From UHGV virus genome UHGV-1794847: a DNA stretch of 21,029 nt. One strand, written 5' to 3'. Shown one piece after another: positions 1-21,029 of the stretch (positions within the stretch are counted from its first letter, which is position 1; each line of letters opens with the position of its first letter). The position numbers and the translations under genes were made by a program. Below the pieces are notes generated by a model. It did not search any database. It was not told the DNA's origin and saw only the letters and a list, made by a program, of their open reading frames with translations. Source of the stretch: a virus.

Positions 1-494
1 ATCGCAAGCACATGCTGGCAATCACCTGTAGCAATGATGTGCTCAGGATTTGCTGCATAGTAGATGTCTTTTGCTTGCTTGATGAGCGACTTCACCTCAG
101 GGTACATGTCATAGTTGTCGAGCACGCCATCAACTGCTATTGCTCGAATGATTGGCTCATCGGTTGATGCAACATCTACTGCGTCTTCGATTGCTAATGC
201 AGCCTTTTGCATATTTGCAGAGCCATCACTCATCAAATCTTCCATGACAAGTGACGCCTTGAAGCCAAAGCCATCTGCACCAATTGCTGCTTTCTGTGAT
301 TTTGCAAATGCGCGTACAGCAGCATCTTTGCTATTTGCGGCGCTTTCCAAAATCATTGCAGCTTTTCGAAGAGTCAGACCAGACTTTTTGATTTGTGCAA
401 GTGACTCATTGACAAAGTTTGCACCGCCAAAAGTCAATGCTTTGATGCCTTTGATACCTTGAACAAATGCATCAACGTTTACAGTATGTTTCAT
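1..494 (-). CDS. Hypothetical protein, partial (3' end runs off the window start); begins MKHTVNVDAFVQGIKGIK
   Basis: Manual reverse-complement translation: ATG at 492..494, open frame of 164 codons to position 1 with no stop. Starts 7 nt after the stop of the upstream gene (502..504). Absent from the ORF track, presumably because it has no stop in the window; the plus ORF 115..462 is its antisense shadow. Confidence 0.5.
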   Translation of the reverse strand, partial: MKHTVNVDAFVQGIKGIKALTFGGANFVNESLAQIKKSGLTLRKAAMILESAANSKDAAVRAFAKSQKAAIGADGFGFKASLVMEDLMSDGSANMQKAALAIEDAVDVASTDEPIIRAIAVDGVLDNYDMYPEVKSLIKQAKDIYYAANPEHIIATGDCQHVLA

Positions 495-501
495 AGTCTA
501 C

Positions 502-1992
502 TTATGCCTTTTTAGATTTGCGCTTTGCAGCAACTACGACTTCTGCTACGATAGCTTCTACAGTAGCTTCAGTTACAACAGACTTGTCTGCAACTTTTAC
601 AAGAGCTGCATGCAACTTGTAGTTGCCGACTTTGCTGAAAGTGCACTTGAATTCTGTTGTTGCGTTGTATTCTGCAGGTACTGCAAAGCCGCTGTCAGGA
701 CCCCATGCACCACTGTCTTCGAATGTCCAAGGCTGACCCTGTGAATCTGTTGCAGTGAATGTCACATGACCATCTTCAGGTGCTTCTACAATTTCATATT
801 GCAGCTGAACGCCATCAACACCTGCCTTACCAACTACTTCAGTTGCAAGCGTTGCATTGATTGCTACTTCTGTTGCAGGCTGAATGCTTGCAGGGACATC
901 TACAGAAATCTTGTATTCTGATACTTCAGGCTGAACTGGCTCAGCAACAACTACTGTAGACTCTGCTTCAACAACTACACTGTCATCAGCAACCTTGGCA
1001 AGAACTGCATGCAATTTGTATGTGCCAGCCTTGCTAAAGATTACAGTGAACTTTGTAGTTGCATTGTATTCTGCAGGAATGTCAAAGCCTGTTGCAGGCC
1101 CCCAAGTGCCATTGTCGACAAATGTATATTCCTTGCCAGCAGCGTCAGTAGCCTTGAATGTCACATGGCCATCTTCAGGTGCTTCGTCTACACCATAGCG
1201 GAACTGAACTTTGTCAACACCGACATCACCAACAGTCTTCGTTTTGAATGTTGCATCAAGCTCAACTTCAGTGTTTTCGATGATTGTTTCAGGCGCAGAC
1301 ATTTCAAACTCATACTCAGATACTGTTTGCACAGCTTGTTCAAGTTTGATGTTCTTTGTCTTGTTTGAAATCATAGTTTCACGACCAGCCTGGCTAACGT
1401 AGCCCTCTTTAGACACTTCCCAGACAATTTCTTCGCCTGACAAAACAGTCAACGAATTGCGAACTTCACCATTCATCTTGACAACTGCATCTGCAGGTTC
1501 TACATTGATTGTCAGTGTAGCTTTGCTGAGCTCAACAAGCTCCACTACTTGAATGACATCATGGTTTGTGAGCGTGATTGTGCCCTCCTGAGATTCATAG
1601 CCCTCTTTCGACACTTCCCACTTAATTGGAATGCCTGCGGGCACATTCTCAAGCATCTTTGTAGCCTCACCATTGATTTCTACATGAGCATCTTCAGGCA
1701 CTGGCTGAATTGTGATGCTGAACTTGTCTTTGCCAGGTTCAGGGTCTGGTCCGGGTCCTGGGTCATCACCAGTAATTGCAGGGATAATTGTCTTTTCGAT
1801 GACTTTTTGAGCTTCTGCAGTTGTGCCATAGAATTTGAGAGTTTTCTTGGCTTCTTCTACAGACATTTTCTCAAGATTGTCTGCAAGATATGTCAGACCA
1901 GTGACTGCAGCAATTTTCTGCCGCATTTCTGGGCTAATGACTACACCAGTAGATTTGACCACTGGAGCAGCTTGTTTTTGTTTCTTTGCCAT
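502..1992 (-). CDS. Repeat-containing surface/structural-like protein: Pro/Gly/Asp-rich linker, two PEGA-like repeats, two Ig-like ~105-aa repeats
   Basis: ATG at 1990..1992, TAA at 502..504. Two ~60-aa repeats with PEDAHVEINGE / PADAVVKMNGE and WEVSKEGY signatures resembling the PEGA domain; two C-terminal repeats sharing VEAPEDGHVTF..WGP..PAEYNATT..FSK.G.YKLHA. Linker GDDPGPGPDPEPG. Domain names are from memory of family signatures. Confidence 0.75.
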   Translation of the reverse strand: MAKKQKQAAPVVKSTGVVISPEMRQKIAAVTGLTYLADNLEKMSVEEAKKTLKFYGTTAEAQKVIEKTIIPAITGDDPGPGPDPEPGKDKFSITIQPVPEDAHVEINGEATKMLENVPAGIPIKWEVSKEGYESQEGTITLTNHDVIQVVELVELSKATLTINVEPADAVVKMNGEVRNSLTVLSGEEIVWEVSKEGYVSQAGRETMISNKTKNIKLEQAVQTVSEYEFEMSAPETIIENTEVELDATFKTKTVGDVGVDKVQFRYGVDEAPEDGHVTFKATDAAGKEYTFVDNGTWGPATGFDIPAEYNATTKFTVIFSKAGTYKLHAVLAKVADDSVVVEAESTVVVAEPVQPEVSEYKISVDVPASIQPATEVAINATLATEVVGKAGVDGVQLQYEIVEAPEDGHVTFTATDSQGQPWTFEDSGAWGPDSGFAVPAEYNATTEFKCTFSKVGNYKLHAALVKVADKSVVTEATVEAIVAEVVVAAKRKSKKA

Positions 1993-2078
1993 AAGATATT
2001 GTGAATTTGGTTGTTATTCTTAACAAAATATGTACATACAGATGCAACAGATGATATGTCAGATGCACAAAACTGCAT

Positions 2079-2127
2079 AAAATGACCAGACTTGCAAATA
2101 AATTTAAGCAAGTCTGGTCATCAGTTT
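2079..2127 (-). terminator. Intrinsic terminator downstream of the polymerase C-terminal gene
   Basis: Perfect 14-bp inverted repeat atgaccagacttgc (2082..2095) / gcaagtctggtcat (2108..2121) with 12-nt loop, flanked by AAA on one side and TTTT (2124..2127) on the other; lies directly after the stop at 2136. Confidence 0.6.
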
Positions 2128-2135
2128 TGATTGCA

Positions 2136-3428
2136 CTACAACAATGACGGCACTCGTTGAGTTTCAAGTGGGTCACTGACATTGATGCCTGTGTATGCAA
2201 CAAGTCGTTGTATTGGGCCAAGCACGAGTTTTTCGAACATGAGTCGCTTATTCATTGGTGGCACATCTGGCATGTACTTAGGCGTTGGCATTTCACCTGG
2301 CGCAAAGCCAAATGCATCGCAATATTGACGAGAACCAATTGGGATATTTGACAAATCTGACTTTGCTCTATCGACGAAATAGTAGAACACTCTACCGCCT
2401 TCAATCAATGTATATCGTGTTTCCAATCCATGAGCTTTTACAAGTGCGTTATGGTATGCACAAGCCCTGTACTGAGGCAGTACGCCTTTTGCTAACTGCC
2501 ATTCGCCATCATAGCTTAGCACATAGTCATGATACTTGTTTGCATTGACATATGCACAAAGTTTCTCCAAGTCTTGCTCGGCTTCAAAGCGTTTCCATAA
2601 TTTCTGTATGAGCTTTGGATATGTCGCAGAAGTCAATTCACCTCTGAACATTTTCTTGAATGCATAATCAAGCATTTGCCTAACAAGCATTGATGAGCCT
2701 GTTTGAATAAGTTCGATGCCTTTGCCTTGAATGTGCTCAGTAGGGTCTTCGAATACTCGACCATCTACATATATTTGAGCCTTTAAGTACTTTTTCTTTT
2801 GGGCAAATAATGCAGTGTCAGAAATCGTTTCGAGGTCAAATAGCAAAATTGAATTGCCATGACGTTTTGCGAGGTCTGCTGCATATGCCCCATTGAATAA
2901 TTCTTCCATACGATATTTGAATATCGCAAGAATCAAGTCATACCAATTTTTGCCTATGTAGCCAATTGATTTGACAGTTGGCTCAAAGTGAATGTACAAA
3001 GAGTCTGTGTCAATATACAACACTTTGTCTTCATAGGGTTCTTGCTTTGGCGACACAGACAAATCAAAATTGCCCTTCAATTGTGGGTCATTACGCAGCT
3101 TTTCATGCAATTCATAATCACACCACCACTTATTGTTAAGATAGTCATTTGCTACTCGTTCACCAAAGTGAATGAAGTTGCGGCCTTCAGCAGTAATTGA
3201 TTCTGCAACAGCCATATTAAAGAAGTGATAGAAACGATTGCTTGTAGCGCCATATATTGAGTTTCGACAACATTTTGCTGAGACTTGTAGTCCTGCATGC
3301 TTTAGTGATTCTTGCATTGCAAAATCTCTCAATTCAAATAGACGTTCAGTAGACAACTGACTCAAATCACCAGTCAAATCTACTCCATCTATTTCAATTT
3401 TTGACATATCTATCTGAGCTTCTGCCAT
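2136..3428 (-). CDS. Family-B DNA polymerase, C-terminal part (motif B, motif C, thumb)
   Basis: Motif B KCCRNSIYG verified at 3249..3275 (K-x3-NS-x-YG) and motif C YIDTDS at 3000..3017 (YGDTDS-type). Stop TAG at 2136..2138. Start set to ATG at 3426..3428; the track's 3518 start is a TTG codon, and an alternative ATG exists at 3459..3461. Confidence 0.85.
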   Translation of the reverse strand: MAEAQIDMSKIEIDGVDLTGDLSQLSTERLFELRDFAMQESLKHAGLQVSAKCCRNSIYGATSNRFYHFFNMAVAESITAEGRNFIHFGERVANDYLNNKWWCDYELHEKLRNDPQLKGNFDLSVSPKQEPYEDKVLYIDTDSLYIHFEPTVKSIGYIGKNWYDLILAIFKYRMEELFNGAYAADLAKRHGNSILLFDLETISDTALFAQKKKYLKAQIYVDGRVFEDPTEHIQGKGIELIQTGSSMLVRQMLDYAFKKMFRGELTSATYPKLIQKLWKRFEAEQDLEKLCAYVNANKYHDYVLSYDGEWQLAKGVLPQYRACAYHNALVKAHGLETRYTLIEGGRVFYYFVDRAKSDLSNIPIGSRQYCDAFGFAPGEMPTPKYMPDVPPMNKRLMFEKLVLGPIQRLVAYTGINVSDPLETQRVPSLL

Positions 3429-3448
3429 AAGTTGTTTATTTTTGATTT

Positions 3449-3459
3449 TATTGTACAAC
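3449..3459 (-). promoter_or_regulatory. Conserved GTTGTACAATA element (sense strand), 20 nt upstream of the polymerase C-part ATG
   Basis: Plus-strand tattgtacaac at 3449..3459; identical 11-mer also at 8225..8235 and 10317..10327, each upstream of a minus-strand start. Contains a TACAAT -10-like hexamer and the palindrome TTGTACAA. Confidence 0.35.
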
Positions 3460-3496
3460 ATGCAAAACGAGTTTGCACTGTTTTGATACAACGACA

Positions 3497-4459
3497 CTAA
3501 ACTTTTACATGACCACAATCAAACACAGGATAAAATTGCCGTTGTAGCATAGTATTTGTGTCAAAATTGCCATCAATAAGATGTTCGTGTGTGCGCCAAT
3601 TATGCCAATGTTTTTGAATTGTCTGCAAGTTATCTGATTTTTGTGGATTCAATGCAAAGTCTGTTGATAGCACAGGTTCATTGTTCAAATGCGCTTGTAT
3701 TGCTGCAATAACTGCTTCAACAGACATCCACTCAAATGCAGTCACACAAATAAAACCTGCACGCAATGCATCTTGAGTTTTGTAAAAGTGATATGTTGGA
3801 TGAGTTGCTGCGCATTTTGATGCATTTTTGACAAGTGCATCAAAGCTTTTTGCGCTGTTATGCGACACTGTTGGATTGATTTCTACTACGACATTGTCAT
3901 ATCGCAAATCATACAACTTTAAGCCTATTCTGTAGTCATATTCAAAATTTATGCCAAGACGTTCAAATAGCAATGCATGCCAACGTTCATTAAGTTTTGA
4001 CTGTATTTGACCAGATGCTGCTCTGCATTTTGCATGCATGCAAAAATACGGCACATCATATCGCTCTTCACATGTTTGACGCAACTTAGCAATGTTTGCA
4101 GGCCCAAGCTTGCCAAAATGCTTAAGCTTAGTTGCATTTGCTTTGTCAGTATTGCTTGGACCTGCTTTGCCAAAATGTTCAAGCTTTGTCGCATTCGCTT
4201 TGTCAGTATTGCCTGGTCCAAGCTTGCCAAAATGTTTAAGCTTAGTCTGCTTGCATTGCTCTGTTACATATGATAACTGCATATTGTGTTCTACACCATA
4301 TTTTCGCAACATTGCAATTCGCCTGATGTATTTTCTACGAATTTTGCTGTGCGACGTCTTTCTTGGTGCGTATCTAACATATGGTGTATTTGCAATCAAC
4401 TCATCTCGCTCGTTTTCAAGTTTAGCAATACGAGCATCAATCTCTTCTTTTGTCATCAT
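3497..4459 (-). CDS. Repeat-containing putative DNA-binding / homing-endonuclease-like protein, class unassigned
   Basis: ATG at 4457..4459. Three tandem 19-aa repeats (TKLKHFGKLGPGNTDKANA) encoded by a 57-bp DNA repeat; basic N-terminus. Sits between the two polymerase halves, where freestanding endonucleases typically reside. No GIY-YIG or HNH motif recognised; the motif LYDLRYDNVVVEINPTVSH is only loosely nuclease-like. Confidence 0.55.
   Translation of the reverse strand: MMTKEEIDARIAKLENERDELIANTPYVRYAPRKTSHSKIRRKYIRRIAMLRKYGVEHNMQLSYVTEQCKQTKLKHFGKLGPGNTDKANATKLEHFGKAGPSNTDKANATKLKHFGKLGPANIAKLRQTCEERYDVPYFCMHAKCRAASGQIQSKLNERWHALLFERLGINFEYDYRIGLKLYDLRYDNVVVEINPTVSHNSAKSFDALVKNASKCAATHPTYHFYKTQDALRAGFICVTAFEWMSVEAVIAAIQAHLNNEPVLSTDFALNPQKSDNLQTIQKHWHNWRTHEHLIDGNFDTNTMLQRQFYPVFDCGHVKV
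4101..4260 (-). repeat. 57-bp in-frame tandem repeat, about 2.8 copies, inside CDS 3497..4459
   Basis: Units starting near 4108, 4165 and 4222 (gcttgccaaaatgcttaagcttagttgcatttgctttgtcagtattgc and variants); period 57 = 19 codons. Confidence 0.8.
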
Positions 4460-4467
4460 AGCAATTC

Positions 4468-4501
4468 AAAAAATGCAGCAGCAGATGTTCTGCTGCTGCA
4501 T
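4468..4501 (-). terminator. Intrinsic terminator between the SSB-like gene and the endonuclease-like gene
   Basis: Perfect 12-bp stem atgcagcagcag (4473..4484) / ctgctgctgcat (4490..4501), loop atgtt, preceded on plus by an A-run 4468..4472 (a T-run after the hairpin on the minus strand). It ends about 10 nt from the next ATG at 4459. Confidence 0.6.
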
Positions 4502-4543
4502 CGGCAGGTATCTTCACATGTGTTTGAGTTGATTACGATGTGA

Positions 4544-5371
4544 TTAGAATGGCAGGTCGCCATCGTCACCTGCAGCGTCAAATTCAGCTGCAATGTCATA
4601 TACCAACGTCATTGCGATTCGCAAATCGCGCTTCTTAGACTTCAGGCGCATGATATCATGACCAGAATTGTTTGTGATGACTGAACATTCAAACTCTTCA
4701 TTGCCATCAATAAATGACAGCATTGATTTGTGAATTGTGATTGGCGACAAATCAGATGGGTAATTTGCATCAATCACATATTCAAAGTTGTTGTTCTTGG
4801 CAATTAGCCCTCGTTCAGTCGTACGAATCTCAATGCCGGGCAATTCCTTGTCACCAGTATTCAATGAACCATACGATGACATGATGCCAAAGTGATTTGA
4901 CGTCAAATCGAGCTTTCTCAGATTTGTTGTGCTATCAAACAACATTGACATATCATTGTCAGACAGCTCAAAGTAGCCAAGTGATGGCATTGAACAAACC
5001 TGATTGATTTTGAGCTGATTGTTTGAGATTACAATGAGCTCTGCAATTGTATCTGTACCAATTTGTTTGACATAGATTTCAATCATTGCAGATGAGCCAA
5101 ATGCAGCAAGTACTCGATTGTTGAATTGCGTGCCATTGTAAATGAGCGCTTTGACTGTGACATCTTTGAGTGTAGACTCATAATGTTCGCAAATGTCAAG
5201 CACATTAAGTATCTGCGACTTTACAAAGCTACTATTGCCAGCATCAGTTCTGATTCGCTGGTCATTGAGTGAAAAGCTAAGCTTGCCATCGCATTTTAAT
5301 GATGATGCAAACAATGCTCGCAGCATATCAACGTTTGCATTGCGTAATGTAATTTTGTTCAGATTTTCCAT
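4544..5371 (-). CDS. Putative ssDNA-binding protein (SSB-like acidic C-terminal tail)
   Basis: ATG at 5369..5371. C-terminus ...AAEFDAAGDDGDLPF mirrors the acidic tail ending in Phe of bacterial SSB (DDDIPF) and T7 gp2.5; located in the replication module. Fold not verified. Confidence 0.5.
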   Translation of the reverse strand: MENLNKITLRNANVDMLRALFASSLKCDGKLSFSLNDQRIRTDAGNSSFVKSQILNVLDICEHYESTLKDVTVKALIYNGTQFNNRVLAAFGSSAMIEIYVKQIGTDTIAELIVISNNQLKINQVCSMPSLGYFELSDNDMSMLFDSTTNLRKLDLTSNHFGIMSSYGSLNTGDKELPGIEIRTTERGLIAKNNNFEYVIDANYPSDLSPITIHKSMLSFIDGNEEFECSVITNNSGHDIMRLKSKKRDLRIAMTLVYDIAAEFDAAGDDGDLPF

Positions 5372-5439
5372 CTTGTATCTATGTTGTTGATTTTCAATTT
5401 AATATATTGAACAACATTTGTTGACATTTTGCAACATTG

Positions 5440-5814
5440 TCATCGATTGTCGCCTGACCCATGTAGTACGCCTCGTAATTTTCGAGACTGCAGTTTCTGA
5501 ATGTTAAGCTGACAAATGTCAGTTAAGCTGTAGCCCAAATCATGTGCAAGAGTTGCAGCGTACCACATGACATCACTGAGCTCTTTTGCGATTTCCTTGC
5601 GAATGTCTTCATTGTCAAAATCGCCATTCTTGTCTCGAATGACTTTTTTGACTTTGTCTGCAACTTCGCCTGCTTCACCCGTTAAGCCAAGTGTTGGATA
5701 GATAATTGCAGCTGATTTAGGATACACTGCGCTATCAAGTGCAGCAATCTGATATTCATCAATAGTTGAAATCTGTGCATGGTCGATTACGCCATGTTCA
5801 TCTCGTTTAAGCAT
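5440..5814 (-). CDS. mazG: MazG-like nucleoside triphosphate pyrophosphohydrolase
   Basis: ATG at 5812..5814. Motifs LGLTGEAGEVADKVKK and ELSDVMWYAATLAHDLGYSL match the MazG EEXX(E/D) helix signature common in phages. Confidence 0.8.
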   Translation of the reverse strand: MLKRDEHGVIDHAQISTIDEYQIAALDSAVYPKSAAIIYPTLGLTGEAGEVADKVKKVIRDKNGDFDNEDIRKEIAKELSDVMWYAATLAHDLGYSLTDICQLNIQKLQSRKLRGVLHGSGDNR

Positions 5815-5815
5815 A

Positions 5816-6307
5816 TCATTTACGTTTTTGTTTGACTCTCAATCGTTTTTGCATAAATGCTCTTGTAGCTTCACCAAAAGCCATTTCATCTCGTTCACCG
5901 CCGCAAAGCTTTGCAAGCTTATTGAATGTGTCTTGGTCAATCATTGTGTATGTTGAGTTGTTGACCACATGCAATGCAAACTGAATCAGCGGTGTGCCTG
6001 GCTGCAAGCAGAATGGCTCTTTACCTGCATTGTACACTGCAAGATGAATCTCGCCATGATAGTCTGAATCTACAAACTCACTTGTTTTAATGATAAGATG
6101 ATTTCGTGAAATACCCGACTTGTTGTAGGCAATCAATGCATGACCAGCAGGCACAAGTGCTTTGATGCCAGATGGAATTGCAATGCCCTCGCCAGGTTGC
6201 AGCATTGTTTGCACAAAATCATTGGGTATGCAAAAGTCCCATGCGCCAGATTCTGCTGTTGACTTAAAAGGACTTTCTACATTTCTGCATTTTGCAAAGA
6301 ATAACAT
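5816..6307 (-). CDS. dut: dUTPase-like protein (dUTPase/dCTP deaminase superfamily)
   Basis: ATG at 6305..6307, stop TGA at 5816..5818, one nt before the MazG start. Motif-like segments SGAWDF, KSGISRNH, FVDSDYHGEI (compare G-x-ID-x-DYRGE), LIQF, and a C-terminal Gly-rich GGERDEMAFGEAT. Confidence 0.7.
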   Translation of the reverse strand: MLFFAKCRNVESPFKSTAESGAWDFCIPNDFVQTMLQPGEGIAIPSGIKALVPAGHALIAYNKSGISRNHLIIKTSEFVDSDYHGEIHLAVYNAGKEPFCLQPGTPLIQFALHVVNNSTYTMIDQDTFNKLAKLCGGERDEMAFGEATRAFMQKRLRVKQKRK

Positions 6308-6330
6308 ATTAAGTATGCGTTTGTATGTTG

Positions 6331-6675
6331 TTAGTACATTTCTCGTTTAACAAGAGCTTTGCGTTTTGAGCGTAGCCCAGCCCTATTACGCAATTCTACA
6401 GACCAATCACGAATCATTTGCCATGCAATCCCACCACGTTGAATACCACCGTGCTTGAACATTTCATTGCAAATGCCTTGAATAAACACTGCGTCAAACT
6501 TTGTCAGTGCATCGACAATTTGACCATGTGTATCTTCTGATTTGACATCATTGCAAAGCTTAAGCTCATCTACTGAAAGTTCACCAAGCAGCTCATAGTA
6601 ATATATGAGAGCTTTGCGTGCGGCAATTGCTTTTCTTGAATTGCCAGAATAAGACAAAGTTACATGTTTGCTCAT
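6331..6675 (-). CDS. Hypothetical protein (114 aa from ATG)
   Basis: ORF 6331..6681 in the track begins at TTG; first ATG at 6673..6675. 20-nt gap to the polymerase N-part stop. Confidence 0.55.
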   Translation of the reverse strand: MSKHVTLSYSGNSRKAIAARKALIYYYELLGELSVDELKLCNDVKSEDTHGQIVDALTKFDAVFIQGICNEMFKHGGIQRGGIAWQMIRDWSVELRNRAGLRSKRKALVKREMY

Positions 6676-6695
6676 ATTCAATTATTGTTATGGTG

Positions 6696-8201
6696 TTACA
6701 ATTTGATTGCACCTCTACGAGCAAGCTCTTCTTCAATCAATCTAACATGATTGTTAGCATACCAAAATTGCAATTTTTTGTGATAATTGCGAATGTCGCC
6801 AAGCTGTTCTTGAGTTTCTTTATACATTGAAGGCTCTCTATTGTCATACAGACAATTATTGACAGACACAAAGTAATTTGGGTCTGCTTTGTAATGCTCG
6901 ATTTCATCAGGATTTGTCAAACGTCTAATAAAGTTGTCTGGTGAAATATTCGCCGAGCGCATACTTGACGGATACAACGAGTTTGCATCAACACAGACAA
7001 CCATACGAGCCCAATGGTTAAATGGCTGCTTAACAAAGCCGCCCTCAAATGAATGTACAACATTCTCCGGACCGCCTTGAGCGCATACAACTTTACCGCC
7101 ATATTTGTTGTACAAATATGTCATCATGACGCCCTCAGATTGCTTAACTGGTCCTTGACAGTGATTCATGTCAATATTTGTCATATTTGACAATGACATT
7201 ACATTTGATATCAAGTCAGTTTTTGCAGCAATCATCGCATTGACCATCGTATCGACAGCATTATATGCAATGAACGTGCATGGATGATACAAATACAGCT
7301 CTTTAAGTGTGCAATCATAGGGCAGCTTACCTACGCCAAACATACGATGTGCAATATAGTCAAGTCGCAATGACTCTTTTTGCCACACTGAATAGTCGTA
7401 TGTGTCCATGAGTTGCATGTAGTCATCAATGTACTTGTGATATGGCATGCCATTGCCCCAGACAGTTCTGCCAACTGGAGATGCCAATGCTAAATCAATA
7501 TTGTGCATTGCGCATCGATTTTTGATATAGATGCTATCGAAGCCATTGATGTTCCAACCTGTCAATGCAGGAATGTTTTTGAAGAGCTTAGTCACCCAAA
7601 AATGCAACAATTCATGCTCATTTGCATGTTGAAAGATTTTGACAGTCGGACGCTCTTTCAAATATGCAGCAAAGCAATGCTGACCCATGTACTCTTGAAT
7701 GATGTTATTGACAAACTCAAATGCATCGTCCAGTGTTGGGTTTTGTTTGCCACAGCTTTTGCGCAAATCATCGTCATTCAACAAGTCAACAGTTGTCTGA
7801 ATGACACAATTACATTGCTCATCACATGTACTTATTGCATTAATGGGCATTTCAGCTTTGTCAGGCTTTGGAAAGCCATTGCCAATTTCAGTCTCAATAT
7901 CGTAAAAGTACAACTTTGGTCTACGATAAGCAAACAATTCAGCTTTGTCAGCTTCAGGCAATTCAAATAAGAATTGCAGTAAGTCAAATTGATTGAATCG
8001 CTTTGCTGTAACTCGAGTTACTGGCAATTTGCGCCAATCTTGAATATCTGCATATTGCGGCTCTACATGGTCTGATATTTGCCATACTGGAAATTGATAT
8101 GGCTGTTCACAGACAGGATATGTTTTAATATCAATGCCACCTTGCTCATTAACGTATGAAACTTCAATGCCATGTGACAAATATGCTACATCGACAATCA
8201 T
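6696..8201 (-). CDS. Family-B DNA polymerase, N-terminal part (3'-5' exonuclease domain plus motif A)
   Basis: Exo I FYDIETE (about 7893..7901), Exo II-like WNINGFD, Exo III-like YNAVD, and motif A DANSLYPS verified at 6966..6989. Ends with TAA at 6696..6698 about 100 aa after motif A, before any motif B. Start set to ATG 8199..8201; the track's 8237 start is TTG. Confidence 0.9.
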   Translation of the reverse strand: MIVDVAYLSHGIEVSYVNEQGGIDIKTYPVCEQPYQFPVWQISDHVEPQYADIQDWRKLPVTRVTAKRFNQFDLLQFLFELPEADKAELFAYRRPKLYFYDIETEIGNGFPKPDKAEMPINAISTCDEQCNCVIQTTVDLLNDDDLRKSCGKQNPTLDDAFEFVNNIIQEYMGQHCFAAYLKERPTVKIFQHANEHELLHFWVTKLFKNIPALTGWNINGFDSIYIKNRCAMHNIDLALASPVGRTVWGNGMPYHKYIDDYMQLMDTYDYSVWQKESLRLDYIAHRMFGVGKLPYDCTLKELYLYHPCTFIAYNAVDTMVNAMIAAKTDLISNVMSLSNMTNIDMNHCQGPVKQSEGVMMTYLYNKYGGKVVCAQGGPENVVHSFEGGFVKQPFNHWARMVVCVDANSLYPSSMRSANISPDNFIRRLTNPDEIEHYKADPNYFVSVNNCLYDNREPSMYKETQEQLGDIRNYHKKLQFWYANNHVRLIEEELARRGAIKL

Positions 8202-8212
8202 ATTATTATCTT

Positions 8213-8623
8213 TTAGAATAGAGATATTGTACAACAATTTGATTCAGGTTGCCATTCTACAATATGCGCATCAAAGTGTTTGTTAAGCCAATGTGCAAGT
8301 ATGTGTCTATGACAAAATGCAGATGGTCTGCACCAGCATAACAGTACAATGTCTCGTTCACCAGCAAGAAGCTTTATGCGATGCAGCATCAAACTTATCT
8401 GTGACAATGCAGCGTCAAGTTTTGCAGTGTATTGCTCTGCATATTGTGCATTGTCAAGCAAGCCTACTTTATGCAAACGAACAAGTGACATGTAATCAGG
8501 CATGACGTCAGTCCATGTAAAATCTGCTATGAAGCCCTTAGGTTTTGTTGCAGATACTTGAACAAGAAATGCGTTATCAGGCAGATGCCTGCATGCATAA
8601 TATGAAGTCAAGATTCTTGTCAT
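8213..8623 (-). CDS. DUF488-like protein
   Basis: ATG at 8621..8623, overlapping the upstream stop as ATGA. C-terminal RDIVLLCWCRPSAFCHRHILAHWL resembles the conserved LLC..E....CHR.l.a..L block of DUF488 (YeaO-like) proteins, recalled from memory. Confidence 0.5.
   Translation of the reverse strand: MTRILTSYYACRHLPDNAFLVQVSATKPKGFIADFTWTDVMPDYMSLVRLHKVGLLDNAQYAEQYTAKLDAALSQISLMLHRIKLLAGERDIVLLCWCRPSAFCHRHILAHWLNKHFDAHIVEWQPESNCCTISLF
8225..8235 (-). promoter_or_regulatory. Conserved GTTGTACAATA element, 23 nt upstream of the polymerase N-part ATG
   Basis: Plus tattgtacaac at 8225..8235; same 11-mer as at 3449..3459 and 10317..10327. Confidence 0.35.
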
Positions 8624-9543
8624 TCTACAGTAATTGTTGCAAGTTTGTTAATTGGCTGTATGAACACATCAAAGCTTTTAACAGTGCCAAACGCATTTCG
8701 TTTAACTGCATATAACATTGTAGTGTTCACATCATGCTTTGCATAGCGAGTTTCAATGACTTGACTGATGTAGCCTTTTGAATCTCGAATGTATTCTATG
8801 CTTGTAGCAATTTTGTTTGCTTTGATAGAGTTTACTGTAATCAATGCGCCATTCTGACCATATGCATATTGCATTGTTGCTGTAGATGGCTTTGCAGCAT
8901 TCACACTTAACTGCTGAATGACTTGCATTTTGCGACCATGCGAATCATAGTAATATGTGAATGTGCATGGAAACTTGCCAACCAAACTGTTCAAATGACG
9001 CAACTGCTCATAATGATAGCTGAACTGCACTACACTACTATTAGATTCACAAATGCTGCTTGGTCTGTAGTAGCCATTGAAGCACCCATACTGAATTGTG
9101 TATGTTTCAAAATGACCTCTACGATACAAACTAAGCAAACTAAGCATAGTCGTAGCCTCATCAACATGCAAGAACTTGATGTCTGCGCATGCATTGCTCT
9201 TGGCATAATCAGCTGCATTCCACTTATCAACGACTTTCCAAGAGTAGCATTTGATGCTTTGATTGCGCTCATTGACAAAGTGTATGCCATTTGACTGCAC
9301 CTTTACAATGTCATAGCAATTCAAATGACCATTACTGTCAATGAATTTTTGCAGCCAGTTTAAGGCCATAATATTTGTTGCAAATGTCTGTGCAAATGCA
9401 ATTTGACCATCTGCAAATGCTGTTGTGTATGTCTTGTTCTTATCGTAGATTGGCAATGTTGCATCTGCATATGATGATGCTACAAATGCATAGCCAATCA
9501 CATTATTCTCAGAACTTAAATTAGAGTGTCTTAACTGTTCCAT
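8620..9543 (-). CDS. Hypothetical protein (307 aa)
   Basis: ATG at 9541..9543; long ORF with stop overlapping the next start; no recognisable motifs. Confidence 0.65.
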   Translation of the reverse strand: MEQLRHSNLSSENNVIGYAFVASSYADATLPIYDKNKTYTTAFADGQIAFAQTFATNIMALNWLQKFIDSNGHLNCYDIVKVQSNGIHFVNERNQSIKCYSWKVVDKWNAADYAKSNACADIKFLHVDEATTMLSLLSLYRRGHFETYTIQYGCFNGYYRPSSICESNSSVVQFSYHYEQLRHLNSLVGKFPCTFTYYYDSHGRKMQVIQQLSVNAAKPSTATMQYAYGQNGALITVNSIKANKIATSIEYIRDSKGYISQVIETRYAKHDVNTTMLYAVKRNAFGTVKSFDVFIQPINKLATITVE

Positions 9544-9752
9544 GTGTCATTATGCTTACGACGTTCAATTTCTGCCTCAACGTCATCAATGTCATGATTT
9601 ATTTGAGCAAGACGAATGTCATTGTCATACTCTTTAAGTAGCTGTTCAAACAAATCTTCTTTGAACTGCTTCAAACGTTCATTTGAAAATGCTCTTACGT
9701 TCATATCAAAGTCTACATTCTTTTTCAAGTTTCTTGTCATTGATGACAACAT
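9531..9752 (-). CDS. Hypothetical small charged protein (73 aa)
   Basis: ATG at 9750..9752 (alternative ATG at 9738..9740); overlaps the end of the upstream gene by 47 nt, so the start is uncertain. Confidence 0.4.
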   Translation of the reverse strand: MLSSMTRNLKKNVDFDMNVRAFSNERLKQFKEDLFEQLLKEYDNDIRLAQINHDIDDVEAEIERRKHNDTWNS

Positions 9753-10275
9753 TCAACAAATAGTTGACATGTTTGCATGAATGACGATACATAAAGCCTG
9801 GGCAATCACAATACGCTTGCATTGATTCAGGATATAACACAAGTACATGTGAATTGCCTCGTGAGCCAAAGACTTTGTACTTGACCGGTACTGTCGGCAA
9901 GCCAATCAAATTATTGACGTCTTGTGAATGTCTGATATTATGCAGCTGTTTAAGTGAAACCCAGTGTTCTGCGGCTTCAGTAGCAGACATCAAATTAATG
10001 CCAAATGCTTGTTTATATTGCTGTTTGCAAAACAACTGCCATTTGTGTGCATATACAGAGTTCTTTTGCAGCATCTCTTTATGCAACAAATACTCTTCAA
10101 TATATCTTGGCTGCCAACGAGTTGACCATGACGCAAATTCAGGCACAAACTGAATGTCTTCAAGAGTTGTGCCTGCTGGTACAGAATGCCAAGCATCACC
10201 TGTGCATACATAAGTGCCTGTTGTTGTTACAATTATTGCCGGATTACATTTGCCAATGATTTGAATCTTGTCCAT
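9706..10275 (-). CDS. Hypothetical protein with SWIM-like zinc-finger motif
   Basis: ATG at 10273..10275. C-terminal CDCPGFMYRHSCKH fits the C-x-C-x(n)-C-x-H SWIM pattern. Confidence 0.55.
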   Translation of the reverse strand: MDKIQIIGKCNPAIIVTTTGTYVCTGDAWHSVPAGTTLEDIQFVPEFASWSTRWQPRYIEEYLLHKEMLQKNSVYAHKWQLFCKQQYKQAFGINLMSATEAAEHWVSLKQLHNIRHSQDVNNLIGLPTVPVKYKVFGSRGNSHVLVLYPESMQAYCDCPGFMYRHSCKHVNYLLNVVINDKKLEKECRL

Positions 10276-10316
10276 CTTATTTATGATTTGATGTCTTGTA
10301 TTATATTATATGTTGA

Positions 10317-10327
10317 TATTGTACAAC
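10317..10327 (-). promoter_or_regulatory. Conserved GTTGTACAATA element, 41 nt upstream of the ATG of gene 9706..10275
   Basis: Plus tattgtacaac at 10317..10327, followed on the sense strand by ATATAATATAAT (A/T-rich). Confidence 0.35.
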
Positions 10328-10335
10328 GCTAAGTG

Positions 10336-10515
10336 TCATTTTGCACTGTCGTCATCAATTTTTATTGATGGCGCAGCAATCAATGCAAGCAAACACCAGT
10401 CACTTTTAGTAACTGCACAAGCAACTGCTATTGCAGCAAAGAAGCTTGCATAAATGATTGCTGCAGCAAGCCAACTTGTTTTATCGCTACATTTGTTGTT
10501 CGATGAGTTCTCCAT
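10336..10515 (-). CDS. Candidate small hydrophobic protein (59 aa), below the ORF-track length threshold
   Basis: Manual translation: ATG 10513..10515, TGA 10336..10338, giving MENSSNNKCSDKTSWLAAAIIYASFFAAIAVACAVTKSDWCLLALIAAPSIKIDDDSAK with one clear hydrophobic helix. Overlaps the 3' end of the upstream gene by 29 nt. Confidence 0.25.
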   Translation of the reverse strand: MENSSNNKCSDKTSWLAAAIIYASFFAAIAVACAVTKSDWCLLALIAAPSIKIDDDSAK

Positions 10516-10738
10516 TGATAATGTCTTGTCTAATGTACACGCCCTTTAACGTTGGGTGCTGCTTTATGAGTGTCATATGACCGATTATATGCACTTTGTG
10601 ATTTTTAGGCAACACAATGCCATGCTCAAATACAGCATGAGTGTCTGTAAATCGCAGCAATTTTACTGGAGGTGTAACACAATTGACAAAGTATAGTTTG
10701 CCAATTTGCGCATCTGCTGCTTTGATTTTGTCTTTCAT
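10487..10738 (-). CDS. Hypothetical protein (83 aa from ATG)
   Basis: The track start 10777 is TTG; ATG at 10736..10738 lies 2 nt after the stop of the upstream gene (10741..10743), consistent with tight packing. Confidence 0.45.
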   Translation of the reverse strand: MKDKIKAADAQIGKLYFVNCVTPPVKLLRFTDTHAVFEHGIVLPKNHKVHIIGHMTLIKQHPTLKGVYIRQDIINGELIEQQM

Positions 10739-10740
10739 TG

Positions 10741-11025
10741 TTATGCAATTTGAGTGCTGGCATATTTTACTAGCCAAGCATACACGTCATAGTGAAAAAT
10801 CTTCACATAATGCGGCATGCTAAAGCATTCACCACAACTGCAATGAGCATCAATGTTACCTGTAATGACATTGTACATTAGCCTAACGATTTCATATGAC
10901 TCAGAGCCCATTTGACAATGCTGCTTAATGTCAATTGTTCTGCCAAATCGTTTGCGAAACCATATAACAAGTTGTGCATACAAATCATCAATGTTTGATG
11001 TCATTGAGCAGTCTTTCATATGCAT
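10741..11025 (-). CDS. Hypothetical Cys/His-containing protein (94 aa)
   Basis: ATG at 11023..11025 (alternatives at 11019 and 11004); contains HCSCGECFSMPHY; overlaps the upstream gene end. Confidence 0.45.
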   Translation of the reverse strand: MHMKDCSMTSNIDDLYAQLVIWFRKRFGRTIDIKQHCQMGSESYEIVRLMYNVITGNIDAHCSCGECFSMPHYVKIFHYDVYAWLVKYASTQIA

Positions 11026-11491
11026 ACGGATAATCAGGATTTGTTAGCAAACGCTTAATAAACTGTTTGAGCTCAAATTTGCTGTCAAATGATTGAACTG
11101 CAGGCCTGCCAACAAATTTGAGATATTTGATTGCTTCTTTAGCAAATTTGCCTGCAGAATTACTGTCAAGCATTATGTATGACGTCAGAGTATCAATCAT
11201 AAAAATGCTTCGCCAACTTGGCGCGCCACAAATGACTTCTACTGCATTCCTGTTAGGAATGCGTCGTACACGTACATTAAGAATGGTCATCAAGTCATTC
11301 CAAGACGCATCTCTGCATGTACATGGCTGCAAATTCCACTGACGTGTCATATGACACCAATATAGAATTGTGTTTGCAGGCAATTCTGCTCGTTCAGCTT
11401 TGCTAAGCTTATGGCCATCTGCTGCATAGACTGCTTGTCTGCTAATTTGAACAGAGCTAAGCTTGCCTCGTTTGTGCGTAACTGCTACCAT
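10988..11491 (-). CDS. Hypothetical protein (167 aa)
   Basis: ATG at 11489..11491, overlapping the upstream stop by 7 nt; no motif recognised with confidence. Confidence 0.6.
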   Translation of the reverse strand: MVAVTHKRGKLSSVQISRQAVYAADGHKLSKAERAELPANTILYWCHMTRQWNLQPCTCRDASWNDLMTILNVRVRRIPNRNAVEVICGAPSWRSIFMIDTLTSYIMLDSNSAGKFAKEAIKYLKFVGRPAVQSFDSKFELKQFIKRLLTNPDYPYAYERLLNDIKH

Positions 11492-11883
11492 GTCTTTGCG
11501 TAGTTAATGAGCTGCTTAACATCAAAGAATGCAGGATTGTCGTACGCAGACTTGTTGTAGTCGAAGATGACACAAATGTTGTTGCCAAGTAATCTGCAGT
11601 TGCCATAGATTTTTGCAATCTTTGTGTTACGTTTCTTGTCAACGCAAATATTGATTGCTCGTACTTTCATGACATCAAGCCACTGACCAGTGTATTCATT
11701 CTGAACTGCAGATGGTTCACAAGTTGGCAATGCAAGCATATATGTCTTACCACTGTCAAGTCGTTCAATAACTTCGCCATGATATCGAGGCTCAAGAATG
11801 TTGATGCCATTGACATCAGGATTTGCTGTTCGTAATGCAACTTTCAATTCTTCTGTAGTTGCGTTGTAATTTATTCTGTACAT
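11485..11883 (-). CDS. Hypothetical protein (132 aa)
   Basis: ATG at 11881..11883; compact spacing with neighbours. Confidence 0.6.
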   Translation of the reverse strand: MYRINYNATTEELKVALRTANPDVNGINILEPRYHGEVIERLDSGKTYMLALPTCEPSAVQNEYTGQWLDVMKVRAINICVDKKRNTKIAKIYGNCRLLGNNICVIFDYNKSAYDNPAFFDVKQLINYAKTW

Positions 11884-11898
11884 ATCGATTGATATTTG

Positions 11899-12129
11899 TT
11901 ATTCGAAATCCGTGTCGTCTACATTTTCATTAGGGTCATAGATGAGCCATACAAATGCTGCACAGCCAAGTATGAATAAGCCTCCGCCAATGATTGTCGT
12001 AAAAACCGAACCAATCCAATGCTTCATAATATCACCGAGCGGATTCAATGTTTCATAGCCAATCATAAATGCAACAAATACAACTATTATTGCTGCTATT
12101 GCTTTGTTTGTTGTGTTTCGTTTTATCAT
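11899..12129 (-). CDS. Small membrane protein, two predicted TM helices, acidic C-terminus
   Basis: The track start 12210 is GTG; first ATG at 12127..12129 gives MIKRNTTNKAIAAIIVVFVAFMIGY...IGGGLFILGCAAFVWLIYDPNENVDDTDFE. Confidence 0.5.
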   Translation of the reverse strand: MIKRNTTNKAIAAIIVVFVAFMIGYETLNPLGDIMKHWIGSVFTTIIGGGLFILGCAAFVWLIYDPNENVDDTDFE

Positions 12130-12252
12130 TATTGTAGAGGTTTTAGTGTTCTGTATATTATGTTCGAATATATGAGGACATATATTATATATAGATATAT
12201 TACAACACACAAATCATTTTTGCACACTTTTATAAACCAAAATTTCACAAAA

Positions 12253-12561
12253 ATGCAAACACAAGAAGTTTTAACGGATGTCATTGACATGTCACAATCA
12301 GCTCGCAATTATGCGCTTGGCGCTGTATGTGACGCAGAAGAGCATGAAGATGCTGTTGAAGCAGTTATCGAAGATTACATGCAAGGCGCAAGAGAAATGT
12401 ACGTCAAGTTGACTACATTTGTCAATGTCAATGATGCAGTGCCTGCAAATAACTACCCAGTCATTGCAAAGCTTGCAAATGATTCATATACAATTGCAAC
12501 ATTTGAAAATGACATGTGGTCAGTTGACCATATTGTTGCGTGGCGCAAGTTGCACATTTAA
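12253..12561 (+). CDS. Small acidic protein (102 aa); only plus-strand gene in the window
   Basis: ATG at 12253..12255 after an AT-rich divergent intergenic region; TAA at 12559..12561 followed by a terminator. About 17 D/E versus 6 K/R. The track's longer 12019 start would translate the AT-rich intergenic region and the antisense of the neighbouring gene. Confidence 0.55.
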   Translation: MQTQEVLTDVIDMSQSARNYALGAVCDAEEHEDAVEAVIEDYMQGAREMYVKLTTFVNVNDAVPANNYPVIAKLANDSYTIATFENDMWSVDHIVAWRKLHI

Positions 12562-12575
12562 GATTATAGCACAAC

Positions 12576-12607
12576 AAAAAAGTCCGAGCATTGCTCGGAC
12601 TTTTTTG
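12576..12607. terminator. Bidirectional intrinsic terminator between convergent genes
   Basis: Stem agtccgag (12581..12588) / ctcggact (12594..12601) with 5-nt loop, flanked by A-run 12576..12580 and T-run 12601..12606, so it reads as hairpin plus U-run on both strands. Confidence 0.75.
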
Positions 12608-12622
12608 TTGTGCACTGATTGT

Positions 12623-15600
12623 CTATCGAACAATCGATGTAATTGATGCTACTGGTATCGTACCAATGATTGATGTAGTTGAGCGGAAGTCTGCATAGAC
12701 TTTAATGTCAAATGTGAACTCCTTGCCACCAATGTAGCATATGAAATTCATTGTTTTTGTGTATGACAACTTGTTTTGTTGAGTATTGCTGTCAATGTCA
12801 GATGAACCAACTGCATCAGTCATACGAGCCTGGAACAACAATGGTATCAGCAATGCATTGTTTTCACCAGGCTTAACTACATAAGCTGCAGAATCAGTAC
12901 TATTCGAAACTTGCATTTGATTGACTGTTGTCGGATTCAACAGCAAGAATGCGCCACGACTATTTGCGCCGACTGCATAGACGTCGTTGTCTGTGAATGC
13001 GCATTTAGGCGCGTTTTCTGCAGTAAGTTCAAGTGGCAGAATCTGCTGATACTTTGACTTAATAACTGAATTGAACTTAGCAAGCTCTGCAAATGCAGCA
13101 GTCAAAGCAGCTTTTGTTTGTTCATTCTTGTTTGCTGAGTATGCAATCCATGCTGGATGCTGAACAGACATCAGATTATATGCGTCTGGTGATACTGTCG
13201 ACTTCAATGCAATCGCTTCATAATCATCGTCATTCTTATGAACAAATTTGCGATTTGCTGCTTGTGCAGAAGTGTCAATGTTTTGTGTTTCTACAGTAGA
13301 CGATGATGGTGTTTCTGCAGCAACATACAGCTTTTCTGTGCCTGCTACGTTTTTCAAACCAGCATACAATGTTTGACCCATGTATTGACGAGTGCCATAC
13401 GGTGCTAAGATGTCATTGCTGTCATATGCATCGCTGTTAAGCACTACAGGCACGTCATAGACATCTGCAAAATCTTGTAGTTTGTCTGTAATATGCTGTG
13501 ATAAGTCGCCATGATATCGTGGATACAATGAGATGTTTTCTGCACCAATATTGTAGAACTTCAGCCAATATTGTCGAGTAAGCACTTTGCCATAGTTGTC
13601 TGCTGAAGTAATGTCAAACTTATCTGCATAAGTGCCAGCAAACAAAACATTGCTCGAGCCATTCAGAATTTCTGTTTGATTGCCCTCGTCATCTACGATT
13701 GCAACTCGAAGCATTGAACCTTGATTCAGAATGATGTCTTTGAGCTGCGCAACTTCATTGCTAAGTGACAGCAGTTTTTCATATGTTGTCACTTTTGCAA
13801 GTTCTGATGTGAAGAAGCCTGATGCAATGTTTTGAGCATTGTGAGCATAGTAGATGTTGTTTTCTGAGAATGCATCTGCAATATGCTTGATAAGTCCTTT
13901 GTTCTCAAGCATATTTTCAAGAGCCACATTTTGCTTATCAATTGCAAGTTCATCTTTAAGTGTGACGAACATTGCAGAAGCTGCAAGACTTTCTGGGAAC
14001 TGAATGCTTACGATGTTTGACCACTCAGACTCATTGAGCACGTTTGGATAGCCTGCTTCACCAATTGCTTTGACACGGAACTGAACAATCTCATTAGCAG
14101 AAATTGGAATTTCAAGCTGATTGCATGAGATTGCATCAATGGATTCTGAATTGATTGGTTCCCATTGAATGCTACCATCGACAATGATTTTGCGACGAAG
14201 TGGCGTAAATACTTCATTCCATGTGCTAAATGCTGCTGTCGTAATTGTGCCTGCTGCGTTTTCGATGTCAAATGTGTCTGCCTTTGCTACTGTGCCATTC
14301 AATGACGCATATCTGTACTGCACCTTGAACTGCACAATGTTTTGTGCAGCAGTAAATCTACTGATTGCGGGGTCTTGTACTGGCAAGAAGCCTCGAACTC
14401 TAAACTTCGGATTATATAATGCGTCATATGCAGCGCCATTGATATTCAGCATCTCATCAATGATATTTGTGAGTGTTTGCAGTCGTTCTGCTCTTTGCTG
14501 AGTCAACGTAACATATTGCGTAGATGCTTTTTGACGTTCAACGTCATTCTTGAAATTATTTGTATTGAGCTTTGACATCACAGATGCGATATCAGAGTCA
14601 AGTACCGACATTTCTTGCTGAACTGCTCGTTTTTGATTGTACAATGACAAAATTCGAGATTTGTCAGTGTTGTCAATCAAATGTGTGTTAAGCTGAATAA
14701 CTTTGAATGATTCTGCAGACAATTGCAAACGATTTGGCTTAATTGCATATTGCGATGGCGCAAGCATATCAGTAGTCAATGCTGCAATATAAGCGCCAAT
14801 TGATGCGTCGCCATGTGACAACATATACGAGTTTGCATTGACAAGCTCATTTGTTGCAGTACGAATTGTAAGTGTTGCAGTGTCAATCAAAACTGCTGGG
14901 CTGTACTGAGCTACTGTGTTATATGCATCATGCACAGGCGACAAGAACAACACGAATTTTTCAGAATGTCGAAGTGGTACTTCAACGACTTTTCGAACAA
15001 TGGGCTCTACAAAGACGAGGTCAGTGACTTCTACATTCAATGCATTCAAGCCTGCAGTACGCTGCAGTATACATGTTTGCGACAGTTTGTCAATCGAAAC
15101 AATTTGCAGTAATACTGAACCAGTCGGGTCTGATAATGTGTCACCGACTTTCAATGTCAGTGAACCGGCAACCTTTGCGTCAATTGCATCATATACAATG
15201 CTGTCAAGTTTGACAGCAATTGTGCCATTGTTCGCATTTTGCTTCTTGAGAATTTTGAAGCTGCCACTTGATGCTGCTCGTCGTGGTCGCAAATTAACTG
15301 TGAAGTCTTCAAGAGTATAGTCATCATCAGTATGCCAGCCATGCGCATCAATTTCAGCAAGCAATGCAGCATGGCTCATTTCAATGTCTGTTTGTGCCAC
15401 AATTTGCTGCAATGCAGCAAACATGGCATCTGAGCATATGTACTTTGTAACTTGACATTGTTTAAGATATGATGATGCTTGACCAGTCACATCAATTTGC
15501 ACATGCATACCAAGCGCTGTTGTGCGTTCAAACATATCATTGCCAAGTGCGACAACATTGTTATCTTCTGCTATCGTGCCCTGCAAAGTCTTCAATGTCT

Positions 15601-15928
15601 CAGGCTGATTCAGCAAGCTCATATGCACCATTGTACGCATATTGTTGTTTGCATCTACAAGTTGTGCATACAACTGCTCACCATTATTTAAGCCTGTCAA
15701 GACTTTCATATTTTGCTCAATGACAGCCATGCGACGTTGAATTGACGCAAAGCTTGGCACAGTAATGCTTGTTGTGCTTCTATCATCATTTGTCAATGTT
15801 ATTGTGACTGTATCTTCTGATGATGACACTGCAGCTTGCAACACATCAAGATATTGCAGACTGTTATTGTACAGTTGCTTGATGTCTGCCAGCAATTGTT
15901 GCATTGCATTTGTTGAAACTTCTGACAT
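12623..15928 (-). CDS. Large hypothetical protein (about 1101 aa), probable virion structural protein
   Basis: The track start 15976 is TTG; first ATG at 15926..15928 (MSEVSTNAMQQLL). Beta-rich S/T/N/V composition with a central predicted coiled-coil segment (SRILSLYNQKRAVQQEMSVLDSDIASVMSKL...); no ATPase or enzymatic motif seen. Confidence 0.8.
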   Translation of the reverse strand: MSEVSTNAMQQLLADIKQLYNNSLQYLDVLQAAVSSSEDTVTITLTNDDRSTTSITVPSFASIQRRMAVIEQNMKVLTGLNNGEQLYAQLVDANNNMRTMVHMSLLNQPETLKTLQGTIAEDNNVVALGNDMFERTTALGMHVQIDVTGQASSYLKQCQVTKYICSDAMFAALQQIVAQTDIEMSHAALLAEIDAHGWHTDDDYTLEDFTVNLRPRRAASSGSFKILKKQNANNGTIAVKLDSIVYDAIDAKVAGSLTLKVGDTLSDPTGSVLLQIVSIDKLSQTCILQRTAGLNALNVEVTDLVFVEPIVRKVVEVPLRHSEKFVLFLSPVHDAYNTVAQYSPAVLIDTATLTIRTATNELVNANSYMLSHGDASIGAYIAALTTDMLAPSQYAIKPNRLQLSAESFKVIQLNTHLIDNTDKSRILSLYNQKRAVQQEMSVLDSDIASVMSKLNTNNFKNDVERQKASTQYVTLTQQRAERLQTLTNIIDEMLNINGAAYDALYNPKFRVRGFLPVQDPAISRFTAAQNIVQFKVQYRYASLNGTVAKADTFDIENAAGTITTAAFSTWNEVFTPLRRKIIVDGSIQWEPINSESIDAISCNQLEIPISANEIVQFRVKAIGEAGYPNVLNESEWSNIVSIQFPESLAASAMFVTLKDELAIDKQNVALENMLENKGLIKHIADAFSENNIYYAHNAQNIASGFFTSELAKVTTYEKLLSLSNEVAQLKDIILNQGSMLRVAIVDDEGNQTEILNGSSNVLFAGTYADKFDITSADNYGKVLTRQYWLKFYNIGAENISLYPRYHGDLSQHITDKLQDFADVYDVPVVLNSDAYDSNDILAPYGTRQYMGQTLYAGLKNVAGTEKLYVAAETPSSSTVETQNIDTSAQAANRKFVHKNDDDYEAIALKSTVSPDAYNLMSVQHPAWIAYSANKNEQTKAALTAAFAELAKFNSVIKSKYQQILPLELTAENAPKCAFTDNDVYAVGANSRGAFLLLNPTTVNQMQVSNSTDSAAYVVKPGENNALLIPLLFQARMTDAVGSSDIDSNTQQNKLSYTKTMNFICYIGGKEFTFDIKVYADFRSTTSIIGTIPVASITSIVR

Positions 15929-15953
15929 ATGCTTAAATGTAATTTGTTCTTGT

Positions 15954-16005
15954 TTTTGATGCAAGATGCAAAACAATTAAAATTGTTTTGATGCAAAATG
16001 CAAAA
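15954..16005 (-). repeat. Two 20-bp direct repeats TTTTGATGCAA(G/A)ATGCAAAA, 32 bp apart, upstream of the large gene
   Basis: Copies at 15954..15973 and 15986..16005 with one mismatch; sense-strand reading TTTTGCAT(C/T)TTGCATCAAAA, 26 to 77 nt upstream of ATG 15928. Confidence 0.6.
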
Positions 16006-16030
16006 ATCTGTTAGATTTTTGATATGTACA

Positions 16031-16067
16031 AACAAAAAGACTGCTGCAAATTATTGCAGCAGTCTTT
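16031..16067 (-). terminator. Intrinsic terminator downstream of gene 16086..16979
   Basis: Perfect 12-bp stem agactgctgcaa (16038..16049) / ttgcagcagtct (16054..16065), 4-nt loop, plus-strand A-run 16034..16037 giving a T-run after the hairpin on the minus strand. Confidence 0.7.
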
Positions 16068-16085
16068 AATAATTGCTTGTTTATG

Positions 16086-16979
16086 CTATGTCAATGCAAT
16101 GAAGACATCACCAGACTGTTCAGCTTCAAGCTCTTTTTCGACTTGTTGTTGCATTGTTTGACCTTTTGATGCAAGTCTATCAAAGTTAATGCGAACATTG
16201 CCAGGCAACTTGAAGTCATATGTGCCAATGATATCTGCAAGTTCTTGCATGCATTGACCTGTGCAGTATCTCAAGAAACGTCTGTCTTCATACAATGACT
16301 GCAGTGGCACTCTTACCCAACACATCAACACCAAATCAGACCCTTCATTATCACCAAGAATGTTCAGCTTATGACTAAATCTGTTGAAGTTATATGTGAT
16401 TGTTCGTTGTAGAATGCTTTCATATGTGCCAATTTCATACATTGTCACCCACAAGTCATCTGCAATTGATGCATTTTGAGAACCTGCAGGTCCAGCGTAG
16501 TTAAATGACACACCATTTGCCTCACTGTAGAAATTGATTGAATTGCTAAGCAGTCGTTCAAGATAGAAATTTGCACGCCGCATTGACAGTTTATGCTGCG
16601 ATTCAAGTAGCTGAACATCTGATACAGCCCAGATTTGTGGCGGCAATTTGACAATTTTGTTTGCGCCATCAGTCATGTCAATATCGCGAACAACAAACCA
16701 GCGCTCTTCAAGAGCAGACTCAGAATGTTCAAAAAACCATTCTGCACAAGTCTCAATGATTTGTGGCATACGAGTCTTCGGAATTGCAAATGGCAATGCA
16801 CAGCCTCGTGTGACTTCTTGTACAAGTCGCTCAATAAATCGCAAGTCTACGCTGTAGTCATATCGAGAATTGATATTTTCGACTTCAGGCTTATTGCACT
16901 CATTTGTTGTTGCGCCTTCGACTTTCCAAGAAGTTGCGCCGTCATTGATTGGTGGTGCTGGTTTACGTTGAACTTTCAT
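16086..16979 (-). CDS. Hypothetical protein (297 aa)
   Basis: ATG at 16977..16979 (MKVQRKPAPP); stop at 16086 followed by a terminator. Confidence 0.75.
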   Translation of the reverse strand: MKVQRKPAPPINDGATSWKVEGATTNECNKPEVENINSRYDYSVDLRFIERLVQEVTRGCALPFAIPKTRMPQIIETCAEWFFEHSESALEERWFVVRDIDMTDGANKIVKLPPQIWAVSDVQLLESQHKLSMRRANFYLERLLSNSINFYSEANGVSFNYAGPAGSQNASIADDLWVTMYEIGTYESILQRTITYNFNRFSHKLNILGDNEGSDLVLMCWVRVPLQSLYEDRRFLRYCTGQCMQELADIIGTYDFKLPGNVRINFDRLASKGQTMQQQVEKELEAEQSGDVFIALT

Positions 16980-17003
16980 GCTTGATAACGTTGAACTTTC
17001 ATG
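16965..17003 (-). repeat. 16-bp direct repeat acgttgaactttcatg duplicating the start region of gene 16086..16979
   Basis: Copies at 16965..16980 and 16988..17003; the upstream copy creates a second ATG (17000..17002) opening an 8-codon ORF MKVQRYQA whose TGA (16976..16978) overlaps the main ATG. Confidence 0.7.
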
Positions 17004-17188
17004 TGTCTTGTATATGGTCTACGGTGTGTGAAACACTCTACGGTATGATGTTGAAATTGACTGCAAGCAACAATGATGTGACATCTTCGCCCAATAGAAA
17101 TGAACCTGTAGCAAAACCAACGGCATCAAGTTGATTTGTAAACGTGCTCAGCGGCAATGTCAGTATGATGTAGCCTAACTTAACAGAG

Positions 17189-17198
17189 CCCCCCCCCC
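17189..17198. repeat. Homopolymeric C10 tract (G10 on minus strand) in the 287-bp intergenic region
   Basis: cccccccccc at 17189..17198 within otherwise AT-rich non-coding sequence 16980..17266. Confidence 0.8.
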
Positions 17199-17266
17199 GT
17201 GTTTTGCGAGCGATAGTGGTCTTGAGTTACATGTGACATATATGAAATGTTTGTTTGAATATGTAT

Positions 17267-17878
17267 TTATGGTGTAACAATCGGTCCGCCACCAGGCAAA
17301 CTTGAACATGTTTGCATGTATGTATACAACAAATTTCCTGCGTTTTGCATAATGTTTGCGAACATCAATGCAATGCCGCGCAAATCAGCTTCGCCTTCAA
17401 ATGTGTTGATAAATGCTTGCTGAGCGCATGCAAACATTACTGGCACAGTAGATGCACTTGTCATTGCTATCACAGGTCCGCCAGGCGACAAGGGCAACAC
17501 CGGTGGCGATGCTGGCACAGTTAAGTTTGTTGGAATCCATGCTGCAACTGCTGCAGCATAAGGCTTAAAGCCATTGCCAAACTTTATTGCAATGTTCTTT
17601 GGGTCTGATTCACCTTGAAAAGTTTCTATAAGTGCTTGTCTACCTGCTTCAAATAGAGATTGCTCAAGTGTAGCAGTTGGACCTGCAGTTATTGGACCGC
17701 CGACAGGCAAACCTGTGCAAGTTGCAATGTAGCTTGCTACACCCGTAGCAAACAATTGACTGAATTTGTTGGCAAACTTTGTCGCAATTTGCGGTCTATC
17801 AAGCTCACCTTGAAAAGTTGCAGTGTATGCTTGATATGCAATGGGCTGCACAGCAGCTTGCAATGTAGCGCCTGGCAT
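17267..17878 (-). CDS. Triple-repeat protein (three ~65-aa repeats)
   Basis: ATG at 17876..17878. Repeats share TF(Q/E)GE.D....IA.KF.N ... LP.GGPI; the DNA shows three degenerate ~200-bp tandem repeats. Confidence 0.7.
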   Translation of the reverse strand: MPGATLQAAVQPIAYQAYTATFQGELDRPQIATKFANKFSQLFATGVASYIATCTGLPVGGPITAGPTATLEQSLFEAGRQALIETFQGESDPKNIAIKFGNGFKPYAAAVAAWIPTNLTVPASPPVLPLSPGGPVIAMTSASTVPVMFACAQQAFINTFEGEADLRGIALMFANIMQNAGNLLYTYMQTCSSLPGGGPIVTP

Positions 17879-17879
17879 G

Positions 17880-18161
17880 TCAGATTAGCAATTGAGCAGC
17901 AACTGCACCAAGTGCAGCAGACATGAATGATTGCGCAATATATGACAAACTCCAGCAGCGTTCTACTACATAGAGTTTTGACAAGCCACATGCAATGATA
18001 TCAAGTGCGACTGCACACAATGTAACTACAAATAAATGTGTACGCTGTGGAATCTCTACTATGTCATATGTTACAAGTGTTGTTACAAATGCAATAAAAC
18101 TAACCATAACGCAATGCAACATTGCAGTCATTAAGCGTTCAATGAAATGTTGACTGTTCAT
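17880..18161 (-). CDS. Small hydrophobic membrane protein (93 aa)
   Basis: ATG at 18159..18161; stop TGA at 17880..17882, one nt from the next ATG; predominantly hydrophobic with about 3 predicted TM segments. Confidence 0.55.
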   Translation of the reverse strand: MNSQHFIERLMTAMLHCVMVSFIAFVTTLVTYDIVEIPQRTHLFVVTLCAVALDIIACGLSKLYVVERCWSLSYIAQSFMSAALGAVAAQLLI

Positions 18162-18163
18162 AT

Positions 18164-19042
18164 TTAGTCTTGGCCTTTATCAATTGTGGCAATTTTTGAC
18201 AGAGTTTCAGGCAAAAAGTCTGAGTCTTTCTTATGCGTGTTATTTGATGGCTGCTGCACTTTTGCAGGATACGTGCCAAATACAGGTGCAAGTGGGCTTG
18301 TGTATGGGTTGCCTTGAGCTGTCGTCTGGAGCTGCTTCATAACTTCTGCAAGATTATCTACAACTTCTTTCACATAGTCAAGAACATTTTGATGCGCAGT
18401 TTTGTTGTCATCTCCAACTACGCAAGGCTGTTCTGATTTATCTGTGCTACCAAAGCTCAAGTGACCATCAGCAGTCATATGAATGACGCCATTTTTATCA
18501 GCGTCAGTAGTCATATGAATTGATTTATCCTTACGCAAATTGATGTCTGTGCCATTGTAGTGAATATGCCATCCTTGCTCTGGTGTCCACCATATGCCAA
18601 ACTTGCCCTCAGCACCATATCGTTCAGCATCATCATAGACTACAATCTTTGCTTTGGCGTTTTCATCACCAATGACGTCTTTTGCGATATCTGAACGAGA
18701 ATCAAGATGCAGCCAAGTCATATTGTAGACGCCTCGACTCAAATCAAGCATGACCCAATCGCCAACAATTGGCGCATCATACATGTTCATCATGCTGCTA
18801 TCTGCATAGCACCATGGCAGCTTGTCTGTAGCAATTTCATTGTCAGCAAATCGAGTAAAGCCATCAATTTGACAGCGGATACGACATTGTAACATGTCAT
18901 CATCAACATCAACAACTTCACCAATGAGCTTAACAGGCATACCCTCTGTCAAAGACCCAATTGATGATGCAGTTATTGATGCATTGTATGCTGATATCTT
19001 TTCAAACAGCTCTTCTTGAGTAACAAGCAACATATCAGACAT
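18164..19042 (-). CDS. Hypothetical protein (292 aa), possibly virion-associated
   Basis: ATG at 19040..19042 overlapping the upstream TAA (TAATG). Contains duplicated SIHMTTDAD / VIHMTADGH segments; function not recognised. Confidence 0.7.
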   Translation of the reverse strand: MSDMLLVTQEELFEKISAYNASITASSIGSLTEGMPVKLIGEVVDVDDDMLQCRIRCQIDGFTRFADNEIATDKLPWCYADSSMMNMYDAPIVGDWVMLDLSRGVYNMTWLHLDSRSDIAKDVIGDENAKAKIVVYDDAERYGAEGKFGIWWTPEQGWHIHYNGTDINLRKDKSIHMTTDADKNGVIHMTADGHLSFGSTDKSEQPCVVGDDNKTAHQNVLDYVKEVVDNLAEVMKQLQTTAQGNPYTSPLAPVFGTYPAKVQQPSNNTHKKDSDFLPETLSKIATIDKGQD

Positions 19043-20472
19043 TACATTGAATCTTCATACACGTTGATGCGACCAAGCTTTGGCAGTTTTTCTTGGTCTG
19101 GTTCATACACAGGATTTGCAAGTGCTTTCTGTGATAAGCTGTCATCATATTTTGCTACTGCAGACCCTTTGAGCAATTGCTTTGCTCTTGAATATGCAAA
19201 CTGTGGATTTGTCAATGCTGCAATTTCAACAGCATTCAAGCCATAGACATTGCCAACAGTCTTGCCAACAAGTATTCGACTTGCTTGCATATTGATTTCA
19301 GCCAACGCATTTGCTGCAGTAGACAAAGCAAATTCTTTTGCATATTCAAGTGCTTCTTTAGCAGCTTTGTTAACTGCATCTTTAAGCAATTGTTTGACAG
19401 ACTGGCCTTTCATTGTCGACACAACTTGCTGCGTAATCTTGCCATACTTGCTATCTTTTGCAAGCTTGACAAATTGCTGGCCATAAGTCTCTTTCTTTTT
19501 CTCAACTGTTTCTGACGTATCAGTGTCACTAAGAAGTTTTTGAGACTGCACTACAAGGCCTTTGTGACTATCTTTCATTGCTGCAAATGCAGATGAAATT
19601 GACAATGTGCCATATGACACTTTGATGTTGTTTGTCGCCATTGTAGGCTCAGCAGTGTTGTCTATATCTTGCACAAAGTTTGCGCCAGAATCAGGCATAA
19701 ACGCGCATTGACCAAAGTTGAAAAGCACATACTGTCCAGCATTGATTACGACTGCAATGTCATCAGGTCTTGCCATTTGAGTTGATGATAACACGCCTTC
19801 TATTCGTGCTTGCTGAATTGCTTTGATGTCTTCGCCGTAGTTTGCAACTTCTGTTCTCGTATCACCAAAACTGTGCTCAGACATACCAAGCATTTGCTCA
19901 ACTTCATTGTCAAGCTTGAGTGACTTATCATCTGCAAGTTCTTCTTGGAATATGCGAACTTCTGTTACATACACAAACATGTTGAAGCGTTGCAAGTTCA
20001 GTGGTAGCACATAGACCATGCGGTCGTAGTCATATAACACTTGCTTGAGCAGCGTGTTAATTGTTGCAAATCGCCAGTCAATGCTTTCTGTCACAGTAAG
20101 CCCAACGGTTTTGTCATTCAAAATGACTTCTTTCATTGTTCGCTTATATGCATCAGCAAGTCCTTGAATGCCTGTAAAGCAATGAAATGCAGAGTCCTGA
20201 ATTGCTTGCAGCATCTTTATGACAATTTCAAGCTGTGCATATCGTGTTTCATCGCCAATTCGCTTCAAATATGCCAATGCGCTGTTCTTAAACTTAGCAT
20301 CTGCAAGTAAACCCATTTCAGAGTCAAAGTTAAAGAACACTCTGAATGTCAAATATGTTGGGTCTTGATATGCATTGCACAACACACCATTTATGACCTC
20401 TGGGTCAAGTGACATGAACTGGTATACACCATTGAACATGTCTATGCGTGAAGTTGCGTGATTTGATGGCAT
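19042..20472 (-). CDS. Hypothetical protein (476 aa), possibly virion-associated
   Basis: ATG at 20470..20472, first gene after terminator 20529..20561; no Walker A or other catalytic motif seen. Confidence 0.75.
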   Translation of the reverse strand: MPSNHATSRIDMFNGVYQFMSLDPEVINGVLCNAYQDPTYLTFRVFFNFDSEMGLLADAKFKNSALAYLKRIGDETRYAQLEIVIKMLQAIQDSAFHCFTGIQGLADAYKRTMKEVILNDKTVGLTVTESIDWRFATINTLLKQVLYDYDRMVYVLPLNLQRFNMFVYVTEVRIFQEELADDKSLKLDNEVEQMLGMSEHSFGDTRTEVANYGEDIKAIQQARIEGVLSSTQMARPDDIAVVINAGQYVLFNFGQCAFMPDSGANFVQDIDNTAEPTMATNNIKVSYGTLSISSAFAAMKDSHKGLVVQSQKLLSDTDTSETVEKKKETYGQQFVKLAKDSKYGKITQQVVSTMKGQSVKQLLKDAVNKAAKEALEYAKEFALSTAANALAEINMQASRILVGKTVGNVYGLNAVEIAALTNPQFAYSRAKQLLKGSAVAKYDDSLSQKALANPVYEPDQEKLPKLGRINVYEDSM

Positions 20473-20528
20473 ATTGTGTATAGTTTGCTTTCTTAATTTT
20501 TGGATATATACACATGCTCAAACTGCAC

Positions 20529-20561
20529 AAAAAAACTTCGCATCAATAACTTGATGCGAAG
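20529..20561 (-). terminator. Intrinsic terminator downstream of the partial gene 20580..21029
   Basis: Perfect 11-bp stem cttcgcatcaa (20536..20546) / ttgatgcgaag (20551..20561), loop taac, plus-strand A7 run 20529..20535 giving a T-run after the hairpin on the minus strand. Confidence 0.7.
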
Positions 20562-20579
20562 TGTACTCAATGTAATATG

Positions 20580-21029
20580 CTAACGACCGTAGCTGTATGC
20601 ATTTGCTTTATCAGCATTTGCTTTACGTACATTGTTTCGTTGAGTTTGACTACGAATTGCTTTCTTATTGCCAGACGCCTCAAGTGCAGCATTGTACTGC
20701 TTAACTGCTGCATTGAGCTCATTTACAAATTGCTGTGTATTGCATTGTTCAAGCAACAGCATGTCAGATGTCAATTGTGTTGACTCAGTATTATCATTGA
20801 GCTGCTCCAAATCACGACAATTGTAATATGTGGTGACGTCATCATCTGTAATGCTGACACAAGTTGATGCAAATGCCACTGTAGGCTTAGCAATGTTGCA
20901 TTCATATTCATAGTATTTGACGTCTTGATAGTCATATCCACCACTCAAGCGCTTAACTTTGACATTATTGCGAACTTGTTCTACTTTCTGAATGTTTGCT
21001 ATCTGTGCAAGCTGTGCATACTTAGATGC
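20580..21029 (-). CDS. Hypothetical protein, partial (5' end beyond window edge)
   Basis: The frame of track ORF 20580..20948 stays open upstream to 21029 (ASKYAQLAQIANIQKVEQVRNNVKVKR then LSGGYDYQDV...); the track's M at 20948 is a TTG codon, so the true start is probably outside the window. Confidence 0.55.
   Translation of the reverse strand, partial: ASKYAQLAQIANIQKVEQVRNNVKVKRLSGGYDYQDVKYYEYECNIAKPTVAFASTCVSITDDDVTTYYNCRDLEQLNDNTESTQLTSDMLLLEQCNTQQFVNELNAAVKQYNAALEASGNKKAIRSQTQRNNVRKANADKANAYSYGR

What the first reader, a model, noticed from the sequence alone, without database searches (positions are those of the whole stretch)
15929..16030. Paired TTGCAT direct repeats in the leader of the 1101-aa gene
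Two 20-bp direct repeats (sense TTTTGCAT(C/T)TTGCATCAAAA) lie 32 bp apart within about 80 nt upstream of the large gene's ATG, directly after the upstream terminator. Read as promoter elements, TTGCAT + 17 bp + TACATT would place a transcription start at or very near the ATG, giving a leaderless mRNA. Alternatively they are tandem sites for an activator.
Basis: partly seen in the sequence, partly recalled or inferred. Interest (0 to 1): 0.45.

Follow-up and report, generated by a model that had tools for sequence, protein, structure and literature searches.

The report
Copy-number-variable box–hairpin repeat cassette
The two repeats are real and belong to a small repeated DNA cassette, specific to one lineage of gut phages, that comes and goes (0 to 5 copies) in front of a few genes; it is probably an optional regulatory add-on rather than the gene's basic promoter.

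Summary
Two exact copies of TTTTGCAT(C/T)TTGCATCAAAA lie on the minus (sense) strand at 15986-16005 and 15954-15973. They sit between the terminator of a T4 gp13-like neck gene and the ATG of the 1101-aa gene.

New points:
1. In 16 near-identical contigs (flanks 94-97% identical) this leader carries 0 boxes (10 contigs), 1 (1), 2 (4) or 3 (1). The boxes are therefore dispensable for the gene.
2. The same invariant 20-mer forms arrays of 2-5 copies, with a 28-34 nt period, at two other intergenic loci of related 175-kb contigs. It always points the same way as the downstream gene. One of these arrays borders a variable segment.
3. Only the Y position of the box varies. The spacers between boxes differ but always keep a 7-10 bp inverted repeat.
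4. Every array starts directly after GTA(C/G)ATAT. This is part of a promoter-like motif found after terminators across the clade, and it is kept in 0-box alleles and in a 51%-identity relative.

Best reading (confidence about 0.35): an expandable, recombination-prone cis-regulatory cassette of binding sites, lying between a promoter-like motif and the start codon. No function is shown.

The parts
16086..16979 (-). Upstream gene: T4 gp13-like neck protein (297 aa)
   Evidence: Pfam PF26809 Phage_T4_gp13 on the identical product. PHROG 211 head-tail adaptor.
16036..16067 (-). Intrinsic terminator hairpin AAAGACTGCTGCAA-TAAT-TTGCAGCAGTCTTT followed by a T-rich tail
   Evidence: (I2). The stem is conserved in all 16 related contigs; the loop is flipped TAAT/ATTA among them.
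16022..16035 (-). Promoter-like motif TTGTTTGTACATAT; every array starts right after its ATAT
   Evidence: Exact TGTAYATAT in sense orientation occurs only at three intergenic sites of the window. The pattern TTG-N2-4-GTA-N-N1-2-AT gives 9 hits in 6.7 kb of sense intergenic DNA against 10 in about 49 kb of coding DNA. It is kept in 0-box alleles and as GTACAATAT in the 51%-identity relative L055. Promoter function is inferred, not shown.
16001..16021 (-). Palindrome H1: CAAAAATCT-AAC-AGATTTTTG (9-bp arms); its 3' arm is the first 5 nt of the distal box
   Evidence: 4 extra complementary pairs in the variable part; 134 of 20000 shuffles reach this.
15986..16005 (-). Distal 20-bp box TTTTGCATTTTGCATCAAAA (two contiguous TTGCATY heptads flanked by TTTTG/CAAAA)
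15969..15990 (-). Palindrome H2: CAAAACAATT-TT-AATTGTTTTG (10-bp arms) joining the two boxes
   Evidence: (I9).
15954..15973 (-).
15929..15953 (-). A-rich start-proximal leader ACAAGAACAAATTACATTTAAGCAT with TACATTTA (15941-15934); no Shine-Dalgarno sequence
   Evidence: Read. This 25-nt segment is present only in box-bearing alleles; 0-box alleles have TCAAACAYCACATTTTAMGCAT instead.
12623..15928 (-). 1101-aa gene of unknown function (phrog_29329), conserved next to the neck gene in PAU/PTm/MA9V-type large phages
   Evidence: No Pfam match and no PDB sequence match.

Best explanation
The two repeats are the local instance of a lineage-specific, expandable 'box-hairpin' cassette. One unit is an invariant 20-bp box (TTTTG-CATYTTGCAT-CAAAA, i.e. 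two contiguous TTGCATY heptads) plus a spacer. The spacer sequence is free, but together with the box ends it always forms a 7-10 bp inverted repeat.

The cassette sits between a clade-conserved promoter-like motif (TTGTTTGTACATAT, directly after the neck-gene terminator) and the start codon of the 1101-aa gene. I infer that the boxes are reiterated recognition sites for a phage-encoded sequence-specific nucleic-acid-binding factor. On this reading the array acts as an optional operator or modulator laid over the initial transcribed region, tuning or time-gating expression of the few genes that carry it.

Copy number changes by unequal crossing-over between boxes. The whole cassette is gained, lost and moved among promoter-proximal sites by recombination.

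Shown here: anatomy, recurrence, copy-number polymorphism, dispensability, box invariance, conserved complementarity, and position relative to the conserved motif.

Inferred: that the upstream motif is the promoter, that a protein binds the box, and the direction of the effect (my guess is repression or gating).
For: - The 20-mer is non-random in the window.
- Identical boxes form arrays at two further intergenic loci in related 175-kb contigs. Locus A lies between a 634-aa gene that I read as an NAD-dependent DNA ligase (from its sequence, not searched) and a Cys-rich 122-aa gene, with 2-3 copies. Locus B lies next to tail-fibre-like genes, with 2-5 copies. Both are co-oriented with the downstream gene, and the last box ends 22-35 nt before the next ATG where there is one.
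- In about 60 kb of family DNA, boxes have 0-1 mismatch or nothing better than 4 mismatches, so there is no degenerate tail.
- In front of the big gene, 16 contigs with 94-97% identical flanks carry 0, 1, 2 or 3 boxes (10, 1, 4 and 1 contigs). Hairpin modules are shuffled (H2-H1-H2 in L086 against H1-H2 here), and only the Y position of the box varies.
- Eight distinct spacers keep 31 complementary pairs in their variable parts, against 3.8 expected and a maximum of 15 in 20000 shuffles. None of these is a G-T pair, which fits DNA-level symmetry somewhat better than an RNA fold.
- All arrays begin right after GTA(C/G)ATAT. That motif is enriched about 6.7-fold in sense intergenic DNA of the clade and is retained at this locus in a 51%-identity relative.
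- The box is not a host repeat: GTDB genomes give 27 scattered single hits, and unrelated metagenome contigs give single hits only.
Against: - No binding protein was identified. The small ORFs available have no DNA-binding Pfam domain, and only about a third of the genome could be read.
- Ten of 16 strains do without the cassette, so any function is accessory, and the cassette could be neutral.
- Box identity across loci could reflect recent spread plus concerted evolution rather than selection. The element was found only in one narrow lineage.
- The array period varies from 28 to 34 nt, which argues against helically phased cooperative binding.
- A sequence-only DNA-binding model does not need the spacer complementarity.
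- There are no transcription data, so the true start site is unknown.
Confidence: 0.35

Rival explanations
1. Transcribed RNA element. The array is part of the 5' leader, and the hairpins plus the constant single-stranded CAUYUUGCAU linkers act in the RNA. Possible roles are a nut/put-like antitermination signal, a binding platform for a translational repressor, or 5' stabilising hairpins.
For: - The architecture is a conserved linear element plus a stem whose sequence changes while pairing is kept.
- The array lies directly downstream of the promoter-like motif and is always in sense orientation.
- There are only 2-3 loci per genome.
- In L028 the array is followed only by about 60 nt and a terminator, as a small RNA would be.
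Against: - The fold is weak: RNA z-score -1.2 for the leader and -1.25 with the first coding nucleotides.
- Stems are A-U only, and there are no G-U pairs among the variable pairs.
- If GTACATAT is a -10-like element, transcription would start inside the left arm of the first palindrome. Yet first palindromes are as perfect as internal ones.
- There is no Rfam match.
Confidence: 0.2
2. First reader's model. The proximal TTGCAT is the -35/-33 element of the real promoter, paired with TACATT(TA). This gives a leaderless or near-leaderless mRNA, and the upstream boxes are extra promoter copies or activator sites.
For: - TTGCAT-N17-TACATT-N7-ATG is present.
- TTG-N20-TAcaTTTA is close to the Bacteroidota TTTG-N19-21-TAnnTTTG pattern (my knowledge of the consensus).
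- 0-box alleles keep TTTG-N19-CAcaTTTT at the same place.
- Locus A has TTGCAT-N16-TACAAAT.
- L055 has TACTAT 7 nt before its ATG.
Against: - The match is only 7/12 to sigma-70 and was not listed by the scan.
- Locus B arrays have no -10/-7-like element at the expected distance.
- Exact TAnnTTTG shows no intergenic preference in these regions.
- The box is absent from most alleles of the same gene.
- No other gene of the window shows a start-proximal -10-like element.
Confidence: 0.15
3. No dedicated function. The element is a selfish or neutral minisatellite that spreads among A-rich promoter-proximal sites. It matters only as a recombination hotspot, in the way PeSLs drive modular shuffling.
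For: - Presence/absence and copy-number polymorphism occur among strains with identical gp13 protein.
- The locus B array borders segments that differ between L004, L005 and L028.
- The element is restricted to one narrow lineage.
- The terminator loop flip shows that palindrome-templated events are frequent here. Such events could keep the spacers palindromic without selection.
Against: - About 30 box copies at three loci, in contigs from many samples, differ only at the Y position plus one mismatch. Meanwhile spacers, loops and flanks diverge.
- Orientation and position relative to GTA(C/G)ATAT and to the downstream gene are constant.
Confidence: 0.2
4. Replication-origin-type element. A promoter is followed by an easily unwound, repeat- and hairpin-rich segment, like T4 oriF/oriG (promoter plus unwinding element) or oriE iterons.
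For: - The array is AT-rich (GC 0.21-0.24) and ranks among the five least stable 70-bp duplex stretches of the window.
- It lies just downstream of a promoter-like motif.
- There are a few dispersed copies per genome, some among structural genes, as in T4 (my knowledge).
Against: - Other intergenic regions are equally or more unstable.
- An origin that is absent from most strains at this locus is unlikely to be essential.
- No initiator gene is adjacent.
- The GC-skew profile across the window shows no clear turning point at the array.
Confidence: 0.1

Closest known systems
PeSL (promoter-early stem-loop) cassettes of T4-type phages (Arbiol et al. 2010, PMC2839356; Comeau et al. 2014, PMC4122927)
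   Same: Both are short repeated intergenic cassettes that combine a promoter-region element with a stem-loop. Both sit immediately upstream of genes and lie at the borders of insertions, deletions or replacements between close relatives. Both are thought to move by recombination between copies.
   Different: PeSLs carry a consensus sigma-70 promoter and a strong, often G/C-run terminator stem. They number about 50 per genome and are not tandemly reiterated. Here there is no consensus promoter in the box and the stems are weak A-T stems. There are only 2-3 loci per 175 kb, with tandem arrays of 1-5 units.
Heptad-repeat operators of ribbon-helix-helix repressors (omega of pSM19035; MetJ met boxes). 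From my own knowledge, not tested.
   Same: Two or more contiguous 7-8 bp direct repeats form the minimal site. Sites are reiterated near promoters, and the number of repeats sets the strength of regulation.
   Different: No RHH or other DNA-binding gene was found in the DNA available. The pairs of heptads are separated by palindromic spacers, which those operators lack.
Lambda nut (boxA + boxB) and HK022 put sites. From my own knowledge.
   Same: Each is a conserved linear box next to a hairpin whose stem can change sequence while keeping pairing. There are a few copies per genome, placed just downstream of promoters and acting in cis.
   Different: Those sites are single units rather than variable tandem arrays, and they are essential for the phage programme. 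There is no Rfam match here, the predicted folding is weak, and no transcript data exist.
T4 replication origins oriF/oriG (promoter + unwinding element) and oriE iterons. From my own knowledge.
   Same: A promoter is followed by an AT-rich segment that unwinds easily. Copies are dispersed, some within structural gene blocks, and they are poorly conserved between relatives.
   Different: There is no evidence of initiation here. Duplex instability is no greater than in other intergenic regions.

Membership tests
   TTGCAT-N17-TACATT matches 3/6 + 4/6 = 7/12. The scan (threshold 9/12) lists no sense-strand site in 15500-16500.
Bacteroidota sigma-A promoter (TTTG-N19-21-TAnnTTTG; consensus from my knowledge) | -33 TTTG and -7 TAnnTTTG at the correct spacing upstream of the start | tested here: inconclusive
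   cTTG-N20-TAcaTTTA matches 5 of 6 specified -7 positions, and 0-box alleles have TTTG-N19-CAcaTTTT. However, exact TAnnTTTG is not enriched in intergenic DNA here, and locus B arrays lack it.
PeSL cassettes | The repeated motif contains a consensus host early promoter | tested here: not met
   no consensus promoter within the box or unit.
PeSL cassettes | Stable stem-loop with terminator activity inside the motif | tested here: inconclusive
   Hairpins of 7-10 A-T-rich base pairs are present. The overall fold z-score is only -1.2 (RNA) and -2.0 (DNA). The G+C-rich terminator is a separate element upstream.
PeSL cassettes | Dozens of copies per genome, concentrated in hyperplastic regions | tested here: not met
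   Exact boxes occur at only two loci in each of the two 175-kb IMG/VR contigs, plus the polymorphic locus studied here.
PeSL cassettes | Located at borders of indels or replacements between close relatives | tested here: met
   The locus B array borders a segment that differs in L004, L005 and L028. Locus C is itself an indel among 16 contigs.
Tandem-repeat (heptad/iteron) operator with cognate DNA-binding protein | Contiguous short direct repeats reiterated near a promoter | tested here: met
   TTGCATY x2 per box, with 1-5 boxes per array, adjacent to the promoter-like motif.
Tandem-repeat (heptad/iteron) operator with cognate DNA-binding protein | A cognate sequence-specific binding protein encoded by the element or genome | tested here: inconclusive
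   There is no DNA-binding Pfam domain in 10 small ORFs of the window and L003. Most of the about 175-kb genome could not be examined.
nut/put-like RNA antitermination sites | Conserved linear box plus a hairpin with covarying stem | tested here: met
   (31 complementary pairs in variable positions against 3.8 expected).
nut/put-like RNA antitermination sites | Element is transcribed and acts on downstream terminators | not testable with these tools
   No transcript data are available. Rfam shows no related family.
Promoter + DNA-unwinding-element origin (T4 oriF/oriG type) | Exceptionally low duplex stability immediately downstream of a promoter | tested here: inconclusive
   The array region ranks 5th among 70-bp stretches for instability, but four ordinary intergenic regions rank higher.

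The most novel reading that the evidence does not exclude
The box-hairpin unit is a structure-dependent cis element, recognised as a DNA hairpin or cruciform or as an RNA stem plus linear box. It would belong to a previously undescribed regulatory system of T4-like gut phages of Bacteroidota, for example a nut/put-type antitermination signal or an R-loop or hairpin-dependent initiation site. On this reading the element is itself mobile: it hops between promoter-proximal sites and rewires which genes are under that control.
Probability: 0.12. Interest if true: 0.65.

Novelty: new variant of a known kind. Interest (0 to 1): 0.36.

Why it matters
Gene regulation in phages of Bacteroidota, including the abundant large gut phages, is almost unmapped. 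This work gives a defined 20-bp box. It also gives a natural allelic series (0, 1, 2 and 3 boxes in front of the same gene, in otherwise near-identical genomes). Finally, it gives a candidate clade-wide promoter motif. Together these make a ready-made experiment for finding a phage regulator and for measuring how repeat number tunes expression. The cassette also shows, outside the enterobacterial T4 group, that small regulatory cassettes mark the places where these genomes gain and lose DNA. If the cassette proves neutral, the finding is only a well-documented minisatellite.

Tried and rejected
- **Single TTGCAT hexamers as signals:** rejected. The hexamer is common genome-wide (84 copies against 71 expected), and the 13-mer with 2 mismatches is at chance level.
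- **Known RNA family:** none found.
- **Strong RNA or DNA fold:** z-scores are only -1.2 to -2.0.
- **Host-derived repeat or host operator:** rejected. GTDB genomes give 27 scattered single hits. The 39 unrelated metagenome contigs give single hits with unrelated context.
- **Mobile element with target-site duplication:** no duplication is seen. 0-box alleles are not simple deletion products, because a 9-nt segment replaces the cassette plus 18 nt.
- **Exact Bacteroidota -7 motif as a general promoter in these regions:** no intergenic enrichment.
- **Unusually unstable duplex as an origin mark:** no more unstable than other intergenic DNA.
- **Cognate DNA-binding protein among small ORFs:** none recognisable.
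- **Function of the 1101-aa protein:** no Pfam or PDB sequence match; only phrog_29329 of unknown function.
- **Nucleotide-level relatives among deposited phage genomes:** none.
- **Exact look-up of the 1101-aa protein:** not on record.
- **Published promoter data for the PAU/PTm/MA9V clade:** the literature search found nothing relevant.

Full report
**1. Observation**

All genes of the window lie on the minus strand. On that strand the segment reads as follows:
- stop codon of a 297-aa gene (16086);
- a 14-bp terminator hairpin (16067-16036);
- TTGTTTGTACATAT (16035-16022);
- CAAAAATCT-AAC-AGATTTTTG;
- CATTTTGCAT;
- CAAAACAATT-TT-AATTGTTTTG;
- CATCTTGCAT;
- CAAAAACAAGAACAAATTACATTTAAGCAT;
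- ATG (15928) of an 1101-codon ORF.

The two 20-mers TTTTGCAT(T/C)TTGCATCAAAA are exact, at 16005-15986 and 15973-15954, 32 nt apart. They are far beyond chance: expected 0.06, and 0 of 100 shuffles reach 2 matches. The hexamer TTGCAT on its own is common in this genome and means nothing. The finding's facts are correct.

**2. Context**

The upstream gene is a T4 gp13-like neck protein (PF26809). The large protein belongs to phrog_29329, of unknown function. Its homologues lie in large phages of Chryseobacterium, Tenacibaculum, Flavobacterium, Sphingomonas (PAU) and Prevotella (Lak).

No gene in the window has a Shine-Dalgarno sequence. Related contigs come from assemblies whose names point to human gut cohorts (this is my inference from the sample names). 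A Bacteroidota host is therefore likely, and E. coli-type -35/-10 reasoning is of doubtful relevance (my knowledge).

**3. The boxes are polymorphic at this locus**

The two closest IMG/VR contigs (98-99% protein identity) lack the whole repeat segment. A metagenome contig has one box. An ENA contig is identical to the window.

A look-up of one gp13 protein variant (297 aa) returned ten more contigs that all encode exactly that protein. Over all 16 contigs, the distance from terminator to ATG takes these values:

| Distance (nt) | Boxes | Contigs |
|---|---|---|
| 68 | 0 | 10 |
| 108 | 1 | 1 |
| 139 | 2 | 4 |
| 172 | 3 | 1 |

The flanks are 94-97% identical. In the 3-box allele the two hairpin modules are ordered H2-H1-H2, against H1-H2 in the window. 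The C/T position of each box varies independently.

Box-bearing and box-free alleles are two distinct haplotypes. In box-free alleles, TCAAACAYC replaces the array plus CAAAAACAAGAACAAATT, so the empty allele is not a simple unequal-crossover product.

The cassette is therefore dispensable for the large gene and evolutionarily very dynamic.

**4. The box recurs elsewhere in the lineage**

Scanning IMG/VR for the 20-mer found only the same two 175-kb contigs, each with two further array loci.

- **Locus A** lies between a 634-aa gene that I read as an NAD-dependent DNA ligase (from its sequence, not searched) and a Cys-rich 122-aa gene. It has 3 copies in L003, 2 in L006 and 2 in L041, with a 33-nt period.
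- **Locus B** lies in a divergent region next to tail-fibre-like genes. It has 5 copies in L004, 2 in L005 and at least 3 in L028, with periods of 34 and 28 nt. Downstream of this array the three contigs differ: an extra 416 bp with a 118-codon ORF, a different 240 bp, or a direct junction to a terminator.

Arrays always read in the sense of the downstream gene. Where an ATG follows, the last box ends 22-35 nt before it.

In about 60 kb of family DNA, boxes have 0-1 mismatch, or else nothing better than 4 mismatches. All other hits in metagenomes and in GTDB genomes are isolated and unrelated. A two-unit pattern found nothing beyond the family.

Relatives with 80% and 51% gp13 identity have no box at locus C.

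**5. Anatomy of the unit**

The spacers between boxes differ between loci and strains. Examples are CAAC-ATCTTA-GTTG, CAAT-TTTAT-ATTG, CAATT-TT-AATTG, ATCT-AAC-AGAT and CT-CAAA-AG.

In 8 of 9 distinct versions, the spacers extend the fixed CAAAA...TTTTG into a perfect 7-10 bp inverted repeat. The variable positions contribute 31 complementary pairs, against 3.8 expected and a maximum of 15 in 20000 shuffles. So complementarity itself is maintained.

All pairs are Watson-Crick. The stems are A-T only and thermodynamically modest, with z-scores of -1.2 as RNA and -2.0 as DNA. Rfam has nothing similar.

The terminator loop is flipped (TAAT/ATTA) among strains. This shows that palindrome-templated events occur here, so mutation bias could help keep the spacers symmetric.

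**6. Where the promoter probably is**

Every array begins right after GTA(C/G)ATAT. Exact TGTAYATAT in sense orientation occurs in the window only at three intergenic sites in front of structural genes.

In the 51%-identity relative L055, several intergenic regions carry a terminator hairpin followed by TTTTGTTGTA(C/T/A).AT. The large gene there is preceded by GATGTACAATAT. The window has further examples after other terminators.

The pattern TTG-N2-4-GTA-N-N1-2-AT is about 6.7-fold enriched in sense intergenic DNA: 9 hits in 6.7 kb against 10 in about 49 kb.

This motif is kept in 0-box alleles. The simplest reading is that it is the promoter and that the cassette lies between it and the ATG. 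This is inference only.

It has TTGCAT-N17-TACATT-N7-ATG, or in Bacteroidota terms TTG-N20-TAcaTTTA. It has an equivalent in 0-box alleles (TTTG-N19-CAcaTTTT). It also has an echo in L055 (TACTAT-N7-ATG) and at locus A (TTGCAT-N16-TACAAAT). However, it fails at locus B, scores only 7/12 against sigma-70, and has no counterpart at other genes.

**7. Mechanism**

I commit, at about 0.35, to an accessory cis-regulatory cassette. In this model the invariant box, made of two contiguous heptads, is a reiterated recognition site for a phage factor. The array sits over the initial transcribed region. Unequal crossing-over and recombination change its dose and its location.

The rivals and my confidence in each are:
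- a transcribed RNA element (0.2);
- a functionless minisatellite that acts as a recombination hotspot (0.2);
- an origin-type element (0.1).

Duplex instability and the search for a binding protein were uninformative.

**8. Comparison and novelty**

The nearest described system is the PeSL cassette of T4-type phages. The resemblance lies in position and evolutionary behaviour. Three defining features of PeSLs were tested and not met, or only inconclusively: a consensus promoter, a strong terminator stem, and dozens of copies per genome.

Resemblances to RHH heptad operators, to lambda nut and HK022 put, and to T4 origins rest on my memory. They are leads only.

I class the element as a new variant of a known kind (phage intergenic regulatory or recombination cassettes). 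Its interest is moderate. Its main value is the natural 0-3 box allelic series and the candidate clade-wide promoter motif.

Noticed in passing
window 17189-17198 (C10 on + strand; G10 in sense), inside the 'intergenic' gap 16980-17266: A homopolymer G tract lies about 40 nt into a small ORF (sense ATGTCACATGTAACTCAAGACC...). The window has 10 G, the otherwise identical contig L050 has 11, and other strains have 7, 8 or 9. With 9 G the ORF is 66 aa; with 10 or 11 it is frameshifted. The sequence after the tract differs between strains. This could be a phase-variable gene start, or homopolymer assembly noise.
   Followed up: partly
L004 616-625 and 924-932; L005 266-272, 1349-1355, 2477-2483: Several genes next to tail-fibre-like genes begin with a short conserved N-terminus (MKT.Q.WFERQQ..AGG or M..K/RNWGG) that contains a G7-G10 tract. 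Tract length decides whether the N-terminus is in frame with the gene body. This resembles the hypermutable poly-G receptor-binding genes of Campylobacter phages (my memory). One such pair flanks the locus B array.
   Followed up: partly
window 16956-17003: A 23-bp tandem duplication includes the ATG of the gp13-like gene (ATGAAAGTTCAACGTTATCAAGC | ATGAAAGTTCAACGTAAACCAGC). It creates an 8-codon upstream mini-ORF that overlaps the real start. It is present in the window and in L001 but not in L057.
   Followed up: partly
window 16050-16053 (terminator loop): The 4-nt loop of the neck-gene terminator is TAAT in some strains and its reverse complement ATTA in others, independently of box number. 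This is a flip of the hairpin loop.
   Followed up: no
window 16980-17266 and the equivalent region of L086-L095: The space between the 203-aa gene and the gp13-like gene is hyperplastic. Other strains carry one or two extra ORFs there (106-173 aa), while the window has only 287 nt.
   Followed up: no
window 2136-8237: The family B DNA polymerase appears split. The exonuclease part is at 6696-8237 and the polymerase part at 2136-3518. Between them lie dUTPase, MazG, a 275-aa gene and a 320-aa DUF7487 gene. The DUF7487 gene contains a 57-nt x2.5 in-frame repeat at 4104-4247.
   Followed up: no
L055 14547-14790 (51%-identity relative, downstream of its large gene): These are different intergenic direct-repeat arrays: a 42-nt unit x2.6 containing GCTTGCATTTCAAC, and a 17-nt unit x3.5 (CTTGCTCTAACAATTTG). 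L055 also carries a recurring terminator + TTTTGTTGTA.TAT cassette in at least three intergenic regions, and a 13-nt x2.2 duplication right after that motif at 1034-1062.
   Followed up: partly
window 12560-12620 and 12170-12215 (minus strand): After the large gene's terminator (AAAAAAGTCCGAGCAATGCTCGGACTTTTTT) comes TTGTTGTGCTATAAT, a perfect extended -10-like TGnTATAAT. A further GTTGTAATATAT lies before the next small gene. Between them, an ORF on the opposite strand was called in the related contig L050.
   Followed up: no

What the first reader, a model, noticed from the sequence alone, without database searches (positions are those of the whole stretch)
16965..17003. Duplicated start-codon region creating an 8-codon upstream ORF that overlaps the real start
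The 16 bp around the ATG of gene 16086..16979 are directly repeated 23 bp upstream. The upstream copy provides ATG-AAA-GTT-CAA-CGT (the same first five codons, MKVQR), continuing YQA then TGA, and that stop overlaps the genuine ATG as ATGA. This arrangement permits termination-reinitiation coupling and may also be the scar of a recombination or slippage event.
Basis: seen in the sequence. Interest (0 to 1): 0.45.

Follow-up and report, generated by a model that had tools for sequence, protein, structure and literature searches.

The report
Duplicated start of phage neck gene
The first 16 bases of a phage neck-protein gene are repeated just upstream, making a tiny 8-codon reading frame that stops exactly on the real start codon. 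It is most likely a tolerated recombination scar at the edge of a gene-swapping hotspot, not a new kind of control element.

Summary
On the minus strand, CATGAAAGTTCAACGT occurs at 17003..16988 and at 16980..16965, 23 nt apart. The upstream ATG (17002) opens MKVQRYQA-TGA, and that TGA overlaps the start of the T4 gp13-like neck gene (16979) as ATGA.

The repeat is real. It occurs in at least 7 independent assemblies, which give 5 distinct sequences. A local repeat this long arose in 1 of 300 shuffles.

It is specific to one lineage. Sixteen related loci lack it. It sits at the right edge of a hypervariable slot between a conserved 203-aa gene and the neck gene. That slot holds 0-3 small cassette genes that share an N-terminal tag (MSHVTQDHYRSQNA). 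The repeat always accompanies one cassette type and moves with it by homologous recombination, as the L038 versus L024 comparison shows.

The ATGA overlap follows automatically from a 23-nt offset (2 mod 3) and a gene that begins ATGA.

Best reading: a recombination or slippage scar, made harmless by its own stop-start overlap. Termination-reinitiation is plausible but untested.

One point argues for some constraint: the 76-nt stretch containing the repeat is much less variable than the coding sequence on either side (1/76 versus 23/169 sites, p = 0.002).

Interest is modest. The nearby variable poly-G tract in the cassette genes is arguably more interesting.

The parts
16988..17003 (-). Upstream copy of the 16-mer CATGAAAGTTCAACGT. 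It holds the upstream ATG at 17002..17000.
16965..16980 (-). Downstream copy of the 16-mer. It holds the genuine neck-gene ATG at 16979..16977 and codons 1-5.
   Evidence: All homologues begin MKV(Q/N)RKP at this ATG.
16976..17002 (-). 8-codon uORF (MKVQRYQA) plus its TGA stop. The stop overlaps the neck ATG as ATGA.
   Evidence: read directly
16981..16987 (-). 7-nt TATCAAG between the two copies. Together with the following C it resembles the native neck leader of junction type L023 (ATCATAGC-ATG), allowing one indel. This is a weak similarity.
16086..16979 (-). Neck protein gene, T4 gp13-like, 297 aa.
   Evidence: PF26809 Phage_T4_gp13. PHROG 211 head-tail adaptor. tblastn hits to proteins annotated 'neck protein' in Tenacibaculum, Chryseobacterium and Flavobacterium phages.
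16965..17040 (-). 76-nt conserved island, running from the cassette-gene stop (TAG 17040..17038) through the spacer and both repeat copies to neck codon 5. There is one variable site among 5 distinct genomes: window 17012, which is position -10 of the upstream ATG.
   Evidence: 1/76 variable sites versus 23/169 in the flanking coding sequence, Fisher p = 0.0019.
17018..17044 (-). Further mini-repeats in the spacer: ACCGTAGA at 17044..17037 (includes the cassette stop codon) and at 17025..17018, plus reiterated AGAC. This gives the spacer a patchwork look consistent with scar tissue.
17038..17240 (-). Remnant chimeric cassette gene. It consists of the conserved tag MSHVTQDHYRSQN (ATG 17240), a poly-G tract, the N-terminal part of an L035a-type cassette, and the last ~25 codons of an L035b-type cassette. 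It is frameshifted in this window.
17189..17198 (-). G10 homopolymer directly after the conserved tag. L022, which is 99.97% identical, has G11. An in-frame reading would need G9 or G12.
17115..17121 (-). GTTGGTT microhomology at the junction of a ~772-nt deletion relative to L002.
17267..17878 (-). Conserved 203-aa gene that forms the left border of the variable slot.

Best explanation
The duplicated start is a lineage-specific scar of illegitimate recombination: either end-joining of two neck-gene 5' regions or replication slippage. It lies at the 3' border of a hypervariable cassette slot immediately upstream of the T4 gp13-like neck gene.

Shown:
- The slot between the 203-aa gene and the neck gene holds 0-3 small cassette genes in relatives.
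- The repeat occurs only with one terminal cassette type (L035b-like) and with one neck 5' allele (MKVQRKP[A/E]PPIN).
- The block made of the cassette 3' end, a 58-nt spacer containing the repeat, and ~100 nt of the neck gene has been moved by homologous recombination into an otherwise cassette-less backbone (L038 versus L024).

Follows from the sequence: the copies are 23 nt apart (2 mod 3) and the gene begins ATGA. The upstream AUG is therefore forced into the frame that reads the TGA embedded in ATGA, so the uORF ends after 8 codons exactly on the real start.

Inferred: the host translates without Shine-Dalgarno sequences, and no gene in the window has one. Ribosomes therefore probably load at both AUGs, which share identical downstream context in an unstructured A-rich leader. 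Those that start at the upstream AUG terminate on the ATGA and can reinitiate. The scar therefore costs little, and it may help load the neck cistron now that the cassette stop lies 58 nt away. The low variability of the 76-nt island suggests the leader as a whole is under constraint. It does not show that the uORF itself is selected.
For: - Repeat confirmed and non-random.
- Homology between the window and L001 breaks exactly at the neck ATG and at the end of the 203-aa gene.
- The slot content differs among 10 contigs that encode the identical neck protein P0072.
- Sixteen related loci lack the repeat.
- The repeat is identical in L002/L035, L036, L037, L038 and L022, even though the adjoining cassette protein has diverged to 82% and 73% identity.
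- L038 is 96-100% identical to the cassette-less L024 in both flanks. It carries the cassette, spacer, repeat and the first ~100 nt of the neck gene as an insert that is 88-100% identical to L002.
- Other microhomology or deletion events occur in the same slot: the GTTGGTT junction in the window, and the chimeric remnant in L030.
- No gene in the window has an SD sequence.
- No stable RNA structure around the two AUGs (z = +0.82).
- No promoter-like or terminator-like site between the cassette and the neck gene.
- ATGA pairs are strictly coupled in 13 of 14 tested cases, and 15 nt of upstream ORF is sufficient (PMC6728339; PMC10666635).
- Tight or overlapping gene junctions are the norm in this window, for example the ATGA at 8620..8623.
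Against: - All 3 mismatches between the 23-nt units fall in the last 7 nt and none in the first 16. The chance of this, given 3 changes, is about 0.02. A simple 23-nt slippage followed by neutral drift therefore fits poorly. Either the event was a 16-nt end-joining duplication or the 16-mer is constrained.
- The 76-nt noncoding island is far less variable than the adjoining coding sequence, where 10 of 12 changes are at third codon positions. A purely neutral scar does not predict this.
- No pre-duplication form of this junction type was found, so the event itself cannot be reconstructed.
- AUG triplets near start codons are selected against in Bacteroidia (PMC6847099). A retained upstream AUG at -23 is therefore somewhat unexpected if it were harmful.
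Confidence: 0.65

Rival explanations
1. Selected translational relay. The duplicated initiation region is maintained because it raises or stabilises ribosome loading on the neck cistron, acting as a natural leader cistron whose stop overlaps the start. It would compensate for the loss of direct coupling to the upstream cassette gene in a host that ignores SD sequences. The origin could still be a scar; the rival claim is that it is now functional.
For: - The 76-nt island has 1/76 variable sites versus 23/169 in the flanks (p = 0.0019). For L002 versus L038 the figures are 0/76 versus 21/169 (p = 0.00035).
- The repeat is retained unchanged while the cassette protein diverged to 73% identity.
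- In other junction types the cassette stop lies 6-8 nt from the neck ATG or overlaps it (ATGA in L001). In this type it lies 58 nt away. About 20 nt of spacing abolishes coupling in tested systems (PMC10666635).
- Independent deletions in the slot (window, L030) both spare the ~100-150 nt upstream of the neck gene.
Against: - The conservation covers the whole spacer, not specifically the uORF.
- It rests mainly on one divergent genome (L038). Recent recombination of the block could also produce it.
- There is no structure for a leader cistron to melt.
- Most relatives manage without the duplication.
- The ATGA overlap arises automatically, with about a 1 in 3 chance for any start-containing duplication.
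Confidence: 0.3
2. Silent leader. The upstream AUG is not used, or is used negligibly, and the repeat is simply untranslated 5' leader sequence with no effect on neck expression.
For: - The genuine AUG has A at -3, -12 and -13. The upstream AUG has C at -3 and A only at -6 and -13. These positions are determinants per PMC6847099.
- Gene callers in all source assemblies chose the downstream ATG.
Against: - Both AUGs share the same 13 nt downstream and both lie in unstructured A-rich sequence.
- Without SD-based selection there is no obvious reason for ribosomes to skip the first AUG.
- A small PWM built from this window's own starts did not favour the downstream AUG, although that test is overfitted.
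Confidence: 0.2
3. Duplicated binding site for a protein or RNA regulator that recognises the neck gene's initiation region, such as a RegA-like translational repressor. Two tandem operators would give cooperative control.
For: Two exact copies and an unusually conserved island.
Against: - The 16-mer and the island's sub-motifs do not recur at other gene starts in the window beyond chance.
- No Rfam match.
- No candidate regulator identified.
Confidence: 0.05
4. Assembly or sequencing artefact.
For: None. This was considered only because short tandem repeats can be mis-assembled.
Against: The identical structure occurs in at least 7 assemblies from different projects and assemblers: IMG/VR, ENA metaSPAdes and MEGAHIT contigs, and Logan.
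Confidence: 0.01

Closest known systems
Overlapping stop-start (ATGA) gene pairs coupled by termination-reinitiation (Huber et al. 2019, PMC6728339; Huber et al. 2023, PMC10666635)
   Same: Both have co-directional reading frames with a 4-nt ATGA overlap. A short upstream coding stretch (15 nt or more) suffices for coupling in tested pairs. The same tight-junction style occurs elsewhere in this window.
   Different: - The upstream frame here is only 8 codons.
- It is a copy of the downstream gene's own start rather than a real gene.
- No SD precedes the downstream AUG.
- Coupling is untested in any SD-blind (Bacteroidia-type) system for this locus.
Synthetic two-cistron / bicistronic-design expression cassettes (Schoner et al. 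1980s; Mutalik et al. 2013; cited from memory, not checked here)
   Same: A short leader cistron whose stop overlaps the start codon of the gene of interest, so that ribosomes translating the leader deliver themselves to the second start.
   Different: The synthetic designs embed an SD for the second cistron inside the leader and exist to melt structure. Here there is no SD and no predicted structure. There is also no evidence of design: the overlap is a geometric by-product.
Mosaic junctions and modular shuffling in hyperplastic regions of T4-type phages (Arbiol et al. 2010, PMC2839356; PMC4122927)
   Same: Closely related large phages differ by insertion, deletion or replacement of small ORFan genes at defined slots. 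Exchange occurs through conserved flanking sequences.
   Different: - No promoter-stem-loop (PeSL) cassette is involved.
- The conserved arms here are the 5' 45 nt of each cassette gene (the N-terminal tag) and the cassette 3' end, spacer and neck 5' end.
- The slot lies inside the structural module.
T4 fibritin (wac) locus, with a conserved N-terminal neck-attachment domain and a swappable C-terminal domain (Letarov & Krisch 2013, PMC3797505). The T4 gene order 12-wac-13 is from my own knowledge.
   Same: The variable genes sit directly upstream of the gp13-like neck gene. They have a conserved N-terminus and unrelated C-terminal parts.
   Different: - The cassette proteins are small (85-190 aa) and all-beta in the one model made, not coiled-coil fibres.
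- They have no sequence-family match.
- Attachment to the neck is only inferred from gene position.

Membership tests
ATGA stop-start overlap pair (termination-reinitiation coupling) | Two co-directional ORFs whose stop and start overlap by 4 nt (ATGA) | tested here: met
   TGA 16978..16976 overlaps ATG 16979..16977.
ATGA stop-start overlap pair (termination-reinitiation coupling) | The upstream ORF is actually translated | not testable with these tools
   Context only. The leader is unstructured and A-rich, with A at -6 and -13 but C at -3.
ATGA stop-start overlap pair (termination-reinitiation coupling) | Translation of the downstream gene depends on translation of the upstream ORF | not testable with these tools
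   Needs a reporter or ribosome-profiling experiment.
ATGA stop-start overlap pair (termination-reinitiation coupling) | Both ORFs lie on one transcript | tested here: inconclusive
   No sigma-70-like promoter or intrinsic terminator in 16800..17400. No TAnnTTTG motif there either. The phage's own promoter type is unknown.
Tandem duplication / illegitimate-recombination scar | Adjacent head-to-tail copies, more alike than chance | tested here: met
   16/16 identical at period 23 (20/23 over the full unit). 1 of 300 shuffles reached 16 nt.
Tandem duplication / illegitimate-recombination scar | Absent from the orthologous site of related genomes | tested here: met
   Absent in L001, L020, L023, L024, L025-L034, L039 and L040.
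Tandem duplication / illegitimate-recombination scar | Located at a mosaic or recombination boundary | tested here: met
   Homology to L001 resumes exactly at the neck ATG. The slot content is variable. The block has been transferred between backbones.
Tandem duplication / illegitimate-recombination scar | A pre-duplication form of the same junction, or flanking microhomology that identifies the mechanism | tested here: inconclusive
   Only a trivial CA microhomology is present. No single-copy version of this junction type was found in IMG/VR or among the contigs retrieved.
Regulatory leader peptide / attenuator uORF | Alternative RNA structures, or a conserved stalling peptide, linked to the uORF | tested here: not met
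   Fold energy is no better than shuffles (z = +0.82). No Rfam hit. The peptide is just the neck N-terminus plus YQA.
Bicistronic-design-like leader cistron | An SD for the second cistron embedded in the leader cistron | tested here: not met
   No purine-rich SD lies upstream of either ATG or of any gene in the window.
Programmed ribosomal frameshift joining uORF and gene | A slippery heptamer plus a stimulator within the overlap | tested here: not met
   There is no X XXY YYZ motif in ATGAAAGTTCAACGTTATCAAGCATGA and no structure.
Poly-G phase-variable phage gene (side finding; cf. Campylobacter phages, Sorensen et al. 2021, cited in PMC10877375) | A homopolymer in the 5' coding region whose length differs between near-identical genomes, with an intact ORF downstream in the off state | tested here: met
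   Window G10 versus L022 G11 at 99.97% identity. Off states with an intact downstream ORF occur in L034 (G6 versus G8 in L028) and L030/L032 (G6, needs G7).
Poly-G phase-variable phage gene (side finding) | Tract-length heterogeneity within one phage population | not testable with these tools
   Only consensus contigs are available. Homopolymer sequencing error cannot be excluded for G10/G11.

The most novel reading that the evidence does not exclude
The conserved 76-nt island, with its duplicated initiation region, is a selected leader-cistron relay. It would restore ribosome delivery to the neck gene in an SD-blind (Bacteroidia-type) host after a cassette insertion uncoupled the gene from its upstream neighbour. 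It would also be the fixed right-hand arm of a wac-position array of swappable neck-appendage genes, which share a common N-terminal anchor tag and a slippage-prone poly-G on/off switch.
Probability: 0.2. Interest if true: 0.6.

Novelty: new member of a known kind. Interest (0 to 1): 0.3.

Why it matters
In itself the duplication matters little. It is a clear natural example of how a start-codon duplication can be rendered harmless: a 2-mod-3 offset plus a gene that begins ATGA yields a self-terminating uORF.

It is also a marker of a recombination boundary in a large phage that probably infects Bacteroidota.

If the upstream AUG proves to be used, it would be a convenient natural test case for termination-reinitiation in organisms whose ribosomes ignore Shine-Dalgarno sequences. 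In those organisms start-site choice and coupling rules are still poorly mapped.

The surrounding locus is the more promising lead for phage biology. It combines tagged cassette genes in the fibritin position, repeated cassette swaps and deletions, and variable poly-G tracts.

Tried and rejected
- Start-context scoring. A PWM built from 15 ATG starts in the window gave -3.4 for the upstream ATG and -7.6 for the genuine ATG, against a training mean of 8.1. The model is overfitted and uninformative, so I did not use it.
- RNA structure around the two AUGs: none beyond shuffles.
- Rfam scan of 16700..17400: no hit.
- Sigma-70 promoter and terminator scan, plus the Bacteroidetes -7 motif TAnnTTTG: nothing in the spacer.
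- Recurrence of the 16-mer or of 11-mers from the island elsewhere in the window: only chance-level near-matches.
- IMG/VR scans with the 16-mer, a 23-mer, a spacer 21-mer and the tag pattern: only contig 3300045988_152288. The other 16-mer hits are unrelated coding sequences.
- megablast of the region against deposited phage genomes: no match.
- Pfam and PHROG scans of the cassette proteins and the 203-aa protein: no family.
- Idea that the upstream copy derives from the common MKVNRKPQAE allele (shared CAAGCA). The ungapped match is worse than to the resident allele and the gapped match is short, so I did not pursue it.
- Programmed frameshift joining the uORF to the gene: no slippery site.
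A recount showed that G9 or G12 is needed. Corrected.

Full report
**1. What the window is**

All long ORFs lie on the minus strand. None is preceded by a Shine-Dalgarno sequence; the leaders are A-rich.

Gene 16086..16979 is a T4 gp13-like neck protein:
- PF26809 is recorded for it and for all its homologues.
- It matches PHROG 211, head-tail adaptor.
- tblastn gives 22-30% identity hits, annotated 'neck protein', in large phages of Tenacibaculum, Chryseobacterium and Flavobacterium, and in Sphingomonas phage PAU.

Upstream lie a baseplate-like protein (PHROG 37871), a 93-aa protein and a 203-aa protein. Downstream is a 1117-aa protein (PHROG 29329). Close relatives are ~175-kb IMG/VR contigs. 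A Bacteroidota host is an inference from the missing SD sequences and these affinities.

**2. The observation**

On the minus strand the sequence reads ...GACAAGACA[CATGAAAGTTCAACGT]TATCAAG[CATGAAAGTTCAACGT]AAACCAG....
- The two exact 16-mers are at 17003..16988 and 16980..16965. They are the only matches in the window even with 3 mismatches allowed.
- TRF calls a period-23 array.
- The upstream ATG (17002) reads MKVQRYQA, then TGA (16978..16976), which overlaps the neck ATG (16979..16977) as ATGA.
- A local exact repeat of 16 nt or more arose in 1 of 300 dinucleotide shuffles.

**3. Is it real, and how widespread?**

The same structure, base for base, is present in:
- L022, an ENA contig 99.97% identical to the window;
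- L002, from IMG/VR;
- L035, from a Logan run and 100% identical to L002; its neck protein P0070 is found on 5 contigs;
- L036 and L037, whose terminal cassette protein is only 82% identical to that of L002;
- L038, whose terminal cassette protein is only 73% identical.

It is absent from 16 related loci:
- L001, L020 and L025-L034 carry a different terminal cassette gene. That gene ends 6-8 nt before the neck ATG, or overlaps it as ATGA in L001.
- L023 has a third junction type.
- L024 (neck 80% identical) and L039/L040 (neck 50% identical) have no cassette at all. In these the 202/203-aa gene is followed after 21 nt by the neck gene.

**4. The context that explains it**

The interval between the 203-aa gene and the neck gene is a hypervariable slot.
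- Ten contigs encode the identical neck protein P0072, yet carry 0, 1, 2 or 3 small genes there, in different combinations.
- Window-to-L001 homology stops at the end of the 203-aa gene (17267) and resumes exactly at the neck ATG (16979).
- All cassette genes share a conserved 14-16-residue N-terminus, MS[HRST]VTQ[DE]HYR[SA]QNA. Downstream of it the sequences are unrelated.
- The window itself carries only a remnant. Relative to L002 it lacks ~772 nt, and the junction falls at a GTTGGTT microhomology (17121..17115). This fuses the 5' part of one cassette gene to the last ~25 codons of the terminal one.
- L030/L032 show an analogous, independent chimeric remnant in the other junction type.

The slot is therefore visibly prone to both homologous and microhomology-mediated rearrangement.

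**5. The repeat travels inside a recombining block**

L038 is 96-100% identical to the cassette-less L024 through the 203-aa gene and again from about +100 of the neck gene. In between it carries the cassette gene, the 58-nt spacer with the repeat, and the first ~100 nt of a window-type neck gene, at 88-100% identity to L002.

Consistent with this, the first ~36 nt of the neck gene in repeat-bearing genomes is a distinct allele (MKVQRKP[A/E]PPIN versus MKVNRKPQAEFN). The rest of the gene is ~95% identical.

The duplication is therefore not a fresh event in this window. It is an older feature of one junction type that spreads by homologous exchange.

**6. Origin**

The two 23-nt units differ at 3 positions, all in the last 7 nt. 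Given 3 changes, the chance of that placement is about 0.02. The 7-nt TATCAAG plus C resembles the native neck leader of L023 (ATCATAGC-ATG) if one indel is allowed.

I therefore slightly favour one model over clean 23-nt slippage followed by drift. In the favoured model, a fragment ending 15 nt into a neck gene was joined to a site ~8 nt upstream of another copy of the neck start. The data do not settle this.

The spacer contains other small reiterations: ACCGTAGA twice, the first copy including the cassette stop codon, and AGAC three times. These fit a patchwork origin.

**7. Why the ATGA overlap is not evidence of design**

Any duplication that includes the start codon and has an offset of 2 mod 3 puts the upstream AUG into the frame that reads the TGA inside ATG-A. 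Because the gene begins ATGAAA, the 8-codon uORF and its ATGA overlap follow automatically. Roughly one in three start-containing duplications would have this property. The others would either extend the protein or run out of frame into the gene.

**8. How it most likely works**

- Bacteroidia ribosomes do not use SD pairing.
- In these organisms initiation depends on an unstructured leader and on adenines at -3, -6, -12 and -13.
- AUG triplets near starts are depleted, presumably to avoid spurious initiation (PMC6847099).

Here both AUGs lie in unstructured sequence (z = +0.82) and share their downstream 13 nt. The genuine AUG has A at -3, -12 and -13. The upstream AUG has A at -6 and -13 and C at -3.

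I infer that both are used. Ribosomes from the upstream AUG terminate on the ATGA and can reinitiate. This matches tested ATGA pairs, where 13 of 14 are strictly coupled and 15 nt of upstream ORF suffices (PMC6728339; PMC10666635).

In this junction type the cassette stop is 58 nt from the neck ATG. That is too far for direct coupling by those data, so the uORF could partly substitute. This last step is speculation.

**9. A point in favour of constraint**

Among the five distinct repeat-bearing sequences, the 76 nt from the cassette stop to neck codon 5 have 1 variable column (window 17012). The adjoining coding sequence has 23 of 169 (Fisher p = 0.0019). For L002 versus L038 the counts are 0/76 versus 21/169 (p = 0.00035). 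In the neck flank, 10 of 12 variable sites are third codon positions.

So the leader as a whole evolves more slowly than nearby synonymous sites. This could mean selection on the neck initiation region, or a recent exchange of just this piece. It does not single out the uORF.

**10. Alternatives excluded or weakened**

- Assembly artefact: excluded by recurrence in at least 7 independent assemblies.
- Known RNA element: no Rfam hit.
- Attenuator: no alternative structures.
- Frameshift fusion: no slippery site.
- Repeated operator: the motif does not recur elsewhere.
- Promoter or terminator in the spacer: none detected.

**11. Verdict**

The 'coupling' reading is geometrically possible and biologically plausible but untested.

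It is a new example of known phenomena: a tandem-duplication scar at a phage mosaic junction, and an ATGA stop-start overlap. Interest is modest (0.3).

The neighbouring features are worth a separate look: tagged cassette genes in the fibritin position of a gp13-containing structural module, and a poly-G tract of variable length right after the tag, with several off-frame states that leave an intact downstream ORF.

Noticed in passing
window 17189..17198 (minus strand); L022, L026-L030, L032, L034, L002/L035 at the equivalent site: A poly-G tract lies directly after the conserved N-terminal tag of the first cassette gene, and its length varies.
- In frame: G6 (L002), G8 (L028), G9 (L026).
- Out of frame with an intact downstream ORF: window G10, L022 G11 (otherwise 99.97% identical to the window), L034 G6 (its homologue L028 has G8), L030/L032 G6 (needs G7).

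This looks like slipped-strand on/off switching, as described for Campylobacter phage poly-G tracts. Homopolymer sequencing error cannot be excluded for G10/G11.
   Followed up: partly
window 17038..17266; L001, L002/L035, L020, L023, L025-L034 between the 203-aa gene and the neck gene: A hypervariable array of 0-3 small ORFan genes. All begin with the same ~14-16 residues (MSHVTQDHYRSQNA, then often Gly) and continue with unrelated C-terminal parts.

These are possibly neck or collar appendages with a common anchor, or proteins carrying a targeting peptide.
   Followed up: partly
window 17115..17121; L030 about 2240..2320: Independent deletions in two junction types have fused the 5' end of the first cassette gene to the 3' end of the last one. 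The window does so at a GTTGGTT microhomology. Both leave chimeric remnants and spare the ~100-150 nt upstream of the neck gene.
   Followed up: partly
window 6696..8237 and 2136..3518 (minus strand): The DNA polymerase appears to be split into two genes about 3 kb apart. The 513-aa product matches the first ~500 positions of PHROG 262 and the 460-aa product matches positions 497-842. Between them lie dUTPase-like, MazG-like, 275-aa and 320-aa genes. The 320-aa gene has a faint homing-endonuclease hit.
   Followed up: no
window 4104..4247: A 57-nt (19-codon) tandem repeat, 2.5 copies, 83% matches, lies inside the 320-aa ORF 3497..4459. It contains the only other 16-nt exact local repeat in the window.
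   Followed up: no
L002 about 2340..2384; L020 40..95; L026/L027 about 1960..2010: Second-position cassette genes are preceded by an inverted repeat, for example caaatctgagtttttgaatgatttgcaagtcaatcattgcaaatcattcaaaaactcagat. This could be a terminator or a recombination hairpin between cassettes.
   Followed up: no
L025 2017..2538 versus neck gene at 2501: In one relative the terminal cassette gene has lost its usual stop (gtaaataaactct instead of gtaagataaactct). It reads 38 nt into the neck gene, which shows further plasticity at this junction.
   Followed up: no

What the first reader, a model, noticed from the sequence alone, without database searches (positions are those of the whole stretch)
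16980..17266. Longest non-coding stretch in the window carries a C10 homopolymer
The 287-bp gap between the upstream gene block and gene 16086..16979 is the largest intergenic region here and contains a 10-nt C run (17189..17198) in otherwise AT-rich DNA, plus a CTACGGT direct repeat (about 17018..17045). Homopolymers of this length are slippage-prone, so it may be a length-variable switch; it could also mark a genome terminus or packaging-related site, or be an assembly artefact. No tRNA cloverleaf is evident.
Basis: seen in the sequence. Interest (0 to 1): 0.4.

Follow-up and report, generated by a model that had tools for sequence, protein, structure and literature searches.

The report
Broken phage gene with slippery G-run
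The "non-coding gap with a C10 run" is the wreck of two small accessory genes of a large gut phage, and the C10 is an over-grown, slippage-prone run of glycine codons that differs in length between related phage genomes and shifts the reading frame.

Summary
C10 lies at 17189-17198 and is the only homopolymer of 8 or more in 21 kb (about 0.004 expected). The 287-nt gap is the largest between long ORFs.

The gap is not primary non-coding DNA. All flanking genes are on the minus strand, where the run reads G10. It sits directly after a 13-codon leader, MSHVTQDHYRSQN, whose ATG is at 17239.

About 20 related assemblies (a roughly 175-kb phage; several sample names suggest human-gut cohorts) carry one or two small genes in this slot, between a 203-aa gene and a T4-gp13-like neck gene. 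Every one starts with this leader, and all types but one follow it with a G-run.

A 99.8%-identical relative has two genes here, A and B. The window lacks 777 nt between two GTTGGTT copies, which fuses the start of A to the end of B.

The run varies across genomes: G5, G6, GGGTGGGGG, G10, G11. A contig 99.97% identical to the window carries G11. G10 is out of frame and leaves a 19-codon stub.

All three independent deletion remnants are frame-shifted at the run. So are three otherwise intact genes in relatives.

"Length-variable" is supported. A working switch in this window, a genome end and an RNA gene are not supported. Read-level heterogeneity could not be tested.

The parts
17267..17878 (-). 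Upstream conserved gene of 203 aa with three internal repeats. It forms the left border of the variable slot.
   Evidence: ORF. It is 97-100% conserved in all relatives, with dN/dS 0.04-0.2. No family hit.
17201..17239 (-). Conserved 13-codon leader MSHVTQDHYRSQN, with its ATG at 17239-17237. It is shared by every gene type found in this slot.
   Evidence: Six-frame search and slot translations. Synonymous changes between types (CAC/CAT, TAT/TAC, CGT/AGA) show that it is conserved as a peptide.
17189..17198 (-). G10 on the sense strand, which is the reported C10. It is an expanded Gly-codon tract directly after the leader and is out of frame by +1.
   Evidence: Alleles of the same tract are G5, G6, GGGTGGGGG and G11 in relatives. 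GGG makes up only 4% of Gly codons in this genome.
17180..17239 (-). The only reading frame open from the leader ATG with G10. It is a 19-codon stub, MSHVTQDHYRSQNTGGGLC, followed by TAA.
   Evidence: Translation and (frame f0 of window_rc).
17038..17187 (-). Body frame of the remnant: SVKLGYIILTLPLSTFTNQLDAVGFATGSFLLGEDVTSLLLAVNFNIIP, then a stop. It would join the leader only if the tract were G9 (or G6 or G12).
   Evidence: The first 22 codons match gene A of L007. The last 27 match the C-terminus of gene B.
17115..17121 (-). Deletion junction. GTTGGTT is a microhomology present once in gene A and once in gene B of the undeleted relative. The 777 nt between the two copies are missing here.
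   Evidence: The two blastn segments of L007 and L008 overlap at window 17115-17121. Junction alignment.
17172..17172 (-). Apart from the tract length, the only difference from contig ERZ27261429 k119_6621 over about 8 kb. The window has T where all relatives have C (His to Tyr in the remnant frame).
17018..17044 (+). Two copies of TCTACGGT (ACCGTAGA on the sense strand). The first sense-strand copy contains the stop codon of the gene B remnant.
   Evidence: Present in all slots that end with gene B and absent from slots that end with gene C. The first copy is imperfect in L010 and L016.
16965..17002 (-). Imperfect 23-nt tandem duplication of the start of the neck gene (15 nt exact). The upstream copy forms an 8-codon mini-ORF, MKVQRYQA, whose TGA overlaps the true ATG as ATGA.
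   Evidence: Found in every slot that ends with gene B. Slots that end with gene C instead have that gene's own stop overlapping the neck gene's ATG.
16086..16979 (-). Downstream conserved gene of 297 aa, a neck protein like T4 gp13. It forms the right border of the variable slot.
   Evidence: PF26809 Phage_T4_gp13 is on record for this protein. Weak hit to phrog_211. tblastn matches proteins annotated as 'neck protein' in Chryseobacterium and Tenacibaculum phages. dN/dS 0.02-0.12.

Best explanation
The 287-nt gap is a dead remnant of two small accessory genes, A and B. In sister genomes these sit intact between the 203-aa gene and the gp13-like neck gene. A 777-nt deletion between two copies of GTTGGTT joined the first 40 or so codons of A, in frame, to the last 27 codons of B. 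The C10 is G10 on the coding strand. It is the Gly-codon tract that follows a conserved 13-residue leader in nearly every gene type of this slot. In the nearest undeleted relative the tract reads GGGTGGGGG and is in frame. One T-to-G change would make an uninterrupted G9, and replication slippage then gives G10 (this window) or G11 (a near-identical contig). With G10, translation from the leader ATG stops after 19 codons. Shown here: the origin by deletion, the tract polymorphism and the frame consequences. Inferred: the tract changes by slipped-strand mispairing. The remnant is carried along on the transcript that runs into the neck gene and has no function of its own. In intact copies elsewhere, the same tract can turn the gene off and possibly on again.
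For: Deletion origin:
- L007 and L008 are 99.8% identical to the window on both sides of the slot. They carry 1063 nt where the window has 287.
- The two blastn segments overlap by exactly the 7-nt GTTGGTT, and the junction alignment shows the switch from the A side to the B side there.

Tract alleles in gene A:
- G6 in frame (L002, L011).
- GGGTGGGGG in frame (L007, L008).
- G5 out of frame (L010).
- G10 (window) and G11 (L005), both out of frame.
- The window and contig k119_6621 differ only by this one G and one further base 17 nt downstream of the tract, over about 8 kb.

The run is not a product of codon usage:
- GGG is 12 of 299 Gly codons.
- There are no GGG-GGG pairs in 5895 codons.
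- No other G or C run exceeds 5.

Frame state in remnants and in intact genes:
- All three independent deletion remnants are frame-shifted at the tract: window/L005 (A'B'), L024 and seven other samples (F'C', G6), and L038 (E'C', G8).
- Most intact genes are in frame: A twice, A2, B in four lineages, E in three.
- Three otherwise intact genes are shifted only at the tract: L010 A, L010 B and L035 B.

No sign of another function in the gap:
- No tRNA, no Rfam match, fold z-score +1.29, and no promoter-like or terminator-like site.
Against: - The exact tract length rests on short-read metagenome assemblies. A G9 mis-called as G10 would leave a 66-codon open frame.
- Whether such a chimera of one N-terminal segment of A and the last strand of B could do anything was not tested.
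- No reads were available, so slippage within a population is not shown directly.
- G6 is identical in eight samples of one accession series, so short tracts are not visibly unstable.
- A and B show dN/dS above 1 in close comparisons. That argues the intact genes are under selection rather than merely decaying. The slot as a whole is therefore not just a gene graveyard.
Confidence: 0.8

Rival explanations
1. The run is a working phase-variation switch in this genome. Slippage between G9, G10 and G11 turns a small 66-aa (G9) or roughly 90-aa (G11, alternative upstream ATG) protein on and off, or modulates translation of the neck gene downstream.
For: - G9 would join the leader to the 49-codon body.
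- G11 joins the body to an ATG inside the end of the 203-aa gene (L005 frame f2). The same arrangement was gene-called as a 144-aa protein in L010.
- Tract length differs between near-identical contigs.
- A G-run is kept after the leader in six gene types despite the rarity of GGG codons.
Against: - The body is a chimera that keeps only about 22 residues of A and the last 27 of B. In the B model those 27 residues are a single terminal strand of a beta-sandwich.
- Both observed lengths are out of frame with the conserved leader.
- Two other independent deletion remnants are also out of frame.
- The alternative-frame N-terminus is simply the other reading of the end of the 203-aa gene plus the leader.
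Confidence: 0.1
2. The run length, or the run itself, is a sequencing or assembly artefact.
For: - Long G-runs are hard for short-read chemistry.
- Two assemblies of nearly the same genome disagree by one G.
- One Logan contig (L026) ends exactly at the G8 tract of a relative.
Against: - A G-rich tract occurs at the same codon position in more than 15 independent assemblies from ENA, Logan and IMG/VR, in six gene types.
- Alleles as short as G5 and G6, or interrupted ones such as GGGTGGGGG, are not error-prone. They still differ from one another.
- The run is mid-contig and flanked by unique sequence.
Confidence: 0.08
3. The gap is a regulatory or RNA-coding region: a promoter for the neck gene, a terminator, or a small RNA.
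For: - It lies upstream of a structural gene.
- It holds an 8-nt direct repeat found nowhere else in the window.
- It holds a mini-ORF coupled to the neck gene's start codon.
Against: - No sigma-70-like or Bacteroidota-type promoter match and no terminator-like site lies in it.
- No Rfam hit even at E of 1 or less.
- The fold is no better than shuffled sequence, z = +1.29.
- In slots that end with gene C, the neck gene starts on the stop codon of the upstream gene and has none of this sequence. The neck gene therefore does not need it.
Confidence: 0.03
4. The gap marks a genome terminus or packaging site.
For: None beyond its being the longest gap.
Against: - The slot lies internally in contigs of 174.6 and 175.6 kb, and in others of 46-124 kb, with the same genes on both sides.
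- Its sequence is replaced wholesale between genomes.
Confidence: 0.01

Closest known systems
Hypermutable polyG tracts in Campylobacter (Fletchervirus) phage genes. Source: Sorensen et al. 2021, Cell Rep 35:109214, seen here only as cited in PMC10877375 and PMC12823448. Details of that system are from my own knowledge.
   Same: A G homopolymer lies inside a phage open reading frame. Its length differs between closely related genomes and decides whether the gene is read in frame.
   Different: This is a different phage lineage, distant kin of Chryseobacterium, Tenacibaculum and Sphingomonas PAU-type large myoviruses. The tract sits right after a shared 13-residue leader in exchangeable small genes of unknown function. 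No population-level or phenotypic evidence exists here. In this window the gene behind the tract is already destroyed.
Bacterial simple-sequence contingency loci: slipped-strand mispairing at homopolymers, as summarised in PMC10877375.
   Same: The inferred mechanism is the same, namely replication slippage at a run near the 5' end of an ORF. The run is retained against the genome's codon preference.
   Different: The locus is in a virus. Switching rate and reversibility were not measured. Other kinds of lesion in the same slot (nonsense codons, deletions, frameshifts elsewhere) point to decay as well as switching.
Hyperplastic (plasticity) regions between conserved core genes of T4-type phages, and T4 internal proteins that share a short N-terminal capsid-targeting leader. 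Both from my own knowledge, not tested here.
   Same: A slot between conserved structural genes holds different small genes in different isolates. Unrelated protein bodies share a short conserved N-terminal peptide. In T4, the position immediately upstream of gene 13 is occupied by wac, which encodes the neck whiskers.
   Different: There is no sequence similarity to wac or to the internal proteins. The leader was found only in this slot. Whether the proteins are in the virion, or whether the leader is cleaved, is unknown.

Membership tests
Phase-variable (contingency) gene driven by a homopolymer | A homopolymer long enough to slip (about 7 or more) lies inside an ORF or its promoter. | tested here: met
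   G10 lies directly after codon 14 of the leader-initiated frame.
Phase-variable (contingency) gene driven by a homopolymer | Tract length is polymorphic among very close relatives or within one population. | tested here: met
   Met between assemblies: G10 against G11 at 99.97% identity, and G5, G6 and an interrupted 9-mer in other relatives. Within-sample heterogeneity could not be tested without reads. G6 was invariant in eight samples.
Phase-variable (contingency) gene driven by a homopolymer | The length change toggles an otherwise intact, functional gene. | tested here: not met
   In the window the gene behind the tract is a 49-codon A/B chimera left by a 777-nt deletion. The feature is met in relatives: L010 A, L010 B and L035 B are intact apart from the tract.
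Phase-variable (contingency) gene driven by a homopolymer | Reversible switching at high rate, with a phenotype. | not testable with these tools
   This needs reads, a cultured phage or reporter assays.
Genome terminus or packaging (cos/pac) site | It lies at the physical end of the genome, or is conserved as a site across relatives. | tested here: not met
   The slot is internal in 175-kb contigs and its sequence is not conserved between relatives.
tRNA or known structured RNA | A cloverleaf or covariance-model match, or a fold more stable than shuffled sequence. | tested here: not met
   ARAGORN found none. Rfam found none at gathering score or at E of 1 or less. Fold z = +1.29.
Diversity-generating retroelement target | Adenine-specific variation confined to a short variable repeat, with a template repeat and a reverse transcriptase nearby. 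| tested here: not met
   Variable sites are spread over the whole of A and B, and about 30% of them involve no A. No second copy of A or B lies in the 21-kb window or in the fetched stretches (roughly 10 kb each) of the two IMG/VR genomes. No reverse transcriptase appears among the window ORFs scanned. The rest of the 175-kb genomes was not examined.
T4 gp13-type neck gene (the slot's downstream border) | Match to PF26809 or to annotated neck proteins. | tested here: inconclusive
   A precomputed PF26809 hit is on record for this exact protein. tblastn gives 25-30% identity to annotated neck proteins. My own Pfam scans, down to E of 1, returned nothing.

The most novel reading that the evidence does not exclude
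The slot upstream of the neck gene is a phage contingency locus. It holds a set of exchangeable, fast-evolving small beta-sandwich proteins, at least six body types. Each is tagged by the same 13-residue N-terminal leader and, in five or more types, gated by a hypermutable poly-G tract directly after that leader. Phage populations would then carry ON and OFF variants of virion-accessory or host-interaction proteins. The window would hold a burnt-out copy of such a gene.
Probability: 0.25. Interest if true: 0.6.

Novelty: new member of a known kind. Interest (0 to 1): 0.4.

Why it matters
The window feature itself is a pseudogene remnant and matters mainly for annotation. It should not be called an intergenic regulatory region, and the homopolymer should be flagged as length-uncertain.

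The comparative picture it opens is of moderate interest. A family of large phages that probably infect Bacteroidota, recovered from metagenome assemblies several of whose sample names suggest human-gut cohorts, keeps a G-run against its own codon usage. The run sits at the start of interchangeable, rapidly evolving small genes next to the neck gene, and it is repeatedly found in and out of frame.

If switching is confirmed with reads or culture, this would extend poly-G phase variation in phages beyond the Campylobacter phages where I know it to be documented. It would also give a handle on accessory proteins that vary between strains of one gut phage.

Tried and rejected
- **tRNA, Rfam, RNA fold, promoters and terminators.** All negative: tRNA, Rfam at gathering score and at E of 1 or less, RNA fold, sigma-70 promoter and terminator scan, Bacteroidota-type promoter pattern.
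- **Megablast of the region against INPHARED phages.** No match.
- **Leader DNA in JGI metagenome contigs.** No match. In IMG/VR only the two copies in one genome matched. The leader is therefore not a genome-wide or widespread motif.
- **Gene C against the 'head completion protein' upstream of the neck gene in Tenacibaculum phage PTm1.** No similarity. No PDB relative either.
- **Diversity-generating retroelement as the cause of dN/dS above 1.** Rejected. The excess of A/G changes is what a filter for conservative amino-acid changes gives.
- **Profile search with the leader alone against the 5.8-billion-protein set.** It returned only two truncated proteins and missed known members. It says nothing about how widespread the leader is.
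- **A three-state switch using alternative upstream ATGs.** Considered because L005 and L010 are in frame with another ATG. Judged a coincidence of an open alternative frame.

Full report
**Observation**

The window reads as a phage segment with almost all genes on the minus strand. The reported C10 is at 17189-17198. It is the only homopolymer of 8 or more in 21 kb. The next longest G or C run is C5, and base composition predicts about 0.004 G/C runs of 10 or more. The gap 16980-17266 (287 nt) is the largest between long ORFs; the next are 143, 125 and 109 nt. The CTACGGT repeat is real and is 8 nt long (TCTACGGT at 17018 and 17037). These are the only two copies in the window, against 0.08 expected. 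The gap is not AT-rich: 41.5% GC against 40.2% overall.

**Context**

- The downstream gene (16086-16979, minus strand) is a neck protein of the T4 gp13 type. A PF26809 hit is on record for it. tblastn gives 25-30% identity to annotated neck proteins of Chryseobacterium and Tenacibaculum phages. My own Pfam scans did not reproduce the hit.
- The upstream genes include a baseplate-hub-like protein.
- The family-B DNA polymerase is closest to those of large Bacteroidota phages and Sphingomonas phage PAU.
- Close relatives are two IMG/VR contigs of 174.6 and 175.6 kb and many ENA and Logan metagenome contigs. Several ENA sample names (ZEEV15, ZHAN20, ZHAN23) suggest human-gut cohorts to me. That is my reading of the names, not a tool result.

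**What the gap is**

On the coding (minus) strand an ATG at 17239 opens MSHVTQDHYRSQN-T-GGG. The Gly codons are the G10. The frame then stops after 19 codons.

One frame over lies an open stretch, SVKLGYIIL...NFNIIP (17187-17038). In relatives this slot is 345 to 1093 nt long and holds one or two small genes.

The nearest relatives are L007 and L008, 99.8% identical to the window on both sides. They have gene A (122 aa) and gene B (about 185 aa) here, in 1063 nt. The window matches A up to a GTTGGTT and matches B from a second GTTGGTT onwards. The 777 nt between are absent.

The gap is therefore an in-frame A'-B' deletion fusion. It keeps about 22 body residues of A and the last 27 residues of B. 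In an AlphaFold model of B (pLDDT 71, all-beta) those 27 residues form the final strand. In L007 and L008, gene B already carries a TAA nonsense codon.

**The run**

In gene A of the relatives the same tract takes several forms:

| Locus | Tract | Frame relative to the leader |
|---|---|---|
| L007, L008 | GGGTGGGGG | in frame |
| L002, L011 | G6 | in frame |
| L010 | G5 | out of frame |
| window | G10 | out of frame |
| L005 (contig ERZ27261429 k119_6621) | G11 | out of frame |

That last contig differs from the window over about 8 kb only by this one G and by one base 17 nt downstream of the tract. A single T-to-G change in GGGTGGGGG gives G9. G10 and G11 follow by one-base slips. This step is inferred, not observed.

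The run is not explained by codon usage. GGG is 12 of 299 Gly codons, and no GGG-GGG pair occurs in 5895 codons of the window.

**The slot as a whole**

At least six body types occur here: A, a related A2, B, C, E, and an F seen only as a fusion. A decayed D is also present. All begin with MS[HRTN]V[TA][QRK][DE]H[YF]R[SA]QN. Synonymous differences between copies (CAC/CAT, TAT/TAC, CGT/AGA) show peptide-level conservation. All types but C follow the leader with a G-rich tract:

| Gene type | Tract alleles seen |
|---|---|
| B | G7, G6, GGGGAGG, GGGGGAGG, GGAGGGGGG |
| E | G9, G8, G7TG4, GGTGGTGGGGCG |
| A2 | G8 |
| D | G8 |
| F | G6 |

Frame status falls into three groups:
- Intact genes are mostly in frame.
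- Three otherwise intact genes are shifted only at the tract: L010 A, L010 B and L035 B.
- All three independent deletion remnants are shifted at the tract: the window type, the L024 type found in eight samples, and L038.

Other lesions also occur. There is a TAA in leader codon 7 of gene C in L001, and there are frameshifts in C of L019, L022 and L023. One contig (L026) ends exactly at a G8. G6 was identical in eight samples of one accession series, so short tracts look stable.

**Selection**

| Sequence compared | dN/dS | Note |
|---|---|---|
| Flanking genes | 0.02-0.2 | dS 0.12-0.34 |
| Gene A | 1.9-9.5 | 1 synonymous against 32 non-synonymous differences between L002 and L007 |
| Gene B, close comparisons | 1.9-3.0 | |
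| Gene B, against a distant allele | 0.26-0.52 | |
| Genes C and E | 0.18-0.65 | |

By a hand binomial calculation, the 1:32 split in gene A departs from the neutral expectation at p of about 0.004. The intact genes are thus not simply neutral.

A diversity-generating retroelement was considered and rejected. Variation is spread along whole genes and is not adenine-specific. No template copy lies in the DNA at hand.

**Function of the intact genes**

This remains unknown. There are no Pfam or PHROG hits. Structural matches for B are only to generic beta-sandwich folds. A role as a neck-associated or host-interaction accessory protein is a conjecture. It rests on position (in T4, from my own knowledge, wac sits upstream of gene 13), on the shared leader, and on fast evolution.

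**Other readings of the gap**

- There is no tRNA, Rfam family, stable fold, promoter-like or terminator-like site.
- The gap is not a genome end.
- The start of the neck gene is preceded by a 23-nt imperfect tandem copy of itself. This forms an 8-codon mini-ORF whose stop overlaps the true ATG.
- Slots that end with gene C instead overlap that gene's stop with the neck gene's ATG. The neck gene is therefore probably translated by coupling within a long transcript. That is an inference.

**Verdict**

The stretch is nonetheless a frame-shifted deletion remnant, not a regulatory spacer, terminus or RNA gene.

The closest known kind is the hypermutable polyG tract of Campylobacter phages (cited) and bacterial contingency loci. 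Membership as a working switch fails in this window, because there is no intact gene behind the tract. It is plausible for the intact genes of relatives.

The exact length (plus or minus 1) and any within-population heterogeneity need reads.

Noticed in passing
window 2136-3518 and 6696-8237 (minus strand), with 3497-6681 between them: The family-B DNA polymerase is split into two ORFs. The N part matches phrog_262 positions 111-489 and the C part matches 497-842. They are separated by about 3.2 kb holding five ORFs. These include a MazG-like pyrophosphatase (5440-5814), a dUTPase (5816-6307) and a DUF7487 protein with a faint homing-endonuclease hit (3497-4459).
   Followed up: partly
window 16965-17002 (minus strand): There is a 23-nt imperfect tandem duplication of the neck gene's start, 15 nt of it exact. 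It creates an 8-codon mini-ORF, MKVQRYQA, whose TGA overlaps the real ATG. It occurs in every relative whose slot ends with gene B. It may be a footprint of cassette exchange or a translational-coupling device.
   Followed up: partly
L002 2966-3337 and 3385-3942; L007, L010, L016, L035: Slot genes A and B have dN/dS well above 1 in close comparisons (A: 1 synonymous against 32 non-synonymous differences). Their synonymous divergence (0.015-0.06) is far below that of the flanking genes (0.16-0.32). This suggests recent spread of the cassette by recombination, followed by diversifying selection.
   Followed up: partly
L001 3513-3533; L007 about 2758-2762: In-frame TAA codons occur in otherwise conserved reading frames. 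One is at leader codon 7 of gene C in IMGVR contig 149023, where GAA is found in relatives. The other is in gene B of L007 and L008, where CAA is found in relatives. They read as nonsense mutations. Stop-codon reassignment was not examined.
   Followed up: no
window 17267-17878 (minus strand): The 203-aa protein is made of three internal repeats of about 60-70 aa. Each carries the motif FQGExD...IAxKFxNxF and ends in LP.GGPI. It has no Pfam or PHROG family and is highly conserved (by eye).
   Followed up: no
window 21029; L013 position 1; L026 position 1: The window's last base coincides with the first base of contig ERZ27261429 k119_6621, so two assemblies break at the same point. Separately, Logan contig DRR868928_1495 ends exactly at the G8 tract of gene A2. 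This is consistent with assembly trouble or heterogeneity at the run.
   Followed up: no
window 12256-12561 (plus strand): This is the only plausible plus-strand gene in the window, about 101 aa and acidic, starting MQTQEVLTDVID. It is set between minus-strand genes. No family hit for the enclosing 180-aa ORF.
   Followed up: no
window 502-1992 (minus strand): This 496-aa protein has a head-fibre dimeric domain (PF25641, 6.9e-22) and a PEGA domain, so it is a likely capsid decoration or fibre protein.
   Followed up: no

What the first reader, a model, noticed from the sequence alone, without database searches (positions are those of the whole stretch)
17267..18161. Translationally coupled pair: small membrane protein followed by a triple-repeat protein
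A hydrophobic 93-aa protein (17880..18161) is followed 1 nt later by a 203-aa protein built from three degenerate ~65-aa repeats (TFQGE.D...IA.KF.N...LP.GGPI), encoded by three ~200-bp tandem DNA repeats. I do not recognise the repeat as LysM, PG_binding or another named module. A membrane protein followed by a repeat protein could be a lysis or cell-envelope module, or a structural accessory; neither is established.
Basis: partly seen in the sequence, partly recalled or inferred. Interest (0 to 1): 0.5.

Follow-up and report, generated by a model that had tools for sequence, protein, structure and literature searches.

The report
Fused pseudo-trimer protein beside phage spike
A jumbo-phage tail operon encodes, just after its membrane-piercing spike gene, a previously undescribed 203-aa protein made of three fused copies of a small helical module that related phages carry as a single 94-aa gene; the small membrane protein in front of it is a fast-evolving, clade-specific insert, not an obligate partner.

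Summary
Two minus-strand ORFs lie 1 nt apart: A (17880..18161, 93 aa, three hydrophobic segments) and B (17267..17878, 203 aa, three ~65-aa repeats, 29-40% identical, E 1e-10 to 1e-12). The repeat is ancient and visible only in protein; TRF finds no DNA repeat.

The window comes from an uncultured PAU/PTm1/MA9V-like jumbo myovirus. Two strong terminators bracket one late operon: 476-aa protein, gp5-like spike, A, B, gene remnant, gp13-like neck protein.

The 80-94-aa proteins PTm1 gp233, PAU gp262 and MA9V2_180 align to one repeat (hhalign 93.6%, controls below 9%). In 7 of 11 lineages the gene follows the spike gene directly or after one inserted ORF.

Best reading: B is a single-chain pseudo-trimer of the central spike complex. 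This is inferred and rests on no proteomics or complex model. A occurs only in close relatives, evolves about 20 times faster than the spike, and sits in an insertion hot spot. A lysis module is unsupported.

The parts
20535..20562 (-). Intrinsic-terminator-like hairpin (12-bp stem plus T run) that closes the upstream unit. It marks the 5' boundary of the operon holding the finding.
19042..20472 (-). 476-aa conserved protein encoded immediately upstream of the spike gene (its stop overlaps the spike start). Homologues precede the spike gene in PTm1 and MA9V and lie nearby in PAU. Calling it a hub (gp27-like) partner is inference only.
   Evidence: no Pfam or PHROG match
18164..19042 (-). 292-aa central spike / baseplate protein with a gp5/VgrG-type OB domain at about residues 40-104.
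   Evidence: phrog_37871 'baseplate protein' E 1.6e-29; Phage_base_V E 0.009, below the Pfam cut-off. It is 27-30% identical to the annotated baseplate proteins of PTm1, pT24, PAU and MA9V. Relatives carry a precomputed weak Phage_base_V hit.
17880..18161 (-). Protein A: 93-aa small membrane protein with three hydrophobic segments. It is clade-specific and fast-evolving.
17267..17878 (-). Protein B: 203-aa triple-repeat protein (stop codon at 17267..17269). Predicted to be a single-chain pseudo-trimer of three helix-loop-helix-beta-hairpin units.
17687..17878 (-). Repeat 1 of B (aa 1-64).
17468..17686 (-). Repeat 2 of B (aa 65-137). It carries a Pro-rich insertion before its SPGGP motif.
17270..17467 (-). 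Repeat 3 of B (aa 138-203).
16980..17266 (-). Remnant of a variable cassette gene. An ATG at 17239 opens 'MSHVTQDHYRSQN', followed by a G10 run (17189..17198) and a frameshift. The C-terminal 'VGFATGSF' matches the end of the 169-aa gene found at this position in L007.
16086..16979 (-). 297-aa T4 gp13-like neck protein, the last gene of the operon.
   Evidence: phrog_211 head-tail adaptor E 2.7e-9; PF26809 Phage_T4_gp13 on the orthologues in L007, L010 and L012
16036..16067 (-). Strong terminator-like hairpin (14-bp stem plus T run) that ends the operon.

Best explanation
B is a virion protein of the central spike complex of a PAU/PTm1-like jumbo myovirus that infects Bacteroidota. It is a covalently fused pseudo-trimer: three copies of a ~65-aa module (helix A, a conserved 'TF.GE.D..IA' loop, helix B, and an 'LP.GGPI' beta-hairpin) fold into one six-helix barrel or bundle with pseudo-threefold symmetry.

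Related cultured phages carry the same module as a single 80-94-aa gene (PTm1 gp233, PAU gp262, MA9V2_180), which would have to homotrimerise to make the same object. A three-fold object encoded next to the trimeric gp5-like spike most plausibly sits on the tail axis, bound to the spike trimer as a cap, plug or collar. Fusing three subunits into one chain allows the three units to diverge (repeat 2 has a Pro-rich insert) and allows a single N- or C-terminal extension per spike, as seen in some members. PAAR proteins exploit the same logic with an unrelated all-beta fold.

A is a lineage-specific, rapidly evolving three-segment membrane protein inserted at the spike|B junction, a hot spot for accessory ORFs. 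It is co-transcribed late and probably translated by termination-reinitiation, but it is not an obligate partner of B.

Shown: the genes, the repeats, family conservation, the operon boundaries, the confident monomer model, similarity to the single-copy proteins, and synteny with the spike gene. Inferred: presence in the virion, position on the axis, contact with the spike, trimerisation of the single-copy form, and any role of A.
For: Repeats and their conservation:
- The repeats are real.
- They are orthologous by position across 24 family members: the nearest neighbour of r1 is another r1 in 22 cases, r2 in 23 and r3 in 22. The triplication therefore predates the family.

Structure:
- The AF2 model built on the 24-sequence alignment has pLDDT 92.5 and pTM 0.87, and all five models score 90.6 or higher. 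It shows three helix-loop-helix-hairpin units.

Single-copy relatives:
- Among 1617 ORFs of all fetched loci, the repeat HMM's best non-family hits are PTm1 gp233 (E 3e-4) and PAU gp262 (E 7e-4). Reciprocally, the single-copy HMM's best non-family hits are B homologues (E 2e-4, 6e-4).
- hhalign gives probability 93.6%, E 2e-7 over 62 columns covering the whole unit including the P.GGP motif. The reversed control gives 8.6% and 30 column shuffles give at most 4.8%.

Synteny:
- The spike gene is immediately upstream in L001/L006/L023, L018 and PTm1.
- One inserted ORF lies between them in the window clade, L007, L016 and L019.

Operon:
- Terminators lie at 20562..20535 and 16067..16036.

Protein A:
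- Homologues are found only at 73-97% identity.
- Between the window and L010, dN is 0.145 for A against 0.007 for the spike and 0.028 for B.
Against: - No virion proteomics, cryo-EM map or complex prediction places B or the single-copy proteins in a particle.
- Synteny is not universal. In L004/L005 the B homologue follows the major capsid protein gene. In L015/L017 it follows a T4 gp2-like gene. In PAU and MA9V-2 the single-copy gene lies 2-7 genes from the spike.
- The link to the single-copy proteins rests on 16-17-bit HMM scores and one profile-profile alignment.
- The single-copy proteins are ordinary hydrophilic proteins (GRAVY -0.3), whereas the B family is unusually hydrophobic and low in charge (core GRAVY mostly +0.06 to +0.60, 7-16% charged residues). 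The two forms may therefore not be functionally equivalent.
- The C-terminal third of the spike looks helical or extended rather than a blunt beta-helix, so a PAAR-style docking site is not evident.
Confidence: 0.45

Rival explanations
1. A and B (and the unrelated membrane proteins found upstream of B elsewhere) act together as a membrane-active or ejection module. B would be a hydrophobic six-helix barrel carried in or on the tail tip. After contraction it would insert into, or dock onto, the host envelope to help form the DNA conduit. A would be its membrane partner or a kin-directed exclusion protein. This is the nearest version of the first reader's 'cell-envelope module'.
For: - The B family is unusually hydrophobic and low in charge for a non-transmembrane protein: core GRAVY up to +0.60 and 7-16% charged residues.
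- Three mutually non-homologous membrane proteins lie directly upstream of B genes: A, the ~96-aa ORF in L007 and the 213-aa ORF in L017.
- A and B are 1 nt apart and co-transcribed.
Against: - No helix of B reaches transmembrane-like hydrophobicity: mean KD is 0.88 or lower and the maximum 19-residue window is 1.4.
- The single-copy relatives are hydrophilic.
- At least five lineages have no membrane ORF at the junction.
Confidence: 0.17
2. B is a capsid decoration or cement protein that occupies icosahedral or quasi three-fold positions as a pseudo-trimer. The single-copy form would do so as a true trimer, analogous in role to lambda gpD or T4 Soc.
For: - In L004/L005 the B homologue (53% identical) lies 100 nt downstream of the major capsid protein gene, which is itself preceded by an acidic scaffold-like gene.
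- In L015/L017 it follows a homologue of T4 gp2, a head-associated protein.
- A three-fold object fits capsid three-fold sites as well as it fits the tail axis.
Against: - In 7 of 11 lineages the gene is next to the spike gene, not a head gene.
- There is no sequence or fold similarity to any known decoration protein.
- Members with long single N- or C-terminal extensions are easier to fit on one copy per tail than on hundreds per capsid. This last point is inference.
Confidence: 0.12
3. B is a non-virion morphogenetic factor, such as a chaperone or template for folding or trimerising the spike or another trimeric tail protein, and is absent from the finished particle.
For: - It lies inside a late structural operon next to a trimeric protein gene.
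- Many phage chaperone genes immediately follow their client gene (general knowledge).
Against: - Strong purifying selection (dN/dS 0.08-0.23) and a rigid, confidently predicted globular fold are compatible with this reading but do not point to it.
- A fused pseudo-trimer with divergent repeats and cargo-like extensions (P0014, P0015, P0021, P0023) is not typical of assembly chaperones.
Confidence: 0.1
4. A is a holin-like lysis protein and B is a lysis accessory.
For: A is small, has three hydrophobic segments as class I holins do, and is expressed from a late operon.
Against: - No endolysin, spanin or peptidoglycan-binding domain occurs in this operon or in any ORF of the window that was scanned.
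- A ends in '...AAQLLI' with no charged C-terminal tail.
- A is absent from most phages that have B.
- B has no match to any lysis family.
Confidence: 0.04

Closest known systems
PTm1 gp233 (YP_009873917), PAU gp262 (YP_007006869) and MA9V2_180: 80-94-aa hypothetical proteins of cultured Bacteroidota jumbo phages
   Same: They align to one whole repeat unit of B: helix A, loop, helix B with the 'FA..F......I.DY' pattern, and then 'APNGPV' or 'APSGGGPV' against 'LP.GGPI'. hhalign gives 93.6%, and the two families are reciprocal best non-family HMM hits. The gene lies in the same structural region, and in PTm1 it starts 2 nt after the spike gene.
   Different: They carry one copy rather than three, are hydrophilic (24-31% charged residues against 9%), have a longer loop between the helices, and lack the conserved Cys at the end of helix B. 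They are themselves uncharacterised and belong to no PHROG or Pfam family.
PAAR-repeat spike-tip proteins (Pfam PF05488; T4 gp5.4, VCA0105)
   Same: Both are a single polypeptide with three internal pseudo-repeats, encoded just downstream of a gp5/VgrG-type trimeric spike gene. Some members of each carry one N- or C-terminal extension. The resemblance concerns genetic position and symmetry logic.
   Different: No PAAR_motif match in any of the 24 members. B is predicted alpha-helical where PAAR is an all-beta cone. It is twice the size. Binding to the spike tip has not been shown. B is not a PAAR family member.
Mitochondrial carrier family (SLC25; 8bqs_DS, UCP1)
   Different: Sequence identity is 6%, there is no Mito_carr Pfam hit, and the helices are shorter and less hydrophobic. 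B has beta-hairpins in place of matrix helices, and the biological setting is a phage. The resemblance is geometric only.
Class I holins and small phage membrane proteins such as T4 Imm (compared with protein A)
   Same: Size (~90 aa), two to three transmembrane-like segments, and a phage origin.
   Different: No sequence match to any library: Imm58 at E 0.015 is below the cut-off and is judged a chance hit. A has no charged C-terminal tail and no adjacent lysin, and it is confined to one phage clade.

Membership tests
PAAR repeat proteins (PF05488 / DUF4150) | Sequence match to the PAAR_motif profile | tested here: not met
   hmmscan of the window protein and of all 24 family members against Pfam at E <= 0.1 gives no PAAR hit.
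PAAR repeat proteins (PF05488 / DUF4150) | All-beta conical fold built from three pseudo-repeats | tested here: not met
PAAR repeat proteins (PF05488 / DUF4150) | Binds the distal end of the trimeric spike beta-helix, one copy per spike | not testable with these tools
   This needs a complex model or a map.
PTm1 gp233 / PAU gp262 single-copy family | Profile-level similarity over the whole unit, above controls | tested here: met
   hhalign 93.6%, E 2e-7 over 62 columns. The reversed control gives 8.6% and 30 column shuffles give at most 4.8%. The families are reciprocal best non-family hits among 1617 ORFs. The HMM scores themselves are modest (16-17 bits).
PTm1 gp233 / PAU gp262 single-copy family | Same genomic module (spike to neck region) | tested here: met
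   PTm1: 2 nt after the spike gene. PAU: three genes after the spike and directly before the gene at the gp13-like neck position. MA9V-2: between the spike and neck genes.
Mitochondrial carrier family | Mito_carr profile match and six hydrophobic transmembrane helices | tested here: not met
WD40 repeat proteins | WD40 profile match and a beta-propeller fold | tested here: not met
   The B profile hits fungal NACHT-WD40 proteins at E 1e-12 to 1e-4, but only through the short 'SPDG..IASGS' motif summed over 5-12 repeats. B has no WD40 Pfam hit and is predicted helical.
LysM / PG_binding cell-wall-binding modules | Profile match to the domain | tested here: not met
   No Pfam or NCBIfam hit.
Holins (protein A) | Small protein with at least one transmembrane segment | tested here: met
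   Three hydrophobic segments, KD19 maxima 2.0-2.3.
Holins (protein A) | Highly charged C-terminal tail and a gene adjacent to an endolysin or spanin gene | tested here: not met
   The C-terminus is '...GAVAAQLLI'. The neighbours are the spike gene and B, and no lysin was found among the scanned ORFs of the window.
gp5/VgrG-type central spike (upstream gene, for context) | N-terminal OB-fold (Phage_base_V) and a baseplate PHROG match | tested here: inconclusive
   phrog_37871 'baseplate protein' at E 1.6e-29 is solid. Phage_base_V scores only 16.7 bits against a cut-off of 23.8. Relatives carry a weak precomputed Phage_base_V hit.
Capsid decoration proteins (gpD / Soc type) | Sequence or fold similarity, and a gene in the head module | tested here: inconclusive
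   No sequence or fold similarity. The gene is adjacent to the major capsid protein gene in one lineage only (L004/L005).

The most novel reading that the evidence does not exclude
Bacteroidota jumbo phages of the PAU/PTm1/Lak-related group cap or plug their trimeric central spike with an alpha-helical six-helix barrel unrelated to PAAR. The barrel exists in two evolutionary states: a homotrimer of a 94-aa protein, and a gene-fused single-chain pseudo-trimer. The fusion breaks the three-fold symmetry, so that one chain can carry a single extension or cargo, and the hydrophobic barrel may act on the host membrane. This would be a second, independent solution to the trimer-to-monomer transition at the tip of a contractile injection machine.
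Probability: 0.22. Interest if true: 0.7.

Novelty: new variant of a known kind. Interest (0 to 1): 0.45.

Why it matters
Contractile-tail phages, pyocins and type VI secretion systems all face the same problem of finishing a trimeric spike with something that can be asymmetric. PAAR is the only well-described answer. This finding offers a confidently modelled protein family with no Pfam, PHROG or PDB relative, genetically tied to the spike of a poorly studied group of jumbo phages, some of whose relatives include the Lak megaphages.

The family also shows a clean natural example of a homo-oligomer turned into a single-chain pseudo-oligomer by gene triplication, because both states survive in related phages. 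That makes the idea directly testable in cultured phages (PTm1, PAU, MA9V-1/2).

The study also identifies the spike|B junction, and the slot downstream of B, as hot spots where accessory genes are swapped. Such sites are useful when looking for exclusion or host-range determinants. If B proves to be an ordinary minor structural protein, the result is still a new annotation for a family of hypothetical proteins.

Tried and rejected
- **Known phage DNA or protein.** Megablast of 16000..20500 and tblastn of B against 50,697 phage records found no match.
- **Named domains in B.** Pfam, PHROGs and NCBIfam on B and on all 24 family members gave nothing. A PDB profile search returned only a 'PGGG' match to a tau repeat construct (E 0.002, about 7 bits per repeat) and noise, and was rejected.
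- **WD40 relationship.** The large NACHT-WD40 hits in the 1.84-billion-protein search are a short-motif artefact accumulated over many repeats.
- **Single-sequence AF2.** pLDDT was 48.5 and the model was unusable. It was superseded by the alignment-based model.
- **Fold searches.** Foldseek against BFVD (viral) and against PDB gave no hit at E <= 0.001. The afdb50 library was not available.
- **Homology of A to the hydrophobic ORF in the same slot of L007.** BLASTP E 0.22 and a global-alignment z of about 2 against shuffles. Not demonstrable, so the ORF is treated as a positional analogue.
- **Wider locus sampling.** IMG/VR and the JGI metagenome scan yielded only 2 and 3 loci, so the synteny survey rests on 11 lineages.
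- **Literature.** No virion proteomics for PAU, PTm1 or MA9V small proteins was found in the held library. The MA9V-1 paper has SDS-PAGE only. Papers on the A-1(L) and Milano baseplates describe no comparable protein.
Full report
**1. What is in the sequence**

All genes in this part of the window are on the minus strand. The two ORFs of the finding are present exactly as described: A at 17880..18161 (93 aa) and B at 17267..17878 (203 aa). The upstream gene ends with TAA at 18164..18166, two bases before the ATG of A. A ends with TGA at 17880..17882, and one base (C) separates it from the ATG of B.

A has two strongly hydrophobic segments (about 13-31 and 43-61, Kyte-Doolittle 19-residue means 2.0-2.3) and a weaker third (73-93).

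B divides into three units: aa 1-64, 65-137 and 138-203. They match each other at 29-40% identity, with BLASTP E-values of 1.5e-12, 6.8e-12 and 8.5e-10.

The repeat is a protein-level feature. Tandem Repeats Finder reports nothing in the gene. Codon-aligned nucleotide identity is 48-50%, and third positions are close to random. 'Three ~200-bp tandem DNA repeats' is therefore correct only as the shadow of an old triplication.

**2. Context: phage type and operon**

The window has no near-identical relative among 50,697 deposited phage genomes, but its proteins place it clearly.

- The gene upstream of A (18164..19042, 292 aa) matches PHROG 37871 'baseplate protein' (E 1.6e-29). It has a weak gp5/VgrG-type OB-domain hit (Phage_base_V, E 0.009).
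- That protein is 27-30% identical to the annotated baseplate proteins of the jumbo myoviruses Tenacibaculum PTm1/PTm5/pT24, 'Sphingomonas' PAU and Chryseobacterium MA9V-1/2.
- The 1117-aa protein (12623..15976) and the 476-aa protein (19042..20472) have homologues in the same phages. The 1117-aa protein also matches Lak megaphage records.
- The gene downstream of B (16086..16979) is a T4 gp13-like neck protein: phrog_211 here, and PF26809 on its orthologues.
- The rest of the window carries a split family-B DNA polymerase, a MazG-like gene and a dUTPase-like gene.
- According to a reference cited in PMC10537231 (White and Suttle 2013), PAU's host is in fact a Sphingobacterium. The whole group therefore infects Bacteroidota.

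Two strong intrinsic-terminator-like hairpins on the minus strand, at 20562..20535 and 16067..16036, bracket one unit. The unit reads: 476-aa protein, spike, A, B, a gene remnant, neck protein. A and B are thus part of a late structural operon. The 1-2-nt spacers make termination-reinitiation plausible, but that is inference.

**3. Protein B: family, structure and relatives**

*Family size.* The word-indexed search of 5.8 billion proteins found five clusters at 39-98% identity, all 202-203 aa. An exhaustive HMMER profile search of 1.84 billion representatives found about 20 full-length members at E below 1e-29. Most are about 200 aa. Some carry a C-terminal Ala/Lys/Glu-rich extension (P0014, 378 aa; P0015, 283 aa) or an N-terminal extension (P0019, P0021, P0023).

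*Spurious hits.* The same search listed fungal NACHT-WD40 proteins at E 1e-12 to 1e-4. They match only a ~40-residue stretch ('SPDG..IASGS...TF.GH') repeated 5-12 times. I judge these spurious, because B is predicted helical and has no WD40 hit.

*Conservation.* In the 24-sequence alignment the three-unit architecture is conserved. The invariant residues are M1, F35, G60, G61, F100, F173, G197 and G198. Each repeat's nearest neighbour in other proteins is the repeat at the same position (22, 23 and 22 cases against 3 exceptions). The triplication therefore predates the family. B is under purifying selection, with dN/dS of 0.08-0.23.

*No named family.* No Pfam, PHROG, NCBIfam or PDB-sequence match exists for any member.

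*Structure prediction.* Single-sequence AlphaFold failed (pLDDT 48.5). With the 24-sequence alignment the model is confident: pLDDT 92.5, pTM 0.87, and all five models at 90.6 or higher. Each unit is helix A, a roughly 10-residue loop carrying the conserved TF.GE.D..IA motif, helix B, and then a short beta-hairpin formed by LP.GGPI.

*Fold comparison.*
- The other hits are up-down membrane helical bundles, and no phage protein appears.
- Foldseek against PDB and BFVD gives nothing significant. Its top PDB entry is a designed single-chain six-helix barrel.
- I read this as a six-helix pseudo-C3 barrel or bundle with no known homologous structure. I could not inspect coordinates, so the symmetry is inferred.

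*Single-copy relatives.* In PTm1 the spike gene (gp234) is followed 2 nt later by gp233 (94 aa). PAU has a homologous 94-aa gp262, and MA9V-2 has an 80-aa MA9V2_180. These proteins look like one unit of B.
- Among 1617 ORFs of all fetched loci, the repeat HMM's best non-family hits are gp233 (E 3e-4) and gp262 (E 7e-4).
- The single-copy HMM's best non-family hits are B homologues (E 2e-4 and 6e-4).
- Profile-profile alignment (5 against 70 sequences) gives probability 93.6% and E 2e-7 over 62 columns spanning the whole unit, including AP(N/SGG)GPV against LP.GGPI.
- A reversed query gives 8.6%, and 30 column-shuffled queries give at most 4.8%.
- The most economical reading is that the module works as a three-fold object: a homotrimer in PTm1, PAU and MA9V, and a fused single chain in the window's family.

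*Synteny across 11 lineages.*
- The spike gene is directly upstream of the B-family or single-copy gene in L001/L002/L003/L006/L023, L018 and PTm1.
- One inserted ORF separates them in the window clade (A), in L007 (an unrelated hydrophobic ORF), in L016 (a 42-aa acidic ORF) and in L019 (a 322-aa ORF, with a spike C-terminal fragment upstream).
- Exceptions: L004/L005, where the gene follows the major capsid protein gene (identified by tblastn to the annotated capsid genes of MA9V-2, PTm1 and MaF61).
- Exceptions: L015/L017, where it follows a T4 gp2-like gene.
- Exceptions: PAU and MA9V-2, where the single-copy gene lies a few genes from the spike, nearer the neck gene.

**4. Protein A**

Homologues of A exist only at 73-97% identity (14 clusters). 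In L010, L012, L020 and L021 the order spike-A-B and the 1-nt spacer are conserved. A is a real gene, with dN/dS of 0.23-0.39, but it evolves far faster than its neighbours. Between the window and L010, dN is 0.145 for A, 0.028 for B and 0.007 for the spike. A is 74% identical, against 96% for B and 98% for the spike.

In L007, where B is 72% and the spike 78% identical, the slot holds a ~96-aa protein with three hydrophobic segments. It has no demonstrable similarity to A (BLASTP E 0.22; global z about 2). More distant lineages have nothing there.

A matches no library. Imm58 at E 0.015 and a VNFD hit are noise. It lacks a charged C-terminal tail, and the operon contains no lysin.

I conclude that A is a clade-specific accessory membrane protein occupying an insertion hot spot. 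Its function is open. Candidates include kin-directed exclusion, a membrane partner of the ejection machinery, or a holin-like role.

**5. Mechanism proposed, and its limits**

*Best-supported reading (confidence about 0.45).* B is a single-chain pseudo-trimer belonging to the central spike complex, sitting on the tail's three-fold axis in contact with the gp5-like trimer. Fusing three subunits lets the units diverge (repeat 2 has a Pro-rich insert) and lets one chain carry a single extension, as in P0014, P0015, P0021 and P0023. This matches the PAAR proteins in genetic position and symmetry logic only. Membership in PAAR was tested and not met, in either sequence or fold.

*What is shown and what is inferred.* Shown: the genes, the repeats, conservation, the operon, the monomer model, the single-copy relatives and the synteny. 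Inferred: presence in the virion, axial position, spike contact and trimerisation of the 94-aa form.

*Points against.*
- There are no proteomics data and no complex model.
- Three lineages break the synteny.
- The similarity scores to the single-copy proteins are modest.
- The B family is hydrophobic and low in charge (core GRAVY mostly +0.06 to +0.60, 7-16% charged residues), whereas gp233 and gp262 are hydrophilic.
- The spike's C-terminal third does not look like a blunt beta-helix.

*Rivals.*
- A capsid three-fold decoration protein (0.12). Support: the L004 and L015/L017 contexts.
- A non-virion assembly chaperone (0.10).
- A lysis module (0.04).

**6. Novelty and verdict**

The family is undescribed. 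It has no Pfam, PHROG or NCBIfam family and no solved or predicted viral structure resembling it. It shows both the single-copy and the fused-triplicate states in related phages. Its role is not established.

I rate it a new variant of a known kind: a phage spike-module structural accessory with pseudo-threefold design. Interest is 0.45. The most novel reading not excluded is an alpha-helical, PAAR-independent spike cap in two evolutionary states (probability about 0.22, interest 0.7 if true). The decisive tests (complex prediction, virion mass spectrometry and cryo-EM of PTm1, PAU or MA9V) are straightforward because cultured relatives exist.

Noticed in passing
window 16980..17266 (minus strand); compare L007 3230..3739, L010 11001..12058, L012 6937..7992, and L020 and L022: Between B and the neck gene lies the remnant of a cassette gene. 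An ATG at 17239 opens 'MSHVTQDHYRSQN', then comes a G10 homopolymer (17189..17198), a frameshift, and a C-terminal 'VGFATGSF' that matches the end of L007's 169-aa gene. Relatives carry one or two intact 150-194-aa genes here. They share the N-terminal motif MS[HR]VTQ[DE]HYR[SA]QNA but have unrelated bodies, so this is a hypervariable slot. The G10 run could also be an assembly or sequencing artefact.
   Followed up: partly
Junction between the spike gene and the B gene: window 17879..18163; L007 2227..2581; L016 1039..1167; L019 170..1138: The junction is an insertion hot spot. It holds A in the window clade, an unrelated hydrophobic ORF in L007, a 42-aa acidic ORF in L016 and a 322-aa ORF in L019. 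It is empty in L001, L006, L018, L023 and PTm1.
   Followed up: yes
L017 6194..6835: A 213-aa multi-pass membrane protein lies directly upstream of a distant B homologue (33% identical), in a lineage where the spike gene is not adjacent. This is the third unrelated membrane protein found in front of a B-family gene. Whether the pattern is chance or a functional link is unresolved.
   Followed up: partly
B family alignment A2, positions 54, 118 and 191 of the window protein: A 'T-C' pair at the end of helix B recurs at the pseudo-symmetry-equivalent position of each repeat. Cys is present in 23/24 members in repeat 1, 10/24 in repeat 2 and 16/24 in repeat 3. The window protein has Cys in repeats 1 and 3 only. 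A metal site or disulfide near the hairpins is possible but was not tested.
   Followed up: no
window 2136..3518, 3497..4459 and 6696..8237 (minus strand): The family-B DNA polymerase is split into two ORFs (513 aa and 460 aa) several kb apart. Between them lie a homing-endonuclease-like ORF (weak hit, E 9e-4), MazG-like and dUTPase-like genes, and others. PTm1 is likewise annotated with an intein-containing split DNA polymerase.
   Followed up: no
window 4104..4247: A 57-bp tandem repeat (2.5 copies, 83% matches, TRF score 216) lies inside the homing-endonuclease-like ORF 3497..4459.
   Followed up: no
window 11899..12210 (minus strand): Another small hydrophobic ORF (103 aa) gives a sub-threshold EII-Sor hit, which reflects its hydrophobic composition. 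It is a second small membrane protein in the structural region.
   Followed up: no
Profile search hits P0026-P0044: The B profile picks up fungal NACHT-WD40 proteins at E down to 1e-12. The match is to the recurring 'SPDG..IASGS......TF.GH' stretch, which resembles 'SPGGPVIAMTSAS....TFEGE' of B. I judge it a short-motif coincidence amplified by 5-12 repeats.
   Followed up: partly
A-family variants P0056 against P0048 and P0060 (alignment A3): P0056 has the N-terminal half of the L010-type variant and the C-terminal half of the window-type variant. This suggests recombination within the A gene among co-circulating phages.
   Followed up: no
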